A stretch of 64,000 bases of DNA from Escherichia phage ECP2303, in the sequence record PP261279.1; one strand, 5' to 3'. The translations under genes and the position numbers were made by a program. The notes beneath the pieces were generated by a model. The model was not told the origin of the DNA, made no database searches, and was given only the letters and a program-made list of their open reading frames with translations. This document shows positions 1 through 64,000 of the stretch, piece by piece (positions within the stretch are counted from its first letter, which is position 1; each line of letters starts with the position of its first letter).

Positions 1-562
1 TGATACGAGGATCATAGCATTTTTTACCAACCTTGACGAGTGTAACGTTTGGCAACCCAAAAGGGAACTTGTTAGGGTCAAACCTGAAGCTGGCACGTAG
101 CCAACTGATCCCTCTACCTATCATGTCTGGTGACCACGACGGGCAGTGTGTACCCATGAAAGGATCAGATGTTTTTCTGTCGTTATGTAGCTCCCACGAT
201 ATCAAATCTCCATACGAGGAAATAGGATTACCGTCGATGAGTATATCTTCTATACCTTCCAGGGGATGATTGGCAAGAACAATAGCACAATGGAGGGTCC
301 TGTCCCTGTCCTGCTCCAAAAACGCAAGTAATCCAGATGTGCGTGTCTTCCCATACACTACAGAGCAAGGTGCAGCAGAAGATCTGAGAAGCTTTTGTCT
401 ATCTTGCTGACTTCTGTAAGATTTGTTGCCCTCAAAAATCTTATCCAGAGTTCTGGTGGTAACAGTGTTCAGGCTGTCAGCCAGAGCTGCCTTGGATGCG
501 TTCCAGTCATAACTTGAAGATCTTGCAGAAGCAACGATGTTATCAATCATTGCAATTGGCAT
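1..562 (-). CDS. tail/baseplate-associated protein, N-terminal part (gene runs off the window start)
   Basis: Open frame on the minus strand from ATG at 562 (RBS GGAGGT upstream, ATG overlaps the stop of the upstream gene as TAATG) to position 1 with no stop; not in the ORF track because it lacks a stop. Position in the tail module; family not recognised. Confidence 0.4.
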   Translation of the reverse strand, partial: MPIAMIDNIVASARSSSYDWNASKAALADSLNTVTTRTLDKIFEGNKSYRSQQDRQKLLRSSAAPCSVVYGKTRTSGLLAFLEQDRDRTLHCAIVLANHPLEGIEDILIDGNPISSYGDLISWELHNDRKTSDPFMGTHCPSWSPDMIGRGISWLRASFRFDPNKFPFGLPNVTLVKVGKKCYDPRI

Positions 563-999
563 TAATACCTCCAGACATCAACAACAATAGAATCTTTCAT
601 GTCGAACATAAAGACCCCTTTATCACCTTTCGCCCAAATCTGGTTGTTCCAGAACACACCCGCGGTGAGTCCGTTCAGTCCTTCGAAAATAACAATATCC
701 CCACGCTGAACCTGTTTAGGAGTGTCCAGTCGAGTCATAAAGAAATCAAAAATAGTAGGCAGGTGTGTGGTTTTGAAATGAAGCATGCACCATCTCTTGC
801 TTTCCAACTCTGTTTTATACGTTCCTTCGAAGTTAGAAAGAAAATCTGTTCCGTATTGGGCATCAACACACTTAGCCGCAAAGGTGCAACAATCGTGGAA
901 TCCCCATTCAAAAGGTATGGTGGCCTCTTCGTCAAACACTTTCCACAACCTTTCTTGCCAGTCCACTAGACGAGGATGTGTGCTCATTAAACCTCCCAA
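562..999 (-). CDS. hypothetical tail-module protein (Cys-containing, weak NlpC/P60-like pattern)
   Basis: 145-aa ORF; WGFHDCCTF then GDIVIF resembles the NlpC/P60 Cys and GDxxF segments, but no downstream His is present; translationally coupled to flanking genes. Confidence 0.35.
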   Translation of the reverse strand: MGGLMSTHPRLVDWQERLWKVFDEEATIPFEWGFHDCCTFAAKCVDAQYGTDFLSNFEGTYKTELESKRWCMLHFKTTHLPTIFDFFMTRLDTPKQVQRGDIVIFEGLNGLTAGVFWNNQIWAKGDKGVFMFDMKDSIVVDVWRY

Positions 1000-1553
1000 A
1001 TGATCGGGCGGCTCGCCACCTGATCCACATATTTAAAAAATCTGTCGTTATCGTTTCTTGAGCTGTGGCTTTCCTCCGTGTACCGATAAGGAAAACCTCT
1101 TAACCAGCTGTTGAAGATGGAAGAGATGGATATGGACAAAGCACTATTCTCTCCTGTCTGGATAGCCATATCTGTTATAAGGCCGTCAAACAAGCCATTA
1201 GTTGTGACAGGCAGACCATTCTCCATAGCGGTAATGTACAACGTGGCACGACAACCAGAATACTCCGTCTTCAGCAGATCACCCACATACTTAGGATCAA
1301 ACCCGTTCAATGTTGCTACCACAGATCCGAAGTTGGTGGCATCTTTCTCAGACACAGCGGTCAATGTTGCTGATCCGCCTATCCCTATAAAATGTTGACC
1401 CTCAATTACTACAACACCAGTGCCTGAGCACACCCTGACAGTGCCTGTCGGTAGCTCCAGCTTTGCAGCAATTAAGATCTCAACACCATCAAGCTCTAGC
1501 TTTTCAAGAAATAAATTATCTAATGGCGCTCTGATCATCTTAGAAATCCTCAA
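987..1553 (-). CDS. hypothetical tail/baseplate protein
   Basis: 188-aa ORF in the co-oriented tail gene string with overlapping start/stop. Confidence 0.35.
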   Translation of the reverse strand: MRISKMIRAPLDNLFLEKLELDGVEILIAAKLELPTGTVRVCSGTGVVVIEGQHFIGIGGSATLTAVSEKDATNFGSVVATLNGFDPKYVGDLLKTEYSGCRATLYITAMENGLPVTTNGLFDGLITDMAIQTGENSALSISISSIFNSWLRGFPYRYTEESHSSRNDNDRFFKYVDQVASRPIIWEV

Positions 1554-2130
1554 AGAAGTTGATAACTATATTATCACCTTTTTGCATAGCATCGACTTTT
1601 TGCTTAATTTTATAAATATCTCTGATATGGAACCTACCCTTCGGGGATTGAGTTATTATCTTCATAGTGTCCCCTGCGGCAATAGGTTTTCTAAGTCTTG
1701 GAGATATGCTTATAACAGCAGACCCAACACCATCACTACGCACTGGAGCTGTTACCACTTTCAATTCATCATTGACAGATATTTTATCCCCAGCTCTGGC
1801 TATGTCTCTGTTTGGCTCCCATCCGACCGTATTCAAAAAATCGTCGTTGCCAGTAGGCCCAAGGGCGATTGGCTCATTAGCTGTTACTGAGTGACCGTAA
1901 GTTTTAATGAGAAAGATGTTCCCATCTTTATACACCTGATCAACAAAGCTTTTAAGCTCTAGCAACTGTGACTCGCTGATATTGGAGACCGTCAAAGTGC
2001 CTTTCCAGTTAGGTGTGGCATAGGTTACTTTTTGCGTCTTACCTGTAAACGGACTTTTAAACGTAACAATATCTGCCAGCAGCTCCAATCTAATATCTGG
2101 AAGGTATCTAGGCCTTTCCCATAAAAACAT
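1540..2130 (-). CDS. hypothetical tail/baseplate protein
   Basis: 196-aa ORF directly downstream of the tail fiber gene terminator; no motif recognised. Confidence 0.35.
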   Translation of the reverse strand: MFLWERPRYLPDIRLELLADIVTFKSPFTGKTQKVTYATPNWKGTLTVSNISESQLLELKSFVDQVYKDGNIFLIKTYGHSVTANEPIALGPTGNDDFLNTVGWEPNRDIARAGDKISVNDELKVVTAPVRSDGVGSAVISISPRLRKPIAAGDTMKIITQSPKGRFHIRDIYKIKQKVDAMQKGDNIVINFFEDF

Positions 2131-2191
2131 TGTGCCTCCAGGTTAAACAATCATGATAGTTATTTTACCAGATTTTGAGTTAATACGCAAT

Positions 2192-2222
2192 ACAAACAAA
2201 AAGCCCCCGCCGAAGCGAGGGC
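2192..2222 (-). terminator. Rho-independent terminator after the tail fiber gene
   Basis: Minus-strand RNA GCCCTCGC-UUCG-GCGGGGGC hairpin followed by UUUUUGUUUGU, just 3' of the stop at 2230. Confidence 0.6.
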
Positions 2223-2229
2223 AAAACAG

Positions 2230-5200
2230 TTACTTCAATTTCTCTTGCAATCCAGTAACAACCTCTGTCAATTTTTTAACCTGCTCCTCAAGGGCGGTTA
2301 TTTTATCGTCCTGTTCCCTGCAAACCTGGACAAGCAAGCCTGTTACAGCTGCGTAGTCAACGTTATAGAACCTTTCCTCAGTCATTAAAGGAATGCCGTC
2401 TTGAGTAGGACCTTCTATTTCCTTCCTTTTCACGAAAGATCCTACTGCCTCTGGCAATGCTTCCATAACCTCTTGAGCAATCACGCCTGCATAAGGCATA
2501 CCATTCTCTTTCAAGGTGTAGGTATAGCCTTTCATCTTTCTAATTGCTTCCAGAGCGTTAGGTATGACCTCTATGTTATCCTTCAGGTCCCTATCGGAAC
2601 TTTGACTAACAGTAGTACATTCTACCGTGCCGTTGACAGCAAAATATCTTGATTTAGCCTCATCTGCCTTAGCACCACAGTGGAATACCCAGCTGGCGAC
2701 TGTTGAGTTATCACTTATCTGAAACTCCAGCACATTCTTCCTATCTGCGCCATTACCCCAATAGTACAACCTACCTGTATTAGAAGGCATGTTGGAAGTG
2801 TTGGTAACATCCGCACCACCACCTGTGTGTATTGTGAACTCCGGTTCAAGATTGGATCCTTGAGTTTTTAAAGTGATACCTTTACCACCAAGCTGCTGCC
2901 AATGGCCCCATGTGAAAACACCACCTATCGTTGTTCCATAACGCAGGAATTTTTCTCCAAGATATGTCGTATATTCCTGTACGCAACTCTCTGGAACGTT
3001 GGCATAGTTTCTGTAGACAACGAGAGTACCTGCCTGGGAGCATGGGTAGTTTTTATCAAGTGCGGCCTGAGCATTAGCCTCCTGATGATAAAAACCCTCT
3101 CTATCCCCTTTGTAGTCGTTAAGGTCATTAGTCCCCAGCCCTTGACCACGGTGCTGAATAACTTTGTTCCATGCCCTATGGTTACCACCCTCGATAGATC
3201 TGGTGTATAGCTGATCAAGGCGACCAGCCATTTGGAAGGCATAGTTTCCAGAAAACGCCACAGACAGCCCACCAACAACCATCGAACCTTCAGGTCCGTT
3301 GACATTGCCTGCCATTATTTTAGAAGGGTTGTTAGGACCAAACTGGTTGTTCCAGTCTGCACCAGTATGGCATACAAAACCACCTGGAGCTGAGAAAGTA
3401 CCATCCTTGTTGAAGTTGTAGAATCTATGAGCTGTGCCTACAACATCGCGAACAATAACTTGACCAGCTTCCGGAGTAGATCTGAACTCTGCCTGGCCTT
3501 TGAGACCAGCACCATTACCGCATTTAGAGGTAAACGTACCGTTAGTCAGATCCTCTGTCCCATCAGATGCACACTGGAATCCTGCATTAGAGAATAACGC
3601 CTTTCTAGGACTGCCGTAGCACAAATAGTCAAGACCGTCTGCCCATAGCTCGACTTTTGGCATATTCATTTTGCTCATCACAGCATAGCGTTCAGCAGTG
3701 CCTATATAGTGCCACTGTGTGCCGCCGCCAGTGTAGAACCCTGAAGTACCTTTAAAATCAACAATAGGTCTGGTATTGGTGTTGTTATCTCCAAGAATGG
3801 CAAGATTCAAATCTGCTGACTGAAGAGGTGCAACGAACTTAACCCCATCCTGATTGTCTGTTACAGAGCCAACCTGGTAATCTTGCTCTCTGGTAAACAC
3901 TTCGACAACATTTCTACTTGCGTATATGCTGACAGGGAAAGCACGAGCCTCTACATAGAAAGCAACATACTCTTGTTTACCCCTTGTTGGAGCAACCATC
4001 CCAAGAAGTGCTTTTTCATTCTGGTAGAAATTTACTACCCCGTAGAAAGCGTCCCCTCTGTCTGTCCAACCACCAGTTCTATAGTGACACTGTAAGGTAG
4101 CACAGTTCATAGGGTCACCGCCGGATGACGATCTGGTAACTATGGTAATATCAGTGCCAGTTGCTGGAGCATAGTACGGATCTGTTCTAACGATAATTGG
4201 GTAGTATTTCCCATCTTCCATCCCTGCGGTTCTTGGCAGTGTTAAGAAGTCTTTTACACCTGCTGCTATAGGAACTTTGAACAGATTCTGAGCATCTGCT
4301 AAAGTTGTGGCTCCAGTACCACCTGCGGCGTGAGGTAAAGGTTCCCACTTGGCCTTCCGGTTGTTATAAACACCCCATTCCAAACTGCCGTTACCGGATT
4401 CGTCCATCCCGCCATCCCAGATAACCATCTTGGCGGCTTTCTTGGACCCCCAAAAGCCTCTTTCTGCTCCTGAACTACGGATCCACTCCCCAAGTCCCCA
4501 GTTTGTCAGCTGACCAGTAAGATCCCCAACCTGCATATATTTAGGACAGTCTAATACACCGTCCTCGCGGAAACCTAAATATCTATGAGTTTCAGATCCT
4601 TTTGCACCTTTGTGGAGGTGGATTGTCAACCAAGCCTTATTGTCGTTTCTTACCTCAGAATAGATCCTATAACCATGCTCAAGAATACCATCAGTATTAT
4701 ATTTATCTCCATGGAGAATACCTGAGGCCGATTTAACATCTCCAGAGTATTGAGCTAAGTAAAGGTGCCCGAAGGCTGGCGAGTTGTTTTTACCAAGGCC
4801 GATATGAGATCTGAAAGTATCATCGTTACGAGGTCTGACCATCGGCTGCCATGCAGTCCACTGGTTTGTGTTGGCCTGATAGGTTCTCAAATACCAAACA
4901 TCTACGTTAGAAAATGGATAGTATTCCTGACGACAACCTGTACCGCCGTTAGCATTGTTCTGCCAAACAATCAAGTGACCAGCACCAGAACCTGCAGGGT
5001 AACCATTTGCCTCAGTTGCATAAGCAGTCATCGGCTGGTAGTATACGCCATCCTGATTACCAGTCAAGTTATTGATATTGAAATTTGGCTCAAGGGCTGC
5101 ACGTTGCTTATAGAAAGCACCGATATTGATACGGACTCCAGCGGCATCTCTAGCCCCTGTGCCGCCTTGCTCTATAGCAAGAGGTTGCCACGAAGCTGTT

Positions 5201-6030
5201 TGTTGGTTCCACATACCCCAACGGCCTGTTGCATCAAGCTGCAAGTACCCTGCCGTATTTAAATCATCTCCAGCACGGATAACTGTTCTTGTTGGGTTGT
5301 TTGCCTCTAGGCGTTTAAATTCATCACGAAGTGCTATTCTTTTCGTTGTTGCTACACCGTTGGTTACTGCAATGGTGTACATGGCTCCGGTGGTAGCGCC
5401 ACGGAAAATACCATCAACAGTTGTAGTATCACGACGAGATACCACACCGTTCAGAAATTTTTCACCAGCTGCTACAGAAGGGTAGTTGGTAGTTCTTCCC
5501 TCTTCAATAACTGCAGGGCCAACAAAGTTATCGAGGTGAATAACATCGCCTACAGTGTGCACTGTACCAAAATCTACACGCTGTGCAAGTGCTTTGGCAT
5601 CGTTAGCTGTCTGAACAGTAACATCCATTACATCCTGGACAGACTGCCCTTCGGCTGTCATGATCATAGATGCGCCAATGGTAGATTCCAGCTCCTCCCT
5701 TAATGACGGATCTGTATATACCATCCATGCAGCGTCAGTAATCCCACCATCGGAGTACGGTGAAGACAGTGCAGGAACAGTGTGTGGAAATTCGCCTTTC
5801 CAACGTAGGTAGAGGTCTTCCTCTTCGAAGTAGGCAAAATCCATTGGGCCGTTTAACTTACCACCTTCCTTAAAGGAGATTACATGAGAAACAGTCCCAT
5901 CAACATGGACAACATCGCCAATTTTTACACGACGGGTCAGGTCTGGTTGTTGAACAACCAGGTAATCATCCTCTGTCACTGCGGTAGTGGCAGGAAGAGA
6001 TTCAATTCTGACAACTTTAATATCAGCCAT
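2230..6030 (-). CDS. long tail fiber / tailspike with C-terminal intramolecular chaperone (peptidase S74-type) domain
   Basis: 1266 aa; C-terminus SDRDLKDNIEVI...GYTYT...coiled coil matches the autoproteolytic chaperone domain of endosialidase/L-shaped fibers; N-terminal ~110 aa homologous to the N-terminus of the 222-aa protein at 8665-9333. Confidence 0.8.
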   Translation of the reverse strand: MADIKVVRIESLPATTAVTEDDYLVVQQPDLTRRVKIGDVVHVDGTVSHVISFKEGGKLNGPMDFAYFEEEDLYLRWKGEFPHTVPALSSPYSDGGITDAAWMVYTDPSLREELESTIGASMIMTAEGQSVQDVMDVTVQTANDAKALAQRVDFGTVHTVGDVIHLDNFVGPAVIEEGRTTNYPSVAAGEKFLNGVVSRRDTTTVDGIFRGATTGAMYTIAVTNGVATTKRIALRDEFKRLEANNPTRTVIRAGDDLNTAGYLQLDATGRWGMWNQQTASWQPLAIEQGGTGARDAAGVRINIGAFYKQRAALEPNFNINNLTGNQDGVYYQPMTAYATEANGYPAGSGAGHLIVWQNNANGGTGCRQEYYPFSNVDVWYLRTYQANTNQWTAWQPMVRPRNDDTFRSHIGLGKNNSPAFGHLYLAQYSGDVKSASGILHGDKYNTDGILEHGYRIYSEVRNDNKAWLTIHLHKGAKGSETHRYLGFREDGVLDCPKYMQVGDLTGQLTNWGLGEWIRSSGAERGFWGSKKAAKMVIWDGGMDESGNGSLEWGVYNNRKAKWEPLPHAAGGTGATTLADAQNLFKVPIAAGVKDFLTLPRTAGMEDGKYYPIIVRTDPYYAPATGTDITIVTRSSSGGDPMNCATLQCHYRTGGWTDRGDAFYGVVNFYQNEKALLGMVAPTRGKQEYVAFYVEARAFPVSIYASRNVVEVFTREQDYQVGSVTDNQDGVKFVAPLQSADLNLAILGDNNTNTRPIVDFKGTSGFYTGGGTQWHYIGTAERYAVMSKMNMPKVELWADGLDYLCYGSPRKALFSNAGFQCASDGTEDLTNGTFTSKCGNGAGLKGQAEFRSTPEAGQVIVRDVVGTAHRFYNFNKDGTFSAPGGFVCHTGADWNNQFGPNNPSKIMAGNVNGPEGSMVVGGLSVAFSGNYAFQMAGRLDQLYTRSIEGGNHRAWNKVIQHRGQGLGTNDLNDYKGDREGFYHQEANAQAALDKNYPCSQAGTLVVYRNYANVPESCVQEYTTYLGEKFLRYGTTIGGVFTWGHWQQLGGKGITLKTQGSNLEPEFTIHTGGGADVTNTSNMPSNTGRLYYWGNGADRKNVLEFQISDNSTVASWVFHCGAKADEAKSRYFAVNGTVECTTVSQSSDRDLKDNIEVIPNALEAIRKMKGYTYTLKENGMPYAGVIAQEVMEALPEAVGSFVKRKEIEGPTQDGIPLMTEERFYNVDYAAVTGLLVQVCREQDDKITALEEQVKKLTEVVTGLQEKLK

Positions 6031-6065
6031 TCTTTCTCCTGAAAGGGGGCAAACAGCCCCCTATG

Positions 6066-8663
6066 TTAAAGGTACAATCCACGGTATTGAGCATAGAGGC
6101 CCAGACCGCGAAGGATTTCGCCAGAGTGATAGCCTACCGGATCAGAAACTGCCCAGCAGCCGTTTAAAACATTATCCCCATTAATGAAGTGGTGCTTTTG
6201 CAGTAGCTTCACACAGGCTTCTACAACAATGTCTATTTGAGGTATTGTCTCTGAATACCCACACAGACCTAGCCAGCAGCAACCTGCAAGCCATTCACCT
6301 ACCACCCACATCCTGTCTCCTCTGTCTTGATAAGAATATCCCCCAGAGGTGTTAAAGTCTGTAGGCAGATTTCCTGAATGAGATGACTGGAATCTGTTGA
6401 GGAACCATGCCCATTTCTGGCAGAACAGGAATAGTCTTTCATCAACAGGTTCTTTATGTTTCTTGAGCTCATATATTGTGCGGCACGCAGCAACAAAAGA
6501 TCTTGACTGGAGCTTAGAGTTATCTACCATCTCCCACCAACCAGTCAACCCTTCATTACCTCTTTGCCATACATAACGTGAGGCAACTGGACCCTCTGTC
6601 TTAAATGTATTATTATACCAGACTTGAGCGTCATACAGAAAGCCTATTGTATTTGACAATCTATGGCGATCTATGTTTTCTGCACCCATACAGTAGACTG
6701 CTGGGTATTGCATGCCAGGGTAGGGCCAATTTGGCCTTTCCTCTAAGAGATAGTTTTCCTTATCTATCACCTTTCCGGCAGGGAACACCCCTGGCGTGTG
6801 CCTGTATGCACCTTGCTTGTAGTTTCTGACATAGCAATCGCCAACCTTAGCGGTTGATTCTGTCTTGCTTGCCATCCATACGCTAAACCAGATTAGATAA
6901 GCATCCCTGTCTGCAATATAGAATTGCGGCAGCGTGTTGACGCAGTACAGATCAAACAAGCCATTACCTATCTGCCTGTCGCTTAGGCTGAAATCTACAG
7001 AGGTGAGCCCCTTAGGATTAGCAAAGAAAGGTTTAATCTCTTCTTCGGTGTGATGAGGTTGTGTCGGATCTAGTTTGAAATCTCCTAGAGTAAGAGTTTC
7101 TGTTATCCATTGTCCATTAGTGGCATATAGATCAGCATACCATAACCACCTGTCTTTGTCAAGAAATTTGACCCTTACCATCTCATCATCTGATCGATAA
7201 GTTACTGAGTTTAAAGAAATCTCTCTTCCAAAATTGAAAGTTACTTTACCTCTTGCTATATTACAACGGGTGAAGTTGTCAGAGTGGTTGTAAATGTCGG
7301 TATCATACTGCATACCAACACCAGCACCACCGCTTACGGCAATGTTTTCCTCTTTAGGTAAGAGATACGGATTACCGTCTTTACCAACCACCTCTACGAA
7401 ATCAGTAACCTTGGCAACTATTTCTGTTACCTCTGCACCTCCAAAAGGGACACCTATCCTGTACTGTTTTTTGTTATTGTTACCATCATTAAGGATGAAA
7501 TGCGGCTGGAACAGAACACCTTCTCCTCCGAAATTCATAACAATTTCAGCATCTCTACCTATTTTGTATGTAGTCCCTTTTTGAATTATTTCGCAAGGCT
7601 GGCGTGCGTTCATTCTAAAATTGATATACCCGTCACTGTCCCTGCTCATGACAGGAACTGTTCCTGCAACAAGACAAGCACCATCTGTGAACGGTGCCTT
7701 AATCAACGTGGTCTTTCTAAACAGCTTGTCGTAGGCGTTTATATCACTGAAATTAAGCAACTTGTTGTAAGACTGTTTAAACGCGGTGTAATACTTTTCC
7801 TCACCTGTCAAGGTGTAGAGTTGATAACAAGCGTCACACCACATTTCTTCCCCGTCCAACTCCGGGGCCTGATTATCTGCAACCACGTTTATAGGATTTA
7901 CAATTACAGGGGATCCTGCAGGTATCACCGATCCACCCTGCTCTTGAGGTAATCTTACACAATAGGTCACCTTGTGGCTGCCTGTAACACCCTTATCTTG
8001 TAATTGGATTGTGCCGAACTCTACAGATGTATGACCACTGTCGGCTATGCTACCGTTAGCCCAATAGCGGTTACCATCCCATGCTATATACCACTCAACC
8101 CACCAACTTAATCCGGATGTTGTCCAATCCGGGTTAGCATCTGTGCCGCCGTAAACATCAGAGTCTACAGTGTTTCTTCCTAACACACCGTTATACGCTT
8201 GGAATGCCTTGTCCAGGTATTCCCCCCATGTCGGAGATCCAGCTGGGATTTTTCCTCTACCATTGGTAAAAGACACCACCACATCTTTAAACCCACCATG
8301 TGATGGAACCCCGTCTGTGGATAGAGGGTAGTGGGACAATCTTTGCATTTTACTTTCTACAGCATATGCACCCAGAAGATGACTATTGTAAGCTTCCCAA
8401 GCATCTTTTGCCCTATCCAGATAGAAATCGCTTTTCGATGCCCTATATGCTTCAATGTATCCCAGAATCAACACAGCTTGGGACTCATGCATTGCCCAAT
8501 CATTATTTATCTTATTACCTGCCCACCCTGCAGCTATAAGACCATCAGGGTTTACTAGCTTATTTTGTGTAGGGGTGTTGGTAATACCTGTGTTGTTATC
8601 GAGGCACTTCCTGTGCCCCTCAATCATCTGAAATACGTTATCAATGTTGTGTTGAATACGCAT
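6066..8663 (-). CDS. putative tailspike enzymatic subunit (polysaccharide depolymerase/glycosidase-like)
   Basis: 865 aa; translationally coupled to the upstream 222-aa anchor-domain protein (GGAG then ATG 1 nt after its stop); Trp/Tyr/Gly-rich composition typical of carbohydrate-active beta-helix or alpha-toroid proteins; no motif confirmed. Confidence 0.45.
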   Translation of the reverse strand: MRIQHNIDNVFQMIEGHRKCLDNNTGITNTPTQNKLVNPDGLIAAGWAGNKINNDWAMHESQAVLILGYIEAYRASKSDFYLDRAKDAWEAYNSHLLGAYAVESKMQRLSHYPLSTDGVPSHGGFKDVVVSFTNGRGKIPAGSPTWGEYLDKAFQAYNGVLGRNTVDSDVYGGTDANPDWTTSGLSWWVEWYIAWDGNRYWANGSIADSGHTSVEFGTIQLQDKGVTGSHKVTYCVRLPQEQGGSVIPAGSPVIVNPINVVADNQAPELDGEEMWCDACYQLYTLTGEEKYYTAFKQSYNKLLNFSDINAYDKLFRKTTLIKAPFTDGACLVAGTVPVMSRDSDGYINFRMNARQPCEIIQKGTTYKIGRDAEIVMNFGGEGVLFQPHFILNDGNNNKKQYRIGVPFGGAEVTEIVAKVTDFVEVVGKDGNPYLLPKEENIAVSGGAGVGMQYDTDIYNHSDNFTRCNIARGKVTFNFGREISLNSVTYRSDDEMVRVKFLDKDRWLWYADLYATNGQWITETLTLGDFKLDPTQPHHTEEEIKPFFANPKGLTSVDFSLSDRQIGNGLFDLYCVNTLPQFYIADRDAYLIWFSVWMASKTESTAKVGDCYVRNYKQGAYRHTPGVFPAGKVIDKENYLLEERPNWPYPGMQYPAVYCMGAENIDRHRLSNTIGFLYDAQVWYNNTFKTEGPVASRYVWQRGNEGLTGWWEMVDNSKLQSRSFVAACRTIYELKKHKEPVDERLFLFCQKWAWFLNRFQSSHSGNLPTDFNTSGGYSYQDRGDRMWVVGEWLAGCCWLGLCGYSETIPQIDIVVEACVKLLQKHHFINGDNVLNGCWAVSDPVGYHSGEILRGLGLYAQYRGLYL

Positions 8664-8664
8664 C

Positions 8665-9333
8665 TTAGATAGCTCCTGCGATAATCAGTGCCCCGTACCA
8701 AGTTAACCCGTTGTCGTAGGTTTCCAACTTGAAAATATCTGTTGCACCAGCTGTAAATGTTAGGATAGGATCTCTTCCGTAGGACCATTTAACATTGTCA
8801 GGCCAATAGACTTTGTTGCCGCCAGAGGTCTGAGTAATGCATACGGTTATAGTTCTCGCCACCCCTTCAAGACCTTCTGTTTGATTTTCAAAAGAGATTG
8901 TGGTATTTGAAGTTAGTCGAACTTTAAAGGTATCCGCAACTTCAAGATCCATATCAAGCTGACCACCGATAGATCCGTAATCAACTATTCTGCCATAAGA
9001 AGTTGCAGCAAGCTCACCAAAAACAGACCATGCATTTGCAGACACACCCCCAGCACCCTCTACAGTGGAGTCTGGGAGGATTATTTTAGGATAATCCCCG
9101 TTCCACGTGTAGTAGCGCTTAGTCTCTGGGTCATAAGCAAAGTCCTTCTTGCTCTTAAGATAGCCACCCTCTGTGAAATAGACTATCTTAGTAATGCTAA
9201 GATCGTTGACAACATCGTCAATCTTAGCCTTTCTTGTCCCATCAGTCTGGTTGACAACCAAGAAGTCATCACTCAGGACTGTTTCTGCATCTTCAAGATC
9301 TGGAATTGGTATTGTAGGATAAGCTACAGCCAT
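8665..9333 (-). CDS. tail fiber/spike adaptor with conserved N-terminal particle-anchor domain
   Basis: 222 aa; N-terminus (DDFLVV..TDGTRKAKIDDVV...EGGYL...DFAY) aligns with the N-terminus of the 1266-aa fiber (DDYLVV..DLTRRVKIGDVV...EGGKL...DFAY). Confidence 0.5.
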   Translation of the reverse strand: MAVAYPTIPIPDLEDAETVLSDDFLVVNQTDGTRKAKIDDVVNDLSITKIVYFTEGGYLKSKKDFAYDPETKRYYTWNGDYPKIILPDSTVEGAGGVSANAWSVFGELAATSYGRIVDYGSIGGQLDMDLEVADTFKVRLTSNTTISFENQTEGLEGVARTITVCITQTSGGNKVYWPDNVKWSYGRDPILTFTAGATDIFKLETYDNGLTWYGALIIAGAI

Positions 9334-9342
9334 GATTTCTCC

Positions 9343-10059
9343 TTAGTTAACATCAATAGCACGACCAGACTGGTTGGCAATGGCCTCATCATTGGAGGTA
9401 GCAATAACACCAGAGTATTCGCGCTCATCTGGAGCAAGCGTCCAGGTATTGCGGTTAATGGTTTGTTCTGCCTCAGTCATCAGCAGATCTTTATCCTGAG
9501 TCAACAGAGAGCCTACAGGGATCGGGTTTTCCATCTCAGGACCAGCATACTGGTTCCACCATGTGGCATCTCCGGTTCTAGGCAATCTGAAGTTGATCAG
9601 ATAGTACAGTTTATTAGCCCACTTAATCCAACCCTCATCATCACAGAGAGAGGTTGTCCCAGAATCAGGCTGTGGGTAGGTGAACTGATCAAGACCTACG
9701 AAAGCCAGCCTTACAATCTCGTTCTCTTTGGTAACAACCTCAAAGAACGCTTGGTATGTTCTCGATCTTCGATCCATGGTAGACTGGAAGTTTATGATGT
9801 TTAGCACATCCGGCTCTTGTCTTGCCACTTCCATAATCTTGTTATCAAGAACAGTCTTCATGACCTTCTTACTGAGAAAGTCCATATAAGGGAAGCCAAA
9901 CAACTCGTCAAAGTACCAGCTCCCCTTCCACGTATTAAACCTCATCCACAAGCGCTGGCGCAGACTTACTTGGTTTGAATCTATCAACTCAAGACCTTTG
10001 TCTATCGCCAAATCGCCTGTCTGTGGGTCCATCAATATATCACTATAAAGCGTAGCCAT
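9343..10059 (-). CDS. baseplate wedge protein (putative)
   Basis: 238 aa between the spike and the fiber genes; N-terminal D..GDLAIDKG...W..F...W pattern reminiscent of small baseplate wedge proteins. Confidence 0.4.
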   Translation of the reverse strand: MATLYSDILMDPQTGDLAIDKGLELIDSNQVSLRQRLWMRFNTWKGSWYFDELFGFPYMDFLSKKVMKTVLDNKIMEVARQEPDVLNIINFQSTMDRRSRTYQAFFEVVTKENEIVRLAFVGLDQFTYPQPDSGTTSLCDDEGWIKWANKLYYLINFRLPRTGDATWWNQYAGPEMENPIPVGSLLTQDKDLLMTEAEQTINRNTWTLAPDEREYSGVIATSNDEAIANQSGRAIDVN

Positions 10060-10071
10060 GAAAGCCCTCTA

Positions 10072-10749
10072 TTAGTGCGGTCCACTTGTCTCGCCATCAG
10101 GGCAAGAGTGGGTATGACCTTTATATTCTGCATAGAATGAATCCAAATCCACACCAGCAGCAGTTATAATTCTACCAGATGGGTCTATTGTGGCACCATT
10201 CATTCTGATATTTCCATCCACAGCAGCTCGCAAATTGGCAGCCCCGTTAGTGAAAGAAAACTCCCCGCTACTGTCGCACCGTAATGTCCCACCAGGTGTT
10301 TGAAGCTCAAAATCGCCAGAAGGTGTCAGTTTAAAATAAACCATATCATTCCATAACTCTACGTTATCAGGATCGATCTGTAAAGCGTTTGAGTCTGAAT
10401 GAACAGAGGTGATTGCCCACCCTGGAAACAGGCCGTGAGTTTGTTGATCGTCGTTATTGTTTTCATTTCTCTCTGAAAACTGCAATCCTACAACATCCCC
10501 AGCCTTAATAGGAAGTGTTAACCTTGCCTTTCCGCTGTTTGCAGACATCACCTGAATTGGAACGTCATAGATAAGAGGGTATCTCTCCACATCCCCGTCA
10601 TCAAACGTGGTTTCAGCTATTGGCTGCACGGCTGCAGAAGGTATACTGTAGTCAACACTGACAACTCTGGCCCTGATACTGGTGTGATAGTCCCTCATTA
10701 TTTTTTCTATAAAGGATCTTACAGCAGCATCTTTCCTATTTATTGCCAT
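10072..10749 (-). CDS. baseplate central spike protein (gpV/gp45-like)
   Basis: 225 aa; C-terminal GHTHSCPDGETSGPH contains the HxH motif characteristic of metal-binding spike apex domains; sits between hub-like and wedge-like genes. Confidence 0.55.
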   Translation of the reverse strand: MAINRKDAAVRSFIEKIMRDYHTSIRARVVSVDYSIPSAAVQPIAETTFDDGDVERYPLIYDVPIQVMSANSGKARLTLPIKAGDVVGLQFSERNENNNDDQQTHGLFPGWAITSVHSDSNALQIDPDNVELWNDMVYFKLTPSGDFELQTPGGTLRCDSSGEFSFTNGAANLRAAVDGNIRMNGATIDPSGRIITAAGVDLDSFYAEYKGHTHSCPDGETSGPH

Positions 10750-11747
10750 TATACCTCCTCAGTTTTGTCAACAACTCCACCCACTGTTTCCCCAAGGCCA
10801 AGCTCTGTAGTGTAATCACCGCCTTCTATGGTGCCCTTATGATGCACCGTGATCACCTTATAGAAGCCTGTATATTGCCTGCTTTTAAGATAAATAGTGG
10901 ACTCTGGGAGGATAGCTCCGTTAAGGCATGTGGTTACAGTAAGGCCAACATCCTCTCTCGGGTTTTTCTTTTTCTTACGTGTGCCACCTTTCGCAGCAGC
11001 TTTAGCTTTTCGCTTTTTAGCAGGTTCTGGGTTTTTAGGGGTAGGTGATCCGTGCATCCCAGACTCTGCACTTATTTCAAACACAGAGTCTTTAAACCTT
11101 TTTCCAACCTTAGTCCAATACAAAGCCCCATCCTGAACGCTAAATGTGGAGTTGGTCAGCCTTGCAAACCTGCGGAGGTTCTCTGCAGTGTTTCCAGAGA
11201 AAGCCATAGAGTATTGCAAAGTCTGGTTTCCAAAACCAACAACCCTACCTTTTGGCAAGTTCATATCCTTCAGCAGGTCATTAAGCACAGAGTTCAGAGG
11301 TGTACCTTTCTGATAAGATCTTGTGCTTTGGCACTTAATGATGTTCTCAGTGCCATCCCCAAAGATGAACTTAGTTTTTCTGGTCGGGCCTTCCCATCTG
11401 TCCTCAACAAACTCTACAGTTCCAGAGAATATCAACTGGTTCTCATTGTCATAGCCAGCCTCAAACATAACTGCAAGAGCATCAGCTTGATGCATATCCA
11501 GATAGTTAACTGTATCGTCAGACAGGTTGTAAACTGTCACATAGCCTTTGTTTGGCTCTTTGGTATTGTCCTTTTGTATGTCAAACTCTATATTGGCAGC
11601 ACCAGTGTCCGAGCTAATCTCATAAACTCCGGAATCACTCTCTCCTTTCTTTTCAACAGATTTTGGGATATTGGTTTTTGATTTACCGCCATGCTCTACA
11701 GGACGACCAAATAATAATCGCCATGTTCTACGTCTGTACTCTGCCAT
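10749..11747 (-). CDS. baseplate hub-like protein (putative)
   Basis: 332 aa immediately upstream of the spike gene with ATG/stop overlap; the call is positional. Confidence 0.4.
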   Translation of the reverse strand: MAEYRRRTWRLLFGRPVEHGGKSKTNIPKSVEKKGESDSGVYEISSDTGAANIEFDIQKDNTKEPNKGYVTVYNLSDDTVNYLDMHQADALAVMFEAGYDNENQLIFSGTVEFVEDRWEGPTRKTKFIFGDGTENIIKCQSTRSYQKGTPLNSVLNDLLKDMNLPKGRVVGFGNQTLQYSMAFSGNTAENLRRFARLTNSTFSVQDGALYWTKVGKRFKDSVFEISAESGMHGSPTPKNPEPAKKRKAKAAAKGGTRKKKKNPREDVGLTVTTCLNGAILPESTIYLKSRQYTGFYKVITVHHKGTIEGGDYTTELGLGETVGGVVDKTEEV

Positions 11748-12127
11748 TATTCTAACCCTTGCTGTTCCTTGTAAAGATCAACTGGGGTGCCGTATACAAG
11801 CTGTAGCTCGGATCTTGCTCCAAGGTTGTATCTTCCAACCCTGCCCCAATATTGATCATCTTTAAACGACAGCGCCATCAATCTACCTTTCGGTAAATCG
11901 TCTCTGTAATGCAGTCCGTCTAAGATATCTTGACAAGCTGTTACTTTTCTGGTTACTAAAGGGCTGTCACCTACCGGACCAAGGGATAACCACCAAGACT
12001 CATCCCTCTCATTCCATTGCATACGCATTTCATATGTTTCATTGTCTAAAACAACACGCATGGTTTGATCAGGAAAGCCGTCAATGTCCCACACAAAGGT
12101 GATTATGCACCAATCTTTAAGCTCCAT
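11747..12127 (-). CDS. hypothetical tail/baseplate protein
   Basis: 126-aa ORF coupled between the 303-aa and 332-aa genes. Confidence 0.3.
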   Translation of the reverse strand: MELKDWCIITFVWDIDGFPDQTMRVVLDNETYEMRMQWNERDESWWLSLGPVGDSPLVTRKVTACQDILDGLHYRDDLPKGRLMALSFKDDQYWGRVGRYNLGARSELQLVYGTPVDLYKEQQGLE

Positions 12128-12139
12128 TACACGCTCCCC

Positions 12140-13051
12140 TTATTTTCCGTTAACTTTGTTGTAGTTTCCCTGCTCAGATGGGACTATGGTAGAAGGTCTT
12201 CCATATTCCTGGTAATACCAATCCGCAGCAGATTGGGTAACACCGTTTTCATCTGTCCACATCATAGATTTGTATGGCTGCCACTCTTCTGCAGCATTTG
12301 TGGATGCAGTGTCTGCAAATGCCCCTGTGTCCCTCTTGTTACCTACGTTACTGCCATTCTTACAATCGTTGACAGCACCTTTTTGCTGGGTCTTGCCTAC
12401 TTTCTTAGGGTTGCTGTATACAGTTGCATTAACAACCTTGTTCAAGTAGAATGTGCGGAACTCTGTAAGTTCTACATCAAACACCATCGCAGCACCTTCA
12501 CCAACAGACTTGTTGGCAGAAAGACTGGTTATGATGTAGTTCTCAAGGAGCCTCTCCTCGGTAACCAAAGAAACCAACTGGCGCTTATTAATGATCTCAG
12601 TCAAAGCCTCCAGTGCAGCGCCTGGTCGCATAGATGCTGCAGGGTTTTTAGAGTCAGTATTCCTGTCAATGTAGTTTTGCTCATAGATTATGTGTGGTGA
12701 TGTATTTACCCTACCAGTAAAAGAAAATACACCATCTTTAATTACAGCGTGGTCTGACAGGGTAGATTTATCTTCCACCGCAAAATCAGTCTTATCAACA
12801 GAATGTTTGAAAGAGTAATTCTCAATCTGATCGAAGATGATGGCAAGATCGTTAGTAAAGTTTTTGCCCTTCATCTCCGTATTGCGACCACCATAGTTAA
12901 GACCGCTGACAAACATAGTGTACTTTACATCGCTTTCAGTTTGTTGCTCTGCCTTTTCAGCCTTTGGAGATTTAACCTCTTGAGGCTTGTACAGGTCTTT
13001 TTCATCAACTATATTGCTTGGCATAACCTCTCCAGGACACTCCGATACCAT
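12140..13051 (-). CDS. hypothetical tail protein (distal tail/baseplate region)
   Basis: 303-aa ORF directly downstream of the tape measure gene. Confidence 0.3.
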   Translation of the reverse strand: MVSECPGEVMPSNIVDEKDLYKPQEVKSPKAEKAEQQTESDVKYTMFVSGLNYGGRNTEMKGKNFTNDLAIIFDQIENYSFKHSVDKTDFAVEDKSTLSDHAVIKDGVFSFTGRVNTSPHIIYEQNYIDRNTDSKNPAASMRPGAALEALTEIINKRQLVSLVTEERLLENYIITSLSANKSVGEGAAMVFDVELTEFRTFYLNKVVNATVYSNPKKVGKTQQKGAVNDCKNGSNVGNKRDTGAFADTASTNAAEEWQPYKSMMWTDENGVTQSAADWYYQEYGRPSTIVPSEQGNYNKVNGK

Positions 13052-13130
13052 CTAAATATTGTATCATAAAATAGCCGTTTTTACAACACCGATAAAATAA
13101 AGGGGGCCGGAGCCCCCTGTGTGCTGTTTA

Positions 13131-15470
13131 TTACCAAAGATCTGTTGACATAAAGTTAATATCCTTGTTGTTCTCCCACTCAAGTTTTGCATCAAGTATT
13201 TTGCTAAACTCCCCCTCATCTATTGAAATCGTGATTTTACCATCACTAATCTCTAAAGGGAGCATTTCCATAGTTCTTAATTGAGAAGCAAAACCAGGGC
13301 CACCGGGCAACGGAAGAGTCCCTCCCGGTAAGGTGTCCAAAGGATCAACAAACCCGTTACCTCCAGATATGATATCTTTGCGAATCATATCGCTGATAGT
13401 ATCCAGTTGCTGATTTCTCTCACTCAGTGGGTTGAAACGGTCATTAAATAACTCCCCGGCGCTTAATATTGTACCGATAATACCAAGCTTACCAAGCAGG
13501 CCAACTTTACCACCAGGTGTCTTGAGGCCACCTCCCCCTTTTCCTGCCGCACCACCACCAGATCCTTCTGTGGTAGCTGCACCTGCACCTGCTGCTCCAG
13601 CTGCACCTCTTATAGAACTAAGGAATTTGAAGGTTTTTACAAGCATAGATGCCATGACAAAACCTTTTGTCAGGGCGTTCACTACCAGCATAATGGCAGC
13701 AGCAAACCCTGCCCATTTAGCATAGCTAAAGGTGTCATTAAGCTCTTCAGAATATTCCTTCGTCTTAGCTGTTATGAGTCCCCATTTAATCCCCCATTCA
13801 AGGAAAAACATGCGGATCTTGACTATGGTATTGTTTAGTTCACCAACTACCCAGTTGAGACCTCTCACAAAACCACTAACAAAATCACCAGAGGCATCCC
13901 ACACAAATTGCAAAGTCTCACCAGTGCGAATCAGTGTATAATAGAACTCTGTTAGTTCATCAGCCCAACGGGTGAATAGTTTCTGACGAGACAGTTCAAT
14001 GAAGGTTTTCAGTCTGTTTTCTGCCAGTACGTTAGACTTCTGCATTCTTTCATAACCAGCTGCAGATGCCTCGTTCATGTACTTAGCCACATACTTCATG
14101 ATCTTGGCTGTCTTAACCTCACCTTTCTTCATCATGTCCATGAACTGATCCATGGATAGTTCAGAAAGACCAAAAGCCTCTTTGGTGGCTTTGATAAAAG
14201 GTTCGTATGCACCAGGCAATGCTTCAGCAAGTTGTTGCTTCAGTTCTTCGGACATTACCTGTCCTTTACCGAGCATTTGCTGGATTGCCATGATGCCACG
14301 CTGGTATTTTACCTCATCTGCACCGTAAGCAGCAGCATACTGTGAGTATGCAGAGAATAGCTCATGCACCTCTTGATTTGTCATCTGGTTTTTGGCGTTT
14401 ACCGCCATCTGGGCGTAACCTTGAAGACCAGATTTGAGATCAAAACCAAGACGCATAGCCTCTTGCTGGACAAACGCAACCTCACTGTTGGCTTTGTTTG
14501 GATCTCCAGTAACAGCAGTAAGAGCAGCACTTGCCCCCTCCATCATGTGACCAGATCTGTTCACAGCAGTAAATCCAGAGAAAGCCGTATACGCAGCTGT
14601 TGCATTAATAACAGACCTACGTAAGTCTCTCATGGCATCACCAAGTGTAAGCGTTTGGCTGGTGGCGCTTTTAAATCCAGACTGCAGAGCTGACAGGTGG
14701 GCGTTAAAGGTTGACTTTTTCATCTCTCCGCGAGCAAACCTGGACTCTAACTCTGAGTATCCTGGCAAGCTTCCACGGAATCCGGCCCCATACTTGGCAG
14801 AAAGTCTTATCGCAGAGTTGTAGAGGTGGGTTCTCCTTGCCTCACGATCCGACATAAGCTTATTATCCATACCAGCTTTACTGTCTCTTCTTAGCTGCCT
14901 ATGATAACGATTCATAGCGGCTGTCTGAGCTTTCACAAGGTTAGGGTCGGAAGCCACACCACCCATATTAGGGTTACCTGGGATATACTTGAAAGATTTG
15001 GCATTAGCCAAAACTCTTGCCTTAGGTGCCTTATAACCGCCGTAAGACACTGGTGCAGATTTGGTAGCCTTTTTGGCCTCTTTAGCTTGCTGCTGGTAGA
15101 ACTTACGCATCCTAGCCATTTCTGGATTTTTAGCGGTAAGATTACCCACAGCTTGTTTACGTCTCGCGTTCTCCCTACGTTCTATTGCAGCCCTTACTGC
15201 AGCCTCTTTCTTGGCCTGTGCTACGCTCTCCCTGTGCAGTTTAGCATTTGCCTGATATTGCTGTCTGGCAACCCGCTGCATTGTTTGCTGGGTTTTAACA
15301 GCCACTGCCTGCCATCTACTCATTGGGTTGGCTGAGTTAAAATCCTCGCCCAGTTTCCTGAACTCCCTCCCAATACTGCGAATTTTCTCTACAGCTTTTT
15401 TGTAGGAGGAGTTCTCTATCTCAAAGCCAATCTTGTTGACTGTTGTGGCAACTATTTTGTTTGTAGCCAT
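13131..15470 (-). CDS. tail tape measure protein
   Basis: 779 aa; long helical, coiled-coil-rich sequence with a Gly-rich segment (GAAGAGAATTEGSGGGAAGKGGGG); located after the chaperone pair. Confidence 0.75.
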   Translation of the reverse strand: MATNKIVATTVNKIGFEIENSSYKKAVEKIRSIGREFRKLGEDFNSANPMSRWQAVAVKTQQTMQRVARQQYQANAKLHRESVAQAKKEAAVRAAIERRENARRKQAVGNLTAKNPEMARMRKFYQQQAKEAKKATKSAPVSYGGYKAPKARVLANAKSFKYIPGNPNMGGVASDPNLVKAQTAAMNRYHRQLRRDSKAGMDNKLMSDREARRTHLYNSAIRLSAKYGAGFRGSLPGYSELESRFARGEMKKSTFNAHLSALQSGFKSATSQTLTLGDAMRDLRRSVINATAAYTAFSGFTAVNRSGHMMEGASAALTAVTGDPNKANSEVAFVQQEAMRLGFDLKSGLQGYAQMAVNAKNQMTNQEVHELFSAYSQYAAAYGADEVKYQRGIMAIQQMLGKGQVMSEELKQQLAEALPGAYEPFIKATKEAFGLSELSMDQFMDMMKKGEVKTAKIMKYVAKYMNEASAAGYERMQKSNVLAENRLKTFIELSRQKLFTRWADELTEFYYTLIRTGETLQFVWDASGDFVSGFVRGLNWVVGELNNTIVKIRMFFLEWGIKWGLITAKTKEYSEELNDTFSYAKWAGFAAAIMLVVNALTKGFVMASMLVKTFKFLSSIRGAAGAAGAGAATTEGSGGGAAGKGGGGLKTPGGKVGLLGKLGIIGTILSAGELFNDRFNPLSERNQQLDTISDMIRKDIISGGNGFVDPLDTLPGGTLPLPGGPGFASQLRTMEMLPLEISDGKITISIDEGEFSKILDAKLEWENNKDINFMSTDLW

Positions 15471-15524
15471 GCTTTCCTCATAATAAAAAGGGCCAGATCC
15501 CAGAAAAGGAATCCGGCCCTTAGA

Positions 15525-15773
15525 TTATCCTCTCCTGCGCTTAGCTTTCGCAGCAGCTGCGGCAGCCTTCTGCTCCCGCTCCATTTCCCTGTTTTGGACG
15601 GTATCTAGGAATTCTTCGATATCAAGATACTCACAGAGCTTCAGGAAATACGCCATATCTGCAAGATTTAGCGATTCAAAATTTTCCCCTTTGAAATTCT
15701 TGAGCACCCTGCACCAAAGAAAGTCGAACCAGTTAAGTGAACTGTTCTTAGCTGCCCACTCACTGGCCCTCAC
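15525..15773 (-). CDS. tail assembly chaperone C-terminal extension (reached by -1 frameshift)
   Basis: 82-aa frame lies in the -1 frame relative to the upstream chaperone ORF and stays open back across the slippery site; classic G/GT-type arrangement between tube and tape measure genes. Confidence 0.5.
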   Translation of the reverse strand: MRASEWAAKNSSLNWFDFLWCRVLKNFKGENFESLNLADMAYFLKLCEYLDIEEFLDTVQNREMEREQKAAAAAAKAKRRRG

Positions 15774-15784
15774 AACAACCTTGC

Positions 15785-16258
15785 TTATTCCTGCTCTTCC
15801 GGAGTCTGATCCAGATTGTTCACCTGCTGGATCATACCCATCTGCTGTAACATCTCCAGAAGGCTTCCTAAACCGTCTTGTGTGAAAAAACAGCCGTAGT
15901 TAACCTCCAGAACCTTACCTGCCAGCTTAATCATCTCCAGCAGATGCCCTGCAAACACAACATCAGGGTTAAGCTTATCCACACCATCCACGGTAATATC
16001 TTCGAACAAGATTTTAAATAACTCTTCAATAGAGTTATCATCAAGTTCTTGGAACAGGTAAGCTAGGGCTGTAGGAAGGACCTCTGCCATATTCTGACCG
16101 CCTGAGAGAATAGATCCACCGATAGCACCTAGCGGGACAGCCACAATCTTACCGATTTTAGGCATGTTTTTCATTGCTTTCATCGGTCCCCAGTGGGTGA
16201 TCACAAAGTTGTGCCCTGCTAAATCAATCTCTGTTGTAGGTCTAAAGTTTATAGCCAT
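15785..16258 (-). CDS. tail assembly chaperone
   Basis: 157-aa acidic protein between the tube and tape measure genes; carries in-frame heptamer T-TTT-TTC near its 3' end. Confidence 0.55.
   Translation of the reverse strand: MAINFRPTTEIDLAGHNFVITHWGPMKAMKNMPKIGKIVAVPLGAIGGSILSGGQNMAEVLPTALAYLFQELDDNSIEELFKILFEDITVDGVDKLNPDVVFAGHLLEMIKLAGKVLEVNYGCFFTQDGLGSLLEMLQQMGMIQQVNNLDQTPEEQE
15884..15890 (-). other. programmed -1 ribosomal frameshift slippery heptamer (U UUU UUC)
   Basis: Plus-strand gaaaaaa equals minus-strand TTTTTTC, in phase X-XXY-YYZ with the chaperone frame (TGT TTT TTC); the -1 frame is open from here into the 15525-15773 ORF. Confidence 0.5.
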
Positions 16259-16371
16259 TTTATAGCATCCTTATTAGTCATGTTGTGCACCATATTTGTG
16301 TATTTTACCATGATTACGGTGCATTGTCAATTTAACCTTTCAAGCAACTCAAGAACGTGTGTCAAAACCAT

Positions 16372-16402
16372 AAAAGCAAAAAGCCCCACCCGAAGGTGAG
16401 GC
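16372..16402 (-). terminator. Rho-independent terminator after the tube gene
   Basis: Minus-strand RNA GCCUCACC-UUCG-GGUGGGGC followed by UUUUUGCUUUU; the G-U pair exists only on the minus transcript. Confidence 0.6.
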
Positions 16403-16420
16403 CTATGCTAAAGTGTGCCC

Positions 16421-16894
16421 TTAGATAATACCTGCAAGACCTGCGAGGCCAGTGAGAGCACCAGTGATGTTGTCACGGTTGAGCCATGCATCCAGAATAC
16501 CGATATCCCAGTCCAGCTGACCTACTTCGGTTCCGTAAGTTAGGTCAGGCTGTTTCTGGATCCAACCGATTGTAGCAATGCCAGGGCCCTGGCTACCTTC
16601 CAGCAGAACCGGGAAGAATACCAGACCAGTAATAGATGCCTGTTTCTGCCAGTCAGAAAGGTAAGCGTTCCATACAGAAGTGTTCTGCAAGGATACAGTC
16701 ATAACACCAGATTGGTTACGAGACAGAGCTGCAGACATTTCACCATCCACACCAACGTGAGGGTAGATGTTGTCTTCGTTTCTTGAAACAACGATCTTGG
16801 TGTCAGCAGCGAAGCCAGTGACACGCTGCTGCATCAGATACAGTTTGACCTTTTTAGGGTCATACGCATAAGGAGTTAAAATTTGAGTTTCCAT
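16421..16894 (-). CDS. tail tube protein (putative)
   Basis: 157 aa immediately downstream of the sheath-like gene and upstream of a terminator and the chaperones. Confidence 0.5.
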   Translation of the reverse strand: METQILTPYAYDPKKVKLYLMQQRVTGFAADTKIVVSRNEDNIYPHVGVDGEMSAALSRNQSGVMTVSLQNTSVWNAYLSDWQKQASITGLVFFPVLLEGSQGPGIATIGWIQKQPDLTYGTEVGQLDWDIGILDAWLNRDNITGALTGLAGLAGII

Positions 16895-16904
16895 CTAGTC
16901 TTCC

Positions 16905-18281
16905 TTATTCAGTCATTGCAACAGCATTGGTGGATTTAGAACCAACTTTGTCCAGAAGGACGTTGATCCGGATACGAACGAAGTGCAGGGCGTTGTTATA
17001 CACCAGTTCTACTTTCACACCTTCCAGAACACGAGCAGCCAACTGATTGGTTGGGATTTCTGCACGTTTAGGAACTGTGATGATCGGGTCGTAGAATACA
17101 TTATTGTCTTCGTCAAAACCTGTCAGGATCGCACCATTTTTAATGCCAGTATTGATCGGGTTGTTCATCAGAACAGACTTGATAACCGGAAGATCATCAT
17201 CAGACATCTTCATGCTTAAGCCCATATTGGAGCGGCGATGCATGTACCCAAACATGGACTCTTCAGATCTGAACTTGATCCAGTGTGCAAAACGGATAGC
17301 GTCTGCATACTGACCTGAAGCACACTTACCTTCCCAGAAAGCGCCAACACCGTTAATCATTCTATAGAAGTTAACGTGGTTTTCCCAAATCGCCATACGC
17401 TGAGTTAAAGTCAGGGATGGTGCAATAACGCCCGGCATCTGTTTTAAATGCAAGCTGTCGCCGTAAGACGGATCGTTGGATGCCATAGCGCCTACGATAC
17501 CACCCTCTGGAAAATCTTTATCCGCACGAGGATCGTACATGCCGACACTATCATATTGTGCAGCCATCAGTTTGGTGGCGATGTTATTTTCTTTGCCAGT
17601 CACATCTTCTGCAGTAGAATAGACATGGAGCTTGTAGTTAGCCTGAGCCCACTTAGCACATGCTTCAATGTCGGTGTGGTCTTCATGGCACAGGAAGTAC
17701 CAATTATCACGCTCAGCATTGATCTTATCAACTACTGTAGAAGGTTTTTCAGAATTGGCGATATTTTTGATTGTATAGTTACCAGTATGATAACCAACAG
17801 TGCAGTCACCAGTGATGGTAATAACACCTTCAGAAGCCTCTACAGTGATATCGTTCAAGTTATCATCTGCTTCGATTTTAGTCTTCATTGATTCTGCAAT
17901 CTGAGTTGCACCTGTTCCACCAGAGATAGGTACTATCAGAGAAGTATTGTAGCCACCTTTTGCAATGGTCATTACGACATCGGTATCAGCTGCGGCAGCA
18001 ATACCTTTAAAATCTACAGTGGTTTTTTCTTTAGCCTGTCTGCCGATCATAACGTATTGTGGAGGGAATACACCGCCGAAAGCTTTTGCTGCAAACTCAT
18101 ACGCTGCAGAGCCTTGTGCGAAACCGTCTTCCACCATCTGGTCCAGCTCCGCATACACGCGAGCTCGCTCAGTAAAGTTGTTGTGGATAGCGATGAACAG
18201 CGGGGTTTCGAAACCTACAGTGTCAATAGGCTGGGTTCCGAGGTTAACTGTAACATCTACCACTTTATCTAAATATGGCAT
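16905..18281 (-). CDS. tail sheath protein (putative) or major tail protein
   Basis: 458 aa, first gene of the tail block; size and order relative to tube, chaperone and tape measure fit a contractile-tail sheath. Confidence 0.5.
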   Translation of the reverse strand: MPYLDKVVDVTVNLGTQPIDTVGFETPLFIAIHNNFTERARVYAELDQMVEDGFAQGSAAYEFAAKAFGGVFPPQYVMIGRQAKEKTTVDFKGIAAAADTDVVMTIAKGGYNTSLIVPISGGTGATQIAESMKTKIEADDNLNDITVEASEGVITITGDCTVGYHTGNYTIKNIANSEKPSTVVDKINAERDNWYFLCHEDHTDIEACAKWAQANYKLHVYSTAEDVTGKENNIATKLMAAQYDSVGMYDPRADKDFPEGGIVGAMASNDPSYGDSLHLKQMPGVIAPSLTLTQRMAIWENHVNFYRMINGVGAFWEGKCASGQYADAIRFAHWIKFRSEESMFGYMHRRSNMGLSMKMSDDDLPVIKSVLMNNPINTGIKNGAILTGFDEDNNVFYDPIITVPKRAEIPTNQLAARVLEGVKVELVYNNALHFVRIRINVLLDKVGSKSTNAVAMTE

Positions 18282-18353
18282 TTGTTTCCTCTTAATATCT
18301 GTGCACGGATATCAAACACGCAGTGTAATCATTACACTACACAATTATAACGA

Positions 18354-18905
18354 TTACTGACCACTGTCTGTAACCGATTTATCAGAATTGGGTGAAGGGA
18401 AGTGCGTGGTTATTTCAGCCTTAATTCCCTGAAGATCCTCAAAAGCCCCAATGTCTGTCTCAACAAACCTTACGTTAAATGTCAGCATTACCGTGGCTCT
18501 ATTTTCATACGTCTGCTTATTCAACGGCACCCTTTGAGGGGAGATTGTTGAATTGTTAGAGTAAGCAAAGCACGACCCCAGAGGGAAATACTTGTCATAA
18601 AACATTGGAAGATTTATTGCTTGCAATACTCTGCTAAGTGCAGCATGTGCCCTGCCACGATAAGCTGTTAACAGATAGGTAACAGTGTAACTGTGTGTTA
18701 CGTAAGCATTACCCTCCGCATCTTGAAACTCATTATCTTCCCAAGTGGTTGGATTGATCGCCAAGGTTTGTAAAAGTACAAACTCACCTTCCGGCTTCGG
18801 TATGGTAGAGCTTTCTGCCAGAACTACAGTTCTTCCTGTGGCAACCTTGACAAGCTTAGCAATGGTTGTTTCAAGATCAGAAAAAACTTTTTCGAAAGCT
18901 TCCAT
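18354..18905 (-). CDS. hypothetical head-tail joining protein
   Basis: 183-aa ORF between head and tail blocks. Confidence 0.3.
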   Translation of the reverse strand: MEAFEKVFSDLETTIAKLVKVATGRTVVLAESSTIPKPEGEFVLLQTLAINPTTWEDNEFQDAEGNAYVTHSYTVTYLLTAYRGRAHAALSRVLQAINLPMFYDKYFPLGSCFAYSNNSTISPQRVPLNKQTYENRATVMLTFNVRFVETDIGAFEDLQGIKAEITTHFPSPNSDKSVTDSGQ

Positions 18906-19330
18906 CAGTCTTCTCCTTCAGGCTCTTCTACCACAAAAAATCTATATCTTCCACCACCAGACGTGACATATGCATCGCATTTTAAAACGGTAAACCATTT
19001 CAAGTCACCACGGATGTCAGGCAGCTGAATTTGATCAGCCATTGCATATGTTCCTTCATCTGGACTATACAACTTGGTTGAGGAGTAAACTGTAAAAGCC
19101 TCGTACTGTCTGTCACCTTCGGGATTTATTTGAGAGGAGTAATCTTTAGCTGCCCTTCCTGTCAACGGCTGCACAACACACTCTAAGACATCAAACTCTT
19201 CATACTCAAGTTCTAACCCCTCGTTAGCAAAAGGACCACCAACTGTTTTGTTATACACTCTGTGGCGACCTTTGAATGTTTTGCGGGGTATTAGCCTGTT
19301 CTTTCCTATCAGCTTATAACCTGCTGCCAC
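18905..19330 (-). CDS. hypothetical head-tail joining protein
   Basis: 141-aa ORF, start/stop overlap with neighbours. Confidence 0.3.
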   Translation of the reverse strand: MAAGYKLIGKNRLIPRKTFKGRHRVYNKTVGGPFANEGLELEYEEFDVLECVVQPLTGRAAKDYSSQINPEGDRQYEAFTVYSSTKLYSPDEGTYAMADQIQLPDIRGDLKWFTVLKCDAYVTSGGGRYRFFVVEEPEGED

Positions 19331-19339
19331 TCAACCCCC

Positions 19340-19816
19340 TTATTTTTGCTGTCCAATTTTAAAGGTTGCAGATTCCAGCAGCACATCGTAATGCCGCATA
19401 GCCTCGTTGAAGCCCTTCTCTTGTGCCCACTGCTCACTAACAGTAGGGTTACTAAACTGCCCAGCCTCAATAACAAACTGGATAGCTTTGGCTCCTGTGT
19501 CCCCCATCTGCTTAAGAACAGCCTCTGCACTTGATCCTCTAGCCATAGCTCTCAACAATTTTTCTGTCAAGGTCTGCAGTTGCGTGCTGTGAAATGCAAA
19601 GGCCGTCTCCATGAAATTGCGAACAGGCAGCCCGTTCCAACCGAAGTTGTGAATAGCTGCCAATGTTGCCATATTTAAGCCTGACGGGTGAGGTTCATCA
19701 TAAAAGCCGTAGGTTATTGTTTTGCTTTCAAGTTTCACAAGGTCTTTATAAAAGCGATCTAAACGCTTTAAGTTGAACCTTGTTTGACATTTAACCTTTA
19801 GCATTATATTCCTCAC
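19340..19816 (-). CDS. hypothetical head completion/neck protein
   Basis: 158-aa ORF in the connector region. Confidence 0.3.
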   Translation of the reverse strand: MRNIMLKVKCQTRFNLKRLDRFYKDLVKLESKTITYGFYDEPHPSGLNMATLAAIHNFGWNGLPVRNFMETAFAFHSTQLQTLTEKLLRAMARGSSAEAVLKQMGDTGAKAIQFVIEAGQFSNPTVSEQWAQEKGFNEAMRHYDVLLESATFKIGQQK

Positions 19817-19857
19817 TAATGTATTTTACCACAAAGATACATCAAAAGCAACAATTT

Positions 19858-20535
19858 TTAAAAACTGCGTTTGCGTCTTGGGTGGCGAGGAGGTTGATTA
19901 TTTAGACCACTGATAGGTGTAATCCCTTGGACATCGAAAGGGCCGTTACTGTTTTCATTAAATTTAACCCGAATTCCTTCGTCTACACGAACACCCCCAA
20001 TGATAATCATTCTGCTATAAGCATCTAACTCAGAGTCTACATAGTCAGGGTGTGCCAGCAGCCAATCAAGGAAATCTTTCCACTGGGCGTAGGAAGATCC
20101 ACCACGGATCTCTATGGTCTCATCACCTATCTTTTCCAGACGAGAAGTTATACTTGCATTACCGCTGGACACTTCCTGCATCATCAGCCACCGCACAAGC
20201 TGCACAAGCACATTGTACTTAAGCAGTGGTAGCTTATCAGGGTCTGCCGGATAATTTAGTTTCAGCTTCTCCATGTCAAGGAATGTTTTAATTACTCCGT
20301 CAGGGAGTGTTTCCTCATCAATATTGCCAAGCAATAACCTCATAATATCAATAAGAGGTTGGTCTGGATCAGGTTCCGGAGGTACAGGATCTTCTTTTGG
20401 TGGTTCTTCTGGGGTATCGACTACACCATCATGGTTAGGCGGGGACGGGATAATCTCTTCATCTTCATACCATGCCATTTGAAAATACCTCGTAAAAATA
20501 AAGCCCCATTCCTGATTTGGAAGGGGCCTTAACAA
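19858..20535 (-). CDS. hypothetical head-tail connector protein
   Basis: 225-aa acidic ORF downstream of the capsid gene block. Confidence 0.3.
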   Translation of the reverse strand: MLRPLPNQEWGFIFTRYFQMAWYEDEEIIPSPPNHDGVVDTPEEPPKEDPVPPEPDPDQPLIDIMRLLLGNIDEETLPDGVIKTFLDMEKLKLNYPADPDKLPLLKYNVLVQLVRWLMMQEVSSGNASITSRLEKIGDETIEIRGGSSYAQWKDFLDWLLAHPDYVDSELDAYSRMIIIGGVRVDEGIRVKFNENSNGPFDVQGITPISGLNNQPPRHPRRKRSF

Positions 20536-20537
20536 AA

Positions 20538-21392
20538 TTATGCCAGTGCAGCCTCAAAATCTTTCATCATATTTTGGAAAGTTTTTGCCTTACTTAAGGT
20601 AACACCGTACTCTTTAGCAAAGGTTTGGAGTGCATCTTTTGAACCACTTTTGTCATCTTCGTTGTTAAGAGCTGCGGCTTGCTGCAGTATGGCATCAGTA
20701 TCACTGTGAGAAGATCTTGATTCTTGTGCCTGTTCAGGATCCTGCTCAGTACCTTCCGTACCTTCCGGTGCAGTCGGGCCTGGTGATTCCTCGCCGCCAC
20801 CACCAGGTTCAGTAGGGCCTACAGGTGGCTCCGGCTCAGGTTCAGGCTCTGGAGCCACTGTAGAAGTTAGCCCAAGATTTACAACCTGAGAACGTTTCTT
20901 AGGCCACTCAATAGTGAAAGTTTGGGTATCTTCTTCATAAACAATGCTGCATTGCTCATCGTTTATGGTCACTTTTTTAGGCATCCCTACAGGGTCCCAC
21001 AGATGTCCCTCTGCCACGGAAACTTTGAAAGCGGCATCTACCTCTTTAAACACTGACGGAGTGAGTGTGATATTGACATCTCCGCTTTGCAGTGTTAAAG
21101 TGCTTTCATCAAGGTTCTCTGTGAAGAACAGAAGAATAACACCCATACGGATAGTTGAAATACCGGTATCAATTGGCAGGCCTGTATGTTTTGCAATCTT
21201 CTCGAAGAAGTCTACAATAGTTCTGCATGGATAGTGAACACTGCCAATAACGAATTCTGTTGGTGGCAGCAAGGCTGATAAACCAACATTGATTTCTGGG
21301 TTATATTGTGCTAAAAATTGATAGAAACTTAACTGATTGTTGAAAACTCTTAATAGAGGATCATACTCAACTGGATATACGGCTCTCTTCAC
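20538..21392 (-). CDS. hypothetical structural protein with (PE)n linker
   Basis: 284 aa; two domains joined by PEPEPEPEPPVGPTEPGGGGEE linker; first gene after the capsid terminator. Confidence 0.3.
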   Translation of the reverse strand: MKRAVYPVEYDPLLRVFNNQLSFYQFLAQYNPEINVGLSALLPPTEFVIGSVHYPCRTIVDFFEKIAKHTGLPIDTGISTIRMGVILLFFTENLDESTLTLQSGDVNITLTPSVFKEVDAAFKVSVAEGHLWDPVGMPKKVTINDEQCSIVYEEDTQTFTIEWPKKRSQVVNLGLTSTVAPEPEPEPEPPVGPTEPGGGGEESPGPTAPEGTEGTEQDPEQAQESRSSHSDTDAILQQAAALNNEDDKSGSKDALQTFAKEYGVTLSKAKTFQNMMKDFEAALA

Positions 21393-21413
21393 GGGACACT
21401 CCTGTTAAACCCT

Positions 21414-21448
21414 AATAAATAAAAAGGGGAGGGGAGAACCCCCTCCCC
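21414..21448 (-). terminator. Rho-independent terminator after the major capsid gene
   Basis: Minus-strand RNA GGGGAGGGG-guucu-CCCCUCCCC (9-bp GC stem) followed by UUUUUAUUUAUU. Confidence 0.7.
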
Positions 21449-21472
21449 ATATGGGATGAATCACCTTAGTGA

Positions 21473-22483
21473 TTAGCCACCGTTTTTCAGAGTTACTTTA
21501 ACAACCAACTCTGGACGGGTGTTAACTGCCAGCATGGAAGTTTCAGATTCAATCTTCTCTTCACGCAGGTATGCAGAGTGTTTGTACCACATATACAGTT
21601 CCTGTGCTGGAGTGTTTGCTTCGTTAACATCATCTGCCGGAGCAAAGTGCAGCTGGAACATCTGATCAATACCCATCGGCAGAATGCGAGCTTCTTTCTT
21701 AGGAATATTGCCAGAGATATCTTCGATAAAGGTGATACCTTTATGTTCAAACACACGGTATACGCTGTCTTGACCGCCAGCACCAAGACGGCGACGCAGA
21801 GGTTCCTGAGCAGAGCCGTAATAGGTGTATGCCAGTTCTACCAGCGGGTGATGGGTAATAGCACTGAAGAACTCTGGTGAGCACAGAGCTACAATACGAT
21901 AGCCAGCTGCGTTATCACCAGCTTGCAGTGCGATGTGCAGACGAGCTTCTTCCAGAACCTCCATAGGATCCTGATCTGCTTTTGCAGGGTCAATCTCAAC
22001 AGATTTCTGTTCAACACCCCACAGAGTGTAGTAGTCATACTGACAGGTGGTGTCACCAGGTGCATAGGATTTACCCAGAATAGCCTGGAACAGCGCTTTC
22101 TCACGCAGTGCTTCATGAGAAACACGGATACGGCGAACAACGCGGGTTACTACGTCCTGAACAGTTTTCGGAGCATCAGGGGTGAAGTAACGACGGAAGT
22201 TCTGAACATCTGCGGCAGTGATGCCTTTGTCCAGAGGGAAGAACGGGATGTTCAGGTTTTTAACCTGGGCACGTTCACTACCAACGTAGTTACGCTCACC
22301 ACCACGACGGCGTGCCGGAATGTCGGTTACAACTTCATCAACACGCTCGATCTGAGCAATCGTTGAGGTGCCGAGACGGGTTTCGAACAGATCCATACCA
22401 GTAATCAGTCGGAATTGGCGCGGAACAAGTTCCAGAGTAGCACCTAAATCAACAATGCCAAATTCATCTTTACGAGTAATCAT
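21473..22483 (-). CDS. major capsid protein (lambda gpE-like family)
   Basis: 336 aa, size and sequence pattern similar to lambda gpE; preceded by decoration and scaffold genes and followed by a strong terminator. Confidence 0.75.
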   Translation of the reverse strand: MITRKDEFGIVDLGATLELVPRQFRLITGMDLFETRLGTSTIAQIERVDEVVTDIPARRRGGERNYVGSERAQVKNLNIPFFPLDKGITAADVQNFRRYFTPDAPKTVQDVVTRVVRRIRVSHEALREKALFQAILGKSYAPGDTTCQYDYYTLWGVEQKSVEIDPAKADQDPMEVLEEARLHIALQAGDNAAGYRIVALCSPEFFSAITHHPLVELAYTYYGSAQEPLRRRLGAGGQDSVYRVFEHKGITFIEDISGNIPKKEARILPMGIDQMFQLHFAPADDVNEANTPAQELYMWYKHSAYLREEKIESETSMLAVNTRPELVVKVTLKNGG

Positions 22484-22530
22484 TTATTTCTCCAAAGTAA
22501 AACTTAAATATTTCCCGAACAATTTAGGGC

Positions 22531-22920
22531 TTACTCATCACCAAGGGTCTGGACTTGAACCTTGTTACCAAGGGCCTCAAGCTTGTCTAACACAGCCTGT
22601 GCTGCTTTAGCGCCACCAGTTGCCAGCAATTTATCCTTGGCAAAAGTAACACCACGTACAGCAACAACCAGTTTATATTTCTTTGTGCCAAGAGGTTCAG
22701 CGATATGCACTTTACCAGCAGAGTCTGGAATTAAAGCACGATCCACCAGAACGCCGTAAGCGTCTGAACCGTCCTGATTGGCAATGCTACCATCTTTGGT
22801 CACAACCGTGCCAGCGTGGTGATGCTCTGTCAGTGTAATTTCCATCTCTTTAAAATTGTAGCCAGCATCGCTAGAATCAACTTTGCCGAGCACGATATCA
22901 GAATATTGAGCGGTAATCAT
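22531..22920 (-). CDS. head decoration protein (lambda gpD-like)
   Basis: 129 aa directly upstream of the capsid gene; size and Gly/Ala-rich pattern fit gpD-type decoration proteins. Confidence 0.65.
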   Translation of the reverse strand: MITAQYSDIVLGKVDSSDAGYNFKEMEITLTEHHHAGTVVTKDGSIANQDGSDAYGVLVDRALIPDSAGKVHIAEPLGTKKYKLVVAVRGVTFAKDKLLATGGAKAAQAVLDKLEALGNKVQVQTLGDE

Positions 22921-22940
22921 TTATTTCCCCCGTTAATGTC

Positions 22941-23918
22941 TTATTTGGTAGATTCTGCACGTGCACGAGCAAGTGCTTTTGCAACGTTTTCAGCAAGAAT
23001 TTCTTCTGCGGATTTTGCAATATCATCCACAACAGGTTCGCCATCATTACCATGTTCAGTGGTGGCAAACTCTTCTTTGGTTTTATGCACCTCTGCTTCC
23101 AGCTCTTTAATTTTGGCTTGAGCTTTCTCCAGCATAGCTACGATAGGTTCGTTAGCTTTTTCCAGCATGAAGTCAACCAGGGTTGCATGATCTTCTTCAC
23201 CAACAAAGCTTAAAGCTTGAGCTTTAGCCAGCATTTTAGCTTTTTCAACTTCAACCTGGGCCTTGATGATTTCTTCAGCTTTACTCTGGGTTGCTTTCAG
23301 CTCTTCTACTTGCTTCAGCAGATCCAGATACTCTTTAGTTTTGGTTACGTCCACCGGATTCTCCTCGGTATTTGCGGATTTTGCAACATCATCCACCTCG
23401 GTAGTTTTATCCACCTCAGTAGGTTCCTGTACCGCCTTGATCAGGTTCCCTTCTTTATCGAAGAGATCAGCGGTTACTTGTTCAAAAATCTGTTGTGTTT
23501 TTAACAGGCTGTACTGATCTACCACACTAAGCTGCTTGCCTTCTTTTGCAGCTTTATGAATGGTCACGTTATCACAACGCTCTTCCAGCCATGCAATGCA
23601 AGACTCTGCGTCAGCTTGCGCCCATTCCCAATCAGGATGCTCTTTAGCCCAAGCTTCCTCTTCAATCTCAAAACCAAGCATGTGTGCGAGTGCTTTGGCA
23701 TCGTCATACCACATATCGAAGAAACGACGCAGGTATTCTTCAAAACTCAGCTCCACAGTAACTTGGCGAAGTGCCTTAACAATATCGTCTGTTAACTGCT
23801 CAGGCTGAAGATCACTCTTCATCAAAAGAGATACAGGTCTGTTGTTAGCGCTATAGCCTTGAGCCTTATGGCACAGGGCAATCCCCTTCTCTTTAATAGT
23901 GATTGTTTTTTCAGACAT
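22941..23918 (-). CDS. scaffolding protein
   Basis: 325 aa, highly acidic and helical (long KAEE/EVEKAK coiled coil) between protease and decoration genes. Confidence 0.6.
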   Translation of the reverse strand: MSEKTITIKEKGIALCHKAQGYSANNRPVSLLMKSDLQPEQLTDDIVKALRQVTVELSFEEYLRRFFDMWYDDAKALAHMLGFEIEEEAWAKEHPDWEWAQADAESCIAWLEERCDNVTIHKAAKEGKQLSVVDQYSLLKTQQIFEQVTADLFDKEGNLIKAVQEPTEVDKTTEVDDVAKSANTEENPVDVTKTKEYLDLLKQVEELKATQSKAEEIIKAQVEVEKAKMLAKAQALSFVGEEDHATLVDFMLEKANEPIVAMLEKAQAKIKELEAEVHKTKEEFATTEHGNDGEPVVDDIAKSAEEILAENVAKALARARAESTK

Positions 23919-24337
23919 TATTCATTGCCCTCTTCTACAACACTGATCCCGAAATTTACGTTGGTAATTTCGCCCGTCTCTTCATCAACATTGCCTGTTG
24001 CCTGAATGCTTAGGCCACCAACAATGCCAGCCTTCTTAGCTTCCCATAATTCAGGATTATTGTATTTAACTTTAGCAACCCAAGAGCCAGCCTTGATGAC
24101 CTGCTCAGTACCAATTACTACAACATCAAACTCTTCTTGAATCCACGTCTTTTCAATAGTGAAAGCATCTGTAGAGGTCAAGTGGAAAAGGTTTTCAGAA
24201 ACTAGGCCTGCGGCGTATGCTGCGTCCCAATTATCTTTAGCCTTTTTGATGGTGTCTTTACTCATCCACTCACCGTGAGCGTCTTTAGTGTCCGGTTCGT
24301 AGATGATTTCGTAGGAAATCATTTCTTCCTGTGGCAT
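23918..24337 (-). CDS. prohead protease (XkdF-like, putative)
   Basis: YEIIYEPDTKDAHGEWMSKDTIKKAKDNW matches the XkdF-type phage protease core; longest ORF extends to 24493 but overlaps the portal gene by 89 nt, so start assigned to the in-frame ATG at 24337. Confidence 0.45.
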   Translation of the reverse strand: MPQEEMISYEIIYEPDTKDAHGEWMSKDTIKKAKDNWDAAYAAGLVSENLFHLTSTDAFTIEKTWIQEEFDVVVIGTEQVIKAGSWVAKVKYNNPELWEAKKAGIVGGLSIQATGNVDEETGEITNVNFGISVVEEGNE

Positions 24338-24404
24338 CTTATTCCCCATGTGGATTATTTTATCACGCCAAAGGAGGTTTTGCAACCCCCTGTGTTGATA
24401 ATTT

Positions 24405-25961
24405 TTAATTTTCCATGTTGGATATGGAATTATCTCTGGTTGATGACATCTTAGAAGTGCCGTTGCCAGTGGATCCTGCAGCCATACCATCACCAGCCCT
24501 GCTGATATCCTGGCCCAAAAGCTTCATCAGCTCTTCTTGATCCATGTCTTCGTCAAATCTTTCATCAAACCCGCCTACTTCAAGAATCTTATTAATTACT
24601 GTAGGAGTTTTTGGCAAGTAACCTACAGCACCGATCCTCTGGACAAACTTGGAGAAGCTCTCCATGTCCACTTCTTCAATCAGACCAGGTTTCAGTTTAG
24701 GCATATCATCATCTTCAAGGATGATACCATTCAATGCCAGAAGCTGTGGAATAAGATCTTTATTGAAGGCCTCAGTGATAATATCTATATCACGCTGAAC
24801 AAAATGCCCATGGATGGATTGTTTTGACTCAGACAGAGAGAAGGACCCAACGTTATCGTTACCAAGGTTAATAAAGCCAGCACCGAAACGGTCAAGAATC
24901 GCCTTCTTACGGGCATCAATCAAATCTTTAGTGGAATACTGCTTACCCATACCATCAACCCCCTTCAGGGTCATGGAGTAAAGCTCTTTACCAGACTTAT
25001 CTCTATCAGACGGAAGTATAAAGAAACTTTGCTCCCCACTATGGGCGTTTGCTGCGTCCAACATAAGATCTGCAACCATTCTCCCTTCCATCGAATTCGG
25101 GTCAATGCTGGCCTTGTTCAAAATATTGGAAGGAATTTTCAGCTCAAGCACACCACCAAGGTCTTTGGAGCAGCCAACAACCTCAAGGTTTTCAATCAAA
25201 ACTTTCTCACGGAAAGATCTGTAGCAACCTATCATCGGTGACACACCTGCAGGATTAGATTCTGTTCCTGACAGAGTCATGAGCATAAGCTTTTTAGCAG
25301 GGATGAAAATTTCAGGCTCATTAAAGCCTTTTGAAGGCATTGCAGCAAGAGGACCAGCCCAGCGTGCATTCTGCGTGTTTAGAAATGCATTAGGTGATTG
25401 ATAAATACCTGTCAGTGTTCTACTATTCTTGTCAAAGACAAACGGCTCTGATCTGGACAAACTGGCCTGTGGTCGGAACGCAATCTTATCAATAAGAAGC
25501 ATCCCGGCGTATTTACCTTCTTTCTCTCTGCGGTATACTTTCTCAAACAGTGAAAAACCATACTCGTTAAAGGTAGCTGCGCTTCTTGCAATATCTCGAA
25601 GAGTTTGTTGGTTTGCCAAATTACGCAAAGAATACTCTACAAGCTCGGCAGCTTTCTTAGAGTCTTCACTTTTAACATTATAAAGTATCTTAAAATCATT
25701 AAATGCTTTCGTGATGAAAACATATTTTGTATCTAAGGCAGTAGCAACTGTGGAATCACATTTCATAGTTTCCACTGTAGCAATCAGCTGAGGCCAACGC
25801 AATTCCTCAACCATCATAGATTGTGATTCTGCCATAATTTGGGAAAGTGCGCCAGAACCGATCTCACTCATACGAACATTATGAGTTGGTGCGCCTGCGT
25901 TCCCAGATTTATTCACAGTTTTGGCTGTGGCGTTGTGTTTCCTGCGGTTCTTTTTGGACAC
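24405..25961 (-). CDS. portal protein
   Basis: 518 aa directly downstream of the terminase large subunit, basic N-terminus and acidic C-terminus; the call is positional. Confidence 0.7.
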   Translation of the reverse strand: MSKKNRRKHNATAKTVNKSGNAGAPTHNVRMSEIGSGALSQIMAESQSMMVEELRWPQLIATVETMKCDSTVATALDTKYVFITKAFNDFKILYNVKSEDSKKAAELVEYSLRNLANQQTLRDIARSAATFNEYGFSLFEKVYRREKEGKYAGMLLIDKIAFRPQASLSRSEPFVFDKNSRTLTGIYQSPNAFLNTQNARWAGPLAAMPSKGFNEPEIFIPAKKLMLMTLSGTESNPAGVSPMIGCYRSFREKVLIENLEVVGCSKDLGGVLELKIPSNILNKASIDPNSMEGRMVADLMLDAANAHSGEQSFFILPSDRDKSGKELYSMTLKGVDGMGKQYSTKDLIDARKKAILDRFGAGFINLGNDNVGSFSLSESKQSIHGHFVQRDIDIITEAFNKDLIPQLLALNGIILEDDDMPKLKPGLIEEVDMESFSKFVQRIGAVGYLPKTPTVINKILEVGGFDERFDEDMDQEELMKLLGQDISRAGDGMAAGSTGNGTSKMSSTRDNSISNMEN

Positions 25962-26063
25962 AAGCTTTACCCCTCAAAACAGTATAACAAAATAGCCCTC
26001 GTGTCAGAGGGCTAGTATCTCCGATTACTCTATTCTACCACATCTAATTAAGATTGGCAACAC

Positions 26064-27611
26064 TTAGATAAAACGCTTGAACATAGAAGGTGATGAGATT
26101 GATGGAATCACACAAGGCAGCGCTACCTCCTCTTTCTCTAGGAAATTAATCGCAGAAGCTACACAGTCGGCCCAGTCGTCTTTTCTGTTAAATGTTGATC
26201 TTTCCCCGTTGAACTTTTCAAGTTCAGTCAGAAATGCTTCCAGAGTGTCAGGATGGAAACTGGATTTTACAATCCTCACCATTCCTTGTTGGGCAAGATT
26301 GGCAAAAGGTGAGAACCTTGTCAGTTTAGATTTGTTGGAAGGCATTGGATCTTCTTCAACCCTGAACCCTTCGGCGAGCAAGGATCTGGATGAGGTTAAG
26401 AACTCACTCTTACCTGCCTGGCCGGGGTCCACAGAAAATACGATTATGCAATCATCTCCATCAAACTGTGCCTGTTTCCTGATGATCACATCTCGTTCCC
26501 CAGCCTTTTTACAGAACTTGCCTTCCAGACCTGTGGAATACCTACCGTCATCCACGTTCTCAGGACAATAATCTCCGGACAGGTAATAAAAGCCGTCGCT
26601 ATCTTTACTTACCTTAACACTGGCGGTAAAGTCAGGAAATTTATTACCGGAAGTTCTCTCGGTCCCTGCCTTATCCCATGCCCTGCAAGATACTGATCCA
26701 AGAGGTACTCTATCGGCATCCCGAAGGAAAGATCTTTGGAAATAGTTTGCACCCTCAGGTTTGGCAAACCAGTTGCCATGAAGAAGCTGGGCTTTTTCAA
26801 GCTCTGGCAGACCTTCAAGGAAAGCAAGGTATTCTGGGTTGTCTCTCAAGCAGACAGGATTATCGAAAATTGTTGCGCCTATAAACGAGAATGACAACGG
26901 TCTTGGCTTGATCTCCACACCCAGTCCGTTAACCGTGGTGTATTTCTCTATTAACTCTTCTTTAGAGTCTCCCCAAATAAATTCACCGTCGCGTCGGATA
27001 AAATATCTTTTCTTACCACATTTCTCCGGATCTGGATACCCTTCATCGTCCAACCACCACCTAACCAGTTTGGCAAGCATGTGTTCTGAGTCGGGGTTAC
27101 AGCTGATAACCATTCTTGATGGATACTTTGACTGAGATCGCAGACGAGACATCAAATAGTCTATCTGCTCCCATTCGAATTGCGTGCCTTCATCGAAGCA
27201 AACCATGGTGTACTCAAGGCCTTGATGGTTAAGCTTATCTTGGACATACTCCATGTGGCAGTATTTTACAACGGCCCCCTTTTTGCTCCTATCCCACTTG
27301 CCAGTGCTCGGATCAAACCGTGGAAAAATAAACTTATGATCCTTCTCTCTGAACTTTGGTTTAATGTTTTCAGGCAGATCACTGTAAATAGCTACTGCTT
27401 TAGGCCATAGCCCACCCTCACCTTCCAACTGGGGAGTTGTTCTTCGGAACATAACCACAGAGCTGTGCGGGTCATCAATAATTTTAAGCGGCATTAGCTG
27501 CAAGAGGAACGACTTGCCAGACCCAGCTGCACCTCCGATCACCAAAATATCTGCATCGTTCTCTAGGATCATCTTCTGCTTTTCAGAACACGGTCCGTAA
27601 ATCTTAGACAT
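26064..27611 (-). CDS. terminase large subunit
   Basis: Walker A GGAAGSGKS, Walker B-like VCFDEG, C-terminal nuclease-domain acidic motifs (SVDPGQ); 515 aa. Confidence 0.85.
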   Translation of the reverse strand: MSKIYGPCSEKQKMILENDADILVIGGAAGSGKSFLLQLMPLKIIDDPHSSVVMFRRTTPQLEGEGGLWPKAVAIYSDLPENIKPKFREKDHKFIFPRFDPSTGKWDRSKKGAVVKYCHMEYVQDKLNHQGLEYTMVCFDEGTQFEWEQIDYLMSRLRSQSKYPSRMVISCNPDSEHMLAKLVRWWLDDEGYPDPEKCGKKRYFIRRDGEFIWGDSKEELIEKYTTVNGLGVEIKPRPLSFSFIGATIFDNPVCLRDNPEYLAFLEGLPELEKAQLLHGNWFAKPEGANYFQRSFLRDADRVPLGSVSCRAWDKAGTERTSGNKFPDFTASVKVSKDSDGFYYLSGDYCPENVDDGRYSTGLEGKFCKKAGERDVIIRKQAQFDGDDCIIVFSVDPGQAGKSEFLTSSRSLLAEGFRVEEDPMPSNKSKLTRFSPFANLAQQGMVRIVKSSFHPDTLEAFLTELEKFNGERSTFNRKDDWADCVASAINFLEKEEVALPCVIPSISSPSMFKRFI

Positions 27612-27898
27612 TAACCTCTCTCCTTTGGAAACAGTGTTCTTATATAGTCTTGCAAAATGATCAATTTAGCTCTATCATTACTACAAGACAGGTTATTATC
27701 CCTCATAATGCCAGAATTCACCGCATCTGGCGCACCTTTCTTCAAAGGGATAGCTTTAGCAGGTGGTTTCATAGCACCCTCGGGAGGTTTAACAATCAAC
27801 CTTCCTACATTCGGAGGGTCAATCTTGTATTCTCTCTCAACGCTGGTTGCACACCCACACAATAACAAGCACAAAACAACCAGTGCAGTAACTCTCAT
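27611..27898 (-). CDS. o-spanin (Rz1-like outer-membrane lipoprotein)
   Basis: 95 aa; signal peptide with Cys cluster (LLCGC), proline-rich mature part; start overlaps the i-spanin stop. Confidence 0.55.
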   Translation of the reverse strand: MRVTALVVLCLLLCGCATSVEREYKIDPPNVGRLIVKPPEGAMKPPAKAIPLKKGAPDAVNSGIMRDNNLSCSNDRAKLIILQDYIRTLFPKERG

Positions 27899-28293
27899 CG
27901 AACCTCCTGATTGATACTCTCATTATAAATATCTATTAGCTGATCAGGAAGTGTTGACTTCTTACCTTCAGGAGATTGGAGGTAGATAATCTGCTTTTCT
28001 TTACCTGCCTTCTCAGCCATATTTAATTTATCCTGTAGATCAGAAAGAGATTTTTCAAGGTTTTTAACCTCCTCTGCGTGGCCCATTTTAATTTTGTCGG
28101 CCTGCTTTTGTTGTTGGTCAAGGATCCGTTCCCACTTTAACTCTGTTGCTGACACACCTTCTTGATAAGCATCATTGAGCTTAGAGTTAAACCAATACAC
28201 GGCCCCAAGATAAGCCATGCCTATAGCCGCTGCAAAAACTAAACCTTTTATGATCCCTCTGTGTTTACTCATCAATGTTAAAACTGAAATCAT
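27895..28293 (-). CDS. i-spanin (Rz-like)
   Basis: 132 aa; N-terminal transmembrane helix then charged coiled coil; immediately followed by the lipoprotein gene. Confidence 0.55.
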   Translation of the reverse strand: MISVLTLMSKHRGIIKGLVFAAAIGMAYLGAVYWFNSKLNDAYQEGVSATELKWERILDQQQKQADKIKMGHAEEVKNLEKSLSDLQDKLNMAEKAGKEKQIIYLQSPEGKKSTLPDQLIDIYNESINQEVR

Positions 28294-28310
28294 TTTTAAG
28301 GCTCCAGAAA

Positions 28311-28345
28311 CGAAAAAACCCCGCAGCTATACAGCTAACGGGGCG
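28311..28345 (-). terminator. Rho-independent terminator at the early/late boundary
   Basis: Minus-strand GC-rich hairpin (CCCCG...AGCU-guau-AGCU...CGGGG) followed by UUUUUU. Confidence 0.55.
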
Positions 28346-28399
28346 GGTTAAAATTGAGTAACCTAAATAGATCGAAACTAACTAAAAGGAGACTAATAC

Positions 28400-28669
28400 T
28401 TATCGAGGCACTCGGTGGATGATTCTGACAGTAACCGCATTCTCATTCATCAAGTAAGCATCCACATCTCTGTAAATATAAAACTTCTGCTCGCTATCAA
28501 CAACACAAGCTACTGCCCCTTCAGAGTTGTCTTCAAAGAAGACCACAACTGCATCGCAGCTTAGTTCATGATACGACTCTCGAAGATTTACAGCAAGAGG
28601 GTTGAAATCGTCACGAAGATCTAAAGTATGGGTTGGATTTACACGTTCTACAATTTTAAGTGTATACAT
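28400..28669 (-). CDS. hypothetical protein
   Basis: 89-aa ORF downstream of the tRNA cluster with AAGGAA RBS. Confidence 0.4.
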   Translation of the reverse strand: MYTLKIVERVNPTHTLDLRDDFNPLAVNLRESYHELSCDAVVVFFEDNSEGAVACVVDSEQKFYIYRDVDAYLMNENAVTVRIIHRVPR

Positions 28670-28715
28670 TTTAAAGGTTCCTTTTGTGTGTATATATTTA
28701 AAGTATAACTAAAGG

Positions 28716-28792
28716 TGGTCTCCACGGAGTGATTCGAACACTCGACCTCCTGATCCCAAATCAGGCGCTCTACCAAGCTGAGCTACGCGGAG
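28716..28792 (-). tRNA. tRNA-Pro (anticodon UGG)
   Basis: Hand-folded cloverleaf: acceptor with C1-G72, D-arm GCTCAGCTTGGTAGAGC, anticodon loop UUUGGGA, T-arm GAGTG-TTCGAAT-CACTC, CCA encoded. Confidence 0.7.
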
Positions 28793-28803
28793 TATTTATT
28801 ATT

Positions 28804-28878
28804 TGGTGGCCCTGGGTGGAATTGAACCACCGTCTGGCGATTATGAGTCGCTTGCTTGAACCTTCCAGCTACAGGGCC
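28804..28878 (-). tRNA. tRNA-Met (anticodon CAU; initiator-like loop CUCAUAA)
   Basis: Acceptor GGCCCTG/CAGGGCC, anticodon loop CUCAUAA, T-arm GGTGG-TTCAATT-CCACC, CCA encoded; could alternatively be a lysidine-modified Ile tRNA. Confidence 0.6.
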
Positions 28879-28879
28879 A

Positions 28880-28955
28880 TGGTGCTGATGGCAGGACTTG
28901 AACCTGCAACCTATTGATTACAAATCAATTGCACTGACAATTGTGCTACATCAGC
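28880..28955 (-). tRNA. tRNA-Thr (anticodon UGU)
   Basis: Acceptor GCTGATG/CATCAGC, D-stem GCAC/GTGC, anticodon stem ATTGA/TCAAT with loop UUUGUAA, T-arm GCAGG-TTCAAGT-CCTGC, CCA encoded; 1-nt spacer from tRNA-Met. Confidence 0.7.
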
Positions 28956-28959
28956 AAAA

Positions 28960-29058
28960 GGTGCTAGGTGATGGAATCGAACCACCTATGTATTCAACGA
29001 CTACCTCGTCTATTTTCAGGATTAAAAATCCTCGCCCTTGCCAAAGGGCTTACCTAGC
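28960..29058 (-). tRNA. atypical tRNA-like gene (99 nt; Lys-type UUUUUAA anticodon loop; ~30-nt insertion before the T-arm)
   Basis: Perfect 7-bp acceptor (GCTAGGT/ACCTAGC), D-arm GCCC-TTTGGCAA-GGGC, 4-bp anticodon stem AGGA/TCCT with loop UUUUUAA, extra hairpin ACGA-GGTAG-TCGT, T-arm GGTGG-TTCGATT-CCATC; too long for a canonical type I tRNA and not folding as a standard type II. Confidence 0.35.
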
Positions 29059-29156
29059 GCAATATGTTGACCATGTGGCTAGTCGGCGATGACGACTGTA
29101 ACATTTGATAATCCGGTTCTGCTTCCGGCTTTCGCTTAATTACAAGGTCAACAATG

Positions 29157-29247
29157 TGGCGGAGAGTAATGGAATCGAACCATCATCGAGTTATCCTCAA
29201 CGGGACGGTTTTCAAGACCGCTTGAGCACCATTGCTCCCTACCCTCC
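29157..29247 (-). tRNA. tRNA-Ser (anticodon UGA), type II
   Basis: Anticodon arm GCGGT-CUUGAAA-ACCGT nearly identical to E. coli tRNA-Ser(UGA); long variable arm; T-arm GATGG-TTCGATT-CCATT; CCA encoded; 91 nt. Confidence 0.7.
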
Positions 29248-29361
29248 TTTATAAATTACACTGATAATGACACTGATTTTCGAGCAGTTAGTGACTAGTA
29301 TAAACGACGATAAATATCAATGTCATTATCTGTATGATTTATGCATTTAAAAATATAAATT

Positions 29362-29448
29362 TGGTGGGGAGTGGTGGAGTCGAACCACCCGAGTCGCAAT
29401 GACAATAGATTTACAGTCTACACCGCTACCTCTACGGGATAACTCCCC
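29362..29448 (-). tRNA. tRNA-Tyr (anticodon GUA), type II
   Basis: Anticodon arm GTAGA-CUGUAAA-TCTAT and variable region TGTCATTGCGACTCG resemble E. coli tRNA-Tyr; T-arm GGTGG-TTCGACT-CCACC; CCA encoded; 87 nt. Confidence 0.65.
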
Positions 29449-29452
29449 AATT

Positions 29453-29527
29453 TGGCACCCCGTACTGGACTCGAACCAGTGTCAACGGCTTAGAAGGCCG
29501 CTGCTTTATCCACTAAGCTAACAGGGC
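29453..29527 (-). tRNA. tRNA-Arg (anticodon UCU)
   Basis: Acceptor GCCCTGT/ACGGGGT (two G-U pairs), D-stem GCTT/AAGC, anticodon stem GCGGC/GCCGT with loop CUUCUAA, T-arm ACTGG-TTCGAGT-CCAGT, CCA encoded. Confidence 0.65.
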
Positions 29528-29585
29528 ACTGGGTGGCTTTCTTTTACACCTGAGCCGCCAGAAAAGGTGGGAGACCATGTTTATA

Positions 29586-29614
29586 ATATTACACTGTTAG
29601 GCAAAGTTTGTCAA
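29586..29614 (-). promoter_or_regulatory. sigma70-type promoter for the tRNA cluster
   Basis: Minus-strand TTGACA (29609-29614), 17-nt spacer, TAATAT (29586-29591) preceded by TG; about 55 nt upstream of tRNA-Arg. Confidence 0.5.
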
Positions 29615-29623
29615 GAAAATATT

Positions 29624-29962
29624 TTAACTATTGCCAACAGGCTGTATTTCTGTGGTAAATGGCATAAAAGGTGCTGGTTTTTCAGCCTCTTCTACTACCA
29701 CCTCTTCCTCTTCACCAAACATCTCATCATATTCTTCCTGCATTCGGTCTGCCTTATCAAGAACATACTCTGCAATGCTTTGACGAATATTTTGTTTGGT
29801 TTTCGGGTCCAACATCAGCTCTCTTAAAACTTTGTGAGCTTCTGGAACCATCGCTATAAAAGATTCCTTCATATCAAGGATGTTCTTCTCTAGCTGAATG
29901 GCGTTGGACTCCTCTTTCAGAGGTCTGCCTCTACGGCGACGCTTTTTAGTTGTATCCGCCAT
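29624..29962 (-). CDS. small basic/acidic protein with AT-hook-like KKRRRRGRP motif
   Basis: Start assigned to ATG at 29962 (GGAGGAAAC RBS), 112 aa; N-terminal Arg/Lys cluster with GRP core, C-terminal acidic tail; the longer track ORF (to 30082) would overlap the promoter. Confidence 0.45.
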   Translation of the reverse strand: MADTTKKRRRRGRPLKEESNAIQLEKNILDMKESFIAMVPEAHKVLRELMLDPKTKQNIRQSIAEYVLDKADRMQEEYDEMFGEEEEVVVEEAEKPAPFMPFTTEIQPVGNS

Positions 29963-29990
29963 GTTTCCTCCATTATCACGTGATAGGTGG

Positions 29991-30019
29991 ATTTTATCAC
30001 GGCAAATACTGATTGTCAA
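29991..30019 (-). promoter_or_regulatory. sigma70-type promoter
   Basis: Minus-strand TTGACA (30014-30019), 17-nt spacer, TAAAAT (29991-29996); a 7-bp-stem hairpin (30026-30046) abuts the -35. Confidence 0.45.
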
Positions 30020-30307
30020 GTTCGCCGCAGGGTGGTATTCCCTGCGACTTGCCCAGCGTCCTGGACCAGCAAGACCCAACAAGTGGGTTACCAGATACCC
30101 ATTACCGCGCTCTGGCTCGACCTTATTACAGGTTGGCTGGGGTCACATCGTCATGTGCTGGCTGCCCCTACCATTTTAAGTGTGGTGCACTATCAAGCCC
30201 TCTAAGGGGAACTCAGACTTCTCCGAACCCTGTTTCAAAGCATCCGGAGATAAAGCCATCAAACTCATCTTTAAATTGGATATTCATCATGATACACGAA
30301 AACAACC

Positions 30308-30550
30308 TCATTGTAAAGCACAAATAAATAAAACATACTTAATTTGTTTGTTATCGGGCTCAGGGTAGAAGTAGAAGATCTTGCTATCACCAATCTGCAC
30401 ACCACCATCCCAACAACATAAACCATAACCCGTATTCATACAAGCTAAGTCGTTTGCAAAATCTATTGCATCATCTAGTGCACGAAATTCACCTTCATCT
30501 TCTAAATAATCCTCATTCATGGAACGGAAAACGAGCTTAACCTTAAACAT
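30308..30550 (-). CDS. hypothetical early protein
   Basis: 80-aa acidic ORF. Confidence 0.4.
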   Translation of the reverse strand: MFKVKLVFRSMNEDYLEDEGEFRALDDAIDFANDLACMNTGYGLCCWDGGVQIGDSKIFYFYPEPDNKQIKYVLFICALQ

Positions 30551-30626
30551 AGCATTACCTGTAGACCTCGTAAGTTAAAATTGTATCACATCATATTGCA
30601 GATCTTATCAGGTAACATTATTTTTG

Positions 30627-30815
30627 TCAACAGATTCCGGCCTTATCCCTCCTGTCTGCGTATTCTTTAATCGCAACCTCACCTGCATTGGTAACCAGAT
30701 CTTCAAAGTAATTCTCAAGCTCCTCGTCAATGTCCGGTGACCAGCTCTTTTTCCTGTCAGTGTGAATTGCAGACTTGTTGAACTTATTACAATTCTTTGC
30801 TACCGGATTGTTCAT
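30627..30815 (-). CDS. hypothetical early protein
   Basis: 62-aa ORF. Confidence 0.35.
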   Translation of the reverse strand: MNNPVAKNCNKFNKSAIHTDRKKSWSPDIDEELENYFEDLVTNAGEVAIKEYADRRDKAGIC

Positions 30816-30825
30816 TAAGCTCTCC

Positions 30826-31404
30826 TCAACGTTCGTAGTAAATCTTATTCAACATTACCTCATCGTTTGCAGAAAGGATATCAAGATATGCATCACCAAA
30901 TCTGCCTGCAACAACCTCTGCATGATACATCACTTCGTTAACATCGTCAAGAGTGATAACCGGATGACCATATCTTTCTGAATATTGTCTCAGTGTGCGA
31001 TGTAACGAGTCGTCATCATATGCAGACTTTTTAATATCACAAACACGACGAATGGCCTTGATGTCGAAAAAACCTGTGCGATACCACCCAAGAAAAAAGT
31101 TCCGTGTAGTGTCAACATCTACATCAATACCATTAAGAACCTTATCTACAAGATAGCTGTCATCCTTTGGACTAGCGTCCTTAGTGCGAATGTAGTTGCC
31201 ATCTTTTCCAGGTGATAGCTCCTTCTCATCACCAACTTGCATGCCATCATTTGGCGGTGTTAGCCACTTATCAGGATGCTTACGATCACGAGCGTTAGAA
31301 TGATTACGCTGGAAACCTGGCTTCCACTTGAAAGTTTTCTCCATCTGTTCTTCATTCTGATAACGTTTTGCAATCTTTTCACTGGCATCTTTGCGTGAAC
31401 TCAT
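30826..31404 (-). CDS. hypothetical early protein
   Basis: 192-aa ORF with GAGGAG RBS; first gene downstream of the 660-bp non-coding hub. Confidence 0.45.
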   Translation of the reverse strand: MSSRKDASEKIAKRYQNEEQMEKTFKWKPGFQRNHSNARDRKHPDKWLTPPNDGMQVGDEKELSPGKDGNYIRTKDASPKDDSYLVDKVLNGIDVDVDTTRNFFLGWYRTGFFDIKAIRRVCDIKKSAYDDDSLHRTLRQYSERYGHPVITLDDVNEVMYHAEVVAGRFGDAYLDILSANDEVMLNKIYYER

Positions 31405-31908
31405 AGCAGACTCCTCTTCAAGTTATAGAAAAACTCACTGTATCGCTTTGTAACGAGCTTTTCTATCAAACTGGTGCGATTGCCTTACTTGGTATAGTTT
31501 ATATAGCTGTGGAGCGATTTAGGGGCCTTCTTGTCAGTTTCCACACATAAACTTTATCCGAACTCGCGCGGGAGGCTCTCAACCGACTCCTTCCGGCGCT
31601 GGCAAGCTTTCGTCGGTGGTACACATTAGTGCTCGGCCTTTGGCCTGCGCTATCGCTTCGCTCCCACACATGTTAACAGTCCTGCATGTATGCACTTCTG
31701 TTATTGTGTGCACTATGGAGGCCCGGCATCTCGCCCCTCGTAGGCGAGTGCCAATGAAGGGCCGACACTACCCATAATAAGTAATAAATTTAAAACATGG
31801 TACTTAGGATCTAGTATATTCTACATAAGTTAAGTATATGTACTTTAGTACCATAAGTACTAGATCTTTTATTTTTATTATTTAGTTATTTTAGTTATAT
31901 TCTTTATG

Positions 31909-31989
31909 TGTCCGTATCACGGACAGTTAGTGTCCGTATTACGGGCAGATGTGTCCGCGTGACGGACAGTAGTGTCCGTATCACGGACA
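31909..31989. repeat. array of four 17-bp palindromic iterons (TGTCCGT-ATC-ACGGACA) phased at 21-22 bp
   Basis: Copies at 31909-31925, 31931-31947 (variant), 31952-31968 (variant centre), 31973-31989; each has 7-bp inverted arms; read directly from sequence. Confidence 0.85.
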
Positions 31990-32064
31990 GTTACTAACCT
32001 CTGTTCCAGAGTGAACATAAAACATACAAATCCTTATAGTACAGATGTTTAAGTTTTTACTGGT

Positions 32065-32415
32065 CTAACCAGTTGTTGACATTCGAATAACTTCTTCTGG
32101 TGGCAAAACTTTGTAAAATGTGCATCTTTTACCTCTCCCTTGTGTGGATATTTCAACCACTCCTGCACATTCTAAAGTTTTAACGCACGCTGCTGCTTTT
32201 GTTTTCTTTATCCCAACATCTGCTGCAATTTTCCTTGTGCTGGGTGTGAAGCGTGAATTTTCTCCAAGCTTATACCAGTTGTGCAGATAGCAGTATACGA
32301 TCTTGTCATATAAGTCAAGAACAACAACCTCCCCAGTTGTGTCATTCAAAACTTTTGACATAGACAGTATTTCAAGGGGGACTTTAAGATATAGCAGCTT
32401 ATCCCCATCTTTCAT
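32065..32415 (-). CDS. winged-helix DNA-binding protein (putative transcriptional regulator or initiator)
   Basis: 116 aa; TRKIAADVGIKKTKAAACVKTLECAGVVEI has the helix-turn-helix pattern of wHTH regulators; gene ends ~75 bp from the iteron array. Confidence 0.5.
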   Translation of the reverse strand: MKDGDKLLYLKVPLEILSMSKVLNDTTGEVVVLDLYDKIVYCYLHNWYKLGENSRFTPSTRKIAADVGIKKTKAAACVKTLECAGVVEISTQGRGKRCTFYKVLPPEEVIRMSTTG

Positions 32416-32462
32416 ATCTCCTGATTCTCCTTGTGTGGCAATTTTCTTTAAAATAGCAGGGA

Positions 32463-33017
32463 TTACTCCCCGCTGTCAATAGCAAGACTCATTGCAATAC
32501 GGTATGCCTCTTCTAATGGTAAGAGTCTCCCCCACACATCCCAACCGACATCAAACTGCCTGCCAAACAACTGCTGTGTGGTTCCGTGAGCATGACCGAA
32601 CAGTTGGACTGATCCGTGAGGCTTTCTGTTCCACTTTGCAAACTGGTAATGGCTCATACAGATCAAATTCTTGTTGTGGCGAAGCTCGTAATAATCTACA
32701 ACCTCATGACCGAACTCTTTCATAATTCTGACAGTCGTTCTTGTGTCATGGTTACCACGAACAAGAATAATATGTCCGTTCAACATATTTAGAACATCTG
32801 GAAGCAGTTTGTTGATATTCTTATCATTAGTGCACGCAATATCCCCCAAGTGAAACACAGTGTCTGCAGGTGACACAACAGAGTTCCACTTGGTGATGAT
32901 TCCCGCATTCATACTGTCAAGATTGTGATCATACTGAGATCTGTGTTTTTGACATGAGTCGAACTCCATTACCCGCTGGTGGAGAAAGTGTGTGTCGCTT
33001 GTTACAAAGTATTTCAT
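32463..33017 (-). CDS. calcineurin-like metallophosphoesterase (putative RNA/DNA 3'-phosphatase)
   Basis: Start at ATG 33017 (GAGGAA RBS); motifs SDTHF, GDIACT, GNHD, GHAHG correspond to metallophosphatase motifs; coupled to the kinase gene. Confidence 0.65.
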   Translation of the reverse strand: MKYFVTSDTHFLHQRVMEFDSCQKHRSQYDHNLDSMNAGIITKWNSVVSPADTVFHLGDIACTNDKNINKLLPDVLNMLNGHIILVRGNHDTRTTVRIMKEFGHEVVDYYELRHNKNLICMSHYQFAKWNRKPHGSVQLFGHAHGTTQQLFGRQFDVGWDVWGRLLPLEEAYRIAMSLAIDSGE

Positions 33018-33024
33018 ACATTCC

Positions 33025-33435
33025 TCATTTAAGTTTAATGCAGTTTTTAAGCTGGCGTTCCATACGATCCACAACCCTGTCTGGAACATCATGAATGCTT
33101 TTATTACCATGGCGGTTTTCAACCACGATCACGGTATAACTATATCCATGACTGATCGCCATGTCAATATATTCTTGCACATATTTTTCTTTTGTAAACG
33201 TATTACTTACCACGATACGGTCGTAGCCCATACGCATCATATCTTCTACGTTATCTTTGCACCATTTTGCTGCAAGTGTTACTTTACTTGCATCCCAATT
33301 GTAATTGCCGTCATCGTCGTACCAGAACATATCGTTCTCAAAATGTGGATACAGACCTTCTAAAGATAGCGCATTTGCCAGTGTTGATTTGCCAGACCCT
33401 GGTAGACCACGCACGATATATAGCATTTTAGACAT
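33025..33435 (-). CDS. P-loop polynucleotide kinase-like protein
   Basis: Start at ATG 33435 (GGAGAG RBS); Walker A GLPGSGKST near N-terminus as in T4 Pnk kinase domain; 136 aa. Confidence 0.6.
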   Translation of the reverse strand: MSKMLYIVRGLPGSGKSTLANALSLEGLYPHFENDMFWYDDDGNYNWDASKVTLAAKWCKDNVEDMMRMGYDRIVVSNTFTKEKYVQEYIDMAISHGYSYTVIVVENRHGNKSIHDVPDRVVDRMERQLKNCIKLK

Positions 33436-33463
33436 AGTAACTCTCCGTTTTAATTTTAATGAT

Positions 33464-33492
33464 AGTATACCTAACTGTTTTGTTAATTTCAA
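33464..33492 (-). promoter_or_regulatory. sigma70-type promoter for the kinase/phosphatase operon
   Basis: Minus-strand TTGAAA, 17-nt spacer, TATACT; about 30 nt upstream of the kinase start. Confidence 0.4.
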
Positions 33493-33495
33493 GTG

Positions 33496-33524
33496 TTGAC
33501 ACCAGGTTATTTGTGTGGCAGAAT
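33496..33524 (+). promoter_or_regulatory. sigma70-type promoter opening the plus-strand block
   Basis: TTGACA, 17-nt spacer ending TGTGG, then CAGAAT; divergent from the minus-strand promoter. Confidence 0.4.
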
Positions 33525-33556
33525 AAAGGGACAAAATGACAAATGAGGAATGTATG

Positions 33557-34471
33557 ATGAAGTATTTTAATGCAGACGACCTGGTTGACAAAGGTCTTGT
33601 AACCAGCAGATATTACCCAGATCTTGGATTAAAGATCTACAAATATGCCAGAAAAGTATTCTACAACAATTTATGGCATTTGTCTCCGCGTTTACTAGAG
33701 TGCCGAGGCATTGTTGTCGGTAATGAAGGAAATGTTGTGGCATGGCCCTTCACAAAAGTGTTTAATTTGGGAGAAAACTCCACCAACCTGCCTGACAATA
33801 AACTTGTGACGGCGGTAGAGAAAAAGAACGGATTCCTTGGTGTGGTATCATCTCATAAAGGTGAACTATTGTTTTCAACAACCGGGTCTCTTGATTCTCC
33901 ATATTGTAACCTTGCAAAGGAAACCATCCAGGAGCAATGTGGTAATTTAGATCTCATCAAAAAGGTTATGGGCCATGAAAACATGACATTCATGTTTGAA
34001 ATTTGTCACCCTTCAGATCCGCATATTGTTCAGGAAGACCATGGCGCATATTTGATAGGTTGCAGATATAACGATTCTGGAATAATGCTACCAGAAGCAG
34101 CTTTAGATGGGATTGCCAAATACCTTGGTGCAAAACGTCCTCACACTGTGCGTGAAATTCCGTTCAGCTATGCAAAAGAATTAGCTGCAGAAACAAGAGG
34201 TGAAGGGTATATGATTCGTAAGCCTTACTACCCTTATGATCTGCAGCTGAAGATCAAGTCTCCATACTATTTGGCACGGAAGGCCGTAATGAGGGGTAAA
34301 GCTTGGAAGATTTGGGATGATGATATCTTTAAACGTATTGACGAAGAGTTTTACGGCATGGTAAACTTCATTCGTAACAATTACACAGAAGATGTGTGGA
34401 ACTGCCTCCTAGAGCAGGAACGCCGTGAGATACTTGACTGCTATTTCCACAACGAGGACTATATGCAATGA
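33557..34471 (+). CDS. RNA ligase 1 (T4 RnlA-like)
   Basis: LECRGIVVGNEG and FNLGEN match T4 Rnl1 (LECRGIMFEMDG, FNLNEN); nucleotidyltransferase motif I KKNGFL matches KEDGSL; start assigned to ATG with GAGGAA RBS (track start 33536). Confidence 0.75.
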   Translation: MKYFNADDLVDKGLVTSRYYPDLGLKIYKYARKVFYNNLWHLSPRLLECRGIVVGNEGNVVAWPFTKVFNLGENSTNLPDNKLVTAVEKKNGFLGVVSSHKGELLFSTTGSLDSPYCNLAKETIQEQCGNLDLIKKVMGHENMTFMFEICHPSDPHIVQEDHGAYLIGCRYNDSGIMLPEAALDGIAKYLGAKRPHTVREIPFSYAKELAAETRGEGYMIRKPYYPYDLQLKIKSPYYLARKAVMRGKAWKIWDDDIFKRIDEEFYGMVNFIRNNYTEDVWNCLLEQERREILDCYFHNEDYMQ

Positions 34472-34818
34472 AGAAGTTGATTGTGTGGCTGGATGACTTG
34501 AGAGATCCGTCAAATTATGGGCTCCCAGATGCTCTTTGGCTAAAGAATTCCTCTGAGTTTATGGATTTTATTAACGATAAGGGAAAGCTCTACAGGCGCG
34601 TTTCTGAGTGGCACATGGACAACGACCTTGGAGAGGTATTTGAAGGGTACGATTGCCTATCTATGCTGGAGGAAAAATTTGTATTTGGTAAGCCTCCTGT
34701 AGTTGACAACGTGAAGATTTTCGTGCATACTTCTAACCCATCAGCTGCTCGTAAATTCATGCTTGCTGCTGACTCGTTTAAAAAGTTTGGAATAGAGATT
34801 AAACAAAACATCTACTGA
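34468..34818 (+). CDS. hypothetical protein
   Basis: 116-aa ORF coupled between RNA ligase and Sir2-like genes; no motif recognised. Confidence 0.4.
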   Translation: MKKLIVWLDDLRDPSNYGLPDALWLKNSSEFMDFINDKGKLYRRVSEWHMDNDLGEVFEGYDCLSMLEEKFVFGKPPVVDNVKIFVHTSNPSAARKFMLAADSFKKFGIEIKQNIY

Positions 34819-34826
34819 GGACACTT

Positions 34827-35588
34827 ATGCGACGACTGATCATTATCTCCGGTGCTGGTTTGAGCGCTGAATCTGGTATCCCAACTTTCCGATCTGGTGG
34901 CACTGCAATGTGGGAGAATTTCAGCATCGATGAGGTGTGTAACATCCACACCTTTGCCAAGAACTACTATAAGGTTCATGACTTTTACAATGCACGGCGT
35001 GTAGCTCTTGGCAGTGTTGATCCTAACCTTGCACATCTCCGGATCGCTGAGTGGTATTCCCGCTGGTCTGGTCGTGTGATCAACCTGACCACCAATGTAG
35101 ATGATTTGCTGGAGCGTGCTGGTGTAAAACATGAAGATATTTTACATGTCCACGGATATTTGCCAGAAATAGTCTACAAGGATGATGAAGGGAGTAACGT
35201 CATTAAAGACATTGGATACTCTGAGGTAGATGCAAGCAAGTATACTTGGGTTAAGCCTAATGTAGTGTTCTTCGGAGAAGTAGCTCCAAAGTATACAGAC
35301 ATGTATGACCTGTTGACTTCTCTGACGAGCAATGATATGGTTATCCTTGTAGGGTGCTCCAACACAGTTATCAATTTTAACTGGGAGCTATTCCCTGCCT
35401 GTAATAAGGGGACCAAACTGCTGATCGTTAACAAATACGACTCACAGCATTTAGGGGAGAATGGCATTTCACGTAGTGACATTTACCAGTATGAGGATCG
35501 CGGCATCCCAGTTTGGTTTAACGGGGCTGTTGACGCTTTCTCTGATAAAACATTCATTGACATCGTAGAAAACTTTATGGAACTGTAA
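34827..35588 (+). CDS. Sir2-family (sirtuin-like) NAD-dependent protein, lacking the zinc ribbon
   Basis: GAGLSAESGIPTFR, TTNVDDLLERAG, catalytic-type HG (LHVHGYL), VVFFGE, LVGCS; no CxxC...CxxC zinc motif. Confidence 0.8.
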   Translation: MRRLIIISGAGLSAESGIPTFRSGGTAMWENFSIDEVCNIHTFAKNYYKVHDFYNARRVALGSVDPNLAHLRIAEWYSRWSGRVINLTTNVDDLLERAGVKHEDILHVHGYLPEIVYKDDEGSNVIKDIGYSEVDASKYTWVKPNVVFFGEVAPKYTDMYDLLTSLTSNDMVILVGCSNTVINFNWELFPACNKGTKLLIVNKYDSQHLGENGISRSDIYQYEDRGIPVWFNGAVDAFSDKTFIDIVENFMEL

Positions 35589-35602
35589 GCGGAGGCCTTT
35601 TA

Positions 35603-36316
35603 ATGCTGAATACTAAACTGATTGACAACTTGGAAAAACTGTCTCAGCCTGAAAACTACCTTTGGTCTGCCAACTGGGTGGAAAATTGGAACCGTGTAGC
35701 AGCTAAAGTGAAAAAATCATACACACCATTCGAACTTCAGCTGAGTTTCATTGAGGAAGAGTTCAATGAAGTTTTGGAAGAGTTGGAGAAAGGTGATGGT
35801 GGGGATCATCTCCTAAAAGAGGCCTGCGATCTTCACGTTGTCACAAGTTATGCCGCTTATCTTGTTAACGATAACCATGAAAAGTGGTCAAACCTGTTTG
35901 ATAATCCGCGAGGTCTTAAGTTTAAGATCGGTGAATTTTATGATACATTGATCGCTGCGAAAAATACCTCTAAGCAAAGAGCGTCTGCTTACCGCTTAGC
36001 AGAGTTGTCAACAGCTTTGCTGTTCCAGCTTCGCGGTGATGTGTGCGGGATGATGCGGAAGGTTCTAAAATCTAATGACAGCAAGTTTGCACGCGTCAAC
36101 CATCTGCGGTATTCACACGGTGCCAGTGCAGATATGCCTGCTGAACAACTTATCGAGTTGGAGATTAAAGATCTTGAGCGACGCTTTGATGGTCGCTATG
36201 AAGGTTTTGTTGCTAAAGAAGAATTCTACAACGGAAATAAAGTTATCATATTCCTCGACAGTAAAGGTAAGATTATGAAGCCTTCAAGCTTCAAGGATGT
36301 AACAGAATATATTTAA
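35603..36316 (+). CDS. MazG-like nucleotide pyrophosphohydrolase domain protein (putative)
   Basis: N-terminal FIEEEFNEVLEELEKGD resembles the EExxE/ExxE MazG motif; C-terminal 120 aa unassigned. Confidence 0.45.
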   Translation: MLNTKLIDNLEKLSQPENYLWSANWVENWNRVAAKVKKSYTPFELQLSFIEEEFNEVLEELEKGDGGDHLLKEACDLHVVTSYAAYLVNDNHEKWSNLFDNPRGLKFKIGEFYDTLIAAKNTSKQRASAYRLAELSTALLFQLRGDVCGMMRKVLKSNDSKFARVNHLRYSHGASADMPAEQLIELEIKDLERRFDGRYEGFVAKEEFYNGNKVIIFLDSKGKIMKPSSFKDVTEYI

Positions 36317-36322
36317 TAACAT

Positions 36323-36345
36323 AGCCGGGGCGATCCCGGCTTTAC
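36323..36345 (+). terminator. Rho-independent terminator
   Basis: GCCGGG-gcgau-CCCGGC followed by TTTACTTGTTT. Confidence 0.6.
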
Positions 36346-36380
36346 TTGTTTAGGAAAGTATGCAAGTGAGGTAGAAAGTT

Positions 36381-36689
36381 ATGTACAAGCACTCCAGAGA
36401 TCTTGAAAACGATGCTGTGTTTGGGGATCAGATGAAAGAATTGGTTAAACTTATAGGTAGGATAGAGGATAAGTTTGACACTAAGATCTACATCGACAGC
36501 AAAGTATTCAACCACAAAATATGGACAAATCTGTGTGTTGGACTGCATGGAGATAAAGATGTGGTAAATTTAGTTGTAATTAAGTTCATAGTGTGGCAGA
36601 ATAAAACTATAAATTATTACGATCCGCACCTGCTTGTTTACCCGATAAAAGACCTATTAGAGAAGGAGGACTGCAATGCCGTTATTTAA
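36381..36689 (+). CDS. hypothetical protein
   Basis: 102-aa ORF. Confidence 0.4.
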   Translation: MYKHSRDLENDAVFGDQMKELVKLIGRIEDKFDTKIYIDSKVFNHKIWTNLCVGLHGDKDVVNLVVIKFIVWQNKTINYYDPHLLVYPIKDLLEKEDCNAVI

Positions 36690-36945
36690 TCTTGCTAAAC
36701 CTGTAGAAGCACACCAGTTTGACGGAAGCTCTTCATCAGTATCTGATCTGCAACGGTGGATTGATACAGGTGTGTTTACACCGTCACCTGTTCGGACCAG
36801 AGATATTCTTCGCATGTGTGAGCTTGTGGAGCCGTTTGGTAACCTGGTCTTGTACCAAGGGGATTGGTTAGTTGACTTTATGGGAGACTGGTTGGTAATG
36901 AGCAAAGAAGAGATGTTTAAAATTTTTAAGGAAGAGGCTGAGTAA
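36676..36945 (+). CDS. hypothetical protein
   Basis: 89-aa ORF coupled to the ligase gene. Confidence 0.4.
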   Translation: MPLFNLAKPVEAHQFDGSSSSVSDLQRWIDTGVFTPSPVRTRDILRMCELVEPFGNLVLYQGDWLVDFMGDWLVMSKEEMFKIFKEEAE

Positions 36946-38228
36946 TGCATCAGATCAAAACAACACTGTACGCACTGAACAAAGATGGCAGCTACCAACA
37001 GTGGAAAGTATTCACGGATGGTGATAAGGTTATTGTAGAGTTTGGCAAGCTTGATGGTAAACTGCAATACAAAGAGACGATCTGCACACCTAAGAACGTG
37101 GGTCGTGCCAATGAAACTACAGCTGAGCAACAGGCTGAGCTGGAAGCGATCAGTAAGTGGGAAAAACAAGTCCGTCTGGGGTATGTTGAAAATATGGAAG
37201 ATTGCGAGCAGGGTGTTGACCTTTTACCCATGCTGGTGCATGACTACCTGAAGCGTGGAAAGGCACTTAAATTACCTTGCTGGATCTTGCGTAAGTTAGA
37301 TGGCCTTCGTCTACTGGTTGTTTTCCAAAACGGTGAGCCTAAATTTATTTCCCGTGGTAATAAGTCCTACCCTATTCAAGGAAAGCTTCTGGAGCAACTT
37401 CGTTCTTTCCACTTCACCACCGGGATTAAACAGCTCGACGGAGAGATCTATATTCATGGTCTGCCTCTGCAGAAAATAGTGTCTCTTGCTAAACGTTGGC
37501 GCACACAGGAAGAGATTCAGGCCGAGATCGATAAAGACTACGAGGCAGATAAAAAACGCCGTCATGCCGCAATTAAGGCAGGCTTATCAACATACAAAAA
37601 CTTCAATAAGGTAGATATTCCTGTTGATGTTGAGCCTGTTCGTGATGATTTGCGTTACGGAGGGTACTGTAGCTATGACTTAGAGTATCATATTTTCGAC
37701 ATTCCTAGTGACAAGGTATGGTGGGATCCTGAAACAGAATCTGGACGATGCAAGGATCTTATGGATGCAGAAGATACCATTACCACCCTGATGCTTGACC
37801 ATATCAAGGTTGTTGACGCAGAGCTTGCGTACACAGTTGATCATTGCGAAGAATCTGTTGGTGTATTCATGTCCGAAGGATATGAAGGTACTATCATGCG
37901 TAACTTCTGTGGTAAATATGAATATGGTCAGCGAACATCTGAAGCATTGAAATGGAAAAAGTTCAACGATGCTGAGGTGAAAGTTATTGACGTTGAGAAA
38001 GATAAGAATGATGAAGGTGTTCTTATCTGCGTTGACAAGGAAGGTATAGTTGTTAAAATGAAGATGAAAGGCACGCACGAGGAGCGTAGCTATGACAGGA
38101 TGCAGGAAATGATCGGCAAGTTTGTCACCTTCAAATATCAAGCAAGGACAGAAGACAACAACTACCAATTCCCTGTCGGCATCTGCGTCCGAAATGTTAA
38201 CCCGGACACTTGGGAGGTTCTGGAATGA
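36945..38228 (+). CDS. ATP-dependent DNA ligase
   Basis: Adenylation motif I KLDGLR (KxDGxR) and downstream nucleotidyltransferase/OB-fold pattern; 427 aa. Confidence 0.8.
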   Translation: MHQIKTTLYALNKDGSYQQWKVFTDGDKVIVEFGKLDGKLQYKETICTPKNVGRANETTAEQQAELEAISKWEKQVRLGYVENMEDCEQGVDLLPMLVHDYLKRGKALKLPCWILRKLDGLRLLVVFQNGEPKFISRGNKSYPIQGKLLEQLRSFHFTTGIKQLDGEIYIHGLPLQKIVSLAKRWRTQEEIQAEIDKDYEADKKRRHAAIKAGLSTYKNFNKVDIPVDVEPVRDDLRYGGYCSYDLEYHIFDIPSDKVWWDPETESGRCKDLMDAEDTITTLMLDHIKVVDAELAYTVDHCEESVGVFMSEGYEGTIMRNFCGKYEYGQRTSEALKWKKFNDAEVKVIDVEKDKNDEGVLICVDKEGIVVKMKMKGTHEERSYDRMQEMIGKFVTFKYQARTEDNNYQFPVGICVRNVNPDTWEVLE

Positions 38229-38352
38229 TGTAGGAAGGTTTAGTAGGTAACGGTAGCCAATTGAATGATGGTTTTTCAATTGGCACCTGCATAACCACAT
38301 TATGCAGTGTTGTTGATCGGGTTAGTTATGAGTAAATTGGAGAGTATGAAAA

Positions 38353-38823
38353 ATGAAACTTGATAAAAATGTTCAACGAAAAGCTTTCTTGGATATGATC
38401 GCATATTCAGAAGGTACAGATAACGGTAGACAACCTACCAAGGATCGGGGCTATGATGTCATAGTCGGTGGCAAGCTGTTTAGCGATTACAGCAAGCATC
38501 CGGGTGTGTACGTTAAGCTAAATGCTAAACTTACCTCCTCTGCTGCGGGGCGCTACCAAGTTTTGGAGAAGTTTGCTAAACACTATATGAAACAGTTAGG
38601 ATTACCAGATTTTGGCCCTGCCAGTCAGGATAAGATCGCACTACAATTGATCCGTGAGTGCAAGGCGCTCGATGATATTGATGAAGGTCGTATTCATCAG
38701 GCCATCCATCTTTGCAGATCCCGATGGGCAAGCCTTCCTGGTGCAGGGTATGGTCAGCACGAACAGAAGATCGAAAAGTTGATCGAGGTGTTTAAAAAGT
38801 CAGGCGGTGTTGTCCTAGATTAA
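38353..38823 (+). CDS. R: endolysin, lambda R-type lytic transglycosylase
   Basis: NVQRKAFLDMIAYSEGTDNGRQPTKDRGYDVIVGG...AGRYQ...WASLPGAGYGQHEQK is near-identical in pattern to lambda R. Confidence 0.9.
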   Translation: MKLDKNVQRKAFLDMIAYSEGTDNGRQPTKDRGYDVIVGGKLFSDYSKHPGVYVKLNAKLTSSAAGRYQVLEKFAKHYMKQLGLPDFGPASQDKIALQLIRECKALDDIDEGRIHQAIHLCRSRWASLPGAGYGQHEQKIEKLIEVFKKSGGVVLD

Positions 38824-38826
38824 TCA

Positions 38827-38855
38827 TTGACATGACCACATGGATGTGGTATTGT
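38827..38855 (+). promoter_or_regulatory. sigma70-type promoter with palindrome in the spacer
   Basis: TTGACA, 17-nt spacer containing CCACATGGATGTGG, then TATTGT. Confidence 0.4.
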
Positions 38856-38886
38856 TACCCAGTAAAATGTTAAGGAGAGTTTAACC

Positions 38887-39093
38887 ATGAAAGATTTTCT
38901 GTTGGCAATTTTATTCATGGCAGCATGCTTTGCCTGTGGTGTCGTGTTTGCAGGTGAAACAGCGTATCTTGTAGATGTATATCGGGACAATGGTAAACGT
39001 ATTTGCCTTTATGAAACAAGCCAAGGTGAGCTCTACGAGCTTGTGAAACAAGGCGAGGCTGGATCTTGTCCTCGGACTCACTTCTTCGAATAA
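38887..39093 (+). CDS. small secreted/lipoprotein-like protein
   Basis: 68 aa; hydrophobic N-terminus with Cys cluster (MAACFACG); AAGGAG RBS; adjacent to endolysin. Confidence 0.4.
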   Translation: MKDFLLAILFMAACFACGVVFAGETAYLVDVYRDNGKRICLYETSQGELYELVKQGEAGSCPRTHFFE

Positions 39094-39103
39094 GGGTGGT
39101 AAT

Positions 39104-39322
39104 ATGGCTTTAGAAGGCACTGATTATATTCACGATTATCGTGGGAGTGCAGTGTATGTGGGAGATACTGTTGCAGTATACTACGGTTATGGTTCCCTAG
39201 AAACAGCGAAGGTCATACAGATCAAGAATGACCGTGCTAAGCTTGAAGTTTATTACTCTAATGGCGAAAGATCGATTTCTAAGTGGAAAGATGGTCATTG
39301 TATGGTCAAATTGGAGGGCTGA
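39104..39322 (+). CDS. hypothetical protein
   Basis: 72-aa ORF. Confidence 0.35.
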   Translation: MALEGTDYIHDYRGSAVYVGDTVAVYYGYGSLETAKVIQIKNDRAKLEVYYSNGERSISKWKDGHCMVKLEG

Positions 39323-39786
39323 TGGAAGACGGACGTTTAATGAAGTCTGAACGCAGGCTTATTGTGCAACTGATCCCGGAAACAGCTTGGTATAATAACC
39401 TCAGAAACGCTGTGAAGAAGAGTGAGTGGGATAAGATCCGTAAGAAGTGCTACAGAGAAGCCAACTACACTTGTGAGGTGTGCGGTGGTAAAGGCAGCAA
39501 ACATCCGGTGGAGTGTCATGAACTTTACACTTTCGAAGATGGAGTGATCCGGCTTGTCGGACTGATAGCGTTGTGCCCAGATTGTCACACATCGGTGCAT
39601 CCTGGGTTAGCAAATATCCGTGGAAAGTATGCTCAGGCAGTTAATCAGTTGGCTAAGGTGAATAAGATCACCAAGGGTATGGCAGAGGCGTATTACCGAG
39701 ACTGCTTTGCAGAGTGGCGTGAGCTTAGTAAAGTTCCAGAATGGAAGACTGACTTTTCGTGGATAGAGGGTTACCTTGATGGCTAA
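39322..39786 (+). CDS. zinc-binding protein, HNH-like (putative nuclease)
   Basis: Start at ATG overlapping upstream stop (TGATG) with GGAGGG RBS; CEVCGG...HPVECHE...CPDCH...H pattern. Confidence 0.4.
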   Translation: MEDGRLMKSERRLIVQLIPETAWYNNLRNAVKKSEWDKIRKKCYREANYTCEVCGGKGSKHPVECHELYTFEDGVIRLVGLIALCPDCHTSVHPGLANIRGKYAQAVNQLAKVNKITKGMAEAYYRDCFAEWRELSKVPEWKTDFSWIEGYLDG

Positions 39787-40069
39787 GAAACCTGTAAAAG
39801 AGAAATTCGATAAGACAGCTTTTGTATTTGATACGCCTCTGGACGACATTATCAGAGGTATGCAAGCACTGTATCGAAAGGCTGAATCTGAGCAGTTGTC
39901 TGAATCAGAACTTTACTGGCTTGGTTGGTGGGAGTTAAACCTGCCTAAAGCTGAAAGTTCTTGTCTGAGAACTGTTAAAACGTGCGCCCAAGAAAACGCT
40001 GCACTTGGAATCTACCACAAAAGGAAAAGATCAACAAAAGGCTCTCCAAGAAAGACTAAAAAGTCTTGA
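39776..40069 (+). CDS. hypothetical basic protein
   Basis: 97 aa, Lys/Arg-rich C-terminus. Confidence 0.35.
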   Translation: MMAKKPVKEKFDKTAFVFDTPLDDIIRGMQALYRKAESEQLSESELYWLGWWELNLPKAESSCLRTVKTCAQENAALGIYHKRKRSTKGSPRKTKKS

Positions 40070-40095
40070 CAAAAGTGCTATTAATCTGATATTAT
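40066..40095 (+). promoter_or_regulatory. sigma70-type promoter
   Basis: TTGACA, 18-nt spacer, TATTAT; about 35 nt upstream of the 40129 start. Confidence 0.45.
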
Positions 40096-40128
40096 CAGTC
40101 AGATATTTATAAACTAGGAGAACTAGAC

Positions 40129-40437
40129 ATGCTTAAAATTTTTATTGTTGAAGATAAAGATATTGTCCAGTTGTATGCAAACGAGAATCATAAAGGTATG
40201 ATCCTGAAGAAGGCAAGCAACCTTCATGAAAACACCATTCAACCTGGCGATGTAATTAAGATCTGTGGCTATCTGATACCAGACTCCTTGATGAAAATAA
40301 CCCACCACTGGGGGTCTAATCCGTTCCTTTTTGAAAAATATTGGGATGTTGAGTCGCTTATTGCAGAGAGTGATGATGCATTCCATTACAGCATCCAACC
40401 ATCTTGCAGAATAACTAACAGGAGGGTCTTTGAGTAG
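40129..40437 (+). CDS. hypothetical protein
   Basis: 102-aa ORF with AGGAG RBS. Confidence 0.4.
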   Translation: MLKIFIVEDKDIVQLYANENHKGMILKKASNLHENTIQPGDVIKICGYLIPDSLMKITHHWGSNPFLFEKYWDVESLIAESDDAFHYSIQPSCRITNRRVFE

Positions 40438-41569
40438 AGAATATCCGCTTATTGAGTCCATAGATTGTCTAGCTGATCTTCTTGAACCTGACGCTATAGT
40501 TTATTATGACTTCGATCAGGTTGCATATCAAGCTGCAGCAAGTTGTGAAAAAAGGACAATTGAGGTAACACATAAAGCCTCAGGACGTAAGAAGGTGTTT
40601 AAAACACGAACAGAGTTTTGGGGGAGGCAGAAGAACGCAGTTGGCGGCTGGTTAAAGGCTGAGAACACCAACCGTGAAGCTGCATGTAAAAAAGCTGGCA
40701 AGGAGTTTATTCCGTGGACACGCGAAGATTTCGATGTCTTGGATATCCAAACCCCCGATCCTGTAGAGAACTGCTTGCACACAATTAAGTGTAAAGCTAA
40801 TGCAGTCCTTAACTATCTAGGTATTCCTGAAGATCGGTGCGTAGGAGTGCTTGGGGGTACTGGTAATTTCAGACTAGATCTTCCCATGCCGGAACGATAT
40901 AAAGCCAACCGTAACAATACTCTTCGACCACTGTTGCTTGAAGATGCAAGACAGTATCTCCAAAAGCAATATAACGCTCAAGTGATCAACGGTATTGAAG
41001 CTGACGACTGGTTAGCTATCCAGCAATTTGAAGGTTGGAACCACTACCAGAAAACAGGAAAGTTCAACAAGTTTATTATCTCTATAGATAAGGACCAGCG
41101 AACACTTCCTGGGCTTGTATTCGATCCGATGAGGAACGATAAAGGTGATTTTGTAAGAGAAACCCCTATGCTCATTGATAACGGTATGGGTAACATATTC
41201 ATGAAGCCAAACGGTGATGTTGGTGGGTATGGAATGTTGTTCTTCGGTTATCAAATGCTGTGTGGTGATTCGGCTGACAATATTAAGCCTTACCAAGGGC
41301 TTATTGGTAAAGGAAAGTTCGGGGATGCATCTGCATTCTCCTTACTGTCTCAGTGCAGCACACCGAAAGAGATGTGGTTAGCAATCATTGATCAGTATAA
41401 AAAATGGTTTCCGAAAGGTGCCGTTAAGTATACTGATTTCAATGGCATAGACCGTAGGATTTCCGTAGGTCAGTGGATGAGTATAATTTTCGACTGTTTG
41501 TATATGAAGCGATCATTCAATGACCAAACAAAACTTGTTAACGTTCTTAGAAATGTTGGAGCAATTTGA
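40430..41569 (+). CDS. 5'-3' exonuclease / flap endonuclease (T5 D15 / T4 RNase H family)
   Basis: NGIEADDWLAI, SIDKDQ and GDSADNI correspond to the conserved acidic clusters of FEN-type nucleases. Confidence 0.8.
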   Translation: MSREYPLIESIDCLADLLEPDAIVYYDFDQVAYQAAASCEKRTIEVTHKASGRKKVFKTRTEFWGRQKNAVGGWLKAENTNREAACKKAGKEFIPWTREDFDVLDIQTPDPVENCLHTIKCKANAVLNYLGIPEDRCVGVLGGTGNFRLDLPMPERYKANRNNTLRPLLLEDARQYLQKQYNAQVINGIEADDWLAIQQFEGWNHYQKTGKFNKFIISIDKDQRTLPGLVFDPMRNDKGDFVRETPMLIDNGMGNIFMKPNGDVGGYGMLFFGYQMLCGDSADNIKPYQGLIGKGKFGDASAFSLLSQCSTPKEMWLAIIDQYKKWFPKGAVKYTDFNGIDRRISVGQWMSIIFDCLYMKRSFNDQTKLVNVLRNVGAI

Positions 41570-41892
41570 TGACTAAAAATTCTGTAGATAATGCAATTAT
41601 GGAAGCTGTTTTTGAGGATGACCATACAACAGGTACCATTAAAACAAAAAATACATTTATTGTTGCCACAGGTATGTGGCGGTTGTATGAAGATGACACT
41701 ATTGCATACATCCTGTATACTGATGATTACGCAGATGATCGTGTATGGTCTGCTGTTTTAAAAGAGGATTGCGAGCTGATTGAGGGCGAGCGGTTATGCA
41801 TGTTTACCAGCGTGGAAACAGACGTTAAGCTTTGCTCTCTTGTGCTATTCAAAGACAAAGCTTATTCTCCAGATGAAGAGGAAACAGCATGA
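41566..41892 (+). CDS. hypothetical protein
   Basis: 108-aa acidic ORF. Confidence 0.35.
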   Translation: MMTKNSVDNAIMEAVFEDDHTTGTIKTKNTFIVATGMWRLYEDDTIAYILYTDDYADDRVWSAVLKEDCELIEGERLCMFTSVETDVKLCSLVLFKDKAYSPDEEETA

Positions 41893-42518
41893 GAGAAAGA
41901 CTGCTGTCTATAGACCAGTCTCTTACCCACACAGCCTGTGTTGTATGGGACGATGGTAGGCCTGTTCATAAGGTTGTGTTACGCACACAAAGCTCATCTG
42001 CAAAAGAGAAGAAACCAGGGACGGTTTCTTTTGCAACAGCTGCTGAGCGTATTGACTGGATCTGCAAACAGGTTAGATATTATATCCACACGCACGGCGT
42101 TGACACCGTGGTTATGGAAGGGCTCTCCTTCGGATCGCGAGGAGATGCCACACGTGAACTGGCTGGGTTGTTTTACGGTCTTGAAGTTATGCTTTGGGAT
42201 GCTTTAGCAGATTGTGAAAATGACGGCCTGTTTAAGGTTCACACAGTGACACCAACAACTGCCAAAAAGTTTGCTCGTAGTCATCTTCCTGAAGAACTTG
42301 CTTTTGAGGAGAAGAAAAAGCTTGACAAAAGGACAGGTAAAGAGCATACTGTGAAGAAACCTGTTACGATGGATAAAAAGTTGATGGTTAAGGCCTGTGA
42401 AGTATCTGAACCTGGGTTCCTGGATGGGATCAACTTGGTACAAGGTAAGGCCGATCTCGCAGATGCTTATTGGATAGGTAGGGCGCATCTGGAGGGATTA
42501 TCGCAAAGCGTAAAATAA
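41889..42518 (+). CDS. RuvC-like Holliday junction resolvase
   Basis: N-terminal LSIDQSLTHTACVVWD and central MEGLSFGSRGDATRELAGL fit the RNase H-fold RuvC/resolvase pattern. Confidence 0.65.
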   Translation: MRERLLSIDQSLTHTACVVWDDGRPVHKVVLRTQSSSAKEKKPGTVSFATAAERIDWICKQVRYYIHTHGVDTVVMEGLSFGSRGDATRELAGLFYGLEVMLWDALADCENDGLFKVHTVTPTTAKKFARSHLPEELAFEEKKKLDKRTGKEHTVKKPVTMDKKLMVKACEVSEPGFLDGINLVQGKADLADAYWIGRAHLEGLSQSVK

Positions 42519-42595
42519 GAAAGAAAGCTGTCAAAGCCCCCGTCCATAGCGGGTGGCTAAAAGATTCTAAGGACATAGCCGACTTTCGGAAAGAA

Positions 42596-43075
42596 TTGTC
42601 AGAAGAGCAGGATGGTCTTGATCCAATCTTGTGCGAACCACTTCGTAAGCCTTGTTTAGACCATGATCATCTGACTGGTCGTTGCAGGGGTGTTTTGTCC
42701 CAATGCACTAATACCTTTGAGGGGTATGTGCTTAAATACTGGATGAAATACTGTAACGAGTATACAGATTGCAGTTTATCAGAGGCGTTACGCCGGATGG
42801 CTGACTATCTGGAGAAAGACTACAGCGACTTCCCGCTCCACAAAAACTACAGAGATGATATGACAAAGTTCTTGAGGAGATGCTCTAAAGCTACGATTAT
42901 TGCACGTGCAGAATCAGATCTCGGTCTTGTCATTAATTCAGAGTATACCAAGCATGAGGCTATTGAGGCCTACATGCAGGAGTTTATAAAGAAAACTGAG
43001 GAGAGAGATTTCTATGGGGACGAAAAAGGTATTCAATCCTTGCGATTCAGTTCTGATCAGGATGAAATACCGTAA
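42596..43075 (+). CDS. recombination endonuclease VII (T4 gp49-like)
   Basis: CEPLRKPCLDHDHLTGRCRGVLSQCTN matches the CxxC-DHDH-TG-RG-LC-CN signature. Confidence 0.8.
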   Translation: MSEEQDGLDPILCEPLRKPCLDHDHLTGRCRGVLSQCTNTFEGYVLKYWMKYCNEYTDCSLSEALRRMADYLEKDYSDFPLHKNYRDDMTKFLRRCSKATIIARAESDLGLVINSEYTKHEAIEAYMQEFIKKTEERDFYGDEKGIQSLRFSSDQDEIP

Positions 43076-43235
43076 CTGGAAAGGTGTTGTTGCAGATCGC
43101 TGCGTTACTGAGCCTAATTTATGGTTTGGCTCTACAGAGTATCATAAAGAAGAGCAGTGGTTGATGCATGCATTTGACGTAGATAAGGGCGAATACCGTG
43201 ACTTCGCTTTAAAAGACATTCTTCAGTTTTACTAA
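43014..43235 (+). CDS. hypothetical protein (start uncertain)
   Basis: 73-aa ORF overlapping the endonuclease VII 3' end by ~60 nt; the true start may be internal. Confidence 0.25.
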   Translation: MGTKKVFNPCDSVLIRMKYRNWKGVVADRCVTEPNLWFGSTEYHKEEQWLMHAFDVDKGEYRDFALKDILQFY

Positions 43236-43247
43236 GGAATCTTAACG

Positions 43248-44231
43248 ATGATGACAAAGTTAACTCTTGAGCAAATTTTAACACTAAAGCAACAGGGATA
43301 CACTAATAGACAAATTGCTCGTGAATTTTTAGGGCGTGAGTCGCGTGAGAGCTGGATCCGACTACAGCTTAAACGTGCACAAGAGAATATGTCAGAGATT
43401 GTAGGAGAGGCAACGGAGCGCTTCCTTGAAGAACATAAAGGTGCTAAAGTTTGGGTGTATGACACAGAGACATCTCCAACAAACGGCTGGTTCTTTGGGC
43501 ATTATAAGACCAACATTCAAACCTGCGGTATTGAAATTATGCCCTATATGCTGACTTTCGCAGGTAAGTGGTTAGATAGCCCTAGCGTGGTTGACTGTGG
43601 TCTTCCTGATTACAAAATGTGGGACGAGGATATTCACAACGATCTTGAACTGATTCAAGATTTGTGGTATTATCTGGATAAATGTGATGTCGCAGTAGCG
43701 CACAACTCCGGTTTTGACTGTGGATGGGCCAACCAACGATTTGCATTTCACGGTTTGCCTCCAACAAGTCCATACAAAGAGGTTGACACCCTCAAGATGA
43801 TTAAAAAGGCATTCCGTTTGAATGCAAACACGTTAGAGTATGCATGTAAATACTTCCAACTGGCCCGACAGAAGCTGATTGACCACACATTTGAAATGTG
43901 GATCAAGTGTGTTCATGGTGATCTTGAGGCGTTTAAACAGATGCGGGAGTATAATGTTGGGGACATCTTGTCTCTGGAAGGCCTGTATTTGCTGGCGCGT
44001 CCGTTTGCTAAGCAGCACCCTAACATGTCATTGTACTACCAAGATGAGGAGTCAAAAGTTCGTTGCCCACGTTGTGGTGGAGAACACCTTCACGAGGAAG
44101 AAGCTTTGGCGTATACTCAGCTGAGTGCATTTAAAACATACCGCTGCGAAAGTTGTGGATCTGTTGTTCGTGATCGTAACAACATCCGTACTAGGGAAGA
44201 GATGAAAAACACCCTTATTCAGATAATCTAA
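43248..44231 (+). CDS. DnaQ-like 3'-5' exonuclease with N-terminal HTH and C-terminal zinc ribbon
   Basis: Exo motifs VYDTETS, AHNSGFD, YNVGD (DEDDy); N-terminal QQGYTNRQIAREF HTH; C-terminal CPRCGG...CESCG. Confidence 0.7.
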   Translation: MMTKLTLEQILTLKQQGYTNRQIAREFLGRESRESWIRLQLKRAQENMSEIVGEATERFLEEHKGAKVWVYDTETSPTNGWFFGHYKTNIQTCGIEIMPYMLTFAGKWLDSPSVVDCGLPDYKMWDEDIHNDLELIQDLWYYLDKCDVAVAHNSGFDCGWANQRFAFHGLPPTSPYKEVDTLKMIKKAFRLNANTLEYACKYFQLARQKLIDHTFEMWIKCVHGDLEAFKQMREYNVGDILSLEGLYLLARPFAKQHPNMSLYYQDEESKVRCPRCGGEHLHEEEALAYTQLSAFKTYRCESCGSVVRDRNNIRTREEMKNTLIQII

Positions 44232-44239
44232 CAAGTAGA

Positions 44240-44266
44240 GGGAGGCTTGCGCCTCCCTTTTCCTTT
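44240..44266 (+). terminator. Rho-independent terminator
   Basis: GGGAGGC-uugc-GCCUCCC followed by TTTTCCTTTT. Confidence 0.7.
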
Positions 44267-44276
44267 TGGAGGCACT

Positions 44277-45083
44277 TTGAGCAAGAAAGAGTCCAACGAC
44301 AAATATTACACAGACCCCGAGTATGCAGAATATCTTGTTGGTAAAGTAAAAGGTAAGTATGGGAATTGTGCATACGTTGAGCCTTCTGCTGGAAAGGGTT
44401 CTTTTTCAAAACTATTTTCAGAGATACTGTCGTATGATTTGGTACCAGATCCTGAATTTGAAGGCCCAACCCCGTGTATTAAGGCAAACTTCTTAGAGGT
44501 GTATCCCAAGGCTGATGTATTCATAGGTAATCCTCCATTCGGCAAAAATTCGTCTTTAGCTTGCAAGTTCTTTAACCACTGTGCATCATTGCTAGAGCCT
44601 GGTGGAGCTATAGCCTTCATCTTGCCACGGACTTTTGAAAAAATATTTTTTGCAAACAAACTGGACATGTCGATGCACCTTATTTATAGCGAAAGGTGCC
44701 CCAAGAACTCGTTTTTACTTAACGGCAAACCTTATGACGTGCCATGTGTTTTCCAAATTTGGGAGAAAAAGGTGTGCAGTAGGGATCCTGTAGAGATCGG
44801 GGAGAATAAGTTATTTTCTTTTAGCACTCCGGATGATTACGACTTCTGTATAAGACGTGTTGGGTATAATGCTGGGAAAGTATTGGGAGAGGATGACCCA
44901 AAATCTGAAGAATCAACATATTTCATAAAATCTTTAGTTGATGGTGTTGACAGAGTGTTTGCTGAGTGCTATTCTTCTTTTCAAGAAGAAGCAGGTAAGA
45001 CTGCTGGAATGAAGAGTATAGGCAAGAAAGAACTACAATACATTTTGGAGACCAGGTATGATCAAAAGCATAGACTTGACTAA
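44277..45083 (+). CDS. DNA N6-adenine methyltransferase
   Basis: Motif I VEPSAGKGSF and motif IV NPPFG; start moved to TTG 44277 (GGAGG RBS) because the track start 44247 lies inside the terminator hairpin. Confidence 0.75.
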   Translation: MSKKESNDKYYTDPEYAEYLVGKVKGKYGNCAYVEPSAGKGSFSKLFSEILSYDLVPDPEFEGPTPCIKANFLEVYPKADVFIGNPPFGKNSSLACKFFNHCASLLEPGGAIAFILPRTFEKIFFANKLDMSMHLIYSERCPKNSFLLNGKPYDVPCVFQIWEKKVCSRDPVEIGENKLFSFSTPDDYDFCIRRVGYNAGKVLGEDDPKSEESTYFIKSLVDGVDRVFAECYSSFQEEAGKTAGMKSIGKKELQYILETRYDQKHRLD

Positions 45084-45516
45084 AGAGCTTTCCGATGCAA
45101 AAGCTTTTGGTGAGACAGCCGTGCAAAGGGGACAGGCTATGGGGCTGGCACTACCTTTTGTCTTAAAAGAGCATTTTACAGATTTTCAGCTTATCCGGGG
45201 TGAAAAGGGTATGCTTATTCTGGAACATAAGCTGAGTAAGAAACGTTATAAAGTTGTTTTTAATTCTAAAGCTCCAACAAAACTTGGATTCAGAACTTAC
45301 AATCTCAACCCTTCTTATACTAAGGGTGTTGGAAGAGTGGAGCAGCAGCATTTCAGTGCTAGAGCTTCTTTAGCCCCTTTGATGATAAATTTCTCAGGTG
45401 TGGCTTTAGGATACCTAGATAAGAAAAGAGTTCTTCATGTTCGTTTTACAGACTTTGTAACGCTTTTAGCTAACAACGAAGTAGATGAAAAGGGACGTGT
45501 AAAAACAAACTTCTAA
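45058..45516 (+). CDS. hypothetical protein
   Basis: 152-aa ORF. Confidence 0.35.
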   Translation: MIKSIDLTKELSDAKAFGETAVQRGQAMGLALPFVLKEHFTDFQLIRGEKGMLILEHKLSKKRYKVVFNSKAPTKLGFRTYNLNPSYTKGVGRVEQQHFSARASLAPLMINFSGVALGYLDKKRVLHVRFTDFVTLLANNEVDEKGRVKTNF

Positions 45517-45531
45517 TAACGCACAATATGA

Positions 45532-45735
45532 TTGGAGACCGCAATGACACCAGAGTTAACAATTCCAGACAGCTTTTCAGAAGACTTTGTTCCAGAGATG
45601 ATGGGGAAGATGCGAACACTACTTGATCAGATTGAGGAGGCTGTTTGGGAAGATGATGCTGTAGTGGCTAACGAGCTGGTAGATAAGTGTAAAAGTATTA
45701 TTGATGCAGTCGAAGAATATCACGGAGGTTTTTAA
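45532..45735 (+). CDS. hypothetical acidic protein
   Basis: 67-aa ORF with GGAGAC RBS. Confidence 0.35.
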   Translation: METAMTPELTIPDSFSEDFVPEMMGKMRTLLDQIEEAVWEDDAVVANELVDKCKSIIDAVEEYHGGF

Positions 45736-46349
45736 TGGATATTATTGTTCTTAATGCCCCACCAAGTTCTGGAAAAGACCATATCGCAGATCTTTTGTTG
45801 GAAGCTATTCCAAACTCGCATCACCGCGAGGTAAAGGAAATGCTATTCAGCGTGGCAATTAAGGCAGCAGGTATTTCACCACAGTTGTGGAATGCATTCT
45901 ATGATCGCCGCTATAAAGAAGAGCCGTGCCCGTTCTTGATGATCGATGGCAAGCACGTTTCTCCTCGTGAGTGGATGATCCATTGTAGCGAGGCCCTGAT
46001 TAAACCTGTATTCGGCAGTGATGCCTTCGGAAAGGCCAGTGTTGCTTCTCTGGAGAAAGATTTCCCAGAAGGTAAAGGGGTTGTTGTTTACTCCGATGGT
46101 GGCTTCAAAGAGGAGCTGGCATGCCTTAGCGAGTACGCATACAGCACAGGTGGAGATCTGTTGTTGTTCCGTATTCACCGGGCCGGATATGACTGGGGAA
46201 ATGATTCCAGAACCTATCTAAGTCTGGAAAAGAACGGAATAAAAGGAATTGAGTTCGATGTTGTAAACCCTGAAGGTGCACCTTGGGAATGTGCATCGGA
46301 GATTGTGTGCAAGTATATTGATGCTAAAGAGGCCCAAGAAGAATGTTAA
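45735..46349 (+). CDS. P-loop kinase, dNMP kinase-like (T4 gp1-like)
   Basis: N-terminal Walker A LNAPPSSGKD comparable to T4 gp1 LSGVKRSGKD; 204 aa. Confidence 0.5.
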   Translation: MDIIVLNAPPSSGKDHIADLLLEAIPNSHHREVKEMLFSVAIKAAGISPQLWNAFYDRRYKEEPCPFLMIDGKHVSPREWMIHCSEALIKPVFGSDAFGKASVASLEKDFPEGKGVVVYSDGGFKEELACLSEYAYSTGGDLLLFRIHRAGYDWGNDSRTYLSLEKNGIKGIEFDVVNPEGAPWECASEIVCKYIDAKEAQEEC

Positions 46350-46936
46350 TCGGAATTGATGTAGATTTGACACTGGTAGATTCAGGAACAGCATGGTGGG
46401 AGTGGTTGGAGCGTTTGTATGGTCCAGCCAGTAAGACAGTTGCTAAACCTTCTAACGGACTGATGTATTACGATCTGTCAAAGTATTGGCCTGATCGCCC
46501 CAAAGAAAACATCATAGGGCCTTTTGATTTCTGGAGTGATCCGTTCCTCTACGACTTTCTTAAGCCTGAAGAGGGGGCTATTGAGGTTATGAAAGATTTG
46601 GTGGCTCGTGGTCACAAGCTTGCATTTATCTCGGTATGCAAGAAAGGTCACCTTGCATCTAAATCAAGGTTCTTAAAGCGTTGGACCAGTGATTTTATGG
46701 ATCTGGACGATCACACCCAGGGCCACGGCTTCTACGCCACACATTTCAAAGGTAATGTGGCTGTAGATGTTATAATTGACGACAGGCATGAATACCTGAA
46801 CCAATTCGCTTCACGCCCTGAAGTTATTAAAATCTTAAAAGACACTCCTTATGAGCAATTCGAGGAGTTGAAGGTCAGTGTTGACTATACCACCAATAGT
46901 TGGTATAAAATAGGAAAGTTTTTAGAAGGTATTTGA
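46343..46936 (+). CDS. HAD-superfamily phosphatase (putative 5'-deoxynucleotidase)
   Basis: Motif I GIDVDLTLVDS (DxDxT) and C-terminal IIDDR. Confidence 0.6.
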   Translation: MLIGIDVDLTLVDSGTAWWEWLERLYGPASKTVAKPSNGLMYYDLSKYWPDRPKENIIGPFDFWSDPFLYDFLKPEEGAIEVMKDLVARGHKLAFISVCKKGHLASKSRFLKRWTSDFMDLDDHTQGHGFYATHFKGNVAVDVIIDDRHEYLNQFASRPEVIKILKDTPYEQFEELKVSVDYTTNSWYKIGKFLEGI

Positions 46937-46937
46937 A

Positions 46938-47138
46938 ATGGGCAGATGTTCTAAAGGTGGCGATCCTGTAGTCAGATACGGTGACTGGCTAGAGGTATAT
47001 GATCTTGGAGGTAAGCTAGTGTATGCCTCCAGGATCACCCAAGACATGTGCTCTGATATGTTTAACAGATACCTTGCATTTAAGGCCAACATAAACCCAG
47101 ACGAAATTTCCAAAATTAAAACAAGGAGAGCTAAATAA
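46938..47138 (+). CDS. hypothetical protein
   Basis: 66-aa ORF. Confidence 0.3.
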   Translation: MGRCSKGGDPVVRYGDWLEVYDLGGKLVYASRITQDMCSDMFNRYLAFKANINPDEISKIKTRRAK

Positions 47139-48121
47139 TGCTAAAACTGTGCACTGCAAAGATTATTGCCGACAGTATTTCCGAGAAAGGTAAGCGTATC
47201 ACCACTTTTGAGCTAGAGTATCCTCGAATTATTCACTCAGAGCTTATGACACATCGAGTGTTCAGCCGAAACGCCATGTCTTCTCGTGCAGTTCCTGTCG
47301 GTAAGATGCTGCAGCAGATCGTGGAGAATCCGGCAATGCCAGTTCGCTTCGGTGTAAATAAGCGAGGGATGGAAGATGGTGGGGAACACGATCAAAAGAT
47401 CCGTGTAGAGTATACCGACATGGAGTTAACTCCTGAAGAGTTTTGGAAAGAAGCTGCAAAAAACGCCGCGTGGCATGCAGAGAAGTTCGCCCTTGCTGGT
47501 TACCATAAGCAGGTATGTAATCGCTTAGTGGAGCCGTTTCAGCGCATGAAAACAGTTGTAACAAGCACCGAGTGGAATAATTTTTTCCACCTGCGTTGCT
47601 GGCACGATGCTGATCCTACGATTCAGATGCTGGCTAATTGTATGTGGGATGCTCTTATGAATAGCACTCCTGAAACCCTTAAACCGGGTCAATGGCACAC
47701 CCCATATGTAGAGCACGTTTATTTGGACGGTGAGTTTAACTACGCTGTACGTGACACAGAAGGGAAGCTATGCATTCTCGATACTAAAGAAGCCCTATCT
47801 ATTAGTGCTAGTTGCTGTGCACAAGTATCTTATCGAAATATTGACAGCACGTTTGAAAAGGCAGACAGTGTGGCTAAAAAATTGATTGGCGGGGATCGTA
47901 TTCATGCAAGCCCTTACGAGCACCAGGCAACACCTATGGATCACGATAACGCAATGGAACGTTTAAACTACTACCTGTCTTCATGTGAAATCACACAGGA
48001 CAGCTGTGTTTGGCAGGAAGGTGTAACCCATCAAGACCGTGATGGTAAATTCTGGTCTGCCAACTTTTGTGGGTGGGTTCAGCACAGACAGCTGCTTAAT
48101 AACCACTTCATGAAAGGTTAA
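47138..48121 (+). CDS. thyX: flavin-dependent thymidylate synthase (ThyX-like)
   Basis: ELMTHRVFSRNAMSSRA resembles the ThyX RHR-x7-S signature; 327 aa. Confidence 0.65.
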   Translation: MLKLCTAKIIADSISEKGKRITTFELEYPRIIHSELMTHRVFSRNAMSSRAVPVGKMLQQIVENPAMPVRFGVNKRGMEDGGEHDQKIRVEYTDMELTPEEFWKEAAKNAAWHAEKFALAGYHKQVCNRLVEPFQRMKTVVTSTEWNNFFHLRCWHDADPTIQMLANCMWDALMNSTPETLKPGQWHTPYVEHVYLDGEFNYAVRDTEGKLCILDTKEALSISASCCAQVSYRNIDSTFEKADSVAKKLIGGDRIHASPYEHQATPMDHDNAMERLNYYLSSCEITQDSCVWQEGVTHQDRDGKFWSANFCGWVQHRQLLNNHFMKG

Positions 48122-48150
48122 TCCTATCACAGCGATAGGTAACTTTTGTG

Positions 48151-48179
48151 TTGACTAATAGTATTAGATAATCTATAAT
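48151..48179 (+). promoter_or_regulatory. sigma70-type promoter
   Basis: TTGACT, 17-nt spacer, TATAAT; preceded by hairpin CCTATC-acagc-GATAGG at the thyX stop. Confidence 0.5.
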
Positions 48180-48219
48180 AATGGCTCACTTTGTTGGTGA
48201 GCCAGAAATGGAGACAGAT

Positions 48220-48681
48220 ATGAGTAATGTTATGATTCCTAAAAAGACATTTATTTCAGTTACTTTAGATTTCCTATCTACTGTTCCCGGATTTAACGTT
48301 CGCACACGAAACGGTCTCCGAGCTGCACTCTTTGCTGTAGGGTTTGATTTAAAAAATATTGATGTTCTTCGTGGAAAAAACGTTCGATGCAAAAATAAGC
48401 CAACACATTATAGAAAGGCAGATGTATTTGCTGGTGTCATGCGTGCAGACTTTAGATACCCGCAAATGTATAACGGTGTAGATATTTTAGATGTAGATAA
48501 AGCACCCGATGAGGCAATGCTTGTTCAAGATCTTCCCTATGATATCCCTGTAGAAGATCGTGTTAATGTAAGAAAGTATACAAAACAATCTGAAAAGGCT
48601 GAAGATATTCATATTGTTGATGAACCTTTCAATTTTGAAGATCTGCATCGCCTGGAAAAATTATTCGGTATTGAAAGCTAA
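48220..48681 (+). CDS. hypothetical protein
   Basis: Start assigned to ATG 48220 (GGAG RBS 6 nt upstream); the track start 48181 lies within 2 nt of the -10 hexamer. Confidence 0.4.
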   Translation: MSNVMIPKKTFISVTLDFLSTVPGFNVRTRNGLRAALFAVGFDLKNIDVLRGKNVRCKNKPTHYRKADVFAGVMRADFRYPQMYNGVDILDVDKAPDEAMLVQDLPYDIPVEDRVNVRKYTKQSEKAEDIHIVDEPFNFEDLHRLEKLFGIES

Positions 48682-48691
48682 GGTGGTGAAG

Positions 48692-48922
48692 ATGAGTCAT
48701 AACTCCAAGTGGAAGGATCTTGGTTTTGCAAGTCGGGCAGAATATGTTGGTTGGCTTTGGTTCAACGGTCTGACAAACGATATTAAAATGTATGATGATG
48801 TTTACTATGACGAGTATACAGGTAAAATTATAAATATCTCTGTAGAAGAGGATACCTTTGTCCAGCAAGATACTGATACCTGCCTTGATAAATACGTTGA
48901 TGAAGTGGAGGAAGCAAATTGA
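48692..48922 (+). CDS. hypothetical protein
   Basis: Start at ATG 48692 with AAGGTGGTG RBS; 76 aa. Confidence 0.4.
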   Translation: MSHNSKWKDLGFASRAEYVGWLWFNGLTNDIKMYDDVYYDEYTGKIINISVEEDTFVQQDTDTCLDKYVDEVEEAN

Positions 48923-51234
48923 TCACCAAGGTAATTAAAAGCAACGGATGTGAAGTGGCATTCGATCCAGAACGTTTAAATAAGGCGGCTATTTTCGGTG
49001 ACGACGGTAACGGCAATTGGTCACATATTGCACTGGATGCATACAAGCGGCTGTATGATGGATGTACAACCAAAGAAGTTAACCAAGCTATTATAGACTC
49101 TTGTGTTAGCCGTAAAGACGAAGCACATTCCCGTATGGCTGGTCGTGTTCTTATTGGTCAGATTTATAAAGAGGCTTTTGGAGGGTTTACAAAGATCCCT
49201 TCCTTACCATCATTTTACAATACCATGGTTGAGAAAGGGTATTGGGAGGATATGGGTTATAGCTTTACCGAGCTAAACACTTTAGACGCTGTTATTGACC
49301 ACAGTAAAGATCTCGGTTATGGCTATGCAGTCCTTAAACAGTTTCGAGACAAATACGGGATCAAGGATACTCTTAAAGACACCCTGTTCGAATCTCCACA
49401 GATGATGTTTATGGGGATAGCGATGGCTGTCATGAAAAATATGCCGAAAGAACGCCGTATTGACGATGTTGTAAAATTATACACTTATCTGTCAGACTTA
49501 AAGATCAATGCCCCGACACCGTACTTAAACGGTCTACGCACAGGTAAGACAGGGTATGCATCTTGTTGTGTAATAAAAGCTGACGATACAGCAAAATCTA
49601 TTGGTGTGGCACGTGAAGTTGCGTACACAATGACGGTTAACCAAGCAGGTATCGGCTACTATTTATCATCAAGATCTGCAGGCGATGGTGTTCGTGGTAA
49701 CACTATTAAACATATGGGTAAGATTCCATATTATCGAGGTATTGATGCTGGGGTTAAGGAGAACAGACAACAATCACGTGGCGGTTCTGCAACAGTATCA
49801 TTCCTTGCACTGGACCCGCAGATTGATGAGCTAATCCGTTTGAGAAACCCTATGACTGTTGCTTCAAAAAGAATCAACACCATGGACTACTCCATCGGTA
49901 TTAATAGGTCGTTTATCAACCGTGTGGCTAAGAATTTAGATTGGATGCTTGTTTCTTATAAGCACGCTCCTCAACTGCATGAGGGTATCTTCACCATGTC
50001 TATGGAGGAGTTTGATGCAGAGGTTGAGCGTATTGCTAAAGATGACAGTATTCCTAAAACATGGATCCGAGCCAGAGATCTTGCTGTTGAACTGATCACG
50101 CAGCGTACTGAGGTGGGAAGGCTGTATGTATACTGGACAGATGAGATGAATAGACATACACCTTTTAAAGATGTGATCTATTCAAGTAACCTGTGTGCAG
50201 AAATAGCCCTCCCGACAAAAGGCTATTCAGATATGCGTAATATCTTCAAGTACGATGCTGATGATGGAGAGGTTGCATTGTGCTTCCTGTCATCTCTTGT
50301 AGCTGGAAGGGTTACTCCAGAGGAGTATGAGGATGTTGCATACTACACGGTGCTTATGATTGACAATGTTATGGAAATCATGACATATCCGTATGAAAAT
50401 ATGGAAAGCACAGTTAAAAAACGCAGATCCATCGGGGTTGGCCTTACCAATGTTGCACATTTTATTGCCAGCCACAAGGTTACTTACGGATCTCCTGAAA
50501 GTAAACAGCTCGTTCACGATCTTGCAGAACTTCACAGCTACAGCTTGCATAAGGCAAGTTTACGGTTGGCAAAAGAGCGTGGTGTCTGCGAGTGGATGCA
50601 TAAAACAAAATATCCAGAAGGTTGGTTACCAATCGACACCTATAACAAAGAGGTCGATAGCGTGGTGAAAGATCCTTCTCTTAAACAGGATTGGGAAGGG
50701 TTACGTAAAGAAATCATTGAAAATGGTGGGCTACGTAATAGCGTTCTTGAAGCATATATGCCTAATGAAAGCTCTTCGCTGGCAACAAACACCACTAACG
50801 GGGTTTATCCTGTCCGTGAGCACATTATCTTTAAAAAGTCGCCACAAGGGCAGGTGCTGTTTATCGTTCCTGACTATGATGAGTTGAAAGAGTATTACAC
50901 TTCGGCTTGGGACGTTGATACTAACGACATGATCGATATGTATGCTGTGATTCAAAAATTCACAGGTCAGGCAATCAGCGCGGATTTATACATAGACTAC
51001 ACCAAGTTGAAAGATGGTAAAATTTCAATGAAGGAGCAGCTAGGGTACCTTATCCGTGCCACTAAATTCGGGATGAAGACATGGTATTATTTAAACTCTA
51101 GGGTTGGTGCTGGTGACTCCTTGGCAGAGGAACTTCATGCCAAGAAACAGGCTGAAGATGAAACCAGAAAGAATTATCCTTTGATTGCAGATAGTTCAGT
51201 TGAAGATCCGTATTGCGAAAGTTGTGCACTATAA
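48919..51234 (+). CDS. nrdA: ribonucleotide reductase class I alpha subunit
   Basis: N-terminal ATP-cone, SNLCAEIALPT active-site region; TTG start with GGAGGA RBS; 771 aa. Confidence 0.9.
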   Translation: MITKVIKSNGCEVAFDPERLNKAAIFGDDGNGNWSHIALDAYKRLYDGCTTKEVNQAIIDSCVSRKDEAHSRMAGRVLIGQIYKEAFGGFTKIPSLPSFYNTMVEKGYWEDMGYSFTELNTLDAVIDHSKDLGYGYAVLKQFRDKYGIKDTLKDTLFESPQMMFMGIAMAVMKNMPKERRIDDVVKLYTYLSDLKINAPTPYLNGLRTGKTGYASCCVIKADDTAKSIGVAREVAYTMTVNQAGIGYYLSSRSAGDGVRGNTIKHMGKIPYYRGIDAGVKENRQQSRGGSATVSFLALDPQIDELIRLRNPMTVASKRINTMDYSIGINRSFINRVAKNLDWMLVSYKHAPQLHEGIFTMSMEEFDAEVERIAKDDSIPKTWIRARDLAVELITQRTEVGRLYVYWTDEMNRHTPFKDVIYSSNLCAEIALPTKGYSDMRNIFKYDADDGEVALCFLSSLVAGRVTPEEYEDVAYYTVLMIDNVMEIMTYPYENMESTVKKRRSIGVGLTNVAHFIASHKVTYGSPESKQLVHDLAELHSYSLHKASLRLAKERGVCEWMHKTKYPEGWLPIDTYNKEVDSVVKDPSLKQDWEGLRKEIIENGGLRNSVLEAYMPNESSSLATNTTNGVYPVREHIIFKKSPQGQVLFIVPDYDELKEYYTSAWDVDTNDMIDMYAVIQKFTGQAISADLYIDYTKLKDGKISMKEQLGYLIRATKFGMKTWYYLNSRVGAGDSLAEELHAKKQAEDETRKNYPLIADSSVEDPYCESCAL

Positions 51235-51241
51235 TTTTAAA

Positions 51242-51260
51242 GGGGCTTCGGCCCCATTTT
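51242..51260 (+). terminator. Rho-independent terminator
   Basis: GGGGC-uucg-GCCCC followed by ATTTT. Confidence 0.65.
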
Positions 51261-51273
51261 AGAGGTTAGAATA

Positions 51274-52362
51274 ATGGCTGTATTTAATGCTGAGAACACC
51301 GCTCATAAAACTGGTGATTATCCGCTGTTTCTAGGACAGCAGATGGGGATGTACGACTCTATTAACAAAAAGTACCCACAACTGTTTGAACTATATAAAA
51401 AACAAAAAGAACAGGATTGGGCAGAGGACGAAGTAGATTTGTCACAGTCTATTTCGGATTTCGTAACATGCTCAAAGTCAACTTACGATGTGATGGTGCA
51501 GACACTGATGTGGCAATGGGAGGCAGACAGTGTTGCAGCAAGATCTATCATTTGCCTGTTTTCACCATTTATCACCAATAGTGAGCTTTTCACCTTGTTG
51601 ATGAAGCAGTCTGAGATTGAGGTTCTTCATGCACTAACTTACTCAGAGATTGTTAGACAATGCCTTCCTAATGCTCGTGAGATTATAGAAGAGATCCAGG
51701 AAAACCAGAACGTGCTGAGCAGATCTGGAGTTATTGTCAAATATATGCAAGAGCTTGAGGTTATTGGTGCAAAATACCGACTGGATACTTCCAGTGTTGA
51801 AGAAGATGTTGTACGGAAATGTATCCTTAGAGCACTTTTTGCACTTTTAGCTTTAGAAAGTATTGAGTTTATTGCAAGTTTTGCATGTACGTTCGCAGTA
51901 GCTGAGCAAGGTATTTTTGTTCAAGTGGCACAACTTGTTCAAAAAATTATGCTTGATGAAATGCTGCATTCGAAAGGTGATTTTGCTATCATCGATATCC
52001 TGCTTGATGATCCTGCATGGGAGCAAAGCTTCCTTGAGATTAAGGGTGAGTTAAAAGAAATTCTTGACGAAGTGCGGACCAAGGAGTACGGTTGGAGTGA
52101 CTATATTTTCAGCGAAGGAAGAGCGATTATAGGTCTTAATTCACCGTTGCTTAAAGAATGGGTTGACTATAACTGCTCACCGATTTATGATTATTACGAC
52201 ATCGACAAAGACTTTGTGCCGCCAACAAAAGACCCGCTACCGTTTATGCAGGTGTGGATGAAACCTTCACTGCAACAGACGGCTAACCAGGAAATGTCTA
52301 ACACCGACTACCGCGTCAACACAACCGTTAACGACGCTGAAGAAGAAATTTGGGAGTTTTAA
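51274..52362 (+). CDS. nrdB: ribonucleotide reductase class I beta subunit
   Basis: Di-iron ligand pattern (EVLHALTYSE, ESIEFIASFACTF, DEMLHS); 362 aa. Confidence 0.85.
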   Translation: MAVFNAENTAHKTGDYPLFLGQQMGMYDSINKKYPQLFELYKKQKEQDWAEDEVDLSQSISDFVTCSKSTYDVMVQTLMWQWEADSVAARSIICLFSPFITNSELFTLLMKQSEIEVLHALTYSEIVRQCLPNAREIIEEIQENQNVLSRSGVIVKYMQELEVIGAKYRLDTSSVEEDVVRKCILRALFALLALESIEFIASFACTFAVAEQGIFVQVAQLVQKIMLDEMLHSKGDFAIIDILLDDPAWEQSFLEIKGELKEILDEVRTKEYGWSDYIFSEGRAIIGLNSPLLKEWVDYNCSPIYDYYDIDKDFVPPTKDPLPFMQVWMKPSLQQTANQEMSNTDYRVNTTVNDAEEEIWEF

Positions 52363-52365
52363 TAT

Positions 52366-52644
52366 ATGAGCTGCGAAAAATCTTTTTTCATCATCATTTA
52401 CGGCAAGGATAACTGCCCACATTGTGTAAGAGCAAAAGAATTTGCAGTCAGCAAAGGCATACCTTTCGTATACAAGACGCTAGGTGAGGGATACACAAAA
52501 GAAGAGCTTATCGAGAAGTGTAGCCCATTTGTTCCCAGAACGTTGCCTCAGATCTTCTTGGAAAGCAACCTTGACAGTATCCACATAGGTGGTGCTGACG
52601 ATTTCATCTCTTTTGTTAAGAATGGTTTTGGAGAGAAAAAGTGA
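52366..52644 (+). CDS. glutaredoxin-like protein
   Basis: CPHC active site (KDNCPHCVRAKEF); 92 aa between nrdB and nrdD. Confidence 0.7.
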   Translation: MSCEKSFFIIIYGKDNCPHCVRAKEFAVSKGIPFVYKTLGEGYTKEELIEKCSPFVPRTLPQIFLESNLDSIHIGGADDFISFVKNGFGEKK

Positions 52645-54761
52645 AAGTTGTAAAACGGGACGGTAGAGAAGAGTTTTATAACGGAATTAAGGTGATCAAG
52701 GCGGCAGAGTCCGCCTTACTTGAGTCTGGACATACTGAAGAAGAAGCTTACCGGATTGCCTGTGCGGTTAATGAAGTTGTTGCCAACAATCTGCCAACCG
52801 ACCAGTGCACGATCTCTGTAAAAAATATCCATATCCTTGTTGAAGATGCTCTTATGGATATGGGTTTAAAATGTGCAGCCAGAGAATACATCCAGTATAG
52901 ACAGACAAGAGATAATAACAGAGAGGCAGGTGGAAAACTGCTTGCAGATATTAGTGGCTTCTTGGATCGTACTTGTGATGAATTTACAAAAGAAAACGCA
53001 AATAAGCCTACTAATCATGTACACACTCATCGTGACCTGCTTGCAGGTATCCTTAGCAAACACCTTGCATCAACACAGATCCTGCCAGATCGTGTCTCAG
53101 AAGAGCACAACAAGGGCTTCATCCATGTGCATGATCTTGACTACTTGATCAGCCCGTTAACAAACTGTTGTTTGGTGAATTATCCGGATATGCTGGAAAA
53201 CGGATTCAACATTGGCAACGCCCATGTCAGTAAGCCGAAGTCAATAGGGGTTGCAACAACAATCCTTAGCCAAATCTCTAGTGCAGTAGCTAGTGCTCAA
53301 TATGGCGGTCAGACCATGAGCCATATTGATCATTATCTGGCACAGTATGCTGAAGCAACCTATGAGAAGAACCTTAAATTTTGTCAGGAACATTGGTTGC
53401 CAGATGCTGAGACTGTTGCAATGCAAATGACAGATAAAGACGTGTTTGATAGTATGCAAACTTTGCTCTACCAAATCAATACGTTAACTTCTGTCAACGG
53501 GCAAACTCCATTCATCACACTAAGTTTAGGGCTGGATACCTCGGTCTTTGGTAGAATGATTACCAAAAACTACTTGAAAGTTCACAAAATGGGTCTCGGT
53601 GAAGAACGGATCACACCTGTGTTCCCTAAAGTGCTGTTCTTCTTAGAGGAGGGTGTCAACATGAACCCTGGGGATCCTAACTATGATTTGAAACGATTGG
53701 CATTAGAATGCTCTGCAGAGCGGATTTATCCTGACTTTGTTTCTGTTCCGCTAAATCGTAAAGTGACAGGTTCAACAGACGGCAAAGTAACAAGCATGGG
53801 ATGTAGGTCGTTCCTTGGAAAATACGTTACACCGGAGGGTGATGAAAAATACCTTGGCAGATTCAACTTGGGTGTTGTTAGCCTTAACCTACCAATGATT
53901 GCGGCAAAAGCTAAGACGGAAGGTATTGATTTCTTTGCAGTTCTTGACGAATACTTGGATCTTGCATACGAGGCTCACCTTGTAAGGGTTAACCGTCTAA
54001 AAGGAACAAAGGCAGGGCAGAACCCTATCATGTGGTGTGAAGGAGCTCTTGCTCGCCTGGATCCTGAAGAGAGTATCGATAAACTCTTCTATGACGGGTA
54101 CGCTTCCATCAGTATTGGGTATATTGGTGTGTATGAAACCTGTCAGATTTTGGGTAGAGAGGGTGACAAGGCTTTAGCTCTTGAAATCCTTCAGCACATG
54201 AGAGATGCTTGTGAGCGATACAAGAAGGAAAGTAGACTAGCATTTAGCTTGTACGGCACTCCTTCTGAGAGTCTATGCTATAAAGCTGCAACCTGTCTGG
54301 ATCGTGAATATCCGGAAGTGTTGAAGCACGAGCATGAATATCTCACCAACAGTTTCCATCAGCCAGTATGGATAAATAGCTCCCCTTTTGATAAGTGGGA
54401 GTATGAGGAAGGTTTTGCTATGATCTCCTCCGGTGGCAACATCGGATACGTAGAGACACCTAACCTGAAAAACAACCTGGATGCTTTAGAGGCTCTTGTT
54501 GACTTCGGGTATAAACATATTATGTATTTTGGTATTAACCAACCTGTGGATAAATGTCTCAAGTGTGGTTTCTCTGGTGAGTTCAGTGCAACAGCTAAAG
54601 GCTTTGTATGCCCAGAGTGTGGAAACCATGAAGAGGGAACGATCAGTGTAATTCGACGTGTGTCTGGATACCTTTCCAGTCCTAACTCCCGTCCTTACAA
54701 TAAAGGTAAGCAAGCGGAAGTTATCGAGCGAGTTAAGCACTATGGAAGTTGTAGTTGCTGA
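52641..54761 (+). CDS. nrdD: anaerobic ribonucleotide reductase (class III)
   Basis: C-terminal CLKCGFSGE...CPECG zinc site and glycyl-radical motif RVSGYL; 706 aa. Confidence 0.9.
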   Translation: MKVVKRDGREEFYNGIKVIKAAESALLESGHTEEEAYRIACAVNEVVANNLPTDQCTISVKNIHILVEDALMDMGLKCAAREYIQYRQTRDNNREAGGKLLADISGFLDRTCDEFTKENANKPTNHVHTHRDLLAGILSKHLASTQILPDRVSEEHNKGFIHVHDLDYLISPLTNCCLVNYPDMLENGFNIGNAHVSKPKSIGVATTILSQISSAVASAQYGGQTMSHIDHYLAQYAEATYEKNLKFCQEHWLPDAETVAMQMTDKDVFDSMQTLLYQINTLTSVNGQTPFITLSLGLDTSVFGRMITKNYLKVHKMGLGEERITPVFPKVLFFLEEGVNMNPGDPNYDLKRLALECSAERIYPDFVSVPLNRKVTGSTDGKVTSMGCRSFLGKYVTPEGDEKYLGRFNLGVVSLNLPMIAAKAKTEGIDFFAVLDEYLDLAYEAHLVRVNRLKGTKAGQNPIMWCEGALARLDPEESIDKLFYDGYASISIGYIGVYETCQILGREGDKALALEILQHMRDACERYKKESRLAFSLYGTPSESLCYKAATCLDREYPEVLKHEHEYLTNSFHQPVWINSSPFDKWEYEEGFAMISSGGNIGYVETPNLKNNLDALEALVDFGYKHIMYFGINQPVDKCLKCGFSGEFSATAKGFVCPECGNHEEGTISVIRRVSGYLSSPNSRPYNKGKQAEVIERVKHYGSCSC

Positions 54762-54764
54762 TAC

Positions 54765-54794
54765 TTGACAAAAGCCACAAGGATGTGGCATATT
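54765..54794 (+). promoter_or_regulatory. sigma70-type promoter with palindrome in the spacer
   Basis: TTGACA, 18-nt spacer containing CCACAAGGATGTGG, then CATATT. Confidence 0.35.
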
Positions 54795-54824
54795 ATTGGC
54801 ACACAGTGAGCTAGGAGGTACAGT

Positions 54825-54941
54825 ATGTCTAAAGGTATTTATAAAATTTGCAAGTGTGGTTGTCGTTGTAATCTTCGGTGGTGCAAGGCATTAGACGATT
54901 TTATTTGGCATTGCCCTAAATGCGATGCGGAGTACTTATAA
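54825..54941 (+). CDS. small Cys-rich zinc-ribbon protein (38 aa)
   Basis: ATG with strong RBS TAGGAGGT; CKCGCRC...CPKCD pattern; below the ORF-track size cutoff. Confidence 0.4.
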   Translation: MSKGIYKICKCGCRCNLRWCKALDDFIWHCPKCDAEYL

Positions 54942-55092
54942 GCATAAGGGGTCGAAATGCGGAAATCTATCAAGAAAATCAAGATAAAATTGTTAGCACT
55001 GAAGCGTAAGTATAAAAAGTTATACGGCTTCATCAAATGGACTTTTATAGGTTTATCTTGAATAGAAGCACACCACAGAAGAGAGGTTCCTT

Positions 55093-55329
55093 ATGATAGG
55101 TGTCTGTGTAAAAGCTAACAGATGGTTTACATTCGGTAAGGATTACGAAATTATCTTTCATTCGGACAGAGCCACAACAGTAGAAAGCGATGATGGGTGC
55201 CACTGGTTCGTTAGTTACCATGGTGATGGGTATTATAGATCTACTGATTCCAGAGGGGAAGAAGCTGTTTTCTTGGATAGAGCTTATTGTGGGCCTGAAT
55301 ATCCTTACCTAAAAGAGGATAAGGAATGA
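55093..55329 (+). CDS. hypothetical protein
   Basis: 78-aa ORF with AGAGAGG RBS, coupled to nrdG. Confidence 0.4.
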   Translation: MIGVCVKANRWFTFGKDYEIIFHSDRATTVESDDGCHWFVSYHGDGYYRSTDSRGEEAVFLDRAYCGPEYPYLKEDKE

Positions 55330-55799
55330 ATGTTGTTAATATTATAGAGTGTAGCATGGTTGACGGCCCAGGCATTAGGACAACGGTGTTCTGTTCTGGT
55401 TGCCCACATCACTGCGTCGGTTGCCAAAACAAAAGTGTTTGGTCGCCAGCTAAAGGGGAACCGTTAACAAATGACACTATTGAGAGTATACTTCACTCTA
55501 TAGAGCCGAAACACATTACTGGCGTTACATTATGCGGTGGCGAACCTTTAGCGCCTTACAATATTGAGGGTATGTACTCGATCATTCGCGCTATCCGTGA
55601 ACACTTCGGCAACACAAAAACTATCTGGGTGTACACAGGGTATTTGTTTGAAGAGGTTCCCGATTACATTAAAGATAGTGTCGATTACATTATGGATGGT
55701 AAGTACGAAAAAGATAACCCAACCAAAAAACCCTTCAGAGGTAGTGATAACCAAAGAATGTTTAAAAAGGTAGCAGGTGGTTGGGTTCAGGTTGACTAA
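55326..55799 (+). CDS. nrdG: anaerobic ribonucleotide reductase activating protein (radical SAM)
   Basis: CSGCPHHCVGC cluster and GGEPL motif; 157 aa. Confidence 0.85.
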   Translation: MNVVNIIECSMVDGPGIRTTVFCSGCPHHCVGCQNKSVWSPAKGEPLTNDTIESILHSIEPKHITGVTLCGGEPLAPYNIEGMYSIIRAIREHFGNTKTIWVYTGYLFEEVPDYIKDSVDYIMDGKYEKDNPTKKPFRGSDNQRMFKKVAGGWVQVD

Positions 55800-55802
55800 T
55801 TG

Positions 55803-55832
55803 TTGACAAAGTTTTGTTAAGTTGGTTATAAT
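55803..55832 (+). promoter_or_regulatory. consensus sigma70 promoter
   Basis: TTGACA, 18-nt spacer, TATAAT. Confidence 0.55.
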
Positions 55833-55861
55833 TAGCGTAATGAAAGCAGAGGAGGTGCCAA

Positions 55862-55975
55862 ATGGCTAAAAAAGCCTTGAAGAAGGCGTACAAGAAAGAG
55901 ATTGCGCTTGAGCTTAAGAAAAAACACAAGCGTGAAAAGAAACATCATGAAGATGAAGAGGGGGTGCAACAGTGA
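55862..55975 (+). CDS. small lysine-rich basic protein (37 aa)
   Basis: ATG with AGGAGGTG RBS 30 nt downstream of the consensus promoter; MAKKALKKAYKKEIALELKKKHKREKK...; stop overlaps the next GTG start. Confidence 0.35.
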   Translation: MAKKALKKAYKKEIALELKKKHKREKKHHEDEEGVQQ

Positions 55976-56322
55976 CACAAGAACGTATCGATTTGGCTAA
56001 TAAGTTTGTAGACCTCATTTTGCCACGGTTAGTTACTCAACATGCAGATGCTATTTCTACTAATCTTGATGGCTTACGCCTAATGCTGAATCGCACAGAT
56101 GACCCTCGTATTCGGGCTGATTTAGAAGCCTCTGCCAACAAACTGGAAAAGTTCTTGCAAGTAGACACGCAAGAAGCCTTGCACAAGATTATGGTGGAAG
56201 GTTTCTCTAAAGAATTTACCATTAAAGAGCTTAAGGAGCTGATCCACCAAGAAGAGATGAATATCCGAGTTCAGGCTGTTGCAAGCAGCATGGAAGCGGC
56301 TATTGAAAAACTGTTGCAGTAA
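55972..56322 (+). CDS. hypothetical protein
   Basis: 116-aa helical acidic ORF. Confidence 0.4.
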   Translation: MTQERIDLANKFVDLILPRLVTQHADAISTNLDGLRLMLNRTDDPRIRADLEASANKLEKFLQVDTQEALHKIMVEGFSKEFTIKELKELIHQEEMNIRVQAVASSMEAAIEKLLQ

Positions 56323-56360
56323 AAGTACTTGGCACATCTCAATCTGAAAGGAGTCCCAAC

Positions 56361-57149
56361 ATGGGTCGAGCTAAAGAAACAAAACGCATGCGTGATGAAG
56401 CTAGAGAGGCTCGCAAATCTGATCGCCTGCGTAAGGCTGCTGAGAAATTTGCTGACGAAAGAGAGCACACCGCTCCAGCTCTCCGACCAATGAATAAGAA
56501 GCAGCAAAAGTATCTTGATTATCTAGGGTCACGTAAGATTATTATTGTAAACGGTGTGTTTGGATCCGGTAAGACATTTATGGCATCTGCATATGCAGGT
56601 GATCTTCTGCGTAAGAACGAGATTGATAAGATCATTGTTGCACGTCCTTACGTCCAGACAGGAAAGACTTCAGGATTTAAACCTGGAAATGCAATGCAGA
56701 AACTGTGGCCCTATCTTAGAAGCATGATGGACACGATTTGTCGTCGTGTTGGCAAAGGTGCTTTTGCAGCAATGCTTGGGGACGGTCAGAACAGCCGTAT
56801 CGAGATTTGTGAGGTTGAAAGCATTCGTGGTCGTAGTTTTGATGAACGATGCTTTGTCCTTATTGATGAAGCACAGCAAACTAACCCTGAAGAAATGTTG
56901 TCAATTATCACAAGGATCTCTGATCAGGCCACCCTTGTAATTATGGGTGATAATAGCCAACGTGACATCCCTGGTAAATCTGGCCTTGCATGGGTGACAG
57001 ATTTCTTTACTCGCCATCCAGATCCTGATGTTGGAATGATTAGCTTTGATAGTCCAGACGATGTCGTTCGTTCCGGGTTAGGCCGTCAGATTGCACTCAA
57101 TCTTATTGAGGATCGTGCAAATCATATTTGGACTCCTGTTTCCGAGTAA
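56361..57149 (+). CDS. phoH: PhoH-like ATPase
   Basis: Walker A GVFGSGKTF and PhoH-type core; 262 aa. Confidence 0.85.
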   Translation: MGRAKETKRMRDEAREARKSDRLRKAAEKFADEREHTAPALRPMNKKQQKYLDYLGSRKIIIVNGVFGSGKTFMASAYAGDLLRKNEIDKIIVARPYVQTGKTSGFKPGNAMQKLWPYLRSMMDTICRRVGKGAFAAMLGDGQNSRIEICEVESIRGRSFDERCFVLIDEAQQTNPEEMLSIITRISDQATLVIMGDNSQRDIPGKSGLAWVTDFFTRHPDPDVGMISFDSPDDVVRSGLGRQIALNLIEDRANHIWTPVSE

Positions 57150-57155
57150 TACAGA

Positions 57156-57178
57156 AGGGTGGTTATTCCACCCTTAAA
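57156..57178 (+). terminator. Rho-independent terminator (weak U-tract)
   Basis: AGGGTGG-uuauu-CCACCCT followed by TAAATATCT. Confidence 0.45.
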
Positions 57179-57193
57179 TATCTAAAACAGTTG

Positions 57194-57222
57194 TTGACAA
57201 ACAGGTGAGCTTTAGATATTAT
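57194..57222 (+). promoter_or_regulatory. sigma70-type promoter
   Basis: TTGACA, 17-nt spacer, TATTAT. Confidence 0.5.
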
Positions 57223-57252
57223 TATTGGACAAAACAAGGAGAAGGGCACAGT

Positions 57253-57564
57253 ATGGCTACAATACAAGAGAGACTGAATAAAATATACTGCCTGTTTGTG
57301 CATAACGGCGAGACAATTTTGGCAAATAAGGGATTCAAGAATGTGTGGACCAAGGACAGTGGTGGTAATATAATCAACCTAGCGTTGCTACGTGAGCGCC
57401 GACACAGATTCTTTATCGAGTCTCGGATTATTGAAAGCAGCACCTGCTACAGAACAGGCGATAAAGTAATTGTTGACAATGATACGTGGTATGTGGTAGA
57501 CTGGCAATCATTGAGCTGTGATGCTTCTGACAATCGTAAGTATTCTATAGTGATTGCTAAATAA
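57253..57564 (+). CDS. hypothetical protein
   Basis: Start at ATG 57253 (AAGGAG RBS); the track start 57205 lies inside the promoter spacer. Confidence 0.4.
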   Translation: MATIQERLNKIYCLFVHNGETILANKGFKNVWTKDSGGNIINLALLRERRHRFFIESRIIESSTCYRTGDKVIVDNDTWYVVDWQSLSCDASDNRKYSIVIAK

Positions 57565-57624
57565 AGGTAAATGTGAATCAGGTTTAAATAAATAGCTTTC
57601 AACTTCCAATATTAAGGATTTCTC

Positions 57625-58674
57625 ATGAATTTAACACCTCGCAGCACCATGGTACACGGCATGAAAGAAAAACAGAACGGTTTCGAACCTATGAGTAATA
57701 AAATGTTCGGTATGCCGGGTGGTATTATGGAGACATACAGCTACCCAACACCTGTTGTTGACCACGTTCTTTATATCGACGATTTGGAAGACCTGCAGGA
57801 TCATATGTCTCGCCTGCAGACGATCCGTATGGCTCAGCCTGAAGAAAGCATTCGAGTGATCATTAACAGCCCTGGTGGTTGCGTGCACATTGCGATGGCT
57901 TATCTGCAGGCATTCCGCGAGTCTCAGGCAAGCGTTGTTGCACATGCGGAAGGGATGTGCTGCTCTGCGGGAACAATCTTATGGCTGGGTTGCAAAGAAC
58001 GTACTGTGGCTCCGGACACAGAATTTATGTTCCACTACTATCAAGGTGGCACTTATGGTAACGGTGTGAACATGAATACTCAGGTCAGCTACTGGAAAAA
58101 GCGTTTCGAACGCCTGATCGAAAAATACTACGGTTGGGTGCTGACAGAAGATGAGATCGCATCCATCACAGCTGGTGGTGAAGTGTGGTTGGACGGAGAG
58201 GAGCTGGCAGCTCGAACTGGAGCTATCATTCTGGATGAAGGTAACATACAACGCATCCAGAACGGACAAAAACCGAAAAAGCTTCTGGCAAAAGGTGATG
58301 AAGAAGGTGTGTTAGGTGAAGCAGGTCTCCCGGAGATTCACCAGTGTACCTCTTTAGATGAGTTAGTTCATGCTGTTGAATCTGCAAAAGCTGGTGGTTC
58401 GAAAGGTGATGTTCACACTGTGTTCCTGAACCTGCAGATGGAAAGTGGTGAGACCGTTAAGATTGCCTTAGGTGAGATTACCTCAGAAGATCTGCAGCGA
58501 TTCTCTGTCGTTGAACTTCAAGACATTTTGTCCCAATTGAAGACAACCCTAAACGGCGGTGAAGAGGTTAAGGTAAAAGATAAGACTCGCAAGCGTCTGG
58601 TGGACAATATTATTAAAACAGCAAAAGAGCTCAATGAAAAAATCCTGGGTGCAGGAATTGTCGAAGAAGCTTAA
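57625..58674 (+). CDS. ClpP-like serine protease with C-terminal extension
   Basis: INSPGG and MCCSAG active-site regions as in ClpP; ~150-aa charged helical C-terminal tail; 349 aa. Confidence 0.7.
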   Translation: MNLTPRSTMVHGMKEKQNGFEPMSNKMFGMPGGIMETYSYPTPVVDHVLYIDDLEDLQDHMSRLQTIRMAQPEESIRVIINSPGGCVHIAMAYLQAFRESQASVVAHAEGMCCSAGTILWLGCKERTVAPDTEFMFHYYQGGTYGNGVNMNTQVSYWKKRFERLIEKYYGWVLTEDEIASITAGGEVWLDGEELAARTGAIILDEGNIQRIQNGQKPKKLLAKGDEEGVLGEAGLPEIHQCTSLDELVHAVESAKAGGSKGDVHTVFLNLQMESGETVKIALGEITSEDLQRFSVVELQDILSQLKTTLNGGEEVKVKDKTRKRLVDNIIKTAKELNEKILGAGIVEEA

Positions 58675-58686
58675 ACATTAATTCTA

Positions 58687-58708
58687 AAGCCCTCTTCGGA
58701 GGGCTTTT
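58687..58708 (+). terminator. Rho-independent terminator
   Basis: AAGCCCUC-uucg-GAGGGCUU followed by TTAT. Confidence 0.65.
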
Positions 58709-58725
58709 ATGATCTGGAGATTTGC

Positions 58726-59259
58726 ATGACTTGTGCTCGAAAACCTGATGAACAACGTAACGCCTACGATGAGTATGTGACACCGGAGTGGTGTGCAGAA
58801 GGGCTGTATGACCTTATTCCGTTCCCAGAAGACTGGACCTACTTAGAGCCTTGCAGGAATAGTGCCTCAGGTGTGTTCTACTCCCGTATGCCGTTAGGAT
58901 CTGCATGGGGAGAAATCCAAGAAGGTGTTGACTATCTGAATACAGAATACAACCATGTTGACTGTATTATCACCAACCCACCATACAGTTTGGCTCGTGA
59001 GTTTGTAGACAAGGCGTTGAAAGATGCTGACGTAGTTATTATGCTTTTGCGTCTTAATTTTCTGGAAAGCAAAGCCAGATTTGAATGGTGGCTTGATAAT
59101 GCACCTACCACTGTGATCACAATATCTAAGCGTCCATCTTTTCAATCAAATGGCAGAACTGACGGGCAAGCATATGCATATTTTGTGTGGGATAAGAAAA
59201 ACCGTTTAGGCTTGCCGCCGTTTATGTGGTTGGCACCCCCAGAGGTAGACCTGAAATGA
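58726..59259 (+). CDS. phage Dam-type DNA N6-adenine methyltransferase (small)
   Basis: CIITNPPYSLA (NPPY catalytic motif) in a 177-aa protein. Confidence 0.7.
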   Translation: MTCARKPDEQRNAYDEYVTPEWCAEGLYDLIPFPEDWTYLEPCRNSASGVFYSRMPLGSAWGEIQEGVDYLNTEYNHVDCIITNPPYSLAREFVDKALKDADVVIMLLRLNFLESKARFEWWLDNAPTTVITISKRPSFQSNGRTDGQAYAYFVWDKKNRLGLPPFMWLAPPEVDLK

Positions 59260-59540
59260 AAATGAGTGCTAAGGACAAATTACACCAGCTAGCGCTAAAA
59301 CGCCCTGTAACGCTCCCTGACGAGCTTAACTCCATTTATGATGCGATTGTAGGGGAGATACAAAATAAAGCGTTAGCAGGCTTTCTGGGGTGCGGATTTT
59401 CGATAAATCTACCCTCGCATCTCTCAGATTACTTCCCGCACATTGTTGGAGATTTAAGGGCAGGAGGTCTGCAGGTAGATGTTGTTGGCATCTCCCCAGA
59501 GAAAAATAATACGGTTGCCTACTTGACAGTAACCTGGTAG
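59256..59540 (+). CDS. hypothetical protein
   Basis: Start at ATG overlapping the upstream stop (ATGA); 94 aa. Confidence 0.35.
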   Translation: MKMSAKDKLHQLALKRPVTLPDELNSIYDAIVGEIQNKALAGFLGCGFSINLPSHLSDYFPHIVGDLRAGGLQVDVVGISPEKNNTVAYLTVTW

Positions 59541-59542
59541 TT

Positions 59543-59815
59543 GTGTATTGTTGTTTTCAACAAGAGGGGTCATTTATGTACAAGTCATTTTCAATCTACT
59601 CAAGACAGGCGAAACACTACACAGAGATCCTGATCACTCAGAAAAAATCTGTGGAAGGTGAGTGGGAATATCACCATAAAATGTTGCGTCCAGACTGGGT
59701 TTTTGATAGACTTATTGCTATGATCCCTCTCGGAGAAGTATACCCTCTGACAGCCCATCGCGATGCTTGGGATTTAATTGATTACATAGATTCATTTAAG
59801 GAGCCTAGATTATGA
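59543..59815 (+). CDS. hypothetical protein
   Basis: 90-aa ORF. Confidence 0.35.
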   Translation: MYCCFQQEGSFMYKSFSIYSRQAKHYTEILITQKKSVEGEWEYHHKMLRPDWVFDRLIAMIPLGEVYPLTAHRDAWDLIDYIDSFKEPRL

Positions 59816-60210
59816 AGATTGAGATTACTAAAGAAGGTAAGAAAGTGTCCGGCAACTATGCAACAGTAATTCGGGATTTAATGTTTGAAGCCACCAAGAT
59901 CGGTACATCTAAAGTTGGTCAAACTGTTAGTGTGAAAAGTAATATCTCCACAGGAGAGAAGGTATTCATTGTGGTCAAAGGGCAGGATCCCGTGGAAGGA
60001 ACAGTGGGCCGAGGTGGCTACCTGTGCATTTCTGAAGAGCCGCGTATGTTAGTGGCTGACGCTACTATGGGTGGGAAACGTGTGTGCGAGGCGGATGAGG
60101 TAATGATTATCCAACCTGTTGATCCAGATGACCCAGCAACTTGGGTGGTAGGAAATGAAATCTTCTCTTTAGAAGAGTTATCCTTCCCAGCACCGCGCTC
60201 TGTTCAGTAA
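59812..60210 (+). CDS. hypothetical protein
   Basis: 132-aa ORF with GGAG RBS. Confidence 0.4.
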   Translation: MKIEITKEGKKVSGNYATVIRDLMFEATKIGTSKVGQTVSVKSNISTGEKVFIVVKGQDPVEGTVGRGGYLCISEEPRMLVADATMGGKRVCEADEVMIIQPVDPDDPATWVVGNEIFSLEELSFPAPRSVQ

Positions 60211-60247
60211 TAATTTATCTTACCAGGGACGGTAGGTAGGAGGTAGC

Positions 60248-60481
60248 ATGAAAGTTAAATTTCTTACAGATTTAGGGTACCCTTCCTTGGTTGACTGTGT
60301 TGGTAAAATTGTGGAAGCAAAACGGCTATCTGCAAACGAGAATGTTGTCCTGGTTAAAGGGAAGGATTTACTAGCTGCAGGTGCAGAGTCTGGCAGGATC
60401 TCTCCTGATTATATGTATTACCTATCTTTAAGTAATCTGCCAGAGCGAGGCGGTAAAGGCCTTGAAGTTGTGGAGGAGTGA
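60248..60481 (+). CDS. hypothetical protein
   Basis: 77-aa ORF with AGGAGG RBS. Confidence 0.4.
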   Translation: MKVKFLTDLGYPSLVDCVGKIVEAKRLSANENVVLVKGKDLLAAGAESGRISPDYMYYLSLSNLPERGGKGLEVVEE

Positions 60482-61011
60482 CAGGTATGCTTCTGATTAA
60501 CTGGGAAGACCTCTATGGGGACAAAGACCCTGTTGCGTTTGTTGATCGTAGGTGGAGATACACTGAAGAACAACTGGCGGCAAAAAATTTAACTGCAAAA
60601 CGCAGAAAGATCATCCAGTGCAAGTACAAATACGCACAGTTTGCTGCAAAAGTGTCTCCACAAATCGAGAGCTTTGTGCTTAAATTGTATGACGAGTACC
60701 TCAAATTCAAATTGGATTTTGTGCAGGTGTACCGTGCACAGGTACGACCAGATACCAACATATGTAGATGGAAGGTTGTTTGTGAAGGTAAAGATTTGCC
60801 GCTCAGCTTGACAATTGAGTGGCGTTATGGGTATCATGAGTGTGGTCTGTATGATATTTGGGATGTCATTGTAGATCCTGCTAAGCATCTGAACACAGAG
60901 GAGCTGGAATATATCAATAAGGTTATTCTCGATATGTTTTTCAGCTACACACATGAAAACTCTGAGAAAGAACGGGATAATTTTCTTGACACCCTCAGCG
61001 ACCATTTGTAG
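60478..61011 (+). CDS. hypothetical protein
   Basis: 177-aa ORF. Confidence 0.4.
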   Translation: MTGMLLINWEDLYGDKDPVAFVDRRWRYTEEQLAAKNLTAKRRKIIQCKYKYAQFAAKVSPQIESFVLKLYDEYLKFKLDFVQVYRAQVRPDTNICRWKVVCEGKDLPLSLTIEWRYGYHECGLYDIWDVIVDPAKHLNTEELEYINKVILDMFFSYTHENSEKERDNFLDTLSDHL

Positions 61012-61041
61012 TATACAATTTAACCTACAAAGGGAGGACCA

Positions 61042-61269
61042 ATGAGTATAAATGTTGTGCTAATAGGTTACCTGGTAATGTCCGTTATAACAGCGGTATT
61101 CTTGACAGGTGTATGCATCGTGTCCAGACGAAGGGTGAAGTTTGATGATTTTATCACCATCATCACTGCTGCACCTTTTTGGCCTGTTGTTATCTTCATC
61201 GTAATAATGTGCCTAGTTGATTACTACAAGAATATCAGGAAGGAGAGTAGGGATGGAGACCGCACCTAA
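61042..61269 (+). CDS. small membrane protein (two predicted transmembrane helices)
   Basis: 75 aa, two hydrophobic stretches and a charged C-terminus; GGGAGG RBS. Confidence 0.45.
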   Translation: MSINVVLIGYLVMSVITAVFLTGVCIVSRRRVKFDDFITIITAAPFWPVVIFIVIMCLVDYYKNIRKESRDGDRT

Positions 61270-61382
61270 AACTATCTATACTGTTCTTAAAGAGATTGCG
61301 TTCTACGCAGATCTTAGCCAGGCACCTTTATGGGAAAAGAGCATGTATTTAAAATGGTGCGTTAATTTAGGGAGACCTTCCA

Positions 61383-61502
61383 GTGTTTCAAGCCATGTTT
61401 ATTGAGATGCTATCTGGGATATTGTTACTGGTAGCCATCTTAGGTGGTGCAGTTCTGATGTATAACTATCTTGAAAAAGGAGACAGCAATGGTAAAAAAT
61501 AA
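61383..61502 (+). CDS. small membrane peptide (39 aa)
   Basis: GTG start 6 nt after GGGAGA; single hydrophobic helix (LSGILLLVAILGGAVLM). Confidence 0.3.
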   Translation: MFQAMFIEMLSGILLLVAILGGAVLMYNYLEKGDSNGKK

Positions 61503-61674
61503 ATCTTTAGAGCAGGCTGAAAACCTTCTCCACGAGCTGGTAAAGGAGTGGAAAGTTGAATACTCAGATTTTAATGCACGAGAGGGTGAAGATTATTGGC
61601 CTACGGAGCGCTCAGAGGGCGAATGGTATCAAGATTTTATAGAGTGGTTATATCAGACGTGCGATGAGGGGTGA
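61489..61674 (+). CDS. hypothetical acidic protein
   Basis: Start at ATG 61489 with AAGGAG RBS (track start 61471). Confidence 0.4.
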   Translation: MVKNKSLEQAENLLHELVKEWKVEYSDFNAREGEDYWPTERSEGEWYQDFIEWLYQTCDEG

Positions 61675-62141
61675 CGATGTTTGTTAAATATGTAAAAACG
61701 TGCCTCAACAGTCTTGGCAGAGAGCATTGGTACACCTTGCTTGAAAAAGGGGAAATTTTAACAAAATCTGGAAAGATAACTTTGATACCTCTTGATAGTA
61801 AAGGTAAAGACCCGTCACGACTTGTTATAGATGATTACGTTACAGGTGTGACGTTCGAGGTCTCTGTGGAGAGGTTAATACGCAGAGCTGGCGGCCCTTA
61901 TGACCGAAGAGAGTATGTTTTCGATTCCGTTACAGAGATGGGGGAGCATCCGTCTTTAATGTTCAGGATGGTAATCAGAGATATGAGGTCATCTATAGAT
62001 AGGATCGTAAAGGACATTAAGGAACCTTTTAGAGTAAAAGTTAAGAAGTTTTTCGATTCTAAGATTAACATACTCGCCGTTGCACTAGGTGTAGTTCAAC
62101 TTCTGTTAATTTTGCACTATTTTGAACTACTATTTAAGTAG
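61671..62141 (+). CDS. hypothetical protein with C-terminal transmembrane anchor
   Basis: 156 aa, hydrophobic C-terminus (ILAVALGVVQLLLILHYF). Confidence 0.4.
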   Translation: MTMFVKYVKTCLNSLGREHWYTLLEKGEILTKSGKITLIPLDSKGKDPSRLVIDDYVTGVTFEVSVERLIRRAGGPYDRREYVFDSVTEMGEHPSLMFRMVIRDMRSSIDRIVKDIKEPFRVKVKKFFDSKINILAVALGVVQLLLILHYFELLFK

Positions 62142-62203
62142 TAGTTGAGATATGGCACAAAGGATGTGCCATAGTGAAATAAACTAAGAAAGAGGTAGAG
62201 AGA

Positions 62204-62551
62204 ATGCCAAAGATTAAAACGTTATTACTGTGGGTAGCTGTTTTAGCTTTTATAGGGTACTGGACTTGGGAAACTGAATTAAAAGATATCGGATATACCA
62301 GTCTTGAGAGCAAGGCGTGCATTGGCATAACCGATGCGTTCAGGCAAAATGCTATGGATCACGAATGTGTTGATGCAGATATAGATGAGAAACTGTCTAA
62401 GGACAAAGATTTTTACCATGGGTATGCTTTACTTGATAGTGGTGACACTGTAGAGTTCTGGTCGTGGTTTCGTGAAGATGGAACAATAAAAACAGCAGTA
62501 AAGATCTCTAACAAAGAGTTAATGCTGTTGCAGCAAAAGGAGGCTCAATGA
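62204..62551 (+). CDS. hypothetical secreted/membrane-anchored protein
   Basis: 115 aa, N-terminal signal-anchor-like helix; AGAGG RBS. Confidence 0.4.
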   Translation: MPKIKTLLLWVAVLAFIGYWTWETELKDIGYTSLESKACIGITDAFRQNAMDHECVDADIDEKLSKDKDFYHGYALLDSGDTVEFWSWFREDGTIKTAVKISNKELMLLQQKEAQ

Positions 62552-62835
62552 TCTGGATATCCTATGCTGATGGCACCATGCTGTATACTGCAGGTACCAG
62601 ATATGAAGTTCAGGAGAACGATAAAAAATTTATCGTAAAAACATTTGACAAGGACGACAACCTTTTGCTAGAATTGACTTACAAAGTTGGAGAGGTATCC
62701 AATATCCAGTTGGATTGTGGTCATAAAGATAATCCACTCAAAAAACCTGGAGTAGGTAAGGCTTCAGAAGAACGTCTGTCTCGTATTGCAGAAAGCGTTT
62801 CTCCCCAAAAATCTAAGAAGAGGACTAGAAAATGA
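62548..62835 (+). CDS. hypothetical protein
   Basis: 95-aa ORF. Confidence 0.35.
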   Translation: MIWISYADGTMLYTAGTRYEVQENDKKFIVKTFDKDDNLLLELTYKVGEVSNIQLDCGHKDNPLKKPGVGKASEERLSRIAESVSPQKSKKRTRK

Positions 62836-63026
62836 AAAACTTACGTTTTAACACTTATTACTACAACACATTGAATGATTTGTATTATATTGTTCGAAGT
62901 AAAAGTCCTGAAACAGTCCTATTCTGCCGCGAACCTTTCAAAGGGGAGGAAGTAGAGTCTGAGATGAATGTTAGCCAGATCACCTCTTTGTTGCTCTCAG
63001 GCGCAATGGAAGAAGCAATATTCTAA
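62832..63026 (+). CDS. hypothetical protein
   Basis: 64-aa ORF. Confidence 0.3.
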   Translation: MKNLRFNTYYYNTLNDLYYIVRSKSPETVLFCREPFKGEEVESEMNVSQITSLLLSGAMEEAIF

Positions 63027-63044
63027 ACCAGGCAGGAGGGTTTT

Positions 63045-63230
63045 ATGAAGCACTATTGCCTGTCTGGTAGAATGGGTGCAGATTGTGATTGGGTTTTCTT
63101 AAAACTTGTCAGCATTCGAGAGTTCATCCCAGAGGAAGAGCAAGAAAGCGAGCTGATGTCATGGATCAACCATTACGGTAACACTTTTCGGCATGTTAAG
63201 GTAGAAGAGTTGCCAAGCGAGGCTGATTGA
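63045..63230 (+). CDS. hypothetical protein
   Basis: 61-aa ORF with AGGAGGG RBS. Confidence 0.35.
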   Translation: MKHYCLSGRMGADCDWVFLKLVSIREFIPEEEQESELMSWINHYGNTFRHVKVEELPSEAD

Positions 63231-63232
63231 CT

Positions 63233-63322
63233 ATGATTGCATCAATATTAACGTTTATAGGTGGCGTGGCATTCGGATTCATTGTTTGCCTGTTTATAGT
63301 GATTATGTCTATGCGAGGCTGA
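63233..63322 (+). CDS. small hydrophobic peptide (29 aa)
   Basis: ATG 2 nt after the upstream stop; single predicted transmembrane helix. Confidence 0.25.
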   Translation: MIASILTFIGGVAFGFIVCLFIVIMSMRG

Positions 63323-63325
63323 ATT

Positions 63326-63622
63326 ATGAAACTTTTTGAGTGGTTTAAAAAGTTTAAATATAAAGCTGTAGCCATCGTGCCGTGGTCCATTCAGTGGGTT
63401 GATGAAGGTGGTCTACCGATACCTGGTGACAAAGATACTGGGTACTGGATTATGATGGAGAACGGGTTTGGAAAGCGAAAGTATACGTGCACAAACTCTA
63501 CTCGATCTGCACTTAATAGAGTTCCTGGTTACAAACTTATGGTTGTGTGGAAAATGTCAGGCGTGCCTCCAGCCAATGCTCAATTTCTTACTGACAATCC
63601 GACCACGGTAGAGGGAGATTGA
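63326..63622 (+). CDS. hypothetical protein
   Basis: 98-aa ORF. Confidence 0.35.
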   Translation: MKLFEWFKKFKYKAVAIVPWSIQWVDEGGLPIPGDKDTGYWIMMENGFGKRKYTCTNSTRSALNRVPGYKLMVVWKMSGVPPANAQFLTDNPTTVEGD

Positions 63623-63906
63623 TAATGAAAAAGATTAACAGTAGTGAAGTAGAGTTTAAACTTGTCGGAAAAGGCACTTACTGGGAAGTTCGTCAAAAGG
63701 TATATTTGTTCGGTATTATTCCCTACTGGTCTAAATTCTACTGGGGAGCTAACGAGTGGGGAAGATACGCCACCAAATCAATGGCACTTATTGGTATAGC
63801 AGAGTACATTGCAGCCCGAGATAGGGTTGGAACCACTTATTACTACACTGCTGACGATATTCGTAACAGTGTTTACGTCCCACAACCGCCTGAGGGAGAC
63901 CGTTGA
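63619..63906 (+). CDS. hypothetical protein
   Basis: 95-aa ORF. Confidence 0.35.
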   Translation: MIMKKINSSEVEFKLVGKGTYWEVRQKVYLFGIIPYWSKFYWGANEWGRYATKSMALIGIAEYIAARDRVGTTYYYTADDIRNSVYVPQPPEGDR

Positions 63907-64000
63907 TGAAAGTTAAAGTTTTAGATTCAAGCTTCTATATTGGTCAGGAGCCTTTAGTGGGGAAAGTGTTTACCGCTATCCCTAACGAAGATTATCCTGA
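63906..64000 (+). CDS. hypothetical protein, N-terminal fragment (runs off the window end)
   Basis: ATG overlapping the upstream stop (TGATG); open to the window end. Confidence 0.3.
   Translation, partial: MKVKVLDSSFYIGQEPLVGKVFTAIPNEDYP

Follow-up and report, generated by a model that had tools for sequence, protein, structure and literature searches.

What does the short gene at positions 29624-29962 of this phage encode? The window, by which we mean the whole stretch of 64,000 nucleotides that was analysed (Escherichia phage ECP2303, PP261279.1), is, judged by its sequence, that of a Vequintavirus, i.e., an rV5-like myovirus. In a BLAST comparison, the 1.1 kb around the gene share 100% identity with Escherichia phage ECP2309 and 99.7% with the BASEL phage Bas59 EduardKellenberger, where a near-identical copy of the gene is bas59_0207. 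Both phages are Vequintavirus members, rV5-like myoviruses of ~137 kb, and positions 64461-128460 of ECP2309 correspond directly to the window coordinates. A T5-like identity, which the tRNA cluster might suggest, was rejected on the BLAST result. More than 200 genome records carry the gene as "hypothetical protein", and this is its annotation in every phage record listed, including that of rV5, whose orthologue is rv5_gp070 (named in the PVP-SE1 record). A preliminary description had seen in it an early protein of histone-like or nucleoid-remodelling type, with an AT-hook-like motif and an acidic tail. We arrive at a different reading. Profile comparisons and a predicted structure suggest that the gene quite probably encodes the small terminase (TerS) of the rV5-like phages, in a minimal form in which the helix-turn-helix domain (HTH) is replaced by an AT-hook-like arm.

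The position of TerS is vacant in these phages as annotated. TerS annotation is absent from the region of ECP2309 that corresponds to the window, from the local region of nomo, and from the regions of HMD-6 that lie outside the window, and likewise from Bas59, whose manually refined annotation opens with the spanins and TerL, without a TerS. For the Vequintavirinae phage P7_Pc, TerL alone could be identified (PMC9769974), and in the literature on rV5 and Vequintavirus we found no assignment of a TerS. According to a 2022 review, an HTH is a feature common to all TerS proteins, their usual size is 15-21 kDa, the solved TerS rings have 8-12 subunits, and a position of the TerS gene next to that of TerL is typical, but not universal, the TerS gene of E217 being 58 kb away (PMC9611059).

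The gene and its control signals are laid out as follows.

29624-29962, minus strand: coding sequence of the 112-aa protein, stop included; candidate TerS, family phrog_3330 (open reading frame and translation; phrog_3330 at E 9.9e-47).
29966-29971, minus strand: ribosome-binding site GGAGGA, 4 bases ahead of the ATG (direct sequence reading).
29974-29985, no strand assigned: perfect 12-bp palindrome TATCACGTGATA, downstream of the -10 box and ahead of the ribosome-binding site, a possible operator; sole exact copy in the window.
29991-30019, minus strand: sigma-70-type promoter TTGACA-17-TAAAAT with an extended -10 TG; 11 of 12 positions matched (promoter scan).

Translation from the ATG at 29962 to the stop at 29624-29626 on the minus strand gives a protein of 112 aa (MADTTKKRRRRGRPLKEESNAIQ...EMFGEEEEVVVEEAEKPAPFMPFTTEIQPVGNS), 13.07 kDa and pI 4.9. 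The mechanical ORF list holds a longer, TTG-started ORF of 152 aa, which we rejected as the gene because the promoter lies inside it and because all homologues begin at the MA... position. That the gene has its own promoter, as the preliminary description had stated, is borne out, and the orthologues in PVP-SE1, CR8, ChuuTotoro and the metagenomic locus L010 are likewise preceded by promoter-like sites; in the PVP-SE1 record, the site is annotated as a promoter. Strong sigma-70-type promoters elsewhere in the window concentrate in the region of the replication genes. Our search of the literature on expression timing in Vequintavirus returned no usable transcriptome. As to the palindrome in the leader, matches in the window with 2 mismatches allowed were not above chance, and for lack of further copies in the window no regulon could be proposed.

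The gene stands in a long co-directional arrangement on the minus strand. On its upstream side lie the genes for a polynucleotide kinase, a phosphoesterase and a 116-aa protein, followed by several small ORFs and then the gene itself; downstream of it come seven tRNAs, an 89-aa ORF, i-spanin, o-spanin, TerL, portal, prohead protease, scaffold and capsid. The gene is thus located ~2 kb upstream of the block of spanin, TerL, portal, protease and capsid genes, and is co-directional with it. Two of these neighbours matter for what follows.

28716-29527, minus strand: cluster of seven tRNA genes, which separates the candidate TerS gene from the lysis/packaging genes (ARAGORN, Rfam).
26064-27611, minus strand: TerL, the large terminase subunit and proposed partner, downstream (phrog_979 at E 1.7e-208; annotated TerL in ECP2309 and Bas59).

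The tRNA operon beside which the gene had been placed is this seven-tRNA cluster, directly downstream. It has a promoter-like site of its own, TTGACA-17-TAATAT at 29614-29586, directly after the stop codon of the gene (promoter scan). Neither the 89-aa ORF (28400-28669) nor the other neighbours of the gene gave a TerS signal. An Rfam search of the window and of two GC-rich islands returned tRNAs and sub-threshold noise only; the two islands have no clear relation to each other.

Relatives of the gene in other genomes keep its association with TerL. The order gene, tRNA array, spanins and TerL is found, as in the window, in PVP-SE1 (Seunavirus), CR8 (Certrevirus) and ChuuTotoro. In more distant family members, the distance to TerL can be much shorter. 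The gene for P0041 (25% identity, locus L010) stops a single base short of TerL, which here belongs to the PHROG family of the window TerL, with portal and protease following; for P0044, ~350 nt separate the gene from a downstream TerL that an HNH gene interrupts; the gene for P0046 is followed by a small ORF, i-spanin, o-spanin and TerL, which is the arrangement of the window without the tRNAs; and that for P0040 lies ~2 kb upstream of TerL. In all four cases the gene is on the same strand as TerL, and portal and protease genes are located downstream. Locus L006 is free of tRNAs within 6.9 kb, and in L003 and L010 no tRNA separates the gene from TerL; the linkage to TerL is kept in all three. 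Thus, tRNAs are often near the gene but can be absent or elsewhere, and the constant neighbour is TerL. A location near TerL, which is typical of a TerS gene, is seen in the window (~2 kb upstream) and in these relatives. This synteny may in part mirror inherited gene order, since the phages share a packaging module whose TerL, portal and protease come from the same families.

The protein is a member of phrog_3330, a PHROG family of unknown function and its sole PHROG match. A word-indexed search found 29 close relatives. With a profile, searched exhaustively against 1.84 billion representatives, 23 proteins were retrieved, mostly of ~100-140 aa, down to 23% identity. All family members have a basic arm, an acidic tail and a terminal hydrophobic motif. 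The helical region between them follows the pattern P-x-A...L..LM...R...AK, and the C-terminal end is short, hydrophobic and beta-prone, reading PF(T/S)T(D/E)I in close and GIVVNFGG-like in distant members. In the alignment of 22 members, again down to 23% identity, the sole invariant columns are G12, R13 and P14. The persistence of G-R-P at this distance shows that the motif is under selection rather than a chance string. Across the same 22 sequences the net charge of the arm ranges from +3 to +8.

On the window protein itself, four parts can be told apart.

29915-29962, minus strand: basic AT-hook-like arm, residues 1-16, MADTTKKRRRRGRPLK, net charge +7; predicted to be disordered in both AF2 models.
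29717-29917, minus strand: helical hairpin, residues 16-82 (helix 16-51, turn DPKTK, helix 57-82), the proposed ring-forming oligomerisation core (AF2, hhalign, Foldseek).
29669-29716, minus strand: acidic disordered linker, residues 83-98, GEEEEVVVEEAEKPAP, net charge -6; variable in sequence and acidic throughout the family.
29627-29668, minus strand: conserved C-terminal motif PF(T/S)T(D/E)I, residues 99-112, FMPFTTEIQPVGNS; close homologues all share P101, F102, T104 and I106.

The composition given in the preliminary description, a basic N-terminus with KKRRRRGRP and a strongly acidic tail, is indeed present (+7 over residues 1-16, -10 over residues 75-98) and recurs throughout the family. 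The structural part of this division comes from an AF2 model built with a diverse alignment, which has a mean pLDDT of 79, block means of 87-96 over the hairpin, and a disordered arm and tail. In this model, residues 16-51 are one continuous helix and residues 1-15 are disordered. A first AF2 model, for which close homologues only were used, was poor (pLDDT 69.5, pTM 0.31), and Foldseek searches with it against PDB and BFVD returned nothing useful, such that the diverse-alignment model is the only informative one. The C-terminal motif is proposed to be a TerL-binding peptide or a strand of a beta-barrel stalk.

Is the arm an AT-hook? It reads KKRRRRGRPLK, with the R-G-R-P core encoded at 29921-29932, and to judge from the sequence it has one feature of an AT-hook, an R-G-R-P core flanked by basic residues. 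The likeness to AT-hooks of the HMGA type lies in this core after a run of Arg and Lys. It differs in that L-K-E-E rather than basic residues follow the proline, and in that the motif is present in a single copy per chain in this family. With a single arm per chain, multivalency would need oligomerisation. The Pfam AT_hook model (PF02178) gave no match to the window protein. Five family members were matched with E up to 1, all below the gathering threshold of 17.4 bits; P0043, P0037, P0044 and P0046 scored 11.9-16.1 bits. Several relatives carry strings like KRGRGRPRK or KRGRGRPPK, which we take to be close to the hooks of HMGA. Hence, of the AT-hook-like motif in the preliminary description, the R-G-R-P core and a G-R-P that is invariant in 22 sequences stand, and a Pfam match for the protein does not. 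"AT-hook-like" is a fair description, and membership among the AT-hooks is not established.

Arms of this kind are known beside HTH domains. Hin recombinase has a GRPR arm, and the TerS of phage Sf6, gp1, begins with KAGRPS; in both, a G-R-P peptide borders a DNA-binding module on its N-terminal side and probably enters the minor groove. In these two proteins, however, the arm supplements an HTH, whereas the AF2 model of the window protein has no HTH after the arm. Minor-groove DNA binding is the most plausible role for the arm, as far as its sequence can tell. Our literature searches turned up no account of an AT-hook in a small terminase.

The remaining evidence concerns the helical region and its resemblance to small terminases. 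The Pfam scan of the 112-aa protein returned noise matches alone (NCAB2 and Adeno_L4), with no HTH family and no TerS model among them. When a profile of the close homologues was compared with PDB sequences, the TerS of NV1 (7joq) came second at E 0.3, over the helical region, and was the only phage packaging protein among the matches listed. We then compared alignments by hhalign, with the family alignment (from which P0047 had been removed) on one side and an alignment of 25 NV1/PaP3 TerS homologues on the other. They matched at E 5.6e-5 and a probability of 66% over 41 columns, pairing residues 32-72 with residues 68-108 of NV1. The score of 34.9 compares with 12.3 +/- 2.2 (maximum 20.4) for 150 column shuffles, which are a lenient null, and with 11.0 for the reversed profile. 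Going by the sequence of NV1 and the domain limits of PaP3, we read the matched segment as lying within the alpha4-alpha5 oligomerisation hairpin that has been described for PaP3 (PMC7672466).

Distant members of the family connect it to annotated small terminases. P0047 matches phrog_2538, a "terminase small subunit", at 5.4e-9 and also phrog_3330 at 1.1e-7; weaker matches link P0040 and P0037 to phrog_2538 (0.007) and P0045 to the TerS family phrog_7344 (0.0025). These matches cover the hairpin region. The window protein differs from phrog_2538 and phrog_7344 in that it matches phrog_3330 only, and in the bridging P0047 the shared core is preceded by a segment that, read by eye, is HTH-like, a place that is taken by the RGRP arm in the window protein. 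An endolysin gene follows that of P0047, which matches the TerS-lysozyme gene order of NV1.

The predicted fold points in the same direction. In a Foldseek search with the diverse-alignment model against 350,542 PDB chains, the top 7 of 30 matches with E up to 10 were all TerS of NV1 or PaP3 (probability up to 0.96, identity 26-35%, E 0.26-2), and the best of these superpositions had an rmsd of 2.1-2.4 A over 54 columns. A reciprocal test used 1,777 stop-to-stop ORFs, taken from the window and from the rest of a 99.5%-identical genome. Among these, an HMM of the NV1 family (E 0.0021) and P0047 (E 6e-7) each matched the ORF of our gene alone, the next best having E >1; on the window only, the NV1-family HMM matched it at E 8e-4.

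Among the structural hallmarks of a TerS, the central helical hairpin that serves as oligomerisation core is present in the model (PMC9611059). The N-terminal HTH is not: residues 1-15 are disordered, residues 16-51 form a single helix, and no HTH family was matched. A TerS also has a flexible C-terminal moiety for contact with TerL, or a stalk; the window protein ends in a disordered acidic linker and the conserved PFTTEI motif, which may serve in such a way. The TerS of NV1 and PaP3 (7JOQ, 6W7T) are the best match of the family by sequence profile and by fold, and share the helical hairpin with it, but they have 152-157 aa as compared to 112 aa, and the window protein has the RGRP arm and no HTH. 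In PaP3, a three-helix HTH domain (residues 18-63) precedes the hairpin, and a beta-strand at 107-121 builds a nine-stranded barrel before the acidic tail (PMC7672466). An acidic disordered C-terminal region is thus a feature common to PaP3 TerS (PMC7672466) and the window protein; in the latter, however, the acidic stretch precedes the only beta-prone segment. Further, in NV1 as in the window, lysis genes (lysozyme in NV1, spanins here) separate the TerS or candidate TerS gene from a TerL that follows downstream in the same orientation. PF20901, the Pfam family precomputed for the TerS of NV1 and PaP3, was reached by no member of the window family. What is known here is therefore probably the kind, a TerS of the NV1/PaP3 type, and what is new is a probable TerS with an AT-hook-like arm in the place of the HTH.

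Several points speak against a TerS. Taken singly, the similarities are weak (E 0.3 for the PDB profile, E 0.26 for Foldseek, a probability of 66% for hhalign), and they span just a helical hairpin of 41-54 residues, which is a common and easily mimicked shape. At 13 kDa the protein is below the usual 15-21 kDa (PMC9611059), and it is without an HTH. In the window, the gene is not adjacent to TerL, with seven tRNAs, the 89-aa ORF and two spanins in between, and its strong sigma-70-type promoter, of the kind seen in the replication region, would fit early expression. Furthermore, the packaging modes reported in the subfamily differ, being headful for a Vequintavirus (PMC13211470) and involving a 514-bp terminal repeat in the Mydovirus KPP-1 (PMC9862379). 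The KPP-1 repeat is far from the gene and lies among small divergent genes elsewhere.

These points leave room for other functions. One would be that of an early nucleoid-associated protein, transcribed by host RNA polymerase, that covers or remodels AT-rich DNA of host or phage through its arm, in the manner of H-NS, Lsr2 or HMGA, with the acidic tail as a modulator or DNA mimic. The invariant R-G-R-P arm with its net charge of +7, the sub-threshold AT_hook matches in five relatives, and a strong, conserved promoter of a type that otherwise clusters in the region of the replication genes all go well with such a protein. We nevertheless consider it decidedly unlikely. No similarity to a nucleoid protein family such as H-NS, Lsr2, HU or the HMGA-like CarD came up in Pfam, PHROGs, PDB sequences, Foldseek against PDB, or BFVD; a nucleoid protein would not be expected to keep a conserved position upstream of TerL, let alone to abut it as in L010; HMGA-type proteins have several arms as opposed to one per chain; and the conserved C-terminal motif would be left unexplained. 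The histone-like or nucleoid-remodelling role that had been put forward draws on composition and on the sigma-70-type promoter, and the only resemblances that we found are to TerS; we do not favour it.

The hairpin and arm could also have been inherited from a TerS and put to other use, namely in a regulator of the tRNA/lysis/packaging operon that acts, for example, as an activator or as an autorepressor at the leader palindrome, with the true TerS elsewhere or dispensable. Such a role could draw on the gene's own promoter and on the perfect 12-bp palindrome in its leader. The gene also heads a co-directional block in which no terminator was predicted ahead of the tRNAs, and in the Vequintavirinae tRNA arrays separate it from TerL. 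However, the equivalent of the whole genome (1,777 ORFs) holds no other TerS-like ORF, the gene abuts TerL in distant relatives like a classical TerS, the palindrome is unique in the window with no regulon visible, and an AT-hook arm offers little sequence specificity, all of which makes a regulator unlikely. Least of all do we expect an RNA-binding protein of the tRNA cluster, be it a tRNA chaperone, a processing cofactor or an antiterminator like lambda N, that uses the arginine-rich N-terminus. The size and disorder of the protein do resemble those of lambda N, and tRNA arrays contain or adjoin the gene in the window, PVP-SE1, CR8, ChuuTotoro, L004 and L011. But this role is weakened by the loci that keep TerL and lack the tRNAs (L006 without any within 6.9 kb, L010 and L003 with none before TerL); an invariant G-R-P is what one expects of minor-groove arms rather than of arginine-rich RNA-binding peptides, and no RNA-binding family was matched. 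We therefore regard it as highly improbable.

How might a TerS of this design work? The candidate would mark phage DNA for packaging and recruit the large terminase. For this, the 15-residue arm, rich in Arg and Lys and with its invariant R-G-R-P core, would stand in for the N-terminal HTH domain, and ring assembly would fall to the hairpin of residues 16-82, as it does in the TerS of NV1, PaP3 and SF6. A ring of 8-12 subunits would present ~8-12 outward-facing N-terminal arms, whose R-G-R cores could enter the minor groove of A/T-rich DNA where packaging starts. Affinity and choice of site would then come from the multivalent ring and not from a folded domain, and the acidic linker together with the PFTTEI motif may contact TerL or form a short beta-barrel stalk. 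We infer ring formation, minor-groove DNA binding, the contact with TerL and the role in packaging from the architecture of the protein and from homology. That this is the working TerS of the Vequintavirinae, with no folded DNA-binding domain of any kind, and that a ring of ~10 AT-hook-like arms reads minor-groove shape and A/T content in its stead, is a proposition that we hold to be evenly poised. Recognition of a packaging site by such arms would be a mode that has not been described for any terminase. In a bolder version, expression from the host-type promoter may allow this protein to bind DNA in the early phase of infection too.

Phages of the rV5 type, like their relatives (PVP-SE1, Mydovirus, Certrevirus), are often isolated and have been proposed for biocontrol and therapy. 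If the assignment as TerS is true, it would complete the packaging machinery of this group and would give a handle on where packaging starts, and hence on the risk of generalised transduction. It would also provide a natural test of how much of a TerS is needed for the recognition of DNA, and a very small scaffold for structural work. Were the HTH indeed swapped for a 15-residue minor-groove arm, this would indicate that avidity, provided by simple arms on a ring, can be enough.

The leader of the candidate small terminase gene contains a perfect 12-bp palindrome, TATCACGTGATA (29974-29985), which is flanked by the -10 box on one side and by the ribosome-binding site of the gene on the other, and which has no second exact copy within the 64-kb window. 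Immediately upstream of the promoter of this gene lies a GC-rich island (30020-30240), with a GC content of 0.53-0.59 as compared to approximately 0.40 in its surroundings. The island apparently lacks coding content, its minus strand is predicted to fold with a z-score of -2.6, and no Rfam family matched it. Within it, the following core can be delimited:

30096-30140, minus strand: 45-nt core of the GC-rich island, CCAGCCAACCTGTAATAAGGTCGAGCCAGAGCGCGGTAATGGGTA

Hundreds of T4-like (Tequatrovirus) genomes carry an intergenic segment that is approximately 89-96% identical to this core; in RB32, for example, it is found on the transcribed strand between Ip4 and vs.8. There is a second GC-rich island at 31525-31750 (GC 0.55-0.56). 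The only ORFs in it are short, start with GTG or TTG, and appear in the annotation of some records as tiny hypothetical proteins. Here, too, Rfam gave no match above noise, and the two islands are not clearly related to each other.

One member of the tRNA cluster next to the candidate small terminase gene is unusual:

28960-29058, minus strand: tRNA-like gene, unusually long at 97-99 nt (ARAGORN, Rfam)

ARAGORN assigns to it an odd, four-base anticodon, atcc, and its Rfam tRNA score is 35.5 bits. Its annotation varies between records, from tRNA-Lys to tRNA-OTHER and pseudo-tRNA.

In two metagenomic loci carrying distant homologs of the candidate small terminase gene, the gene for the large terminase subunit, TerL, is divided into an N-terminal and a C-terminal ORF (L004, 8411-10006; L006, 1239-3769). 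In L006, the two ORFs are separated by an HNH-type gene, suggesting that TerL is interrupted by an intron or a homing-endonuclease insertion.

The direction of transcription switches divergently at 33435-33557. The blocks that run leftward from this point are the one with polynucleotide kinase/phosphoesterase and the one extending from the tRNAs to the structural genes, and rightward run the genes for RNA ligase, a Sir2-like protein, DNA ligase and replication. On the minus strand, the stretch 33167-33591 holds a cluster of several sigma-70-like sites.

Four tandem repeats of 21-22 nt each, GTGTCCGTATCACGGACAGTTA, are found at 31908-31993, every one of them containing the palindrome GTCCGTATCACGGAC, and they adjoin a very AT-rich stretch (31780-31900, GC 0.26). 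Just upstream of both elements is a gene of 116 aa (32065-32415). It matches phrog_12838, "replication initiation protein", and other annotations call it a transcriptional regulator or a DsrC-like protein. The repeats and the AT-rich stretch look like iterons with an unwinding element, and this region is therefore a candidate for a replication origin or an operator array.

Follow-up and report, generated by a model that had tools for sequence, protein, structure and literature searches.

A predicted pseudoknotted RNA family of phages with a member in an early intergenic region of Escherichia phage ECP2303

Comparison of phage genomes points to a conserved, pseudoknotted and phage-specific RNA family, previously uncatalogued, one member of which lies at 30172–30090 on the minus strand of the window, the whole 64,000-nucleotide stretch of Escherichia phage ECP2303 (PP261279.1) analyzed here. 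The core at these positions is a real feature of the region, and the perfect hairpin singled out by the original prediction marks only its 3′ edge. The case for the fold rests on comparison and not on thermodynamics; in single-sequence folding, the z-score of the core was −0.95 and that of the segment in full −1.76, both weak and unexceptional.

The intergenic region and its flanking structures

Across the region, identity is 100% to Escherichia phage ECP2309 and 97% to phage rV5 (genus Vequintavirus). In the rV5 record, sigma-70 promoters P75 and P74 are annotated on either side of the gap that holds the element. Seven tRNA genes follow just downstream on the same strand (28716–29527; ARAGORN), and the core is ∼560 nt upstream of tRNA-Arg, with which it shares the strand. 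The features of the locus are as follows.

30308–30550, minus strand: ORF75, the upstream flank of the gap, named per the rV5 record
30289–30317, minus strand: promoter-like site TTTACA-17-TATCAT, matching at 10/12 positions and reaching into the end of ORF75; a candidate promoter for the RNA transcript
30213–30290, minus strand: possible small ORF of 25 codons, MMNIQFKDEFDGFISGCFETGFGEV, containing a hairpin at 30249–30221; uncertain
30179–30212, minus strand: 5′ module, GUUCCCCUUAGAGGGCUUGAUAGUGCACCACACU, 34 nt with two small hairpins; single copy in the window
30090–30172, minus strand: core structured RNA (H1, pseudoknot and three-way junction), ∼83 nt; one copy in the window
30048–30083, minus strand: 3′ hairpin region hp2, CUUG...CCAG-GACG-CUGG...CAAG
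30024–30048, minus strand: terminal GC-rich hairpin (contains 30026–30046), with no U-tract
29991–30019, minus strand: promoter P74 for ORF74, TTGACA-17-TAAAAT, with TTGACA at 30019–30014; 11/12 positions match; annotated in rV5
29624–29962, minus strand: ORF74, the downstream flank of the gap, named per the rV5 record

The gap had been described as GC rich and free of ORFs. It is indeed richer in GC than its surroundings (0.53–0.56 in 150-nt windows over 30000–30250, compared with 0.33–0.45 on either side), and 30083–30307 holds no minus-strand ORF of 60 or more amino acids, only ORFs of 30 and 36 aa and the tail of one of 51 aa. The plus-strand ORFs (93, 72 and 104 aa, starting at 29898, 29987 and 30013) overlap in all three phases, again as originally noted. 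The term ORF-free holds at that size limit but not for the upstream third, which carries the conserved 25-codon ORF and the promoter-like site. The motif KDEFDGF of this ORF is also found in an 8-codon ORF with a strong Shine-Dalgarno sequence in phages of a sister vequintavirus type (L043 type), and the relative L074 shows two synonymous changes in the 25-codon ORF. The upstream third of the gap may belong not to the RNA but to a small ORF and its promoter-like site.

The hairpin CGCAGGG-tggtatt-CCCTGCG was found at 30026–30046, as reported, with 6 bp between it and the TTGACA of P74; on the minus strand it grows to nine pairs. When base composition is disregarded, perfect 7-bp hairpins are plentiful, with 65 in the window against ∼24 in shuffles. 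Those with at least six G/C in the stem are rare and number 7, where 0.45 would be expected, and the hairpin at 30026–30046 is one of the seven. Its stem is followed by GCGAACUUGACA instead of a U-run, so that it is no canonical intrinsic terminator, and a scan of 29500–30700 returned no terminator-like sites. In L043-type phages, a different hairpin (UGCUGG-GGACGGA-CCAGCA) takes up this position, with 5 nt between it and the TTGACA of those phages. The hp2 region is partly deleted in the relative L078 and is therefore probably dispensable. The 5′ module is near-identical in the sister L043-type vequintaviruses.

Fold of the core and its covariation

The predicted fold begins with a 5′ hairpin, H1, whose loop forms a pseudoknot with the 3′ tail. 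The three-way junction that is clamped in this way is small and is formed by a closing helix C, the hairpin P3 (ACCU-GURRNA-AGGU) and the short hairpin P4. It reads ACCUGU...AAGGUC...GCGGUAA, with nearly invariant joining strands A, C-N-N and GGUAA. The invariant 32-nt motif at 30133–30102 has no second copy in the window and had no match in 100 shuffles. The parts of the core, in 5′ to 3′ order, are given below.

30165–30168, minus strand: 5′ strand of H1, GGGG, pairing with CCCC at 30142–30139
30157–30162, minus strand: 5′ strand of the pseudoknot, GCCAG(C), within the H1 loop, two nucleotides past H1
30144–30157, minus strand: inner hairpin CACAU-GACG-AUGUG, a variable insert of the H1 loop
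30139–30142, minus strand: 3′ strand of H1, CCCC
30134–30136, minus strand: 5′ strand of helix C, CCA, pairing with UGG at 30101–30099
30120–30133, minus strand: hairpin P3, ACCU-GUAAUA-AGGU, whose loop fits GURRNA
30106–30119, minus strand: short hairpin region P4, CGAGC-CAGA-GCGCG, which fits two registers
30098–30105, minus strand: junction strand GUAA (30105–30102), then the 3′ strand of helix C, UGG(G)
30090–30094, minus strand: 3′ strand of the pseudoknot, CUGGU, complementary to GCCAG at 30162–30158

A covariance model (R1) was built from 20 T4-like sequences only. Against the window, it matched 30172–30090 with 45.8 bits (E ∼1e-7, model positions 1–107), and it recovered every other lineage at full length. 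RNAalifold on the 20 T4-likes recovered H1, C, P3 and P4. In the MAFFT alignment of these sequences, 99% of cells pair, compared with 30%–45% in slid controls, and the covariation score of 0.174 was reached by none of 500 shuffles (0.058 in shuffles). Over 60 distinct sequences, 94.8% of cells pair (23%–49% in slid controls), a value inflated somewhat by the fitting of this alignment to the model, which makes it lean toward the model's structure. Fifteen pairs change on both sides in this set, and the covariation score is 0.313 versus 0.085. Because its H1 5′ strands were out of register, an alignment of every compact type made with MAFFT (A1) was left out of these counts.

All four pairs of H1 and all three pairs of C change on both sides among the 60 sequences. 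One of these pairs is AU in 33 sequences, GC in 19, CG in 3 and UA in 3; in helix C, one pair is CG in 45, GC in 11 and AU in 3, and the next is CG in 40, GC in 8 and UA in 7. H1 is paired in 98.7% of cells, and its 3′ strand always ends 4–6 nt ahead of CCUGU. Found lineage by lineage, it gave a Fisher p of 7e-4, which is modest taken alone, and the per-lineage permutation tests were individually weak. P3 is paired in 100% of the 60 sequences with one G-C variant, a figure partly ascertained by the search pattern. Of the two registers of P4, the one given by RNAalifold has four pairs and an A.G mismatch. The 2-bp register (G-C and C-G) is 98.3% paired and shows compensatory GC and UA variants in divergent members, the divergent vequintavirus L107 among them. 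G.U pairs are frequent, for example in 38–40 sequences in P4 and 14–16 in C; as these would be A.C mismatches on the opposite strand, the minus strand is taken as the RNA sense.

The pseudoknot varies in the same manner. In a plain MAFFT alignment of T4-likes, its central three pairs are paired in 21 of 21 sequences, with CG in 14, AU in 6 and GC in 1 at one pair and GC in 14 and CG in 7 at another. Other letters pair in the same place elsewhere, namely CUCCGG/CCGGAG in phage Ivi, CGGA/UCCG in the Rouf-type phages and CGGU/GCCG in lineage L085; the rV5-type pairing GCCAG(C)/(G)CUGGU reads GCCAGC/GCUGGU in the relative L054. At the site of the inner hairpin, other lineages have a different hairpin or none, the latter being the case in Rouf-type members. 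Two further pairings were considered and dropped: a long-range pairing ACUAACC/GGUUAGU in Rouf-type members is unsupported, with an uncompensated mismatch in L042, and a CGC/GYG pairing across the closing helix is topologically inconsistent.

The invariance of the junction has to be read with the search in mind. Most members were gathered with patterns that fix much of the junction, and its constancy is therefore partly ascertainment; this includes GGUAA, which is invariant in all members found. Divergent members vary at P4 and at the two nucleotides following AAGGUC. Comparison with related phage genomes, which had been proposed as a check on the original prediction, showed helices that covary as in a folded RNA.

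Distribution and genomic context of the family

When the segment was compared by blastn with 50,697 phage records, 118 vequintavirus matches covered its full length, and in ∼560 T4-like records only 45 nt (30096–30140) matched, at 89%–95% identity. A T4-based query of 157 nt matched 1,117 phage records across many genera, including Tequatrovirus, Dhakavirus, Moonvirus, Jiaodavirus, Karamvirus, Winklervirus and others, as well as the 44.9-kb phage Ivi. The family tally in T4-like phages is ∼1,000 records. Further members were collected by pattern scans of IMG/VR and metagenomes followed by covariance-model search, which added the second vequintavirus type (L043 and relatives), a 359-kb jumbo-phage contig, unclassified phage contigs and Klebsiella Roufvirus-like siphophages of ∼46–70 kb. 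An exact-pattern scan for the core in 185,579 bacterial and archaeal genomes returned none. None of 5,426 E. coli genomes matched the window segment by blastn, and an origin in the host was rejected.

Coding through the core is excluded by frameshifting indels in close relatives (−1, +2 and +3 nt in the tail) and by a stop codon in phage ASO78A that interrupts the T4-type reading frame across the element. In T4, the 45-nt piece is located downstream of denV, where the annotated vs.8 region has its 5′ end, and R1 run over 62–75 kb of the T4 genome (AF158101) gave a single match, at 64852–64941, upstream of vs.8. T4-like phages always have the element before vs.8, and in them it carries an additional conserved domain on its 3′ side. 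Identity between Vs.8 proteins drops to 37% with no change in the adjacent RNA core, and PHROG 1488 covers only the 179-aa form of the protein. The annotation of the element as the N terminus of Vs.8 in T4 is probably wrong. Pfam and PHROG searches with ORF74, ORF75 and Vs.8 gave no informative domains.

In at least eight lineages, the element is on the same strand as tRNA genes and within ∼1 kb of them (both vequintavirus types, the Rouf type, L064, L085, L094, L099, L090 and L108/L110). It sits between two tRNAs in L064 and abuts tRNA-Glu in the jumbo contig L094. The T4 copy, unlike those of the tRNA-near lineages, is ∼6 kb from the tRNA cluster. The genes downstream vary by lineage (vs.8, ORF74, tRNAs or small ORFs), and no neighboring protein is common to the members, Vs.8 being found in T4-likes only.

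The surroundings of the core also differ. In the L043-type phages, the unit lies between two strong promoters, TTGACA-17-TATACT (11/12) upstream and TTGACA-17-TAAACT (10/12) downstream; the 5′ module starts just after the upstream promoter, and a second copy of the module follows the core. In the rV5-type phages, a hairpin or small ORF stands where the sister type has its upstream promoter. The Rouf-type phages have a long basal stem around the element, GUUGUGAC/GUCACAAC plus AGUGCUCUU/AAGAGCAUU, and their array of similarly enclosed units suggests endonucleolytic processing.

The original prediction had made its case depend on conservation of the segment in relatives, and conservation was found to reach far beyond them. 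Together with the covariation of the helices, this supports the proposal of a structured RNA near a tRNA cluster. One correction to the proposal concerns the hairpin, which is a 3′ flanking structure and not the functional core.

Possible functions and relation to known RNAs

The explanation we favor, with a probability of roughly 55%, is a stand-alone small RNA that has the 5′ module and the 3′ hairpins as its ends and binds a conserved factor or ligand in trans. Such an RNA would be transcribed with the early genes, from P75 or from the TTTACA-17-TATCAT site, and in the sister vequintavirus type, its own TTGACA-17-TATACT promoter would drive it. Processing would release a small RNA of roughly 100–190 nt, in which the 5′ module (30212–30179) and the GC-rich 3′ hairpins, just before P74, would serve as protective or processing ends; we infer its accumulation, ends and stability from the sequence. 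The invariant junction and the pseudoknot may form a specific pocket or surface for a factor conserved in enterobacteria, candidate partners being a small ligand and, from the tRNA/translation apparatus, a protein or an RNA. It is the association with tRNA genes in the genomes that suggests a possible link to tRNA or translation biology. As a putative binder of a conserved factor, the RNA would act in trans, in host takeover or counter-defense, and would not regulate one particular downstream gene. Two observations count against a stand-alone RNA: in T4-likes, the element is always the 5′ leader of vs.8, which suits a role in cis, and rV5-type phages are without the upstream promoter of the sister type.

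The behavior of the T4-likes bears on the alternative of a cis-acting leader, a riboswitch-like or protein-binding aptamer controlling the downstream genes (vs.8 or, here, ORF74 and the tRNA cluster), which we regard as rather unlikely. The element is always sense oriented and upstream of a gene. Its synteny with vs.8 is strict, with a conserved 3′ extension that reaches to ∼10–20 nt before the start codon, and in both vequintavirus types, it is always upstream of an ORF74 homolog. A pseudoknotted junction with invariant nucleotides is also aptamer-like, with the qualification that the invariance is partly ascertainment. The downstream genes, however, are unrelated between lineages (vs.8, ORF74 and small ORFs form no coherent set), and some are tRNAs. 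A strong promoter intervenes before the next gene here, in the L043 type and in Ivi. No terminator/antiterminator or Shine-Dalgarno-sequestering alternative that could act as an expression platform was seen, and no Rfam riboswitch matched. A self-cleaving ribozyme or RNA-processing module that parts the upstream mRNA from downstream tRNAs or genes would account for an element that is independent of gene context, sense oriented and intergenic and that directly abuts tRNAs in some phages. The fold is compact and pseudoknotted with invariant junction nucleotides, and the order of its parts (H1, pseudoknot 5′ strand, inner hairpin, H1 3′ strand, domain, pseudoknot 3′ strand) is loosely HDV-like. 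Yet it is the peripheral junction domain that holds the conserved nucleotides, and not the positions of HDV-like active sites; Rouf-type members are without the inner hairpin, no cleavage site can be inferred and searches at E up to 10 matched no known ribozyme family. This explanation is improbable.

Explanations in which the RNA has no part fare worse. Near-identical stretches of 45 bp in unrelated phages imply horizontal exchange, and the order of hairpin and then promoter recurs in the rV5 type, the L043 type and Ivi, in hyperplastic early regions, as might be expected of a DNA-level element that moves between phages, such as a homing site or a cassette for recombination or shuffling, in which hairpin and promoter are the functional parts. 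But compensatory changes, a pseudoknot and the restriction of G.U pairs to one strand speak for RNA and not for duplex DNA, and the shared piece is the junction core rather than the hairpin or promoter; a role in DNA is very unlikely. It is hardly credible that the segment is an ordinary spacer, a GC-rich leftover with a stabilizing or terminator hairpin, unannotated small ORFs and no RNA function. The 25-codon ORF is conserved, a third small "hypothetical protein" appears at this place in the annotation of some genomes and the single-sequence z-scores are unremarkable, but the conservation and covariation across the family contradict this view, frameshifting indels exclude ORFs through the core and the plus-strand ORFs overlap in three phases.

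Searches against known RNA classes were negative. With Rfam 15, the whole window at the gathering threshold gave six tRNAs only, 29900–30450 at E up to 10 gave noise of 12–16 bits and eight homologous loci at E up to 5 gave nothing on the element. ARAGORN and Rfam detected no tRNA or tmRNA in 30020–30310. The self-cleaving classes (HDV-like, twister, pistol, hatchet and hammerhead) had no Rfam match, and the CUGANGA/GAAA core is absent from the copy in the window. Short resemblances to other RNAs were also considered. The sequence GAGTTCCCC at ∼30214–30206 is identical to the first 9 nt of the E. coli type I-E CRISPR repeat. An anti-CRISPR RNA mimicking that repeat was rejected, as sister phages have GCGTTCCCC or GCGTATCCC, the remainder is mismatched and no E. 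coli genome matches. GCGGUAA and its neighbors resemble the 16S 530 loop, 5S rRNA and RNase P RNA; these resemblances were put down to chance around GUAA, a common motif, as the matching bases on either side of it are not conserved among the members.

The nearest known kind of RNA is that of rnaC and rnaD of T4 (species 1 and 2 RNAs), described as "RNAs of yet unknown functions" (PMC9697503). Like the element, they are phage-encoded, structured non-tRNA RNAs transcribed with a tRNA cluster. The parallel with stable RNAs of T4 had been drawn in the original prediction. It stands as far as proximity to the tRNA cluster is concerned, with a position in or beside the cluster on the same strand found here and not for the T4 homolog of the element. 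It fails as kinship, for R1, searched over 62–75 kb of T4, skips both genes (70908–71171), and no similarity was seen by eye. The two are unrelated in sequence and structure, T4 rnaC ends in a tRNA-like T-arm and acceptor that the element RNA does not have, and the family of the element is far more widespread.

Several other systems offer partial likenesses. Riboswitch-type aptamers combine a small junction whose joining strands are invariant with a pseudoknot that clamps it and with peripheral helices that vary. The element has the same architecture of junction and pseudoknot but is without an expression platform or a coherent downstream class. ROOL, GOLLD, drum and skipping-rope are orphan structured motifs (Rfam, Breaker/Weinberg) that neighbor phage tRNAs. 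They have the association with phages and tRNAs in common with the element, which is much smaller than ROOL or GOLLD and has no match in Rfam 15. HDV-like "theta" ribozymes were reportedly found beside phage tRNAs by Kienbeck et al. in 2024. They too are compact pseudoknotted RNAs that adjoin viral tRNA genes on the same strand and plausibly process transcripts. In contrast to them, the element is without a nested double pseudoknot, P1.1 and a catalytic C in J4/2; its conserved nucleotides are in the junction domain, and it does not match HDV-type Rfam models.

Promoter-early stem-loop (PeSL) cassettes are said to have been described in T4-type phages by Arbiol, Comeau and Krisch in 2010. The terminal hairpin and P74 are similar to these in placing a stem-loop directly upstream of an early sigma-70 promoter in a plastic region, but the likeness covers 30048–29991 only and leaves the upstream junction and pseudoknot RNA, the part that is shared, unaccounted for. 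Pseudo-ToxI, which Blower et al. reportedly presented in 2012, is a counter-defense RNA of the Pectobacterium phage phiTE, a relative of rV5. It is likewise a small structured non-coding RNA of a virulent phage of the same subfamily, and it acts in trans on a host factor, as is proposed for the element. The element differs in being without tandem 36-nt repeats and has no known similarity to ToxI. With no host counterpart in the 185,579 genomes, it does not imitate an antitoxin RNA encoded by the host. In the literature searched, the core sequence was found in no paper, none pairs "vs.8" with T4 and nothing else on the element was found. A 2023 catalog of ∼10,000 viral structured-RNA candidates may include the element unnamed (PMC10690425).

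The predicted RNA is shared between phage families with hardly any other likeness to one another, and T4, which is among the best-studied phages, carries the fold unrecognized, annotated as part of the Vs.8 protein. Its placement in tRNA arrays ties it to the question of the non-tRNA RNAs of phage tRNA clusters, of which T4 rnaC and rnaD have gone unexplained for 50 years. It is conceivable, and we offer this tentatively, that the element is the founding member of a new functional RNA class, either a small-molecule or second-messenger aptamer or a decoy or inhibitor of a conserved enterobacterial factor of tRNA/translation or defense, exchanged horizontally among unrelated virulent phages as an RNA-based tool for takeover or counter-defense. 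Given its small size, a testable pseudoknot and tractable phages such as T4 and the rV5-likes, its function should be accessible to experiment. A core that stays near-constant while neighboring proteins diverge and that no scanned bacterial genome contains points to strong selection for a specific interaction during enterobacterial infection.

Features near the element in the window

Several further features were found around the ~83-nt pseudoknotted RNA element (window 30172-30090, minus strand).

28960-29058, minus strand: 99-nt tRNA-like gene (ARAGORN)
30213-30290, minus strand: possible 25-codon ORF, MMNIQFKDEFDGFISGCFETGFGEV
31500-31775, minus strand: second GC-rich (0.55), ORF-poor segment
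31908-31993: four tandem copies of the palindromic site TGTCCGTATCACGGACA, each 21-22 bp

The tRNA-like gene was given a 4-base anticodon, 'atcc', by ARAGORN and scored only 35.5 bits with the Rfam tRNA model; it has a counterpart in a divergent vequintavirus (L107, 270-367). The KDEFDGF motif of the 25-codon ORF, upstream of the element, recurs in an 8-codon ORF of the sister vequintavirus type, where a strong Shine-Dalgarno sequence is present.

The segment at 31500-31775 is possibly another non-coding RNA. It carries a doubtful 56-aa 'ORF78' in the rV5 annotation, and its conservation is limited to 118 vequintavirus records, in which the segment mostly lacks annotation. The MFE z-score of the segment is -1.8, and an Rfam search of it gave no match. 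The TGTCCGTATCACGGACA repeats, which adjoin a very AT-rich stretch (31780-31900), resemble an array of operators to which a DNA-binding protein would bind. Eighteen phage records (MG0656xx) carry the label 'Campylobacter phage' and match the region of this E. coli vequintavirus at 95-99% identity, which suggests that they are mislabelled or contaminant assemblies.

Arrays and terminators in other phages

L058 6760-7300 and other Rouf-type loci: unit array, downstream of a 12-tRNA cluster
L012 (phage Ivi) 2607-2652: C/U-rich stretch and terminator, just 3' of the element

In the Klebsiella Roufvirus-like (Rouf-type) siphophages the array is non-coding, and every unit is flanked by the inverted repeats CAGUGCUCUU...AAGAGCAUUG. 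At least one more long structured unit, with a terminator at its end, follows the element. The Ivi segment is weakly similar to RF02278, the family called 'toxic small RNA' (24.5 bits, E 0.42).

The element and the start of Vs.8 in T4-like phages

L036 5089-5171, L040 9100-9183, L081 442-525: tandem-copy loci of Karamvirus-like phages
L017 1250-1300, for instance, some 20-60 nt beyond the core on its 3' side: GGA motifs of T4-like loci
L086 (T4, AF158101) 64253-64912: Vs.8, annotated as 219 aa; element at about 64852-64941

In Karamvirus-like phages the element occurs twice in tandem ahead of vs.8; in the second copy the short hairpin P4 is divergent and the closing pair of hairpin P3 is G-C rather than A-U. 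The 3' extension of the T4 type holds two GGA motifs, one in AUACAUGGAUGA and the other in the hairpin GCC-AAGGAAU-GGC, which resemble the consensus of CsrA binding sites. The annotated start of Vs.8 in the T4 reference falls within the RNA element. Because the T4-type N-terminal frame is interrupted by stops in other T4-likes, and because PHROG 1488 spans the 179-aa form only, the first 40 codons of T4 Vs.8 are probably a mis-annotation.

Follow-up and report, generated by a model that had tools for sequence, protein, structure and literature searches.

Organization of the Locus

The window, i.e., the whole stretch of DNA that was analysed, is a 64,000-nucleotide piece of Escherichia phage ECP2303 (PP261279.1), which is an rV5-like Vequintavirus and here has 100% identity to phage ECP2309. 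Between the start of a 192-aa gene and the stop codon of the gene for a 116-aa winged-helix protein lies a gap of 660 bp (31405-32064), which a sequence-only reading of the same DNA had singled out as free of open reading frames. This was correct, the largest ORFs being 56, 53 and 44 aa, with none of 60 aa or more, and all of the sequence features listed by that reading were found where it had placed them. The 36-aa frame that it had also mentioned exists, but does not stand alone: it belongs to the 53-aa ORF, which starts with GTG and is not conserved. The conservation of the gap equals that of the flanking genes, and the gap is composite, with two independent non-coding units that are both conserved: a structured element, and a cassette that we define as 31771-32064 plus the winged-helix gene (32065-32415) with its promoter. 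The features of both units are given in Table 1.

Table 1. Features of the gap, the adjoining winged-helix gene and its promoter (positions in the window).
Feature	Position	Strand	Basis or remark
Spacer, start of 192-aa gene to structured element	31405-31516	.	95% identity among relatives
Modular multi-hairpin element (unit 2)	31517-31768	+	compensatory pairs, homologues
Element part ATTTAGGGG	31517-25
Element part GCGCGGGAGGCTCT	31566-79
Helix P2	31582-87/31612-17		encloses the invariant 24-nt loop
Invariant 24-nt loop TCCTTCCGGCGCTGGCAAGCTTTC	31588-611
Hairpin with GGCC-TTT-GGCC	31628-32/31647-51
Linker CCCACACA	31663-70
Variable hairpin module	31665-31710
3' hairpin of element	31720-31763
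AT-rich tract (unit 1): overlapping inverted repeats, then T-run	31771-31907	.	composition, inverted repeats
Inverted repeats of AT-rich tract	31778-98/31864-84; 31797-804/31847-54; 31808-16/31858-66
T-run of AT-rich tract	31867-31905
Four 17-bp palindromes TGTCCGTATCACGGACA (unit 1)	31909-25, 31931-47, 31952-68, 31973-89	.	99.0% identity among relatives
Spacer, palindrome array to winged-helix stop codon	31994-32064	.	88.2% mean pairwise identity
116-aa single-domain winged-helix protein (HTH_36 / DUF6945) (unit 1)	32065-32415	-	Pfam
Sigma-70-like promoter for winged-helix gene, TTGACA-18 nt-TATTTT, with TG	32450-32479	-	10/12 match

In the spacer beside the 192-aa gene, a short distance upstream of the ribosome-binding site of that gene, there is a conserved hairpin with 12-nt arms (31425-36/31455-66), and most of this spacer is retained in L006, a divergent rV5-like contig of 137 kb. 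Conservation within the gap is lowest in the spacer beyond the palindromes, where 34% of the columns vary. A search of the gap for DnaA boxes with at most one mismatch found none, and it reported no match to the IHF consensus. The link that had been proposed between GATC sites and the adenine methylases of the phage did not survive counting, since the 660 bp contain two GATC (about 3 per kb) versus 5.4 per kb genome-wide, and a Dam/GATC-regulated element of the P1 pac or oriC sequestration type was rejected on the same grounds. The cumulative GC skew has its global minimum 1.4 kb from the locus, which is the one indirect sign that replication may start here, but this minimum falls on a switch of gene orientation, which confounds skew as a signal of an origin. 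The rV5 genome paper had already tied the skew extremum to such a switch, and it left the origin unlocated, as its skew analysis gave only orientation switches (PMC3606486).

A Modular Structured Element Shared with 13-kb Plasmids

From 31500 to 31750 the GC content is 0.53-0.60, compared with a genome value of about 0.42, and the 3' hairpin of the element is nested, with GGCCC (31720-24), GGCA, T and CTCGCC, a loop of CCTCGTA, and then GGCGAG, TGCC, AATGAA and GGGCC (31759-63). The earlier description of a GC-rich segment with nested complementary parts was upheld by composition, by this hairpin and by compensatory changes. Comparison with relatives, one of the checks that had been suggested, was run, and revealed covariation in the GC-rich segment, while the palindromes, the most conserved segment of the locus, had 99.0% identity. 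Relative to copies on plasmids there are compensatory changes at nine positions, none of which loses pairing, and all nine go from one Watson-Crick pair to another. By formal pair counts, the five compensatory pairs between phage and plasmid were reached in none of 500 shuffles and in no slid register, and four more such pairs are in the plasmid module M3. Of the 16 substitutions that distinguish the plasmid from the window, 10 were compensatory, as were 8 of 10 in module M3, although these counts come from few independent lineages. Judged by its substitutions, the GC-rich part does form a structured element, which is a unit apart from the rest of the gap.

Not every predicted pairing fared as well. 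A long 5' helix (31522-34/31566-79) proposed by single-sequence folding was rejected, as the L006 substitutions, as read, do not maintain it, and a candidate pseudoknot between GCGCGGGAGG and the conserved loop was weakened, as read, by an uncompensated C/A polymorphism at 31593. Searches of the whole window with Rfam 15 at gathering thresholds returned only tRNAs, all outside the gap, where the best match had 22.5 bits versus a gathering score of 100; a known RNA family, tRNA or tmRNA was thus discarded as an identity for the element, and its plasmid and L006 variants had no Rfam matches either.

Homologues of the element are confined to Vequintavirus and to 13-kb E. coli plasmids (pE275a_13 is an example of these plasmids). 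These plasmids encode distant homologues of rV5 virion proteins (capsid, tape-measure and baseplate), which points to a previously unrecognised family of mini phage-plasmids. In the plasmids the element is situated between about 10 direct iterons and a 288-aa Rep gene some 2 kb from them, and its 3' end points toward the sites or iterons in phage, plasmids and L006 alike. A host origin of the GC-rich segment was rejected, as the chromosomes of 5,426 E. coli genomes contained no match. An exact-pattern scan of a genome collection produced chance GC-rich matches, with the only enterobacterial one (L057) and the extra viral one (L011) in ordinary coding sequence; a metagenome scan added only rV5-like and plasmid-family members, and a scan of IMG/VR gave one true match. 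We regard the element as a unit of its own that has been passed on with the rV5-like lineage, the 13-kb mini phage-plasmids included.

Canonical + strand intrinsic terminators directly 3' of the element in the plasmids and in L006 suggest that it is probably a + strand RNA gene, antisense to the flanking genes. In the window itself, an AT-rich hairpin with a T-run is all that is found 3' of the element. No convincing + strand promoter for it was found in the phage; two plasmids were scanned, and both have a promoter-like site (9/12) on the + strand about 170-240 nt upstream of the element. Besides the missing promoter in the phage, two observations count against a + strand RNA, namely that the minimum free energy does not favour that strand, and that all nine changes keep Watson-Crick pairs. 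The element may have a part in regulation or priming at the putative origin beside it or at the late operon.

Those nine changes would also be expected if the element acted as single-stranded DNA, an ssi/sso-like signal for priming that is exposed by unwinding of the AT-rich tract. The two strands fold about equally well, the element adjoins the replicon in the plasmids too, and iterons, AT-rich tract and GC-rich hairpins follow the order of the IncQ oriV, G4-type primase sites having been compared as well. We nevertheless consider this clearly unlikely, since the + strand intrinsic terminators that close the element in two lineages suggest a transcript, the few helix-end G.U pairs occur on the + strand only, and at about 250-350 nt with shuffled modules the element is far larger than known ssi signals. 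In addition, the junction of the exchanged cassette in L006 falls exactly at the 3' end of the element, which makes the element a separable unit. A DNA signal of this kind is compatible with an origin in the cassette. Quite improbable, in our judgment, is a structured 5' leader of the late operon on the minus strand, acting in antitermination like HK022 put or as a stabiliser. Such a leader would share the orientation of the downstream operon in phage and plasmids, and one helix position changes from A-U to a pair that is G.U on the minus strand only. The average minimum free energy is also slightly better on that strand (by a mean of 3.8 kcal/mol, uninformative as a test of strand). However, the strong sigma-70-like promoters of the plasmid operon sit between element and genes, the terminators are on the + strand, and the AT-rich hairpin is much more stable on that strand. 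That the GC-rich segment codes for small proteins we find, like the partition reading of the palindromes below, barely credible. Several GenBank records do show three ORFs within the gap (56, 31 and 33 aa), and the two indels among close relatives in the gap are both multiples of 3. Against this, none of the three has a PHROG match and no reading frame is open across homologues, on which grounds they were rejected as genes; moreover, the number of modules varies, substitutions occur as compensatory pairs, and the 33-aa ORF overlies repeats that vary in copy steps of 21-22 bp.

An Exchangeable Cassette of Palindromes, AT-Rich Tract and Winged-Helix Gene

Each palindrome has 7-bp arms around a 3-bp centre (TGTCCGT-ATC-ACGGACA), and the four copies are spaced by 22, 21 and 21 bp, i.e., two helical turns. 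The iteron array described by the sequence-only reading is thus present, with four phased copies at the place it gave, but the copies are not plain direct iterons, as each is palindromic. The pattern has eight matches in the window (four sites on both strands) against 0.04 expected by chance, and the 136,863-bp genome has no further good match anywhere. Among natural isolates the copy number is 2, 3 or 4. The array is directly downstream of the winged-helix gene, away from that gene's promoter, and no sigma-70-like promoter that overlaps or adjoins the palindromes was found on either strand. An iteron plasmid origin of the RepA/pi/RepE type was rejected, since the sites are palindromic rather than direct and the gap has no DnaA box with up to one mismatch.

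The AT-rich part, with its 9-bp inverted repeat, was confirmed: the repeat is exact (GATCTAGTA at 31808-16 and TACTAGATC at 31858-66), and GC falls to 0.21 at 31800-31899. Only at the 40-mers that start at 31853-31872 and at one other place does the genome reach 87.5% A+T or more over 40 nt, and by composition the tract has what the unwinding region of a lambda-type origin calls for. It is 96.8% identical among relatives, and folds with -27.3 kcal/mol (z -2.98) on the + strand versus -17.8 (z -1.09) on the - strand. Based on these properties it is a candidate DNA-unwinding element and/or a candidate + strand terminator of the structured RNA. One of its inverted repeats (31797-804/31847-54) was also considered as the stem of a minus-strand terminator and dropped, as two mismatches, read by eye, break it in phage Aya.

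The 116-aa protein matches Pfam DUF6945 (E 1.7e-6) and HTH_36 (E 1.9e-5, at the Pfam threshold), the latter being a generic winged helix that is also fused to nucleases and found in regulators. Among the PHROGs it best matches 12838 (E 2e-78), which is annotated as 'replication initiation protein'; its matches to further Rep and O-like PHROGs are weaker (for O-like phrog_391, E 0.0044 only). It is 23% identical (pairwise E 1e-5) to the N-terminus of the 288-aa O-like Rep of the 13-kb plasmids, which itself matches lambda O-like and Rep PHROGs with E values of 1e-9 to 1e-12. The 116-aa protein has only 16 relatives among 1.84 billion representatives. Non-Rep proteins are also found among its relatives. 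In the database searched the protein is confined to the genus Vequintavirus, and neither tblastn nor a peptide scan found relatives outside it. The predicted secondary structure fits one winged-helix domain; the AlphaFold model (mean pLDDT 44.7) is too poor for use, and the sole PDB sequence match, 4ro3, is an uncharacterised protein. We infer that the protein binds the palindromes. The spacer of its gene's promoter is a GC hairpin, which may act, in place of or in addition to the promoter, as a terminator of the Pnk/phosphoesterase transcript from upstream, and a terminator is annotated at that position in the Murica record. The same promoter arrangement, read by eye, is present in L006 (2803-2832, TTGACA-18-TATACT).

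It is L006 that argues for the AT-rich tract, the palindromes and the winged-helix gene being one exchangeable cassette. In this contig, the counterpart protein is only 27% identical to the 116-aa protein, is of a type that occurs on eight contigs, and is an orphan in searches for relatives. The palindromes are swapped for a different palindrome set, again in an array with spacings near multiples of 11 bp, and the AT-rich tract is swapped for another T-rich tract, while the flanking genes and the structured element are retained. Since protein, palindromes and AT-rich tract were replaced together with the flanks kept, they would form a cognate pair of protein and sites. Sister genera in which the gene neighbourhood is of the same kind lack the cassette, as does every other phage of the database searched; the cassette is therefore not the ancestral origin of the subfamily.

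Possible Functions of the Cassette

The sequence-only reading had left open an origin or centromere, a repressor-controlled promoter or an ncRNA locus. Part of this stands, in that the GC-rich part is a structured element and the rest an exchangeable cassette, although not one of plain direct iterons. We tentatively favour a replication origin of the lambda type for the cassette, with a confidence that falls somewhat short of even. In such an origin, dimers of the 116-aa protein would occupy the four palindromes on one face of the helix, bending or wrapping the DNA, transcription from the winged-helix gene's own promoter would pass through the sites and help to destabilise the AT-rich tract, and the phage's own helicase-primase would then load there. 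The architecture and the protein family of the cassette, as far as sequence can tell, fit such an origin better than a promoter/operator, because the sites have no overlapping sigma-70-like promoter and occur nowhere else in the genome, and the protein is a distant relative of the plasmids' O-like Rep. The existence of isolates with two or three palindromes counts against an origin, as does the fact that the 116-aa protein is a bare DNA-binding domain of a generic family, and so do the restriction of the cassette to one genus and the lack of DnaA boxes in the gap.

Such a small, single-domain winged-helix protein with dyad-symmetric sites is typical of dimeric repressors, and it is possible, if somewhat unlikely, that it is a transcription factor and the palindromes its cooperative operators. 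As a roadblock, it might block or insulate the early Pnk/phosphoesterase/winged-helix unit from the late unit (192-aa gene, tRNAs, terminase and virion genes); as a repressor, it might control the promoter of the structured RNA, and the exchange of the cassette would then be like the swapping of immunity regions. Repressor/operator cassettes too are swapped as units, a genus-specific cassette would be expected of an accessory regulator, and the locus heads a long minus-strand unit with morphogenesis genes (PMC3606486). Yet no sigma-70-like promoter is at the sites on either strand, the promoter and terminator tables of rV5 have no entry at the locus, the sites are downstream of the protein's gene rather than at its promoter, and a switch would leave the AT-rich extreme and the Rep-family affinities of the protein without a role. 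The partition reading, which we rated above with the small ORFs, takes its appeal from the resemblance of phased repeats and a small DNA-binding protein to centromeres of the ParR/parC type; however, no partition ATPase is annotated in the neighbourhood of about 7 kb, and the phage is virulent.

Comparison with Known Systems

The origin of lambda has four dyad-symmetric iterons that are bound by O-protein dimers, an adjacent AT-rich region and transcriptional activation. The likenesses of the cassette to it are several: there are four dyad sites here too, phased by about two helical turns, with an AT-rich tract immediately beside them; the candidate binder is probably a winged helix of the family that includes O-like initiators; the transcription unit of that putative initiator runs through the sites; and protein and sites were swapped jointly, which recalls the O/ori specificities of lambdoid phages. 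The differences are also clear. The 116-aa protein has no equivalent of the C-terminal domain with which lambda O recruits the helicase loader, and no P-like helicase-loader gene adjoins the winged-helix gene; the sites are downstream of the gene, whereas those of lambda are inside it; and the genome that would use this cassette belongs to a virulent myovirus of 137 kb, which has a helicase-primase of its own.

The oriV of the IncQ plasmid RSF1010 has the same order of binding repeats, AT-rich tract and GC-rich hairpin segment. Its iterons, however, are direct repeats bound by RepC, rather than palindromes, and its ssiA and ssiB are hairpins of about 40 nt, on opposite strands and read by the RepB' primase, whereas the element here has 250-350 nt, is modular, has + strand terminators in relatives and is separable from the cassette. 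The R-loop origins oriF and oriG of T4, likewise a large virulent phage, and RNA II of ColE1 are similar in that a transcript is aimed at an easily unwound AT-rich segment, but they need no site-specific initiator or iterons, and here terminators part the RNA from the AT-rich tract in relatives and no promoter was found.

For the repeats and the RNA there are other precedents. The pseudo-ToxI of PhiTE also consists of non-coding tandem repeats in an rV5-like phage, with a copy number that varies among isolates (PMC3475682). ToxI-type units, however, are 36 nt long and non-palindromic, with pseudoknot folds that inhibit ToxN (PMC3475682), whereas each unit here measures 21-22 bp and carries a 17-bp palindrome, and none resembled ToxI; repeats of a type III toxin-antitoxin system were ruled out on the basis of this difference in unit. 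Like the sponge ncRNAs CsrB/RsmZ and CrcZ, the element is built of hairpin modules that vary in number, with CCCACACA as a short conserved motif between them and an intrinsic terminator at its end; in contrast to them, its motif resembles neither the GGA nor the CA motif and is base-paired in some phage variants, and the element has no known partner protein or Rfam match.

Implications for rV5-Like Phages

The rV5-like phages (Vequintavirus) have been widely isolated, form part of the BASEL collection and are candidates for the control of O157, but to our knowledge their replication origin has never been located. In our literature search we found neither the locus nor an rV5 origin nor any rV5-related satellites described. 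The locus provides one precise candidate origin with a cognate protein, together with a natural allelic replacement, and is thus suited to swaps of specificity. Beside it, a covariation-supported element is present in more than 100 sequenced phage genomes and missing from Rfam, with tiny ORFs mis-annotated over it in some records. A bolder proposal, about which we are doubtful, is that the element represents a new class of structured RNA (or ssDNA signal) restricted to rV5-like viruses and the 13-kb mini phage-plasmids, which acts in trans or in cis at an origin-like cassette (e.g., in priming or copy control) or in helper-satellite cross-talk (e.g., through shared recognition for replication or packaging), with the CCCACACA linkers as both a functional motif and points of module shuffling. 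Whatever its function, the other carriers of the element point to undescribed mini phage-plasmids or satellites that are related to a virulent myovirus.

The gap and its surroundings

The phage is an rV5-like myovirus of the genus Vequintavirus, and its gene-free gap (31405-32064) with flanks has 100% identity with Escherichia phage ECP2309 and 91-99% with 117 other records. Every gene around the gap lies on the minus strand. The sequence-only reading had described an ORF-free regulatory hub, and its observations were confirmed: no ORF of at least 60 aa occurs in the gap, GC content is 0.53-0.60 across 31500-31750 and falls to 0.21 at 31800-31899, the nested hairpin was seen, and the 9-bp inverted repeat is exact. 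What it had called an iteron array does hold four copies, each of which proved to be a 17-bp palindrome, and the short GC-rich frame it listed exists, as part of a 53-aa ORF that is not conserved. The weight it gave to GATC did not hold, there being no enrichment (2 sites in the gap vs a genome mean of 5.4 per kb). Its interpretation, an origin or partition site, a repressor-controlled promoter or an ncRNA locus, was partly supported and has been sharpened.

Conservation in related phages was borne out as well: across 11 rV5-type loci, the mean pairwise identities of the non-coding pieces (5' spacer, 95.0%; structured part, 95.8%; AT-rich part, 96.8%; palindrome array, 99.0%; 71-bp spacer past the array, 88.2%) were of the same degree as those of the flanking genes (94.4-96.7%).

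Features in and around the gap (window positions)
Feature	Position	Strand	Remark
Counterparts of plasmid virion homologues	12,140-13,024; 13,131-15,470; 19,340-19,804; 21,473-22,483		four proteins
Terminase and virion genes		minus	further downstream than tRNA cluster
Small ORFs, then seven tRNA genes	28716-29527 (tRNA cluster)	minus
tRNA-like gene	28960-29058	minus	99 nt, inside tRNA cluster
192-aa protein	30826-31404	minus	directly past gap
Hairpin	31425-31466		12-nt arms, ATAGAAAAACTC / GAGCTTTTCTAT
Structured element	31517-31768		opened by ATTTAGRGG (31517-31525)
Nested hairpin	31720-31763
9-bp inverted repeat	31808-31816 / 31858-31866
Palindrome array	31909-31989		four copies
Winged-helix protein	32065-32415	minus	116 aa
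Sigma-70-like promoter	32479-32450		TTGACA-18-TATTTT with TG
Polynucleotide kinase-like (Pnk) ATPase		minus	on far side of metallophosphoesterase from gap
Metallophosphoesterase	32463-33122	minus
RNA ligase	33536-34471	plus	first of divergent block

In Vequintavirus, the Pnk-like and phosphoesterase genes (32416-33591) are inverted with respect to the RNA ligase gene, and the pair is followed by the winged-helix cassette. In the sister genera Henunavirus and Phapecoctavirus (L127, L128), phosphoesterase, RNA ligase and Pnk form a single colinear block without the cassette; the cassette may have been gained in connection with this rearrangement of the RNA-repair genes. The conserved hairpin, which immediately precedes the ribosome-binding site of the 192-aa gene and is mostly kept in the divergent contig L006 as well, may be a regulatory or stabilising 5'-UTR structure. 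The tRNA-like gene, with an Rfam score of just 35.5 bits, was given a 4-base anticodon (atcc) by ARAGORN, and another record has its equivalent as tRNA-Lys of 97 nt. The gene may encode an unusual tRNA, for example one with an intron. PLSDB lists a complete rV5-like genome of 137,565 bp, obtained from a culture of cattle faeces, as an E. coli "plasmid" (CP057073.1), and 18 UNVERIFIED "Campylobacter phage" records are rV5-like coliphage genomes too, all probably carrier-state or contaminating phage in the sequenced cultures.

A winged-helix protein and its putative sites

The right-hand part of the gap (31771-32064) forms a cassette with the winged-helix gene. The palindromes, TGTCCGT-ATC-ACGGACA, are spaced at 22, 21 and 21 bp, a pattern with 8 strand-matches vs 0.04 expected, and chance is excluded. 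The whole genome (136,863 bp) was rebuilt from the window and three further pieces; elsewhere in it the palindrome is absent, a single match with 2 mismatches being found, and the 40-mers starting at 31853-31872 mark one of just two places with at least 87.5% A+T. In natural isolates the number of palindromes is 2, 3 or 4.

The 116-aa protein matches Pfam HTH_36 and DUF6945. Its PHROG match carries the annotation "replication initiation protein", there are weak matches to further Rep and lambda O-like families, and within the phage database it is confined to Vequintavirus. A comparison with 1.84 billion representative proteins gave just 16 relatives (E of 1e-3 or better). These are HTH_36 proteins of a generic kind, some multi-winged-helix and Rep/DnaD_N-like, others fused to GIY-YIG or T5orf172 nucleases, and family membership alone is therefore no proof of an initiator. 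The 116-aa protein also has 23% identity (pairwise E of 1e-5) with the N-terminal domain of a protein of 288 aa encoded by 13-kb E. coli plasmids. That plasmid protein matches O-like and Rep PHROGs (E of 1e-9 to 1e-12); about ten direct iterons lie ~2 kb away from it, and the structured element is located between the two. The sigma-70-like promoter would drive the winged-helix gene, transcription running on into the sites; this assignment is ambiguous because the promoter's spacer is a GC hairpin annotated as a terminator in the Murica record.

The decisive comparative result for the cassette came from L006, a divergent rV5-like metagenomic contig of 137 kb. It retains the structured element, the genes for the 192-aa protein and the phosphoesterase and, ahead of the winged-helix gene, the promoter-like site. 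Its winged-helix protein is a replacement of 143 aa with just 27% identity to the 116-aa protein, and this type was found in 8 contigs, none longer than 139 kb. In place of the four TGTCCG palindromes stand four or five copies of another, TCTGATGCAAATATGTATCAGA, at spacings of 21-22, 33 and 55 bp (near multiples of 11), and the AT tract has given way to a different T-rich tract. A cognate binding pair would be expected to show just such a joint exchange of protein and sites at one fixed locus. The junction of the swap falls exactly at the last hairpin of the structured element, so the element is a separable unit.

Origin or operator

In ori lambda, four dyad-symmetric, helically phased sites beside an extreme AT-rich tract are bound by a winged-helix O/Rep-like protein whose own transcription unit traverses them. 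The gap cassette shows the same layout of sites, AT tract, protein family and transcription unit, with binding putative, and its best reading, tentatively held, is a lambda-type replication origin. Favouring an origin are this layout, the resemblance of the 116-aa protein to the N-terminus of the O-like/Rep-matching plasmid protein, the uniqueness of the sites in the genome and the global cumulative GC-skew minimum 1.4 kb to their right. The palindromes, into which transcription would run, might instead serve as an operator or roadblock, which we consider less likely; no sigma-70-like promoter overlaps them, and the rV5 paper tabulates neither a promoter nor a terminator in the gap region (PMC3606486), both of which favour an origin. 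The origin reading has its own weak points: the skew minimum falls together with a gene-orientation switch, a coincidence recorded by the rV5 authors, who did not succeed in defining an origin (PMC3606486); the 116-aa protein has no domain able to recruit a helicase loader; the gap has no DnaA boxes at up to one mismatch; and the sister genera Henunavirus and Phapecoctavirus are without the cassette, which is therefore a genus-level acquisition. We describe the locus as a candidate iteron origin cassette of the lambda type, its initiator-like protein being minimal, beside an undescribed structured element, and infer each of binding, unwinding, initiation and transcription at the gap. Nothing that explains the locus was found in the literature searched, and the rV5 genome map has just a "non-coding" box, which may or may not be the gap (PMC3606486).

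The structured element

At no threshold did the GC-rich element match an Rfam family, a tRNA or a tmRNA, and it had no homologue on E. coli chromosomes and no reading frame conserved across homologues. Read from the alignment, its 5' domain starts with ATTTAGGGG, a variable ~40 nt and GCGCGGGAG-CTC, and ends in helix P2 around an invariant 24-nt loop, TCCTTCCGGCGCTGGCAAGCTTTC; 3' of this come hairpin modules, which vary in number and are connected by CCCACACA-type linkers. At least 4 modules are known, in combinations that differ from plasmid to plasmid, and the phage element has its own module and a 3' hairpin in common with plasmid pCP020521. The more divergent plasmid CP134895 retains the 5' motifs, linkers, modules and terminator, with another hairpin in place of P2 and its loop.

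The covariation that the sequence-only reading had looked to related genomes for is present. Between the window and pCP020521, 10 of the 16 differences in 112 aligned nt make up five compensatory Watson-Crick pairs; a formal pair count likewise gave five pairs changed on both sides, a number reached in 0/500 shuffles and in no slid register. In one plasmid module, M3, four compensatory pairs account for 8/10 substitutions between two plasmids. Pairing is never lost at the nine covarying positions, unpaired cells occurring only at the outer end of P2. Base pairing of the element is thus supported by covariation, its events coming from few lineages.

With 8 copies in the window vs 2.3 expected (0/100 shuffles reach 8), the linker octamer CCCACACA is in excess. 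It lies at 6258, 12088, 13898, 27854, 31663, 32531 and 41926 on the + strand and 59184 on the - strand (7/8 +), and the excess may be a codon-usage effect or element-linked. In some plasmids, ATTTAGRGG occurs three times upstream of and at the element (L003 3715-3722, 3894-3902, 3950-3958), one copy directly behind a promoter-like -10 hexamer; plasmid copies also lie within a small hairpin with a T-run behind it (L107 1441-1458), possibly an attenuator or a start site.

Whether the element is a + strand RNA has evidence for and against. Folding energy does not discriminate between its strands. Several features speak for such an RNA. On the + strand, the plasmid module array runs straight into a canonical terminator (an 11-bp stem, then TTTCATTT), and in L006 the element is followed at once by terminator-like hairpins that carry a long T-run. 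The window's AT-rich inverted repeats and T-run fold far better as + strand (z of -2.98 vs -1.09), and a few helix-end G.U pairs form on that strand only. Against it, one position favours the minus strand and every compensatory change is Watson-Crick. A + strand promoter for the element was not found in the phage, and the plasmids have a weak candidate ~170-240 nt upstream. With strand evidence so mixed, it is possible that the element works as single-stranded DNA, an ssi-like signal, or as a minus-strand leader. The ssi signals of the IncQ oriV likewise adjoin iterons. In 3/3 contexts (window type, L006 type and plasmids) the element's 3' end is toward the putative protein-binding repeats.

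A shared element in mini phage-plasmids

Outside Vequintavirus, element homologues were found only in circular 13.2-13.9-kb plasmids of E. coli isolates from several countries, one assembled as a 39.6-kb head-to-tail trimer, and in matching gut-metagenome contigs (plasmids and contigs together: L005, NZ_CP043822.1; L003, L107-L109, L115, L116, L130). The family also has a lambda O-like Rep and iterons. The iterons beside the element are completely different among plasmids (GGAAATATTTACCG, TTTTACAGGTAGTAGTAAAA and GGAAATTCCCGCATATATATGT types; L003 4850-5150, L115 and L116 downstream of the element, L130 2700-2960), which suggests diversified Rep/iteron specificity, and L003 4620-4740 holds three 24-nt repeats with the palindrome ATATCAnnTTGATAT.

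By local tblastn, the plasmids encode distant homologues of four proteins of the phage virion gene cluster: a baseplate-type protein (50% identity, E of 2e-60), a 154-aa protein (45%, 8e-34), a 779-aa protein matching the plasmid tape-measure gene (26%, 3e-14) and the major head protein (25%, 5e-12). A virulent myovirus of 137 kb and mini phage-plasmids belonging to its virion lineage thus have the element in common; the literature search found nothing on such sharing. This suggests common descent or helper-satellite-like exchange, and the plasmids look like an undescribed family of mini phage-plasmids or satellites related to a virulent myovirus.
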